This document shows positions 1-6,236 of a stretch of DNA of 6,236 nucleotides, piece after piece (position 1 is the first letter of the stretch; every line of letters begins with the position of its first letter). Under the pieces are notes generated by a model. The model did no database searches and had not been told where the DNA came from. It saw only the letters and a list, made by a program, of their open reading frames with translations. A program made the translations under genes and the position numbers. The DNA lies in the IMG/VR virus record IMGVR_UViG_3300045988_008288, positions 1 through 6,236 of that record; one strand, 5' to 3'. This stretch comes from a virus.

Positions 1-55
1 AAATGTCCAAAACAGCAACATCACCAAATTGAGAGTTCGGGAGAACACCCATCAA
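1..55. repeat. Terminal direct repeat, copy 1 (circular-assembly overlap)
   Basis: Bases 1-55 (aaatgtccaaaacagcaacatcaccaaattgagagttcgggagaacacccatcaa) are identical base for base to 6182-6236. Confidence 0.97.
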
Positions 56-871
56 CATATCCTTGTTCCAATTACAATACTTGAGGTCAAACATTGTATC
101 AGATTTCCAGTAATCGGTATTATAATCCGGTAAAACAGGAATCAGAGAAGGAGAAACTCCGTTATAATAATCCACATTATAGGAAGAAGGGTTAGCTTTT
201 TCCCATTGGGACCAACGGAAAAAGTCTTGATAAATCTTCTGATAAGCCAAAAGAGGGAAAATATTTACATAACTATTTTGAATATACCGCTGGGTATAAC
301 CTCTTGGGTCATCATCATGTTTTAAAGAAGTAGACCACCAACGGTTATTCTTAGAAGGAGGAGTTTGGAGAAAATTGCCATAACCAAGATAAGACAACAA
401 TTTATAAGCCAAATCAGCACGAAAAAACCCAAACATATTCTTTAAAGAAGAAAGACCGCCAGGAGACCAACTATCAGAATTCAAACGACTCAAACAACCT
501 GACATAATAGACAAGGTGAAAGAAGGCAAATAATTACCCAAAGACAAATTCTGAGTCAAAGACAAAGCTTGAATCTGATTGATGTCCTGCATTCGAGTTA
601 ACACAGAAGGAGCAGATTTCCAAAGAAGGCGCAAGGGCACAGCATAGAAATCAAAATATTCACGCAACCGGGTATAAGCAGAAGTTTCAACGGGCTGAGT
701 ACGGGTAAAGTATTCAACGTTGAACTTATACTTATCACCAGGCATGGAAATATCCCAGTAAACCGGGAGAAGCTCACCAACTTTCGCAGTAAATGCATTT
801 TTACGTCCAATATCAAATCCAGAACGGTGAGGATGATTCTGAATATTGGACATTCCAGTGTAAGAAGCCAT
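1..871 (-). CDS. Major capsid protein (Microviridae VP1/F), N-terminal 290 codons. The ORF runs off the window start and continues across the circular junction into 6181..5202.
   Basis: Absent from the supplied ORF track because it has no stop inside the window. I read the minus-strand frame with codon tops at 871, 868, ... 4. ATG is at 871..869 and there is no in-frame stop (no TTA/CTA/TCA among plus-strand triplets starting at 2, 5, ... 869). Translation begins MASYTGMSNIQNHPHRSGFDIGRKNAFTAKVGELLPVYWDISMPGDKYKFNVEYFTRTQPVETSAYTRLREYFDFYAVPLRLLWK. This is the typical microvirus capsid N-terminus (RSxFD, GxLxP, PGD, FxAVPxRxxW). The frame is continuous with ORF 5202..6236 through the 55-nt overlap. 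Confidence 0.93.
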   Translation of the reverse strand, partial: MASYTGMSNIQNHPHRSGFDIGRKNAFTAKVGELLPVYWDISMPGDKYKFNVEYFTRTQPVETSAYTRLREYFDFYAVPLRLLWKSAPSVLTRMQDINQIQALSLTQNLSLGNYLPSFTLSIMSGCLSRLNSDSWSPGGLSSLKNMFGFFRADLAYKLLSYLGYGNFLQTPPSKNNRWWSTSLKHDDDPRGYTQRYIQNSYVNIFPLLAYQKIYQDFFRWSQWEKANPSSYNVDYYNGVSPSLIPVLPDYNTDYWKSDTMFDLKYCNWNKDMLMGVLPNSQFGDVAVLDI

Positions 872-888
872 AATTAAAAAATTGAAAA

Positions 889-2601
889 TTAAACAATTAC
901 AGGAACATCCTGGAAAGAGAAAATACCAGACAAATCATTAATCCTCTTGTGCTTAACCTTATCCCTACATTTCATCAATGAAGCGGCAGCCAAACGACGA
1001 ACAAGAGGTAATTCATGGTAAGGTTTTTCCTTATTATCAGGAAGCCTATTATAACGGAAGGAATAGTTACGAAGCTCAAAATCGACCAAATCCTTATCAT
1101 TGGAATCCTCCAAAGTCTGATAAAAATCTACAAGACGATTATATTCATAACGATTCCAAAAATTAACTATTTTCTCAGAGATTATTCGCAAAAACCTCTC
1201 TCGGCAAAAGAGGTCTCCTCCAGGAGTGCCGCTGGACCAGAAGAATTCTGAGCATCCATCTGTTGAATATGTTCGAATAAACTTCGAAATTCCGAGGAAA
1301 AAACGGTAGAGACGGGACGTACGATGAACAGGGTCCAAATCAACACCATCGTACAAACGACATTCAGAAAGAATGAGAACATCACTATACGGTAAATTAC
1401 CTTTAGGCGAAAAAACATTTCGTTCATCATTTCTTTTTCCATAACTATCTACATAATTTAAATACTGTTTACAAAAAGATAATATACTTTGCTTAGAAAG
1501 TACATTAAAAGGATCACATCCTATATCAGCACATCCGCTACGAATGACTCGTCCGGGCGCTGTGAACGCAGCAGATAATAACTGGTAAATACTCGATGGA
1601 GATTTACGAATAGCGTCCGAAAATCGGGGGAATAGTCGAAGGAGATACGGCCATGTAGGTTTAATTGTGCGAAAATATCCATCGCGCTCAACGCGGACTC
1701 CATTAAGGCACTTATCGGCAACTTCGTCAATTTCGGCAACTCGTACCTTTCGAGGAAAGAGATTTGACTCTGTAAATCCAATGGAATGGAAGGATTTAGG
1801 TCGCACCACTTTTGGCATCTGAGTATAAAAGTCGGGTAAAGCGACAAAACTGTTAACATACGACGCAACATACGGAGCTGCGAATCCTCTCGACAGTGAC
1901 GCATCACAACGTCCGTAAGACCAAGCCTTAGATACATTTTCAAGAACAGTTTGCGAGAATCGTTCGGAATTGGAAAACAATAACAAATGCCAATGCGGGC
2001 GGAAACTGGTAGGGCCGTATTCTGATACAGCGTAGTAACGTAATTTTTCATCCGGGTAATAACTTCTTAAACGTTTCAAAAACAAATCAAGATCACGATT
2101 ACAAACATAAGGAATCCTATTGGGAACATTATGGTTAATCTTTCCAAGAATAGACAAAAGCTCCTTAGGTTTCATACCATAAGTAAACCGAATTTCAGGG
2201 TCCTTAAAAGTACGTTCGACGGTAGAGTTTTTTAACCTAACAGAAGCGGAACGAGGAACGCTACGAAAACCAAACAAATAAGTGTTAGGGTCACCAGCGT
2301 CCAAGTCATTGATATCGGGAACGCAGGGTACATCCGCAATATCATCCGTACAAGCTTCAATAGTCGAAACCTCCAAAGTAGGAAGGAAACAAGGAGCATA
2401 AGTAAGAGTAACAAAATAAACATAACGGAATTGAGCAGAATAAGTAGTAAGCAGGTTTGTTTGAATCCCGGAACGACGAAGAATACAAGAAGGGCAAGAG
2501 CCACAGGAAACGACAACAGGCTCATGTGTATACTTGTTGACAACCGTACGAGGATGCTGACAACGAGTCACTAACTTATTCTGCAATTCCTTGGTAATCA
2601 T
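889..2601 (-). CDS. Replication initiation protein (HUH rolling-circle endonuclease; Microviridae VP4 / phiX174 A-like), 570 aa
   Basis: ATG at 2601..2599 and TAA at 891..889. Motif I is FVTLTY (aa 63-68). The HUH motif is HWHLLLF (aa 203-209, nt 1995..1975). The double-tyrosine motif YVASYVN (Y244 at 1872..1870, Y248 at 1860..1858) parallels the phiX174 A-protein YVAKYVNK active site. The N-terminal Cys cluster SCGSCPSC (aa 32-39) resembles what I recall in microvirus VP4 proteins. The start overlaps the upstream peptidase stop (ATGA). Confidence 0.93.
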   Translation of the reverse strand: MITKELQNKLVTRCQHPRTVVNKYTHEPVVVSCGSCPSCILRRSGIQTNLLTTYSAQFRYVYFVTLTYAPCFLPTLEVSTIEACTDDIADVPCVPDINDLDAGDPNTYLFGFRSVPRSASVRLKNSTVERTFKDPEIRFTYGMKPKELLSILGKINHNVPNRIPYVCNRDLDLFLKRLRSYYPDEKLRYYAVSEYGPTSFRPHWHLLLFSNSERFSQTVLENVSKAWSYGRCDASLSRGFAAPYVASYVNSFVALPDFYTQMPKVVRPKSFHSIGFTESNLFPRKVRVAEIDEVADKCLNGVRVERDGYFRTIKPTWPYLLRLFPRFSDAIRKSPSSIYQLLSAAFTAPGRVIRSGCADIGCDPFNVLSKQSILSFCKQYLNYVDSYGKRNDERNVFSPKGNLPYSDVLILSECRLYDGVDLDPVHRTSRLYRFFLGISKFIRTYSTDGCSEFFWSSGTPGGDLFCRERFLRIISEKIVNFWNRYEYNRLVDFYQTLEDSNDKDLVDFELRNYSFRYNRLPDNKEKPYHELPLVRRLAAASLMKCRDKVKHKRINDLSGIFSFQDVPVIV

Positions 2602-2906
2602 TTTCTATCAGTAAAATTAAGTTTCATTTGACGGGGCTTACGACCACGAGCAAAAGAAACGTGAATAAACGTACGATATATTATAAGTTGGTCAAACTCA
2701 AAGGGAGAATCTTCAACTATCGAGGAGAAAACACCAATCGGAAAATCAATAGGCGCCAAGTCAATGGCGTCTCCAGTCAGATGCTGAGAAGTGCTAGAAC
2801 CATTACACGCATTATTCTGCGCTACAGTACGAAGAGCAGAAGTAACAGAAAAATGGATGTTCCGACGGAGAAGCCATTCAATAAATTTCATTAATTCAGG
2901 ATTCAT
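2598..2906 (-). CDS. M15-type zinc peptidase (peptidoglycan D,D-/L,D-peptidase fold), probable endolysin, 102 aa
   Basis: ATG at 2906..2904 and TGA at 2600..2598. Residues 40-49, SQHLTGDAID, fit the SxHxxGxAxD signature exactly. With FIHVSF this gives the H-D-H zinc triad: H42 (2783..2781), D49 (2762..2760), H82 (2663..2661). This triad is characteristic of the M15 family (VanY / Peptidase_M15_3 / phage L-Ala-D-Glu peptidases). No signal peptide is evident. Confidence 0.85.
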   Translation of the reverse strand: MNPELMKFIEWLLRRNIHFSVTSALRTVAQNNACNGSSTSQHLTGDAIDLAPIDFPIGVFSSIVEDSPFEFDQLIIYRTFIHVSFARGRKPRQMKLNFTDRK

Positions 2907-2909
2907 GAC

Positions 2910-3002
2910 TTACGAAAAAATTTGGGCAATAGACGTAAGAAGACTGACAGCAGCTGCAATAATAGCAGACCAGATTTTAGATTTAGTTTCACTTTTCATC
3001 AT
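2910..3002 (-). CDS. Hypothetical 30-aa single-pass membrane peptide (holin-like candidate)
   Basis: Below the ORF-track size cut-off, so I translated it by hand. ATG-ATG at 3002..2997 and TAA at 2912..2910 give MMKSETKSKIWSAIIAAAVSLLTSIAQIFS. It has a charged N-terminus followed by one hydrophobic helix of about 20 aa. Its stop lies 3 nt before the peptidase ATG and its start overlaps the end of the 58-aa ORF by 14 nt (operon-like packing). There is no homology evidence. Confidence 0.35.
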   Translation of the reverse strand: MMKSETKSKIWSAIIAAAVSLLTSIAQIFS

Positions 3003-3165
3003 CAACACCATACTTAAAAGTTGAACAAATAGATACAATTAGCAAACAATCCGGAGTAAGAGCCGAAGAAATAAAATCAGCAATCTGATCAGCAGGAACA
3101 AAAACACACTCATTCTTACCGGGATTCTCCTTAGATTGAATCGAACACAAATAACAATTTTCCAT
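2989..3165 (-). CDS. Hypothetical 58-aa acidic, Cys-containing protein
   Basis: Hand translation with ATG at 3165..3163 and TGA at 2991..2989: MENCYLCSIQSKENPGKNECVFVPADQIADFISSALTPDCLLIVSICSTFKYGVDDEK. It has 9 D/E against 4 K and five Cys, including an N-terminal CxxC. It is the first ORF downstream of the candidate promoter and sits on the same strand as all real genes. I recognise no family. Confidence 0.35.
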   Translation of the reverse strand: MENCYLCSIQSKENPGKNECVFVPADQIADFISSALTPDCLLIVSICSTFKYGVDDEK

Positions 3166-3220
3166 ACACTTAACAAATTTTAATTATACATTAGTTATGC
3201 CTTGTTTTTCAAGGGCGGAG

Positions 3221-3253
3221 CAAAGATAAAAAAAAAGTCTTGAAAAGAGCAAA
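3221..3253 (-). promoter_or_regulatory. Candidate Bacteroides-type promoter (-33 TTTG / -7 TAnnTTTG)
   Basis: On the minus strand, TTTG lies at 3253..3250. A 21-nt spacer (3249..3229) follows, then TATCTTTG at 3228..3221. The second element matches TAnnTTTG exactly. The match sits in an AT-rich tract about 55 nt upstream of the ORF58 ATG. A run of nine T (3236..3228) occupies the end of the spacer and the first T of the -7 box. Confidence 0.35.
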
Positions 3254-3311
3254 TAAACACACATATTTTTTATACTTATTAATAAAAAGCTATATGGGTG
3301 GCAGGCTGGTC

Positions 3312-3387
3312 TGTGAGTTTGCGTATATAAGACAAGAGGAGACTGAAAGCGATGAGGTAAATCGCTTTCCTTCCAGGCAAACTCATG
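3312..3387. other. Compound nested hairpin (two perfect 9-bp stems)
   Basis: The outer stem pairs TGAGTTTGC (3314-3322) with GCAAACTCA (3377-3385). The inner stem pairs GAAAGCGAT (3345-3353) with ATCGCTTTC (3361-3369), closing a 7-nt loop GAGGTAA. A possible extra helix pairs GGAG (3338-3341) with CTTCC (3370-3374). In plus-sense RNA, G-U pairs 3313-3386 and 3312-3387 would extend the outer stem. Confidence 0.6.
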
Positions 3388-3454
3388 TAGGCTTCGCCAA
3401 TTTATATTTTAGGTGTTTAGCAGCGACGGAAGAAAAAAAGATTAGAGGAAGACT

Positions 3455-3478
3455 GCTTACGCGTTGCAAGCGTCAAGC
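3455..3478. other. Hairpin with a single-nucleotide bulge
   Basis: GCTT-ACGC (3455-3462) pairs with GCGT-(C bulge at 3474)-AAGC (3470-3478) around the loop GTTGCAA. That gives 8 bp in total. The element contains the palindrome ACGCGT. Confidence 0.4.
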
Positions 3479-3498
3479 TTGTAGGAAGGCATTACTAT

Positions 3499-3568
3499 AG
3501 CCTACGGCTCTGATTTCAGTCCTAACGTCCCGAAATTCAGTAGGTGTATAACCACGCTACGCGCGGTT
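3499..3568. other. Three adjacent hairpins, two with identical C-TAC-G apices
   Basis: (a) 3499-3509: AGCC / TAC / GGCT. (b) 3510-3540: CTGATTTC pairs with GAAA(T)TCAG, 8 bp with a T3536 bulge and a 14-nt loop. (c) 3550-3568: AACCaCGC / TAC / GCGcGGTT, 7 bp with one mismatch. Confidence 0.45.
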
Positions 3569-3587
3569 GCCAGAAGTTACTCCAAGC

Positions 3588-3621
3588 AATAAAACCCGAC
3601 GCGTATCACTACGAGCCGGGC
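3588..3621 (-). terminator. Intrinsic (rho-independent) terminator after the VP2 gene
   Basis: The minus-strand RNA reads 5'-GCCCGGC-U-CGUA-GUGA-UACG-C-GUCGGGU-3' (3621..3594). This makes 11 pairs, two of them G-U (3621/3594 and 3616/3599), with one U-C mismatch and a GNRA-type GUGA tetraloop. With U3594 the downstream run reads UUUUAUU (3594..3588). The stem starts 22 nt after the VP2 TAG-TAA double stop. The G-U pairs exist only in the minus sense, which supports the strand assignment. Confidence 0.6.
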
Positions 3622-3643
3622 AAAACATGACAAACAAAAGTTA

Positions 3644-4705
3644 CTACCAAGGCAAGAAGTTACCTATAGTGTTACCGATAGAAGTACCATAAGATACAGC
3701 CTTATCAGCATCATAATACTTATATTTCTTACCTTCATTACGAGAGCGATACCAATCCTCAATACTACGAGAACGAGCACGCTCACGATTGAATTTAGCC
3801 GCTTCGAGCTCAAATTCAGCATTAGAATGATTTGAAGCATTGGAAGCTCGAATCAAAGAATCGGCAGTGGATTCAGCAACCTTATTGCTGATTTTCTGAC
3901 CTTTGGCACGGGCATAAGTCAACACCTCATCAGCAAGAACTTTCTTGGCCTGATTATAATTCAAATGTCCATGAGACATCTGATTATAATACTCAGAGGC
4001 CTTAACATTCAAATCAGCCTGCTGCTGCTGGTCAAGATATTTGTTAAGAACAGTCTTAGCTTCAGCATCAAGCAACTGGGAAGTACCTTGAGCCTGCAAA
4101 AGACGACCTGCAAAAGCCATATTATCAAATTCCTGCATTTCCTTGGAATAACCAAGCTGAGCACGAGCCAAACCAGTAGCTTTCAGATACTCACGGGTTT
4201 CTTTCGTCATCTTGGACCAATCAACATTAGAAAGAGACTGCATGGCCTGGGCATCCGCAAGGTTTTTCTGTCCTTGTAACTGAGAGACCTGGGCTTGCTG
4301 AACCTGAGACTGGAATACAGAACCTATAGCCTGCTGGACACCGGAATAATCAGCCTGGAAAGGCTGCATAACAGCAGAACCGGCAGAAGAGGCAGAAGCA
4401 CCAGAACCAACAGACTGTGCAGTTCCAGCAGAACCACCGTTCATCATAAGATAAGGATTTAAACCAGCTTCTTCGAGGCGTTGACGTTGCGCGGAGGCAG
4501 TATTATACTCGTTCTCCTTATTCCACATATTTTCCTGGAAATCGCGCTGCTGCATAGCCATACGCTCGTTAAACTGGTTATTCATTTGATTTATCTTATA
4601 GTTCATCTGGTTGGTTTCCCTGACATTTTGTCTATTCTGTGAATTTTGAATTGCAGAAGAGCCAATGCCAAGGAGACCACCAGAGATTGAACCGAGAAGA
4701 CCCAT
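3644..4705 (-). CDS. DNA pilot / minor capsid protein (Microviridae VP2 / phiX H-like), 353 aa
   Basis: ATG at 4705..4703 and TAG at 3646..3644, followed in frame by TAA. The N-terminus is a Gly-rich hydrophobic segment, MGLLGSISGGLLGIGSSAI. The body is long and Q/N/A-rich, coiled-coil-like. The segment RQRLEEAGLNPYLMM contains AGLNP, which I recognise as a recurrent signature of microvirus VP2 proteins. The start overlaps the upstream ORF stop (TAATG). Confidence 0.85.
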   Translation of the reverse strand: MGLLGSISGGLLGIGSSAIQNSQNRQNVRETNQMNYKINQMNNQFNERMAMQQRDFQENMWNKENEYNTASAQRQRLEEAGLNPYLMMNGGSAGTAQSVGSGASASSAGSAVMQPFQADYSGVQQAIGSVFQSQVQQAQVSQLQGQKNLADAQAMQSLSNVDWSKMTKETREYLKATGLARAQLGYSKEMQEFDNMAFAGRLLQAQGTSQLLDAEAKTVLNKYLDQQQQADLNVKASEYYNQMSHGHLNYNQAKKVLADEVLTYARAKGQKISNKVAESTADSLIRASNASNHSNAEFELEAAKFNRERARSRSIEDWYRSRNEGKKYKYYDADKAVSYGTSIGNTIGNFLPW

Positions 4706-5187
4706 TACTCAGAGGAAGCAGATTCAGCGGAAGCAGCAGCCGCTTTTTCTGCTTCTTGTCTAGCATTTTCAACATCAATCAATTCTTGAGCCCGGGACTC
4801 AAGATTTTCAGCATAAGCCGACAACTCTTTAGACCAAGCAATAATTTCAGAGGGAGCTTGAACATGCCGGGAGCGAACCGTTGCCAAAAGGTCATCATCA
4901 GACATGTTATCCATAATCTGCTGAATCTGAGAAGCAGACTGTTTACTTTGACCAAACTTAGAAGCAATAGCAAGACCAGCACGGGAAGTCAAGTCCTTGG
5001 TGTGAAGAATCAAACGAACATCAGAGGTATAGCGAACCGGACGAGTTTCATCAGTATCATCAACCTCTACACGAAGTTCTTCAGTACAATCAAACTCAGG
5101 AGCAACTGCAAAAGCATCAGGCTCAACATTAGGAGTAAGTCCAGAACCTTGTTCCAGACATTCCAAAGAATTAAATTTTCCTATCAT
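4705..5187 (-). CDS. Hypothetical acidic protein, possible internal scaffolding protein (VP3-like), 160 aa from the ATG
   Basis: The ORF track starts this ORF at a TTG (5193). The first ATG is at 5187..5185 (MIGKFNSLE...). TAA is at 4707..4705, overlapping the VP2 ATG by 1 nt. The protein is strongly D/E-rich (EVDDTDE, MSDDD) with an Ala/Glu-rich helical C-terminus. Its position between the capsid and pilot genes and its size and charge are consistent with a scaffold. I recognise no diagnostic motif. Confidence 0.6.
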   Translation of the reverse strand: MIGKFNSLECLEQGSGLTPNVEPDAFAVAPEFDCTEELRVEVDDTDETRPVRYTSDVRLILHTKDLTSRAGLAIASKFGQSKQSASQIQQIMDNMSDDDLLATVRSRHVQAPSEIIAWSKELSAYAENLESRAQELIDVENARQEAEKAAAASAESASSE

Positions 5188-5201
5188 AATCAAAATAAAA
5201 A

Positions 5202-6236
5202 TTAATAAGGTACACCATCACGAGACAAATTACGGGCAACATAACAACCGATATAAGAATTAATCAACAACTGGTCAGTATCCCAAGTAGAATCAGCAGC
5301 AACACCGAAGATAGGATCAAGGACAGAAGGATTAACCTTAAAGAACTTATAGTTCAAGACAACCTTAGTATTCTTGTCAACATCGCCTTCATTATAGCCA
5401 AAGCCAAACCAACCAGAAAGAAGAGATTCAGTAACAGGCGAAACCCAAGACTTAAGAGTAGTGGTAAATGCACCGTTAACAACATCAAGCTTAGTTTTCC
5501 AATTGAAATAACGAGGATTATATCCAGCGTTAAACAAATTAGCAATAGAAGCTCTTGGAGAATTAAGAATCTGTGTCATAGGAAGAACTTCCATACCAAT
5601 ATTATCAAATTCCGGGATAGGAAGGGATTCAGCATCAGTCACAAGAAGTTGACCGTCTTGACCAGTAATCGTATAATCAAGCAAAGGCACGGCATGGTAA
5701 ATACACATAACAACACAATGTTCGTCAGTAGTATAAGTAAATGAACCATTGCCAGCACCGACTCCTTTACCAGCAATAACAGCAACATTATCTTCGGAAG
5801 CAAGGTTATTATTGACAACCTCACTGATATCAAGGTTACGAGAGATACCACCGATATAGGTACACATATTAGAAAGAGCTTGAGGCAAGTTCACACCAAA
5901 ATGTTTGCGTATCTGTTCACGGTAGTCACTATCACCAGACTGACTGATTTCTTTCCAACGCTGAAGAGCTTCGGCCTGACGAAGAGCGAGAACCGTAAAT
6001 TGAGACTGTAAAGTAGACAAATCAACACGAAGAGTTGATGCAAAAGGAACAGTATTAGAGGCAGAGGCTTGCAAAGCAAAGAAAGGAACTGGAGCAGAAT
6101 TAGAAGTAATAGCAGAAGCAACACCAACAGTACTCTTTTTATCATCAGGACCTAAAACAACATTAGAAGCGCCAGAATTAGAAATGTCCAAAACAGCAAC
6201 ATCACCAAATTGAGAGTTCGGGAGAACACCCATCAA
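5202..6236 (-). CDS. Major capsid protein VP1/F, C-terminal part (aa 273-616 of the circularised ORF)
   Basis: The ORF is open to the window end and stops at TAA 5204..5202. The leading 'M' in the track is really Leu (TTG at 6236..6234) inside the protein. Bases 6182-6236 duplicate 1-55 in the same frame. The unique coding length is therefore 871 + 980 = 1851 nt, or 616 aa plus stop. Confidence 0.93.
   Translation of the reverse strand: MMGVLPNSQFGDVAVLDISNSGASNVVLGPDDKKSTVGVASAITSNSAPVPFFALQASASNTVPFASTLRVDLSTLQSQFTVLALRQAEALQRWKEISQSGDSDYREQIRKHFGVNLPQALSNMCTYIGGISRNLDISEVVNNNLASEDNVAVIAGKGVGAGNGSFTYTTDEHCVVMCIYHAVPLLDYTITGQDGQLLVTDAESLPIPEFDNIGMEVLPMTQILNSPRASIANLFNAGYNPRYFNWKTKLDVVNGAFTTTLKSWVSPVTESLLSGWFGFGYNEGDVDKNTKVVLNYKFFKVNPSVLDPIFGVAADSTWDTDQLLINSYIGCYVARNLSRDGVPY
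6182..6236. repeat. Terminal direct repeat, copy 2 (circular-assembly overlap)
   Basis: This is an exact 55/55 match to 1-55. It lies inside the capsid ORF and preserves its reading frame. Confidence 0.97.

Follow-up and report, generated by a model that had tools for sequence, protein, structure and literature searches.

A conserved 29-residue membrane-peptide gene abuts the M15 peptidase gene of microviruses and is a candidate lysis partner

Classical microviruses lyse their hosts with one small membrane protein (E of phiX174). The locus analyzed here raises the question of whether a microvirus that codes for an M15 peptidase also codes for a membrane step that would bring this enzyme to the cell wall. 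The window, by which we mean the whole 6,236-nt stretch of DNA under analysis, holds a circular microvirus genome of 6181 nt with every gene on the minus strand. A sequence-only reading of this DNA had seen a 30-aa transmembrane ORF ending three nucleotides upstream of a compact M15 gene, and had proposed that this ORF codes for a dedicated holin-like partner of the peptidase.

The gene chain and the tiny ORF within it

The peptidase gene belongs to a chain with the order ORF58-peptide-M15-Rep, the successive junctions of which are an 11-nt overlap, a 3-nt gap and a 4-nt overlap. The first gene, ORF58 (2989..3165, minus strand), codes for a conserved small protein of unknown function that gave no match in Pfam or PHROG searches, and its counterpart in relatives (family alignment A6) occupies the same place and is annotated as a hypothetical protein. 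A 'SEFVSS' resemblance had suggested that ORF58 could be a detached N-terminal part of the M15 protein, an idea that was rejected at an hhalign probability of 0.1%. The next gene, the tiny ORF, has its first 11 nt in common with the end of ORF58 (ATGAAAAGTGA); it spans 2910..2999 on the minus strand including its TAA stop (2910-2912) and codes for 29 aa (MKSETKSKIWSAIIAAAVSLLTSIAQIFS). This stop is followed by the 3-nt spacer GTC (2907..2909, minus strand) and then by the ATG of M15 (2906-2904), and the tiny ORF and M15 share one reading frame with only the TAA plus one codon between them. The M15 gene (2598..2906, minus strand; 102 aa) in turn ends in a 4-nt ATGA overlap with the start of Rep (2598..2601, minus strand), which points to translational coupling of these two genes as the sequence-only reading had noted. 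The same overlap is annotated in Dulem viruses 236 and 257 and in bajarodmic viruses 1134 and 410. Rep, the VP4 replication initiator (889..2601, minus strand), matches Pfam PF23343 (E 1.7e-12) and PHROG 942 (E 9.7e-35). An Rfam scan of the window gave nothing meaningful.

In the window the tiny ORF has two adjacent in-frame ATG codons, at 3002 (30 aa) and at 2999 (29 aa). The second ATG is present alone in nearly all relatives, thus the conserved product is 29 aa in length and not the 30 aa originally read, while the 3-nt gap, the charged head and the single helix of that reading all stand. A hydrophobic 29-aa ORF in a single genome is not beyond chance, given that the window contains 12 ATG-initiated ORFs of 25-45 aa and 2 of them are about as hydrophobic, so the significance of the tiny ORF comes only from comparison with relatives. 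Conservation, on which the sequence-only reading had staked its case for this ORF, is indeed observed. Specifically, the tiny ORF adjoins M15 in 89 of 91 related genomes, the M15 proteins of which are 45-94% identical to that of the window. Its variable sites number 9/4/22 by codon position and its pN/pS is 0.105 in its own frame, as compared with 1.74 and 1.13 when the two alternative frames are read. This constraint is stronger than that on M15, which has a pN/pS of 0.289 and is itself under purifying selection, and the amino-acid sequence of the peptide hardly changes over a range in which M15 identity falls to 61%. On these sequence comparisons we conclude that the tiny ORF is a real gene with a separate product. 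Rejected in the same analysis were an alternative-frame ORF at 2903..2992 (GTG, 'MKLNLKSGLLLLQLL...') as a real gene, since pN/pS is 1.74 in that frame, and the 41-66-aa database forms of the peptide as the conserved unit, since in the window, as in several relatives, stop codons break up the added upstream part.

As judged from its predicted features, the product is a single-helix membrane peptide. Its Kyte-Doolittle 17-residue mean, a measure of hydropathy only, reaches 2.11 (residues 12-28), and the single helix of 20-21 residues is Ala/Ser/Thr-rich, with a Gly/Ala/Ser/Thr content of 37-50%. The N-terminus is short and positively charged (net +2 in the window, +2 to +3 overall), with all charges located in the first 8 residues, and the peptide ends at its helix (...IAQIFS). 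In every Trp-containing subfamily the polar and small residues of the helix are confined to a single arc of 80-220 degrees, and the hydrophobic moment exceeds that of 95-99.6% of shuffled sequences. This amphipathic design is kept across peptide subfamilies with no more than 20-31% identity to one another.

The peptide is hardly ever reported by gene callers and accounts for only 17 clusters in a database of 5.8 billion. A HMMER search of 1.84 billion representative proteins returned microvirus ORFs only, so the peptide is not linkable to tailed-phage holins through protein databases. No matches were obtained by tblastn with the clade-A peptide, which we attribute to the BLAST low-complexity filter, and clade-A loci were instead collected with a degenerate DNA pattern. 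The peptide is unmentioned in 10 GenBank records of the window's type and in the literature searched, and literature searches for a microvirus holin or transmembrane partner likewise found nothing relevant (subscription-only reviews were outside the scope of both). Within this scope, the earlier statement that no membrane partner had been described is borne out.

The M15 peptidase and its association with the peptide

The M15 product is a minimal Peptidase_M15_3 protein of the LAS-type zinc peptidases and, from its homologies, is probably an endolysin. The profile search recovered the family that the sequence-only reading had anticipated, with a match to Pfam PF08291 (Peptidase_M15_3) of 42.8 bits (cut-off 23.2; E 6.5e-11) that spans profile positions 43-108 of 108, and there is also a match to PHROG 894 'endolysin' (E 8e-14). 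The zinc site that had been described as intact is present as S40-x-H42-x-x-G45-x-A47-x-D49 ... H82. The S40-to-D49 motif and H82, as well as R26 and D72, are invariant across 11 diverged microvirus homologues, and full-length homologues have an invariant R, S, H, D and H at the positions aligned with R26, S40, H42, D49 and H82 of the window's enzyme. The only PDB sequence matches are the T5 L-Ala-D-Glu peptidase (2mxz) and ChiX (5opz). An AF2 model of M15 (pLDDT 79, pTM 0.70) has LAS enzymes as its top Foldseek matches in the PDB, namely 1lbu, LysB4 (6akv), Ply500 (2vo9), LdcB and VanY, of which LysB4 and Ply500 are endolysins; these matches are weak, with a best E of 5.4e-3 and a TM-score of 0.50. 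When representative bacterial genomes were scanned for M15 prophages, the homologues recovered were all distant ones, from Bacteroidales and proteobacteria (31-38% identity), and none belonged to a microvirus prophage.

Alignment with full-length homologues of 138-174 aa indicates that the window's M15 is truncated at its N-terminus. It begins ~35 residues into the domain and has no counterpart of an F-x-L-x-E-F segment (alignment F10 and E14), thus its activity is assumed from conservation only. The assumption that it cleaves peptidoglycan is backed by purifying selection and by homology to annotated endolysins. The highest Kyte-Doolittle 19-residue mean of M15 is only 1.25, indicating that it has neither a transmembrane segment nor a signal peptide, the latter as previously read. 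The host is probably Bacteroides, a Gram-negative, and the genome of a close relative of the window is joined to a Bacteroides flank in locus L091. The combination of such a host with an enzyme of this kind implies that a membrane step would be needed; with no route of its own through the inner membrane, the peptidase does not suffice to account for lysis. The window contains no other transmembrane protein that could export M15, nor was a spanin-like gene that would serve the outer membrane seen in it.

The association of the peptide with M15 is close and takes several forms. All 62 IMG/VR contigs with the clade-A peptide pattern are microviruses, and an M15 motif lies just downstream in 61 of them, with the 62nd (L139) being the same contig as the M15-carrying L028. 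The arrangement of the window, with a 3-nt gap and a shared frame, is found in 57 clade-A loci. Other clade-A loci have spacers of 9-56 nt and frames 0, 1 or 2, and all clade-B genomes, together with mar62, have a +1 ATGA overlap of the peptide with M15. The peptide stop codon, TAA or TAG, is always kept. In a second architecture, represented by bajarodmic viruses 540 and 633, a related peptide gene is located downstream and overlaps the stop of a full-length M15 gene; hhalign between the peptide group of the window and that of the second architecture gives a probability of 86% (E 4.7e-6).

Related peptides of 28-31 aa are also found without an M15 motif in Dulem viruses 246, 247, 249, 250, 251 and 262, and in genomes that have the peptide without M15 a 73-aa unknown protein occupies the M15 place. 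Thus, the peptide does not need M15. M15 without the peptide is observed in Microvirus mar63 and also, as more distant M15 genes, in bajarodmic viruses 414 and 28. Peptide and M15 are not exclusive to each other, and the earlier claim of a dedicated partner overstates their link. Dulem virus 245, a relative without M15, has a 65-aa single-transmembrane protein in the same region that weakly matches a Sie-like PHROG family (E 0.025). The DNA pattern of the Dulem 247-type peptide matches GenBank loci and had no IMG/VR match.

Possible roles of the peptide

We give somewhat better than even weight to the reading that this is a Bacteroides-type (Alpavirinae-like) microvirus in which the region would constitute a compact two-gene lysis cassette, with the peptide as a holin- or pinholin-like permeabilizer for M15. 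The peptide would insert into the inner membrane with its N-terminus in and its C-terminus out, accumulate, self-associate along its small/polar face, and then depolarize or perforate the membrane. Perforation would let the 11.6-kDa cytoplasmic M15 reach the peptidoglycan, where it would cleave stem peptides, with the L-Ala-D-Glu bond that its closest solved relatives cut as the probable site; the cell would then burst. In relatives without M15 the peptide may act alone. Congruent with such a cassette, the adjacency of the two genes is kept in two gene orders, which is hard to explain if the peptide and M15 act independently of each other.

We infer the holin-like role from what the peptide shares with holins: by hydropathy it is a small protein with at least one transmembrane helix, and its gene is located beside an endolysin gene, upstream in the window and on the other side in bajarodmic viruses 540 and 633. 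There are also several important differences. The peptide has no hydrophilic charged C-terminal tail, it has no Pfam match and no significant PHROG match to a holin family, and it has about half the length of the smallest holins known to have been characterized (~60-70 aa). The best PHROG matches of both peptide clades are holin families, at non-significant values (phrog_443, E 0.084-0.13; phrog_689, E 0.026). What survives of the holin-like partner proposed by the sequence-only reading is therefore a real membrane-peptide gene coupled to M15, whereas the tail, the size and the family match expected of a holin are missing. In the cassette reading, the peptide would do the job of a holin without membership in any known holin family. 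Lesions made from a single 20-residue helix may or may not be large enough to pass a folded 11.6-kDa protein, and we count this against the holin reading.

A bolder version, which we put forward tentatively and at somewhat less than even weight, is that the 27-30-aa peptides would form a class of holin-like lysis proteins that is both new and the smallest so far, each a single amphipathic helix that would oligomerize and so open the inner membrane to a minimal 102-aa endolysin. As part of this version, a complete two-component lysis system contained in ~400 nt would be widespread in gut Bacteroides microviruses, and such peptides would be able to act alone without M15 and would be invisible to current gene callers.

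A different possibility, unlikely in our estimate and yet one to keep in view, is that the peptide acts on its own, as a single-gene lysis protein or membrane toxin comparable to the short Sgl proteins of ssRNA phages or to type-I toxin peptides. Unaided, it would kill or lyse the cell, either through depolarization or through a block in a step of cell-wall synthesis, with M15 being an add-on that speeds wall breakdown after failure of the membrane. Conservation of related peptides in the six Dulem viruses without any M15 motif would fit this one-gene mode, as would the 65-aa single-transmembrane protein in the same region of the M15-less Dulem virus 245 and the finding that the peptide is more constrained than M15. 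Peptides of ~30-40 aa can suffice for lysis in ssRNA phages, and phiX174 E likewise is a small single-transmembrane lysis effector of a small phage that acts as the single small lysis protein of classical microviruses. However, E is 91 aa in length, lies overprinted within gene D, depends on a Pro in its N-terminal helix, and comes from a genome that codes for no muralytic enzyme, whereas the peptide is 29 aa, is free-standing except for its 11-nt overlap, has a muralytic enzyme adjacent to it, and lacks both a Pro-containing E-like helix and a soluble domain. The tight M15 adjacency in two different gene orders also speaks against autonomous action, and the 73-aa protein at the M15 place could be an unrecognized partner. 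This alternative overlaps with the cassette reading because the peptide attacks the membrane in both.

We regard it as rather improbable that the peptide acts in the membrane for a purpose other than lysis, for example in superinfection exclusion, in anchoring of replication or assembly, or in DNA delivery, with M15 reaching the wall in some other way or acting at entry as a virion-associated enzyme. The presence of the peptide without M15 in some genomes, its position as second in a gene chain that ends in Rep, and the weak Sie-like match of the Dulem virus 245 protein all lend themselves to such a role. Against it stand the M15 adjacency, on either side, that is conserved in two architectures, the resemblance of the arrangement to the holin-endolysin order of tailed phages with homologous M15, and the fact that no other transmembrane protein of the window could export M15.

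Very improbable is a SAR-like signal-anchor, in which the peptide would be joined to M15 by TAA read-through or frameshifting to give a membrane-tethered endolysin. The idea draws on the shared frame with only a stop and one codon between the two ORFs in the window as in the majority of clade-A genomes (57 loci), on a weakly hydrophobic Gly/Ala/Ser/Thr-rich helix that resembles SAR domains, and on a succession of charged, hydrophobic and small-residue regions that can be read from the sequence and recalls a signal peptide. In SAR endolysins the helix is part of the enzyme, whereas here the stop is always kept. TAA ends Rep, scaffold and VP1, and TAG ends the pilot gene, indicating that neither stop codon is reassigned. 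The frame and spacing of the peptide relative to M15 also vary among the other clade-A loci (+1 or +2 with 9-56-nt spacers), clade B and mar62 (ATGA), which argues against a read-through fusion; the peptide lies downstream of M15 in bajarodmic viruses 540 and 633, and no slippery sequence was seen at the junction. Finally, the view that the tiny ORF is non-functional as a protein, being a chance ORF or a uORF that merely regulates M15 and Rep, receives next to no weight and is largely refuted by the frame-specific constraint, the near-invariance and the conserved amphipathic design described above, even though the genome is AT-rich with short hydrophobic ORFs being common, and gene callers rarely report the peptide.

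Likeness to known systems and meaning for microvirus lysis

The closest likeness to the cassette reading is found among tailed phages, in which endolysins homologous to M15 occur. In a Burkholderia phage the M15 homologue sits between an annotated holin and an Rz-like spanin, and other tailed-phage homologues have 60-112-aa transmembrane proteins upstream that end 2-6 nt before the M15 start. Such cassettes (e.g. that of Burkholderia phage vB_CB2a) resemble the window in having a small membrane-protein gene upstream of, and coupled to, a signal-less M15. They differ in that their partners are 60-112 aa with one to three transmembrane segments and charged tails, versus 29 aa, one helix and no tail in the window, which also has no detectable partner homology, no spanin, and an enzyme truncated to 102 aa. 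Phage T5 has what we take to be another holin-endolysin(-spanin) cassette with an M15-type endolysin. A further parallel is ChiX of Serratia marcescens (5opz), besides the T5 peptidase the only PDB sequence matching the enzyme of the window, which is presumably an L-Ala-D-Glu endopeptidase working with the holin-like ChiW. This pair is a bacterial secretion accessory and not a phage lysis system, and ChiW would be of conventional holin-like size. The peptide's weakly hydrophobic, Gly/Ala/Ser/Thr-rich helix recalls SAR endolysins and pinholins (phage 21, P1 Lyz), and small-residue faces are likewise found on pinholin helices; here the helix is separate from the enzyme, and pinholins have two transmembrane segments and ~68 aa.

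In regards to the Microviridae, M15 endolysins are not new. As the sequence-only reading had noted, such genes were known before: M15_3 genes with a proposed endolysin role were reported in 11 Microviridae (Roux et al., 2012; PMC3394797), and peptidases are among the lysis-associated accessory genes described later (Kirchberger et al., 2022; PMC9239249). Like the window's gene, these are PF08291 genes of gut Alpavirinae-like microviruses, from human and animal sources, and are proposed endolysins; GenBank relatives label the homologous gene 'peptidase'. Both papers describe the peptidase only, with no holin or transmembrane partner, whereas here a 27-30-aa membrane-peptide gene abuts the peptidase gene. 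What is new here is thus a conserved membrane-peptide gene abutting an already known peptidase.

Annotation pipelines systematically miss or overwrite this peptide gene in >100 deposited genomes. Microviruses are among the most abundant phages in mammalian guts, and explanations of their lysis are largely confined to the phiX174 group. The overlooked 29-aa peptide gene beside the peptidase gene provides a concrete, testable candidate for the missing membrane step. If the proposed role is true, then the minimum size of holin-like proteins would have to be set lower, a very small lysis module would become available for work in Bacteroides, and ssDNA phages would have assembled a two-component lysis cassette like that of tailed phages.

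Gene order and the conserved peptide gene

A direct repeat of 55 nt at the two ends of the window (1-55 and 6182-6236) shows it to be a circular genome, 6181 nt in size, with every gene on the minus strand. These genes are the VP1 major capsid gene (Pfam Phage_F, PHROG 514), which wraps the ends and runs from about 870..1 into 6181..5202, a scaffold-like ORF (5193..4705), the DNA pilot protein gene (4705..3644), ORF58 (3165..2989), the tiny ORF (2999..2910), the M15 gene (2906..2598; Pfam Peptidase_M15_3, PHROG 894) and Rep (2601..889). Eight GenBank microviruses match the window by megablast with 84-86% identity over 83-97% of its length, among them two lemur-faecal viruses (Dulem virus 236 and 257) and two that come from rodent faeces (bajarodmic virus 1134 and 410). 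All have this gene order and an annotated 'peptidase'. A non-coding region of 480 nt separates the pilot protein gene from ORF58. Within it is a 43-nt element, TTGGAGTAACTTCTGGCAACCGCGCGTAGCGTGGTTATACACC (3543-3585, minus strand), which contains the hairpin AACCGCGC-GTA-GCGTGGTT and is conserved (at most 4 mismatches) in 55 of the 72 full-length microvirus loci. A copy with 1 mismatch is present in Dulem virus 262, which has no other megablast match to the window. The element may serve as an origin or have some other role in cis.

ORF58 is itself conserved (57-70 aa; consensus MEKYYLCSIQSK.NPNQNE..LV...E.S.FVSS.L.PDC.LIIS.CSTF) without a Pfam or PHROG match, and is always directly upstream of the tiny ORF, the start of which it overlaps by 11 nt. 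The tiny ORF ends with a TAA 3 nt ahead of the M15 ATG, the spacing noted in the sequence-only reading, and both ORFs are in one frame. Taken alone this ORF could be chance, a reading that becomes highly improbable once the window is set beside its relatives, as this sequence comparison settles that the ORF is a gene. Specifically, among 91 genomes (10 GenBank and 80 IMG/VR loci encoding an M15 relative, plus the window) a homologous peptide ORF adjoins M15 in 89; the exceptions are Microvirus mar63, which is without the ORF, and an IMG/VR contig (L051) in which it appears frameshifted. In clade A, the 66 genomes with an M15 that is 59-91% identical to that of the window, the peptide is nearly invariant at 29 aa (MK[SN]ETKSKIW[SA]A[IV]IAAAVSLLTSIAQIFS). 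Its conserved start corresponds to the second ATG of the window (2999), so the ORF that had been read as 30 aa is present and is one residue shorter. The 56 distinct nucleotide versions in clade A have 9, 4 and 22 variable sites at codon positions 1, 2 and 3, respectively, and pN/pS is 0.105 in the frame of the tiny ORF; the two alternative frames give 1.74 and 1.13, and M15 gives 0.289. Related peptides also occur in more distant relatives with an M15 that is 45-52% identical. The mar62 peptide is MKAETKSKLWAAIISALVSLLSNLANIL. Clade B has MKSNNIWKIVIGAVSAALGYILNAIGL and variants thereof; among its members are Dulem virus 226 and 238, mar56, an isolate from the human vagina and 16 IMG/VR contigs.

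A second hydrophobic ORF with a GTG start, MKLNLKSGLLLLQLLSVFLRLLPKFFRKS (2903-2992, minus strand), lies across the tiny gene in frame +1, has a stop that overlaps the M15 ATG and is open in many relatives. We rejected it as a real gene and regard it as a by-product of the composition of the tiny gene because pN/pS in its frame is 1.74.

The tiny gene is absent from the annotation of all 10 GenBank records of the window's type that we inspected. The 'peptidase' CDS (1138-1512) of Dulem virus 226 and 238 starts 21 codons too early and crosses the tiny ORF in another frame, a probable mis-annotation that hides the peptide gene. The peptide is found in only 17 clusters of a 5.8-billion-cluster protein database, of which the four that are named are all 'hypothetical protein', two of them '[Microvirus sp.]', and a HMMER search of 1.84 billion representatives gave no match beyond such microvirus ORFs.

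The M15 enzyme and its linkage to the peptide

The sequence-only reading had described the 102-aa protein as an M15 zinc peptidase that lacks a signal peptide and is coupled to Rep, and all of this was borne out. The protein matches the Pfam Peptidase_M15_3 profile above threshold (E 6.5e-11) and PHROG 894 'endolysin' (E 8e-14), contains no hydrophobic segment and has a stop that overlaps the Rep start as ATGA. Residues R26, S40, H42, G45, A47, D49, D72 and H82 do not vary even in homologues as distant as 45% identity, and S40, H42, G45, A47, D49 and H82 make up the zinc-site pattern. In the PDB the sequence matches only two entries, the L-alanyl-D-glutamate peptidase of phage T5 (2mxz) and ChiX (5opz). 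An AlphaFold2 model (pLDDT 79, pTM 0.70) has LAS-family enzymes as its top Foldseek matches, with weak scores (best E 5.4e-3, TM 0.50). The window M15 is N-terminally truncated relative to full-length homologues of 138-174 aa from Bacteroidales MAGs, other microviruses and tailed phages, which have an extra F-x-L-x-E-F segment. The enzyme itself is ordinary, and by homology is probably an endolysin with L-Ala-D-Glu endopeptidase activity.

All 62 IMG/VR contigs that match the clade A peptide DNA pattern are microviruses, and a scripted search located an M15 motif just downstream in 61 of them; the remaining one is the same contig as a locus that has M15 (L139 and L028, respectively). Bajarodmic virus 540 and 633 have a different architecture (VP1, unknown gene, pilot, Rep, M15) and a full-length M15 of 162-166 aa (PHROG 894, E 1e-25 to 1e-28). 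There a 28-29-aa peptide, MKEKIKKVLEVIVIALSALLGALGGSSL or MNKPIVKKILEIIIAVATAFLGCLGASSI, is directly downstream of M15 and overlaps its stop; hhalign relates this group to the window group with 86% probability (E 4.7e-6), values that short TM profiles can inflate. Tailed-phage homologues of M15 are part of lysis cassettes, as in Burkholderia phage vB_CB2a (holin, endolysin, Rz-like spanin), and in several IMG/VR tailed-phage contigs the M15 start is preceded at 2-6 nt by the end of a TM protein of 60-112 aa. Against a strict linkage, no TM ORF adjoins M15 in mar63 or in two distant M15 lineages. Bajarodmic virus 66, which has an M15 of a distant lineage, encodes a different small TM protein of 40 aa (MVYILVLVLVVIKLIIILCFRKKKSISNNKRIGIVDNKRF; L101 823-945), annotated as hypothetical and located ~400 nt upstream of the peptidase, which may solve the same problem independently.

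A putative lysis cassette and its rivals

The peptide has a short N-terminus with a net charge of +2 to +3 followed by one helix of 19-24 residues that extends to the C-terminus (Gly/Ala/Ser/Thr 37-50%), and the positive-inside rule predicts an orientation with the N-terminus in and the C-terminus out. In each subfamily that has the Trp, polar and small residues form a single arc 80-220 degrees from it (S11, S19, T22, S23, Q26 and S29 in clade A; K8, G12, S15, G19, Y20, N23 and G26 in clade B), and the hydrophobic moment exceeds that of 95-99.6% of shuffles. Such a conserved face points to packing between helices or to the lining of a pore.

Regarding the host, an 88-kb metagenomic contig (ENA ERZ501913 NODE_27; L091 1-12701) has a microvirus with the same 29-aa peptide and an M15 89% identical to that of the window joined to bacterial genes, including a RecR 86-96% identical to Bacteroides/Bacteroidaceae RecR. 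This microvirus is identical to a free 6316-nt genome (L092) over their common sequence; the junction falls within the 3' end of VP1, and the contig end lacks 59 nt of the circle. The join may reflect either prophage integration or a chimeric assembly. The closest cellular M15 homologues are from Bacteroidales MAGs. A Gram-negative Bacteroides host is therefore likely, in which case an endolysin in the cytoplasm would need a way through the inner membrane.

From the observed gene structures, conservation, linkage and M15 family assignment, we lean modestly toward a two-gene lysis cassette. The peptide would permeabilise the membrane as a holin-like component and M15 would act as the endolysin, probably an L-Ala-D-Glu endopeptidase; one mRNA would serve ORF58, the peptide, M15 and Rep, with coupling through the 11-nt, 3-nt and 4-nt junctions. 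Membrane insertion, oligomerisation and hole formation, as well as muralytic activity, are what we infer for the two products. The observation made in the sequence-only reading is thus confirmed and its lysis-module interpretation supported in part: the proposed partner is a real, conserved gene beside M15, but it belongs to no holin family and is not confined to M15 genomes. On paper the peptide acts as a holin would, but it falls outside every holin family; it has 27-30 aa, no charged C-terminal tail and no significant homology.

Evidence against a strict linkage comes from Dulem viruses 246, 247, 249, 250, 251 and 262, in which a related peptide (MAKKNVWRTILEVIGAVISALLGALGGSTL) follows a 73-aa protein. 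Full-genome scans of Dulem 247, 250 and 262 found no M15 motif, and the records of Dulem 246, 249 and 251 have no annotated peptidase at the peptide match. The 73-aa protein (with the tiny ORF at 5902-6217 of Dulem virus 247, L169; 5886-6201 of 250, L170; and 6056-6383 of 262, L167) is conserved (MKEIVIDCCELKLAGEQDSRV...YLIEPERD), has no PHROG match and sits where bajarodmic virus 540 and 633 have M15; it could be an unrecognised partner of the peptide. In Dulem virus 245 a 65-aa single-TM protein stands in place of the peptide. The main rival, in which the peptide acts autonomously in lysis or as a toxin and M15 is an accessory, is doubtful and has a core in common with the cassette, namely a membrane-active peptide. 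A membrane role outside lysis seems rather unlikely. The reading frame common to the tiny ORF and M15 had hinted at a signal-anchor joined to M15 by read-through, but this fusion is ruled out for practical purposes by a peptide stop (TAA or TAG) that is kept in every case, by spacers of 9-56 nt in frames 0, +1 or +2 in some clade A genomes, by the +1 ATGA overlap with M15 in all clade B genomes and mar62, and by the use of TAA and TAG as ordinary stops by other genes of the window genome.

M15 in microviruses is already known. M15_3 genes were reported in 11 Microviridae with a proposed endolysin role (Roux et al. 2012, PMC3394797), and Kirchberger et al. 2022 (PMC9239249) count peptidases among the lysis-associated accessory genes. 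A holin or TM partner is mentioned in neither of these papers. The peptidase goes unmentioned in the lemur-virome paper from which the Dulem genomes come, and searches of openly accessible full texts turned up nothing on a microvirus peptide partner. What is new here is a predicted holin-endolysin-style cassette in ssDNA phages with an unusually small, unannotated putative membrane component. This strongly constrained, hidden peptide gene is a testable lead on lysis by microviruses other than phiX174.

What the first reader, a model, noticed from the sequence alone, without database searches (positions are those of the whole stretch)
3166..3643. Unusually large gene-free block (about 8% of the genome) between the pilot gene and the next ORF
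Elsewhere in this genome genes abut or overlap (ATGA, TAATG, 3-17 nt gaps). Between the VP2 stop (3644) and the ORF58 ATG (3165) lie about 480 nt with no minus-strand ORF longer than 35 codons. The block has two parts: a GC-richer, hairpin-dense part (about 3300-3625) and an AT-rich part (3166-3300). A microvirus is unlikely to carry this much non-coding DNA without selection for it. Candidate functions: a complementary-strand origin (a primosome- or primase-recognition hairpin array like the phiX174 n' site or the G4 origin), the Rep nicking origin, or a structured ncRNA.
Basis: partly seen in the sequence, partly recalled or inferred. Interest (0 to 1): 0.7.

Follow-up and report, generated by a model that had tools for sequence, protein, structure and literature searches.

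The report
Microvirus replication-origin and control region
The 478-base gene-free block of this gut (Bacteroides) microvirus is a conserved, hairpin-rich control region that most likely holds a transcription terminator, both replication origins and a promoter, and one of its modules is shared, sometimes inverted, with unrelated microviruses.

Summary
Window 3166-3643 has no conserved ORF and is by far the largest gap in a circular genome of 6181 nt (7.7%).

The GC-richer part (3290-3625) is as conserved as the genes across about 50 relatives. It folds into seven helices, and 13 pairs show compensatory changes.

I read the block as four parts:
- **H1 (3595-3620 plus T-run):** a terminator-like hairpin after the pilot gene.
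- **Module A (3405-3585):** a 43-nt invariant core plus hairpins. It is shared by three microvirus lineages with different Rep proteins. It always lies on the same strand as their putative Rep nick motif, even where that strand is antisense to the genes. It is probably a host-specific complementary-strand origin cassette.
- **Module B (3308-3398):** CCTCTTG/TCTTATATA exposed inside a conserved stem. It stays nearly identical while Rep diverges to 26% identity, so it is probably the Rep nick origin.
- **AT-rich part (3166-3289):** variable, with a conserved Bacteroides-type -33/-7 promoter. In temperate relatives this part also carries a dif-like attP, which is absent here.

None of these functions has been tested experimentally. 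As a by-product, a gokushovirus-like lineage appears to nick and package the strand antisense to its genes.

The parts
3588..3620 (-). H1: terminator-like hairpin CCCGGCTCGTA-GTGA-TACGCGTCGGG (3620-3595) followed by TTTTATT, 24 nt after the pilot-gene stop
   Evidence: The sequence is. The hairpin has 10 pairs, 5 of them changed on both sides across 50 relatives, and 95% of cells are paired. The consensus scan missed it because of its internal mismatch and length. The terminator role is inferred.
3543..3585 (-). 43-nt core of module A: TTGGAGTAACTTCTGGC + H2 hairpin AACCGCGC-GTA-GCGTGGTT (3568-3550, invariant G.T wobble) + ATACACC
   Evidence: The core is 97.7% identical in the otherwise unrelated Dulem virus 262. 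It was found in 57 IMG/VR contigs and about 70 metagenome microvirus contigs. Bacterial genomes give only chance-level hits. H2 is invariant in 50 of 50 copies, with a C-G to T-A compensation in class 2, mar40 and mar62.
3499..3540 (-). H3 (CTG-A-ATTTCGG...CTGAAAT-CAG, 3540-3510, invariant G.T) and H4 (AGCC-GTA-GGCT, 3509-3499)
   Evidence: H3 shows U-A to C-G in 18 of 50 copies. H4 has 2 of 4 pairs changed on both sides. The stems are fully replaced in the L024, L035, mar40 and mar62 variants (CACATTTC/GAAATGTG, TGC/GCA, ATTCAC/GTGAAT).
3405..3498 (-). 3' half of module A: conserved, little supported structure; invariant GCAACGCGTA (3467-3458) and GTCGCTGCTA(A/T)AC end (3427-3414)
   Evidence: Invariant columns are listed. 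Homology with the class 2 copies ends at ...GCTGCTAWACNCTTAAA. In L024, L059, L035 and L140 this half is replaced or expanded by an alternative domain of about 150 nt.
3308..3398 (-). Module B, candidate Rep (+) origin. It comprises small hairpin GGC-GAA-GCC (3398-3390), long-range helix H5 TGAGTTTGC/GCAAACTCA (3385-3377 / 3322-3314) and hairpin H6 GAAAGCGAT/ATCGCTTTC (3369-3345). H5 encloses the unpaired CCTCTTG|TCTTATATA (3339-3324, putative nick after G3333). The conserved CGCAAACTCACAGACC follows (3323-3308).
   Evidence: Module B is the most conserved segment of the genome, at 92.1%. H6 shows G-C to U-A in 19 of 50 copies, and the small hairpin has 2 of 3 pairs compensated. The motif is kept in Dulem 237/254, mar62 and a porcine microvirus whose Rep is only 26-54% identical. 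In those genomes H5 and H6 have different sequences but the same pairing. It resembles the phiX174 origin CAACTTG|ATATTAAT. Nicking was not tested.
3279..3386 (-). 35-codon ORF (ATG 3386) inside module B: not a gene
   Evidence: Among 50 relatives, 3 lose the ATG, about 16 have in-frame stops at codons 19-26 and 12 carry frameshifting indels.
3221..3253 (-). Bacteroides-type promoter: TTTG (3253-3250), 21-nt spacer, TATCTTTG (3228-3221), upstream of ORF58, the M15 peptidase and Rep
   Evidence: Both boxes are 70-99% conserved in the clade, although the surrounding AT-rich DNA is not. TAnnTTTG is documented as the Bacteroides -7 consensus (PMC4747536). The -33 TTTG box and its 19-21 nt spacing are from my memory. 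The host is inferred from prophages.
3183..3212 (-). sigma-70-like TTGAAA-18-TATAAT, private to this genome
   Evidence: This is the best consensus match in the window. The clade consensus reads TTTAAA / TCTAAT, and the window has a private 12-nt insertion (3193-3204) between the two boxes. It is probably irrelevant in a Bacteroides host.
3166..3289 (-). Variable AT-rich part: promoter and 5' leader. In temperate relatives the equivalent place holds the dif-like attP.
   Evidence: Only 12 of 49 relatives give a BLAST hit. The dif-like site TATATTAAACATnnTCCTGATATTG lies about 340 nt after the core in Dulem 257, L049 and mar62, and at both prophage junctions of L140. It is absent from the window.

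Best explanation
The block is the replication and expression control region of a Bacteroides-infecting (Alpavirinae-like) microvirus. Read on the gene-sense (minus) strand, which here is the strand that is nicked and packaged, it has four parts.

1. **H1.** This hairpin ends the capsid-scaffold-pilot transcript.
2. **Module A.** It folds in the single-stranded viral DNA and recruits host priming machinery to start complementary-strand synthesis, acting as a single-strand origin. It depends on the host and not on Rep. This explains why it is a portable cassette shared by microviruses with three different Rep types.
3. **Module B.** This is the Rep origin. A long-range stem and an inner hairpin hold CCTCTTG/TCTTATATA unpaired so that the HUH Rep can nick it, probably after CTTG. 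The adjacent CGCAAACTCACAGACC would act as the binding site.
4. **AT-rich tail.** It carries the -33/-7 Bacteroides promoter that restarts transcription into ORF58, the M15 peptidase and Rep.

What is shown: conservation, covariation, absence of coding, distribution, co-orientation and host identity. What is inferred: every biochemical role.
For: **Selection and structure**
- The region is 86-92% identical across 49 genomes, equal to or above the genes.
- Of 53 pairs, 98.5% are paired and 13 are compensated, against 5.1 in shuffles and 0-3 in slid controls.
- Wobbles are G.T on the gene-sense strand and never A.C, so that strand is the one that folds.
- The region is not coding. It has no Rfam or tRNA match.

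**Module B tracks Rep**
- The motif of about 30 nt survives where Rep has fallen to 26-29% identity and the rest of the gap is unalignable. H5 and H6 are rebuilt from different sequences there.
- Dulem 247/262, which have another Rep type, instead carry a hairpin whose loop has ACTTGATATTA. This is 11 of 11 identical to the annotated phiX174 origin.

**Module A is independent of Rep**
- It occurs with the window-type Rep, the Dulem 247/262 Rep and a gokushovirus-like 355-aa Rep.
- A class 2 copy is 88% identical to a clade-1 copy, so exchange has been recent.
- In all three lineages it lies on the strand carrying the putative nick motif.
- In class 2 that strand is antisense to the genes. It is also the T-rich strand (A3 0.44-0.50 against T3 0.08-0.19, the mirror image of the window). 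It holds the hairpin TATATT-TACTTGATAT-AATATG, whose T.G wobble is on that strand.

**Host and promoter**
- Prophages of near-identical phages sit at a conserved dif-like site in Bacteroides chromosomes, as described for BMV proviruses.
- The TTTG / TAnnTTTG boxes are conserved.

**Literature frame**
- Conserved intergenic hairpins with compensatory changes in other microviruses are assumed to be minus-strand origins.
Against: - No experiment supports any assigned role.
- Module A has no sequence similarity to known ssi or sso elements or to any plasmid. I could not identify which host factor it would bind. The DnaA-box-like TTATACACC next to H2 is at chance level.
- Single-sequence folding is only modestly better than shuffles (z about -2).
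- Most helices of module B and all of H2 are invariant, so they say nothing about structure within the clade.
- The similarity of module B to the phiX origin is limited to CTTG plus an AT-rich tract.
- The window also has CCTTGATATCA inside VP1.
- The co-orientation argument rests on one informative inversion (class 2). It also rests on identifying gokushovirus nick sites by analogy. The T-rich strand is a priori about twice as likely to carry the motif (my estimate from base composition).
- Sister genomes that lack module A must use something else.
Confidence: 0.55

Rival explanations
1. Module A is an independently transcribed structured non-coding RNA gene, for example a regulatory or anti-defence RNA. 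It can therefore sit in either orientation relative to the phage genes.
For: - The invariant G.U wobbles in H2 and H3 and the many compensatory changes are typical of functional RNAs.
- Its orientation is free relative to the genes.
- It moves between unrelated phages.
Against: - There is no Rfam family match even at E<=10.
- I found no conserved Bacteroides-type promoter upstream or terminator downstream in either class (read by eye).
- In clade 1 it lies after a terminator-like hairpin and before the next promoter.
- Its orientation is not free. It follows the putative nick strand and the T-rich strand in all three lineages.
Confidence: 0.17
2. Module A acts on the packaged single strand but is not a priming site. 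It could be, for example, a packaging or condensation signal, a site bound by a phage or host ssDNA-binding protein, or a decoy against host defence.
For: The evidence is the same strand-specific folding and co-orientation with the nick strand. The sister group and Dulem 237 lack it, so it may be dispensable or replaceable.
Against: Microvirus packaging is coupled to Rep-driven synthesis, and no packaging site is known (established knowledge for phiX174). Every ssDNA replicon needs a complementary-strand origin, and no other candidate is seen in this genome. Replaceable alternative cassettes are exactly what is seen for the single-strand origins of rolling-circle plasmids (established knowledge).
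Confidence: 0.1
3. The roles are assigned wrongly. The Rep nick site lies elsewhere (for example AACCTTG/ATATCA inside VP1 at about 5834, or in module A). Module B would then be the complementary-strand origin or another cis element.
For: - The VP1 site matches the phiX CTTGATAT 8-mer and sits in a weak hairpin.
- The phiX174 origin itself lies inside a gene.
- The match of module B to phiX is weak.
Against: - The VP1 site shows ordinary codon-periodic conservation. It is absent from Dulem 237/254, mar62 and the porcine virus, all of which keep the module B motif.
- Module B follows the Rep lineage, whereas module A does not.
Confidence: 0.1
4. The conserved block is a selfish, non-autonomous mobile element (MITE-like or IS200/IS605-derived) carried as a passenger, with no function for the phage.
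For: Module A appears in unrelated microviruses, in both orientations relative to the genes, with near-identical copies across clades.
Against: - There are no terminal repeats or target duplications.
- It is never found outside microviruses. Bacterial genomes give chance-level hits and plasmids give none.
- There is always one copy, at a fixed place per lineage.
- It shows strong purifying selection with compensatory changes.
Confidence: 0.04
5. The block hides a small protein-coding gene, on either strand or in an alternative genetic code.
For: A conserved ATG (3386) opens a 35-codon ORF, and an 86-aa TTG ORF lies on the plus strand. GenBank annotates a 67-aa hypothetical protein here in Dulem 257.
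Against: - Start loss, in-frame stops and frameshifting indels occur in about 30 of 50 relatives.
- All three stop codons occur in every frame.
- There is no PHROG hit.
- ORF positions are inconsistent among relatives.
Confidence: 0.02

Closest known systems
Filamentous phage f1/M13 intergenic region (about 500 nt: terminator upstream, hairpins for the minus-strand origin, then the plus-strand nick origin, then a promoter)
   Same: It is one large hairpin-rich non-coding block in an otherwise packed ssDNA phage genome. It combines a host-dependent complementary-strand origin, the Rep nick origin and transcription signals, all read on the packaged strand.
   Different: There is no sequence similarity. 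The phage family (Microviridae) and host (Bacteroides) are different. No packaging hairpin is expected. The priming enzyme is unknown (RNA polymerase in f1). This comparison rests on my knowledge of f1, not on a test here.
phiX174 / G4 complementary-strand origins (ssi: the PriA n' site; the G4 DnaG site) in the F-G intergenic region
   Same: Both are structured elements on the viral strand of a microvirus and depend on the host only.
   Different: Module A is longer (about 180 nt, at least 3 hairpins plus an invariant 43-nt core). It has no similarity to those sites. It is shared between microviruses with different Rep proteins. Which host protein it binds is unknown.
Single-strand origins of rolling-circle plasmids (ssoA, ssoU, ssoT, ssoW)
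   Same: They are orientation-specific, highly structured, host-specific and independent of Rep. They exist as alternative cassettes that are exchanged between unrelated replicons. Module A shows this same pattern.
   Different: There is no sequence match to any plasmid. The CS-6-like TAGCGT in the H2 loop is not conserved, because the loop base varies.
phiX174 / pC194-type double-strand origin (CAACTTG|ATATTAATAAC...; nick site plus AT-rich spacer plus binding sequence)
   Same: Module B has an invariant CTTG, an AT-rich variable tract and then an invariant block of about 16 nt. It is exposed in a stem and is conserved with the Rep lineage. Dulem 247/262 and the class 2 lineage carry ACTTGATAT(T)A, identical to phiX.
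   Different: In the window only CTTG plus AT-richness is shared. Here the site is intergenic, whereas in phiX174 it lies inside gene A. Rep is 570 aa with an unexplained C-terminal half.
dif-like attP of Bacteroidetes microvirus proviruses (BMV1-7, Alpavirinae; Krupovic and Forterre 2011, PMC3091885)
   Same: Close relatives integrate at a conserved dif-like site of Bacteroides. Their attP lies in the AT-rich part of this same intergenic block.
   Different: The window genome has no such site, so it is probably strictly lytic or has lost the site.

Membership tests
Single-strand (complementary-strand) origin, ssi/sso | Lies on the displaced or packaged strand and is orientation-specific relative to the nick origin | tested here: met
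   Module A is co-oriented with the putative nick motif in all three lineages. This holds in class 2, where both are antisense to the genes. The nick motifs themselves are inferred.
Single-strand (complementary-strand) origin, ssi/sso | Extensive conserved secondary structure in the single strand | tested here: met
   H2, H3 and H4 are 99-100% paired with compensatory changes, and the wobbles are G.T on one strand only.
Single-strand (complementary-strand) origin, ssi/sso | Independent of Rep and dependent on host factors | tested here: inconclusive
   Module A is shared by three Rep types whose Reps match only in short 24-35%-identical stretches, and all come from gut or Bacteroides-associated contigs. 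Dependence on host factors cannot be tested here.
Single-strand (complementary-strand) origin, ssi/sso | Primer synthesis starts there, and its loss leads to ssDNA accumulation | not testable with these tools
   This needs in vitro priming or an in vivo ssDNA accumulation assay.
Single-strand (complementary-strand) origin, ssi/sso | Sequence signatures of known types (ssoA RSB / CS-6, PriA n' site, G4 site) | tested here: not met
   There is no plasmid match. The TAGCGT in the H2 loop is not conserved. The DnaA-box-like 9-mer is at chance level. If module A is a single-strand origin, it is of a new type.
phiX174-type Rep nick origin (dso) | Nick-site consensus CAACTTG|ATATTAAT on the viral strand | tested here: inconclusive
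   The window has CCTCTTG|TCTTATATA, sharing CTTG plus an AT-rich tract. Relatives with other Reps have 9-11 nt identical to phiX.
phiX174-type Rep nick origin (dso) | Nick site exposed as single strand in a hairpin-like structure, with an adjacent binding sequence | tested here: met
   The motif lies unpaired between H6 and the 3' strand of H5. H5 and H6 are rebuilt with other sequences in Dulem 237, mar62 and the porcine virus. The invariant CGCAAACTCACAGACC follows.
phiX174-type Rep nick origin (dso) | Co-varies with the Rep lineage | tested here: met
   The motif is kept with Reps of 26-54% identity and replaced in the Dulem 247/262 and class 2 Rep lineages.
phiX174-type Rep nick origin (dso) | Cleaved by the cognate Rep | not testable with these tools
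   This needs a nicking assay or 5'-end mapping.
Structured non-coding RNA family | Match to a described family | tested here: not met
   cmscan of Rfam 15 at E<=10 finds nothing in 3166-3643. ARAGORN finds nothing.
Structured non-coding RNA family | Own promoter and terminator, with a discrete transcript | tested here: inconclusive
   No conserved promoter or terminator flanks module A in either class, judged by eye. Transcripts cannot be tested here.
Intrinsic terminator (H1) | GC-rich hairpin followed directly by a T-run, downstream of a stop codon | tested here: met
   H1 has 10 pairs followed by TTTT(A/G)TT, lies 24 nt after the stop, and has 5 compensated pairs. Termination itself was not tested.
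Bacteroides sigma-ABfr promoter | -7 TAnnTTTG and -33 TTTG about 19-21 nt apart | tested here: met
   TTTG lies at 3253-3250, followed by a 21-nt spacer and TATCTTTG at 3228-3221. Both are conserved in the clade. The -7 consensus is documented in PMC4747536. The -33 box and the spacing are from my memory.
dif-like attP (XerC/D-dependent integration) | Site of about 28 bp matching the host dif-like attB | tested here: not met
   The window has 0 matches at up to 3 mismatches. The site is present in a few relatives and at the prophage junctions.

The most novel reading that the evidence does not exclude
Module A is a portable, Bacteroides-specific complementary-strand origin cassette that always marks the encapsidated strand. 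In a gokushovirus-like gut lineage of about 37 genomes here (Rep 47-100% identical to class 2), four features all fall on the strand antisense to every gene:
- module A, where present (at least 11 class 2 genomes or contigs; absent from the sister group);
- the phiX/Chp2-like nick hairpin TATATT-TACTTGATAT-AATATG;
- the T.G wobble of that hairpin;
- the third-codon-position T excess.

These phages would therefore nick and package the non-coding strand. They would be the first 'negative-sense' Microviridae.
Probability: 0.35. Interest if true: 0.8.

Novelty: new member of a known kind. Interest (0 to 1): 0.58.

Why it matters
- **Origins of gut microviruses.** Neither replication origin of the abundant Bacteroides-infecting (Alpavirinae-like) microviruses has been defined. 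This block gives concrete, testable candidates for both, with a putative nick position. It also gives the terminator, promoter and attP layout needed to engineer these phages or build ssDNA vectors for Bacteroides.
- **A shared host-directed cassette.** The 43-nt core conserved across unrelated microviruses points to a single host factor that many gut ssDNA phages depend on.
- **A strand marker for metagenomic genomes.** If the co-orientation rule holds, module A and the nick hairpin identify the packaged strand in metagenomic genomes. They already suggest that one common gut lineage packages the strand antisense to its genes. That would overturn the assumption that all Microviridae are positive-sense.

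Tried and rejected
- **Rfam and tRNA.** Rfam cmscan at E<=10 and the tRNA/tmRNA scan found nothing in the block.
- **Hidden gene or alternative code.** All three stop codons occur in every frame. The ATG-3386 ORF is broken in about 30 of 50 relatives.
- **dif-like attP in the window.** Absent, although present in relatives.
- **sigma-70 promoter.** The site at 3212-3183 is private to this genome and not conserved.
- **DnaA box.** TTATACACC beside H2 is at chance level.
- **ssoA CS-6.** The TAGCGT in the H2 loop has a variable loop base, so it is not conserved.
- **Plasmid homologues.** None.
- **Bacterial homologues of the core.** Four hits, below my rough chance expectation of about 17.
- **RNAalifold's alternative pairings.** These pair the 3' half of H1 with CTTCYGGC or with GCGTA, and add a 4-bp closing helix YGGC/GYCG. 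They show one-sided changes only, so I did not adopt them.
- **All-against-all covariation scan.** Too noisy to add helices.
- **CCTTGATATCA in VP1 as the origin.** Ordinary coding conservation, and absent in relatives.
- **Apparent VP1 frameshift.** An artefact of joining a window that has a 55-nt terminal repeat.
- **Literature.** Searches for gokushovirus origins or for the polarity of packaged strands found nothing relevant.
- **phiMH2K.** It has an A-rich coding strand, but I found no clear nick hairpin on either strand.
Full report
**What the window is**

The window is a complete circular microvirus genome with all genes on the minus strand.
- It carries a 55-nt terminal repeat, so the true length is 6181 nt.
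- The major capsid gene wraps round the ends (about 590..1 and 6236..5202).
- It is followed by a 162-aa scaffold-like ORF (5193..4705), the DNA pilot gene (4705..3644) and then the gap (3643..3166).
- After the gap come ORF58 (3165..2989), an M15 peptidase (2906..2598), a long 570-aa Rep (2601..889) and ORF72 (816..598).
- Its closest GenBank relatives are Dulem viruses 236/257 and bajarodmic viruses, at 84-86% identity.

**Observation**

- The only minus-strand ORF in the gap has 35 codons.
- GC is 0.285 in the AT-rich part and 0.44-0.46 in the rest.
- The gap is 7.7% of the genome and far larger than any other gap (the next largest are 82 and 72 nt).
- A large gap after the pilot gene is general in this family: 344-620 nt in Dulem 237, 247 and 254 and in mar62.

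**Selection, structure and coding**

- Against 49 complete relatives, window 3290-3404 is 92.1% identical and 3405-3625 is 86.0%. Coding genes range from 72 to 91%. The AT-rich 3166-3289 is found in only 12 of 49 (the per-base profile is).
- A seven-helix structure drawn from the alignment (H1, H2, H3, H4, a small hairpin, H5 and H6; 53 pairs) is 98.5% paired over 50 sequences. It has 13 pairs changed on both sides, against 5.1 +/- 1.1 in column shuffles (0 of 500) and 0-3 when the partners are slid.
- Wobble pairs are G.T on the gene-sense strand, so that strand folds.
- Folding of the single sequence alone is only modestly unusual, with z about -2.
- The block is not coding. The one conserved ATG (3386) opens an ORF that loses its start, gains stops or is frameshifted in about 30 of 50 relatives. 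ORF positions are inconsistent among relatives.
- Rfam and the tRNA scan find nothing.

**Module B (3308-3398): candidate Rep nick origin**

- A motif of about 30 nt, (G)GTCTCCTCTTGTCTTATATACGCAAACTCACA, recurs in many further microviruses.
- In Dulem 237/254, mar62 and a porcine virus, Rep is only 26-54% identical to the window's and the rest of the gap is unalignable. Even so, three features persist:
  - the motif itself;
  - a 9-bp hairpin just upstream, with a completely different sequence in each;
  - a long-range helix whose 3' strand is part of the motif (GAGTTTGC/GCAAACTC, AGTTGTG/CACAACT with a compensating indel, CAGTTTTC/GAAAACTG).
- CCTCTTG/TCTTATATA is therefore held unpaired inside a stem. 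This is the classic presentation of an HUH nick site.
- The layout is an invariant CTTG, an AT-rich variable tract and then an invariant 16-mer. It parallels the phiX174 origin CAACTTG|ATATTAATAACACTATAGACCAC.
- Dulem 247/262 have a different Rep (35% identity over about 80 aa). In the same gap they carry a hairpin whose loop holds ACTTGATATTA, 11 of 11 identical to phiX.
- A CCTTGATATCA inside the window's VP1 is not conserved beyond coding expectation and is missing in the relatives.

**Module A (3405-3585): candidate complementary-strand origin**

- Its 43-nt core (3543-3585) contains the invariant hairpin AACCGCGC-GTA-GCGTGGTT. The core is 97.7% identical in Dulem 262, a genome otherwise too diverged for megablast.
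- The core occurs in 57 IMG/VR contigs and about 70 metagenome microvirus contigs. It never occurs above chance in bacterial genomes or plasmids.
- Module A accompanies three Rep types: the window type, the Dulem 247/262 type and a 355-aa gokushovirus-like type, which I call class 2.
- Exchange between them is recent. A class 2 copy is 88% identical to a clade-1 copy, inside the clade-1 range of 76-92%.
- A covariance model of module A finds it in those three groups only. It is absent from the class 2 sister group, Dulem 237/254, the porcine virus, Chp2, SpV4 and phiMH2K. It therefore behaves as one of several alternative cassettes, as the single-strand origins of rolling-circle plasmids do.

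**The orientation puzzle**

- In class 2 (mar40, mar45, L035, L051 and at least 7 metagenome contigs), module A lies after Rep and is inverted relative to all genes.
- It nevertheless keeps its G.T wobbles in its own sense.
- Three further features lie on that same antisense strand:
  - **T excess.** The window has T3 0.48-0.63 and A3 0.10-0.18. Class 2 has A3 0.44-0.50 and T3 0.08-0.19. In element-sense orientation every genuine contig is T-rich.
  - **A nick-like hairpin.** A conserved hairpin in the second non-coding gap reads TATTAT-ACTTGAT-ATAATA. In about 30 sister genomes it reads TATATT-TACTTGATAT-AATATG. Its loop is 9 of 9 identical to the phiX origin and 8 of 8 to the loop of the 14-bp Chp2 hairpin.
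  - **The wobble of that hairpin.** It is T.G on the antisense strand and would be a C.A mismatch on the sense strand.
- In Chp2, SpV4 and two distant gokushoviruses, the equivalent hairpin is on the gene-sense strand.
- Base composition alone favours the antisense strand only about 2:1 for the 9-mer (my estimate).
- Module A is therefore co-oriented with the putative nick site in all three lineages, whatever the gene orientation. This is what a single-strand origin requires, and it is not expected for an mRNA element.
- The same data suggest that the class 2 lineage packages the strand antisense to its genes. I found no report of this. Roux et al. describe even one complementary-strand gene as highly unusual.

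**Flanks**

- **H1.** This hairpin (3620-3595, 10 pairs, 5 compensated, followed by TTTTATT) lies 24 nt after the pilot-gene stop and looks like an intrinsic terminator.
- **Promoter.** The AT-rich part is poorly conserved except for TTTG (3253-3250) and TATCTTTG (3228-3221), 21 nt apart. This fits the Bacteroides -33/-7 promoter (TAnnTTTG). The sigma-70-like site is private to this genome.
- **Host.** The host is Bacteroides. Two metagenome contigs (L140, L119) carry near-identical phages integrated next to a conserved 377-aa gene. Their junctions lie in this AT-rich part and are flanked by TATATTAAACATnnTCCTGATATTG. The empty site is conserved downstream of that gene in many Bacteroides species, the closest being B. 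rodentium at 98%. This matches the dif-like integration described for BMV proviruses.
- **No attP in the window.** The window itself lacks the site.

**Verdict**

The block is an f1-like intergenic control region: terminator, single-strand origin, Rep origin and promoter. In temperate relatives it also holds an attP. Conservation, covariation, distribution, co-orientation and host are shown. All biochemical roles are inferred. Module A is a new sequence type with no known relative, so this is a new member of a known kind. Its by-product, possible negative-sense microviruses, would be far more surprising if confirmed.

Noticed in passing
window 1-55 and 6182-6236: The two ends are an exact 55-nt direct repeat (an assembly overlap). 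The genome is circular and 6181 nt long. Joining the ends naively creates a false frameshift in the capsid gene.
   Followed up: yes
window 889-2601 (-), and 1521-2051 (-): Rep is unusually long at 570 aa. Only aa 7-278 match Rep families, and the C-terminal half of about 290 aa has no Pfam or PHROG hit. A 176-aa ORF overlaps Rep in another frame and is retained in all relatives at 79-94% aa by tblastn. That conservation cannot be separated from the conservation of Rep itself.
   Followed up: partly
L140 (reverse complement 3915-10445) and L119: Near-identical phages are integrated as prophages in Bacteroides chromosomes at a conserved dif-like site downstream of a 377-aa gene. Only a few free genomes (Dulem 257, L049, mar62) carry the matching attP. 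The window does not.
   Followed up: yes
L035, L051, L093, L101, L122, L150, L238-L274: A gokushovirus-like gut lineage has a strongly A-rich coding strand (AT skew +0.27 to +0.41; A3 about 0.5). Its phiX/Chp2-like nick hairpin lies on the strand antisense to all genes. This suggests that the non-coding strand is the one nicked and packaged.
   Followed up: partly
L024, L059, L035, L101, L140 (equivalent to window about 3405-3480): An alternative 'long' form of module A replaces the 3' half with an extra structured domain of about 150 nt (for example GATCCAAGTCCGAAGGAAGAAGGATC). It occurs in both clade 1 and class 2 genomes.
   Followed up: no
window 3644-4705 versus relatives: The pilot protein occurs as two allelic types among otherwise similar genomes, about 93-98% and about 66-72% aa identity to the window. 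This indicates mosaic recombination.
   Followed up: no
L138 (element-sense, upstream of the core) and L068 4083..3300: Tandem repeats lie next to the origin region. L138 has three copies of TTAACATTAAATTAACATGAATATAAC. The porcine microvirus has runs of CTACGAGCAAT and a (GC)n tract in an intergenic region of about 1.3 kb. They may be iterons or binding sites.
   Followed up: no
window 3543-3551 (-): TTATACACC lies directly 3' of the invariant hairpin H2. It matches the DnaA-box consensus TTATNCACA at 8 of 9 positions, and its only variable base is the degenerate one. Such matches are at chance frequency in the genome (11 observed against 6.9 expected).
   Followed up: yes
window 3193-3204 (-): A private 12-nt insertion relative to the clade consensus creates the spacing for a sigma-70-like TTGAAA-18-TATAAT that relatives lack.
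   Followed up: partly
L241 5097-5826: The class 2 sister group has a non-coding stretch of about 730 nt after Rep that lacks module A. Its content was not examined.
   Followed up: no

Follow-up and report, generated by a model that had tools for sequence, protein, structure and literature searches.

In the human gut, microviruses rank with the most abundant phages. We know of essentially no described cis-acting replication signals for microviruses outside the phiX174/G4 group, and of nothing on how Bacteroides primes an incoming single strand. The closest described systems are signals on single-stranded DNA, several of which share a very small hairpin. The GCGNAGC/GCGNNAGC DNA mini-hairpin is extraordinarily stable as DNA, and the motif is found in the complementary-strand origins of three phages, G4 (GCGAAAGC), St-1 and alpha3 (both GCGTTAGC), as well as in RSF1010 ssiA (CCGAAGG) and in the single-stranded promoters of N4 (PMC13037366). 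Single-strand origins are further defined by their activity on a single strand in one orientation (PMC4595007).

The locus that we describe here is of a kind already known, since intergenic hairpins of uncultured microviruses have tentatively been tied to negative-strand initiation: those of reekeekee- and roodoodoo-microviruses are conserved, show compensatory substitutions and were proposed as negative-strand initiation sites (PMC9865509). Like the phiX174 primosome assembly site (the PriA/n' hairpin), they are simple hairpins with other sequences and in other hosts. The present block goes beyond them with evidence on the strand, with DNA-type loops and with an orientation tied to the T-rich strand. 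New are thus the element family, its three-way junction, the evidence on strand and DNA chemistry, the portability of the core and the orientation that tracks the T-rich strand. The literature that we searched had no paper on this element or on negative-sense microviruses.

Genome context of the nested stems

The window, by which we mean the whole stretch of DNA analysed, is 6236 nt long and carries a 55-nt terminal direct repeat (1-55 = 6182-6236), so that it represents a circular contig of 6181 nt. It is a circular, small Microviridae genome of 6181 nt. The minus strand carries every gene:

~877 wrapping to 5202, minus strand: gene for the major capsid protein (VP1)
5193-4705, minus strand: scaffold gene
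4705-3644, minus strand: DNA pilot gene, with its stop codon at 3646-3644
3586..3620, minus strand: intrinsic terminator of the gene-sense operon, a hairpin (3620-3595) followed by TTTTATTGCTTG (T-run)
3253-3221, minus strand: Bacteroidetes-type promoter, TTTG (3253-3250), 21 nt, then TATCTTTG (3228-3221)
3165-2989, minus strand: 58-aa ORF
2906-2598, minus strand: M15 peptidase gene
2601-889, minus strand: HUH Rep gene (570 aa)

No primase gene is evident in the window. The Rep stop (889) and the VP1 start (~877) abut, which leaves 3166-3643 as the sole intergenic, non-coding region, and the nested stems sit inside it between the terminator and the single promoter, outside the transcription unit. 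Read in the gene sense, the layout is terminator, core cassette, spacer, GAA mini-hairpin, three-way junction and promoter. The terminator begins 24 nt past the pilot stop codon. It occurs as two stem variants, each retaining one G·T on the gene-sense strand, and its inner stem shows compensatory changes. The promoter, at whose position relatives have TATATTTG, is the only full TTTG-N21-TAnnTTTG promoter in the genome and is followed by the 58-aa ORF, the peptidase gene and the Rep gene; on the plus strand of the window there is no TAnnTTTG promoter anywhere.

The nearest public genomes, at about 85 % nucleotide identity, are those of the faecal Microviridae Dulem virus 236 and 257 and bajarodmic virus 1134 and 410. 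In the public records of the nearest relatives the region of the nested stems is either unannotated or lies under a doubtful hypothetical CDS, in agreement with an earlier remark that no annotated feature explained it. The host genus is Bacteroides, judging from a close relative that is integrated beside a usp gene; the protein encoded by this gene shares 98 % identity with its B. rodentium counterpart.

The nested stems form a three-way junction

The initial annotation of this region reported two perfect 9-bp stems, one inside the other. Both are present, with TGAGTTTGC (3314-3322) and GCAAACTCA (3377-3385) pairing around GAAAGCGAT (3345-3353) and ATCGCTTTC (3361-3369), and the 7-nt apical loop also reads as reported, GAGGTAA on the plus strand and TTACCTC in the gene sense. 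The two had been taken for a compound hairpin; this fold holds, with the refinement that an additional mini-hairpin lies between the stems. Because of this third helix the nested element is a three-way junction, with an unpaired joining strand of 22-25 nt:

3314..3385, minus strand: three-way junction, made up of P1, P2, P3 and the joining strand
3385-3377/3322-3314, minus strand: P1, the outer stem, TGAGTTTGC/GCAAACTCA
3377-3369, minus strand: P2, the mini-hairpin between the stems, CCT-GGA-AGG in the window (pattern CCY-GNA-RGG)
3369-3361/3353-3345, minus strand: P3, the inner stem, with the loop TTACCTC at 3360-3354
3344-3323, minus strand: unpaired joining strand, AGTCTCCT-CTTGTCT-TATATAC

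To estimate how often such an arrangement arises by chance, we used 1000 dinucleotide shuffles of the genome. Single perfect 9-bp inverted repeats with a gap of 3-100 nt are as frequent as expected (3 observed, 2.75 expected), while a properly nested pair is found in 0.5 % of the shuffled genomes. The nested pair is thus improbable, as had been argued at first; the per-site figure then given for a single repeat was over-optimistic once the whole genome is considered, where about 3 are expected. The folding z-scores of the region of about 100 nt are -2.8 for the viral strand as DNA, -2.1 for the viral-sense RNA and -3.8 for the plus strand as RNA, and the better score of the latter speaks against a fold acting as DNA.

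Conservation of the junction across relatives

Relatives were gathered by pattern scans of viral and metagenome collections and by profile searches of the retrieved loci. We found the nested domain in 140 related loci and counted pairing helix by helix in 103 distinct full-length copies. Across these 103 sequences P1, P2 and P3 together are 99.6 % canonical, compared to 23-42 % after sliding the 3' partner along by 1-3 columns. P3 is 99.6 % canonical on its own, and at its pair 3363-3351, 61 sequences have G-C and 42 have T-A. P2 is paired in 100 % of the sequences and shows C-G to T-A changes: most relatives have CCC-GAA-GGG (CCCGAAGGG), of which CCT-GGA-AGG in the window is such a variant. 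Its loop is G-N-A in 98 of the 103 (GAA 70, GTA 15, GGA 13), and the P3 loop is TTACCTC in 95. P1 is 99.5 % canonical and sequence-invariant with zero covariation, so that its predicted pairing has only perfect complementarity and rare single mismatches in its favour.

The same architecture with compensatory changes, which had been proposed as a check on the stems, is therefore found in more than 100 relatives, in P3 and P2 and with an invariant outer stem. Taken together with the rarity of nested pairs in shuffled sequence, these changes bear out the view that the stems are not accidental.

The joining strand is 22-25 nt long among close relatives and contains CTTGTCT, which is invariant across the window clade and whose distance from P3 shifts by 1-3 nt. 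Since this length varies by indels, the joining strand is not coding. The same indels of 1-3 nt exclude both a plus-strand ORF at 3240-3500 (86 aa, no Pfam matches) and, in Dulem virus 257, the hypothetical CDS that covers the domain.

Mean column identity is 0.92 in the nested domain and 0.94 in a 41-nt core located nearby, compared to 0.67-0.82 at the four-fold sites of Rep, scaffold and pilot in the same genomes. Judged by this excess over four-fold sites, the nested domain and the core are under purifying selection. The nested stems had been called the strongest single structural signal in the window; the most conserved signal there is the core (3543-3583). The nested domain is restricted to the window clade, where it occurs one-to-one with the window-clade Rep (80-95 % amino acid identity).

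A conserved block around the junction

In the gene sense the junction is the 3' module of a chain of conserved helices about 330 nt long, from about 3290 to 3620. The order along the block is terminator, 41-nt core, H3, H4, middle domain, A/T spacer, H6, junction and tail. In addition to the terminator and the junction, the block contains the following features:

3543..3583, minus strand: 41-nt ultra-conserved core, GGAGTAACTTCTGGC, then the hairpin AACCGCGC-GTA-GCGTGGTT (3568-3550), then ATACACC
3510..3540, minus strand: hairpin H3, CTG-A-ATTTCGG ... CTGAAAT-CAG, with a variable apex
3499..3509, minus strand: mini-hairpin H4, AGCC-GTA-GGCT
3424..3475, minus strand: middle domain, with TGACG/CGTCG as its closing stem; the inner hairpin lies around GCAACGCG and the apex varies
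3390..3398, minus strand: mini-hairpin H6, GGC-GAA-GCC, 4 nt 5' (gene sense) of the junction
3290..3313, minus strand: conserved tail, CAGACCAGCCTGCCACCCATATAGC, after the junction (mean column identity 0.86)

RNAalifold on the whole block gave poor global structures on both strands, resulting from indels, and was replaced by helix-by-helix counts. By these counts the helices of the block are 98-99.6 % canonical in the 103 sequences, compared to 23-42 % when slid, and compensatory changes are found in P2, P3, H6, H3, H4, the middle domain and the terminator. The loop of H6 is GAA in 100 sequences, GTA in 2 and GGA in 1 (103/103), and its pairs change from G-C to A-T in 33 sequences and from C-G to T-A in 11. 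The core loop is G-N-A in 102 of 103 (GTA 71, GAA 25, GCA 6), on a stem with one invariant G·T. H3 likewise has one invariant G·T and changes from T-A to C-G in 35 sequences. H4 is 100 % paired, and 100 of the 103 copies have one of the loops GTTA, GTA, GTCA, GAA, GCCA, GTAA and GCAA (GTTA 47, GTA 14, GTCA 14, GAA 12, GCCA 7, and others). The middle domain is 96.9 % canonical with numerous G·T cells. The distance from the core to the nested domain ranges from 150 to 390 nt; the nested hairpin and H6 are a separate module that adjoins the core.

Strand and chemistry of the fold

Summed over all helices and read on the gene-sense strand, the alignment contains 6035 Watson-Crick, 605 G·T and 47 A·C cells, and several of the G·T pairs are invariant. 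The excess of G·T over A·C identifies the gene-sense strand as the one selected to fold. Four hairpins (P2, H6, core and H4) have loops with G first, A last and a free middle (G-N-A/G-N-N-A). The gene-sense strand of the window has four c(GNA)g hairpins in total, of which three lie within the 300 nt of this block, where 0.11 is expected; the opposite strand of the window has none. The tetraloops in the gene sense are mainly GTTA, GTCA and GCCA, which are not GNRA.

From the asymmetry between G·T and A·C, and from G-N-A loops that are known from the priming origins of ssDNA phages, the fold most likely acts on the packaged strand and as DNA rather than RNA. Base composition leads us to infer that the T-rich strand is the packaged one, the T-richness of ssDNA phages being generally attributed to deamination of C to T in their single-stranded form (PMC1087484). 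In searches for structured RNA, Rfam 15 gave no match overlapping the block at E<=1 in the window and four relatives, and ARAGORN, run on nine sources, placed neither a tRNA nor a tmRNA at the block.

The core cassette in other lineages

The core is about 98 % identical in the lineage of Dulem virus 262 (L005, L085), whose Rep aligns to the window Rep over 79 residues at 35 % and whose capsid protein is 21 % identical. The core and most of the block, without the nested domain, are also found in a lineage comprising L070, L102, L134, L153 and L154 (the L070 group) and in L136. In these two lineages tblastn with the window proteins detects zero similarity, and the block is about 95 % identical over about 300 nt to a variant present in some window-clade genomes. 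The core stem has compensatory changes in L153 and L154 (AACCGTGC-GAA-GCATGGTT, AACCATGT-GAA-ACATGGTT), and H3 has another sequence with the same pairing in L136 and L005. A search for relatives through the L136 Rep found none.

Three lineages beyond the window clade thus carry the cassette without the nested domain, and the junction is therefore not a general requirement for the cassette to work. Its absence there counts against a priming role for the junction, which may have a separate role, for example as the nick site cognate to the Rep of its clade. The sequence 5' of the core is wholly different between lineages. The core pattern has 0 matches in 185,579 bacterial species genomes, so that the core is neither a gene or repeat of the host nor an attB, and an origin of the core as a host-derived element or a bacterial MITE is ruled out by the same count.

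The orientation of the cassette differs between lineages. The window clade and the Dulem virus 262 lineage (L005, L085) have it in the gene sense, and in the L070-group and L136 lineages it is inverted relative to the genes, as seen in independent assemblies. We compared this with base composition at the four-fold sites of the gene strand: T reaches 53 % in the window and 60 % in L005, A reaches 61-68 % in L070, L102, L136, L153 and L154, and A is 56-65 % in the cassette-less relatives L155-L158. Composition explains the inversion, with the G-N-A side of the core cassette on the T-rich strand in all four lineages in this comparison (4/4) while the gene orientation is split 2:2. This argument from orientation, which would bear on priming, covers the core cassette in four lineages and not the nested domain.

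We read the core cassette as behaving like a single-strand initiation signal that would be read by the host and be portable between phages with unrelated Reps; the unrelated Reps, the locked strand and a plan resembling that of ssiA and G4 point in this direction. The orientation of the G-N-A side raises a further and more tentative possibility, which we hold to be somewhat less probable than its opposite: the L070-group and L136 lineages may package the non-coding strand and would then be the first negative-sense Microviridae, with the block as a strand-locked origin module whose core is read by host enzymes. A survey from 2012 states that complementary-strand genes were unknown in Microviridae apart from one ORF (PMC3394797). 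If the strand assignment is true, the assumption that all Microviridae are positive-sense is overturned, and if the negative-sense reading is true, such lineages would be recognisable from sequence by the orientation of the element.

Function of the junction and its block

We read the whole intergenic block as a cis-acting replication-origin region. Within it, the nested hairpin may be part of the apparatus that primes the complementary strand, an origin module active as single-stranded DNA on the packaged strand; from the sequence comparisons we rate this at about even chances. We prefer it because selection keeps 3-bp G-N-A mini-hairpins (P2 and H6) that are relevant only in free ssDNA, and because the junction presents a duplex that does not vary, a loop of fixed sequence and a template strand that is left exposed. 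We infer both the priming function and the identity of the enzyme that would act. Circular ssDNA would enter a Bacteroides cell and be coated by the host SSB, with the very stable hairpins (the G-N-A/G-N-N-A mini-hairpins and the two 9-bp stems) remaining folded. The invariant P1 duplex, the fixed 7-nt loop and the 22-nt unpaired strand would then be displayed to a host priming enzyme, for which primase, a primosome or RNA polymerase are candidates. This enzyme would lay the primer for the complementary strand and the ssDNA would be converted to the replicative form.

The main alternative is that the three-way junction is the viral-strand (+) origin, nicked by the HUH Rep of the clade. The stems would hold open either the CTTGTCT joining strand or the TTACCTC loop, and Rep would nick, start rolling circle and then cut and re-join, releasing unit-length circles. 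Nicking a few nucleotides 3' of a hairpin is common among HUH relaxases and Reps; CTTG occurs in nick sites of the phiX174/pC194 type, and the sequence around the R388 nick is TTGTCT/ATAG. The one-to-one occurrence of the nested domain with the window-clade Rep is in line with such a role, as is its absence from the lineages with other Reps that keep the core cassette. P1 and CTTGTCT are invariant, as expected for recognition by a protein, and the genome has no other non-coding region for an origin. The 30-nt phiX174 origin (CAACTTGATATTAATAACACTATAGACCAC), however, has 0 matches in the window at <=3 mismatches, and its 10-nt recognition part is matched in the window no more often than expected by chance and nowhere in the region of the nested stems. 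The varying distance of 1-3 nt between P3 and CTTGTCT also fits poorly with a nick site, and origins of the phiX type need no hairpin and are located inside gene A. The maintained 3-bp mini-hairpins P2 and H6 matter only in free ssDNA and are typical of priming signals. CTTGTCT was considered as a shared nick motif since it is also found about 100 nt after the core in L005, but it is there by chance because the T-rich strand of L005 has four copies and its relative L085 none. Overall, we regard an origin nicked by Rep as unlikely, at a level well short of dismissal.

A site acting in double-stranded DNA would be either an operator or architectural site for the promoter, or an XerCD/dif accessory of the temperate relatives. 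Among these relatives L138 is a complete prophage, inserted between the usp gene and a TPR-protein gene that is followed by gyrA. It is flanked by the direct repeats CAATATCAGGA(GA/TT)ATGTTTAATATAA, and L119 has the same left junction. A dif-like XerCD attachment site of Bacteroidetes microviruses is a 28-bp sequence that is duplicated at the two ends of the prophage. The att core AATATCAGnAGAATGTTTAATATAA was defined from attL and attR of L138, and empty Bacteroides sites downstream of usp read AATAAT-N6-ATTATGTTTAATATAA. These sites on the usp side agree with the XerCD/dif route of integration that was proposed for Bacteroidetes microviruses (PMC3091885). The chromosome junction lies about 60-110 nt from the nested domain in the L138 and L119 prophages, a dif-like attP site lies 75-95 nt from it in some free relatives, and the promoter is 60-90 nt downstream. 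An attP role for the nested hairpin was rejected, as the att site lies apart from it and is missing in most cases: at up to 3 mismatches the window has no dif-like site, and 109 of the 115 window-clade loci with the nested domain have none nearby, so that the hairpin is not part of attP. The same counts weigh against an accessory site. The invariant sequence of P1 would suit a duplex site; compensatory changes, strand-asymmetric G·T and G-N-A loops would be meaningless in duplex DNA, and we give this explanation a low probability.

A fold acting in RNA is given a slightly lower one. It could be a small RNA or a structured 3' UTR that arises when transcription reads through the terminator, an antisense transcript from the plus strand, or an attenuator of the downstream operon, and the position of the block, just upstream of the promoter and downstream of the terminator, would allow for this. 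The block nevertheless follows a conserved terminator in the gene sense, there is no conserved promoter 5' of the core, where the sequence is fully lineage-specific, and TAnnTTTG is nowhere on the plus strand. A consistent transcript is also lacking, the cassette being co-directional with the genes in two lineages and convergent in two. The plus-strand RNA has the best folding z-score of the three (-3.8) and some of its loops read UUCG or UACG, but on this strand the 605 G·T cells would turn into A·C mismatches and the loops U-N-C/U-N-N-C correspond to no known stable RNA motif. The loop is UUACCUC in the gene sense, which resembles an anti-Shine-Dalgarno, and GAGGUAA in the plus sense. The gene-sense tetraloops are mostly non-GNRA, and Rfam families give no match at E<=1.

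Complementarity by chance, or merely inherited from a recent common ancestor, is effectively refuted: a single 9-bp inverted repeat is indeed expected about 2.7 times per genome and the outer stem is without covariation, but the nested pair is found in 0.5 % of shuffles, the domain is conserved above synonymous sites, and the compensatory changes are recurrent and numerous.

The analysis provides a concrete map of signals that can be mutated (terminator, 41-nt core, G-N-A mini-hairpins and junction), with exact pairs, loops and invariant bases. Such a map could give a sequence-only marker of the packaged strand for metagenomic microviruses, and could explain the movement of an origin cassette between unrelated phages of one host.

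Comparison with known origins and signals

We found no sequence similarity to any characterised origin, and several known signals were considered and rejected for the nested stems. P1 is followed by CAGACCAGCC in the gene sense, which does not make an intrinsic terminator; the real terminator is 3620-3595 followed by TTTT, and a generic terminator scan reported none at the nested stems. A CRESS-type origin stem-loop has the nonanucleotide NANTATTAC in the loop of a 9-11-bp stem; in 95 of 103 sequences P3 has the 7-mer TTACCTC as its loop. A mimic of a promoter, formed by TGAGTTTG in P1 and an upstream TTTG, has a spacing of 12-14 nt instead of about 19-21, the window has TTGG, and the idea is speculation.

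Plasmid sso's are exchanged between replicons with unrelated Reps, and the core of the block is alike in being a cassette exchanged in this way. The origins of rolling-circle plasmids and ICEs (ssoA/ssoU/ssoT, pBAA1 and ICEBs1 sso1) and the minus-strand origin of M13/f1 consist of folded ssDNA that acts in one orientation (PMC4595007). Like the block, they are non-coding, 150-350 nt long and made of several stem-loops. In agreement with the general properties of sso and ssi signals, the block is non-coding, lies on the T-rich strand and is extensively self-paired. The CS-6 sequence of ssoA (TAGCGT) is present in the window core and was rejected, as it depends on a freely varying loop base (GAAGCGT and GCAGCGT in relatives). 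We identified no RSB-like element in the block, and a promoter-like -33/-7 geometry as in sso could not be shown for it.

The ssiA and ssiB signals of RSF1010 are 40-nt hairpins for the plasmid primase RepB', and ssiA has CCGAAGG, like P2 of most relatives. The 41-nt core follows the plan of ssiA: between two conserved flanks, of which the 3' one is short, stands a hairpin with a G-N-A cap. The likeness in sequence is limited to the loop motif, and ssiA is read by a plasmid-encoded primase while the window has no evident primase gene.

The DnaG primase-dependent oric of G4, St-1, phiK and alpha3 is likewise intergenic, on the packaged strand and a cluster of stable hairpins in a microvirus. 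The oric of G4, St-1 and alpha3 and the block both have a G-N-(N)-A DNA mini-hairpin; apart from this loop motif we noticed no likeness to the origin hairpins I-III. GNA or GNNA loops are found in P2, H6, the core and H4 in 98-103 of the 103 sequences, H4 being mostly c-GTTA-g and the core GCGTAGC, GCGAAGC or GCGCAGC. The block differs from the G4 type in being larger (about 330 nt, at least 8 helices), in its three-way junction and in its Bacteroides host. The G4-type oric is read by the host machinery and not by the phage Rep, and the same would be true of the block.

The core cassette in divergent microviruses

Within the conserved intergenic block of the window, the 41-nt core is an ultra-conserved element composed of an 8-bp hairpin with a G-N-A loop and a flank on either side. 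We found this core to be common to microviruses whose proteins are almost unrelated (L-numbers designate the loci compared with the window), and its stem carries compensatory changes in two of them, L153 and L154. A pattern search for the core across 185,579 bacterial genomes returned no match. From the sequences compared, the core looks like a cassette that is exchanged horizontally.

Positions of the core
window 3543-3583, minus strand
L005 2374-2437
L070 4196-4266
L136 1982-2058
L153 3189-3271
L154 1672-1753

The pattern TGAGTTTGC-N17-ATGAGGTAAAT also matched in four large viral contigs, of which three measure 234-236 kb and the other 117 kb (L043 1346-1382, L045 8088-8124, L049 2537-2573 and L054 462-498). 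These contigs show no similarity to proteins of the window, and a pattern of this kind would by chance alone be expected to match about four times.

Block exchange and recombination

A second type of block is distinguished by an extra 150-200-nt insertion in the block region of L016, L061, L073, L003 and L070. The insertion contributes more GCGAAGC / GCGCAGC mini-hairpins and also holds a T-arm-like CGG-TTCAAGT-CCG. The two block types are exchanged among close relatives: L070 has the second type while L153 and L154 have that of the window, despite Rep proteins 89-90 % identical to the L070 Rep.

Two allelic classes of the pilot protein (window 3644-4705; homologues in L001-L152) occur in genomes that otherwise resemble one another, with about 68-72 % or 88-98 % amino acid identity to the window, and the peptidase is mosaic as well. 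Taken together, these sequence comparisons indicate that recombination within the window clade is frequent.

In L083, a 9.5-kb contig of low coverage, the joint between a window-clade genome and AcrB/OEP efflux genes falls about 20 nt past the core, inside hairpin H3 (L083 3640-3720). Either the assembly is chimeric here, or the joint marks a second type of recombination junction located at the cassette.

Integration at a dif-like site

Prophages of the window clade are integrated in Bacteroides chromosomes beside a usp gene and are bordered by a 26-nt dif-like (XerCD-type) direct repeat (AATATCAGnAGAATGTTTAATATAA), a site that a minority of the free genomes carry too. Since the dif-like site is absent from the window, the window phage may be unable to lysogenise.

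Dif-like sites
L138 1672-1701 and 8170-8200, prophage
L119 5940-5975, prophage
L002 (Dulem virus 257) 2534-2558
L003 2563-2587
L004 2577-2601
L092 3685-3709

Genome form and coding content

Positions 1-55 of the window recur without mismatch at 6182-6236, as a terminal direct repeat of 55 nt; the contig therefore represents a circular genome of 6181 nt, with the capsid gene spanning the window ends. All genes seem to belong to a single transcription unit, in which one promoter serves them round the circle up to one terminator before the putative origin block.

Transcription signals in the window
3221-3253, minus strand, single Bacteroidetes-type promoter
3586-3620, minus strand, terminator just before the origin block

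Rep (window 889-2601, minus strand) is 570 aa long; Rep profiles match residues ~7-278 only and the C-terminal ~290 aa contain no recognised domain. Two reading frames overlapping the nested domain were ruled out as coding because relatives differ there by 1-3-nt indels.

Rejected reading frames
L002 2580-2783, minus strand, hypothetical CDS XCD03224.1 of Dulem virus 257
window 3240-3500, plus strand, 86-aa ORF

Base composition and orientation of the cassette

Over whole loci, the coding strands of L070, L102, L134, L136 and L153-L158 are extremely A-rich, with 56-68 % A at four-fold sites, whereas the window coding strand is the opposite, with 53 % T. Where this clade of microviruses has the core cassette, the cassette runs opposite to the genes and is located on the T-rich strand. 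This orientation, together with the A-rich coding strand, suggests that these phages may package the non-coding strand.

Directly 5' of the L136 core (2065-2160, minus strand), a CTTCCTTAACATTAAATTAACATGAATATAAC-like repeat of ~31 nt occurs three times in tandem. Such repeats 5' of the core are specific to the L136 lineage and, as judged from their sequence, look like iterons.
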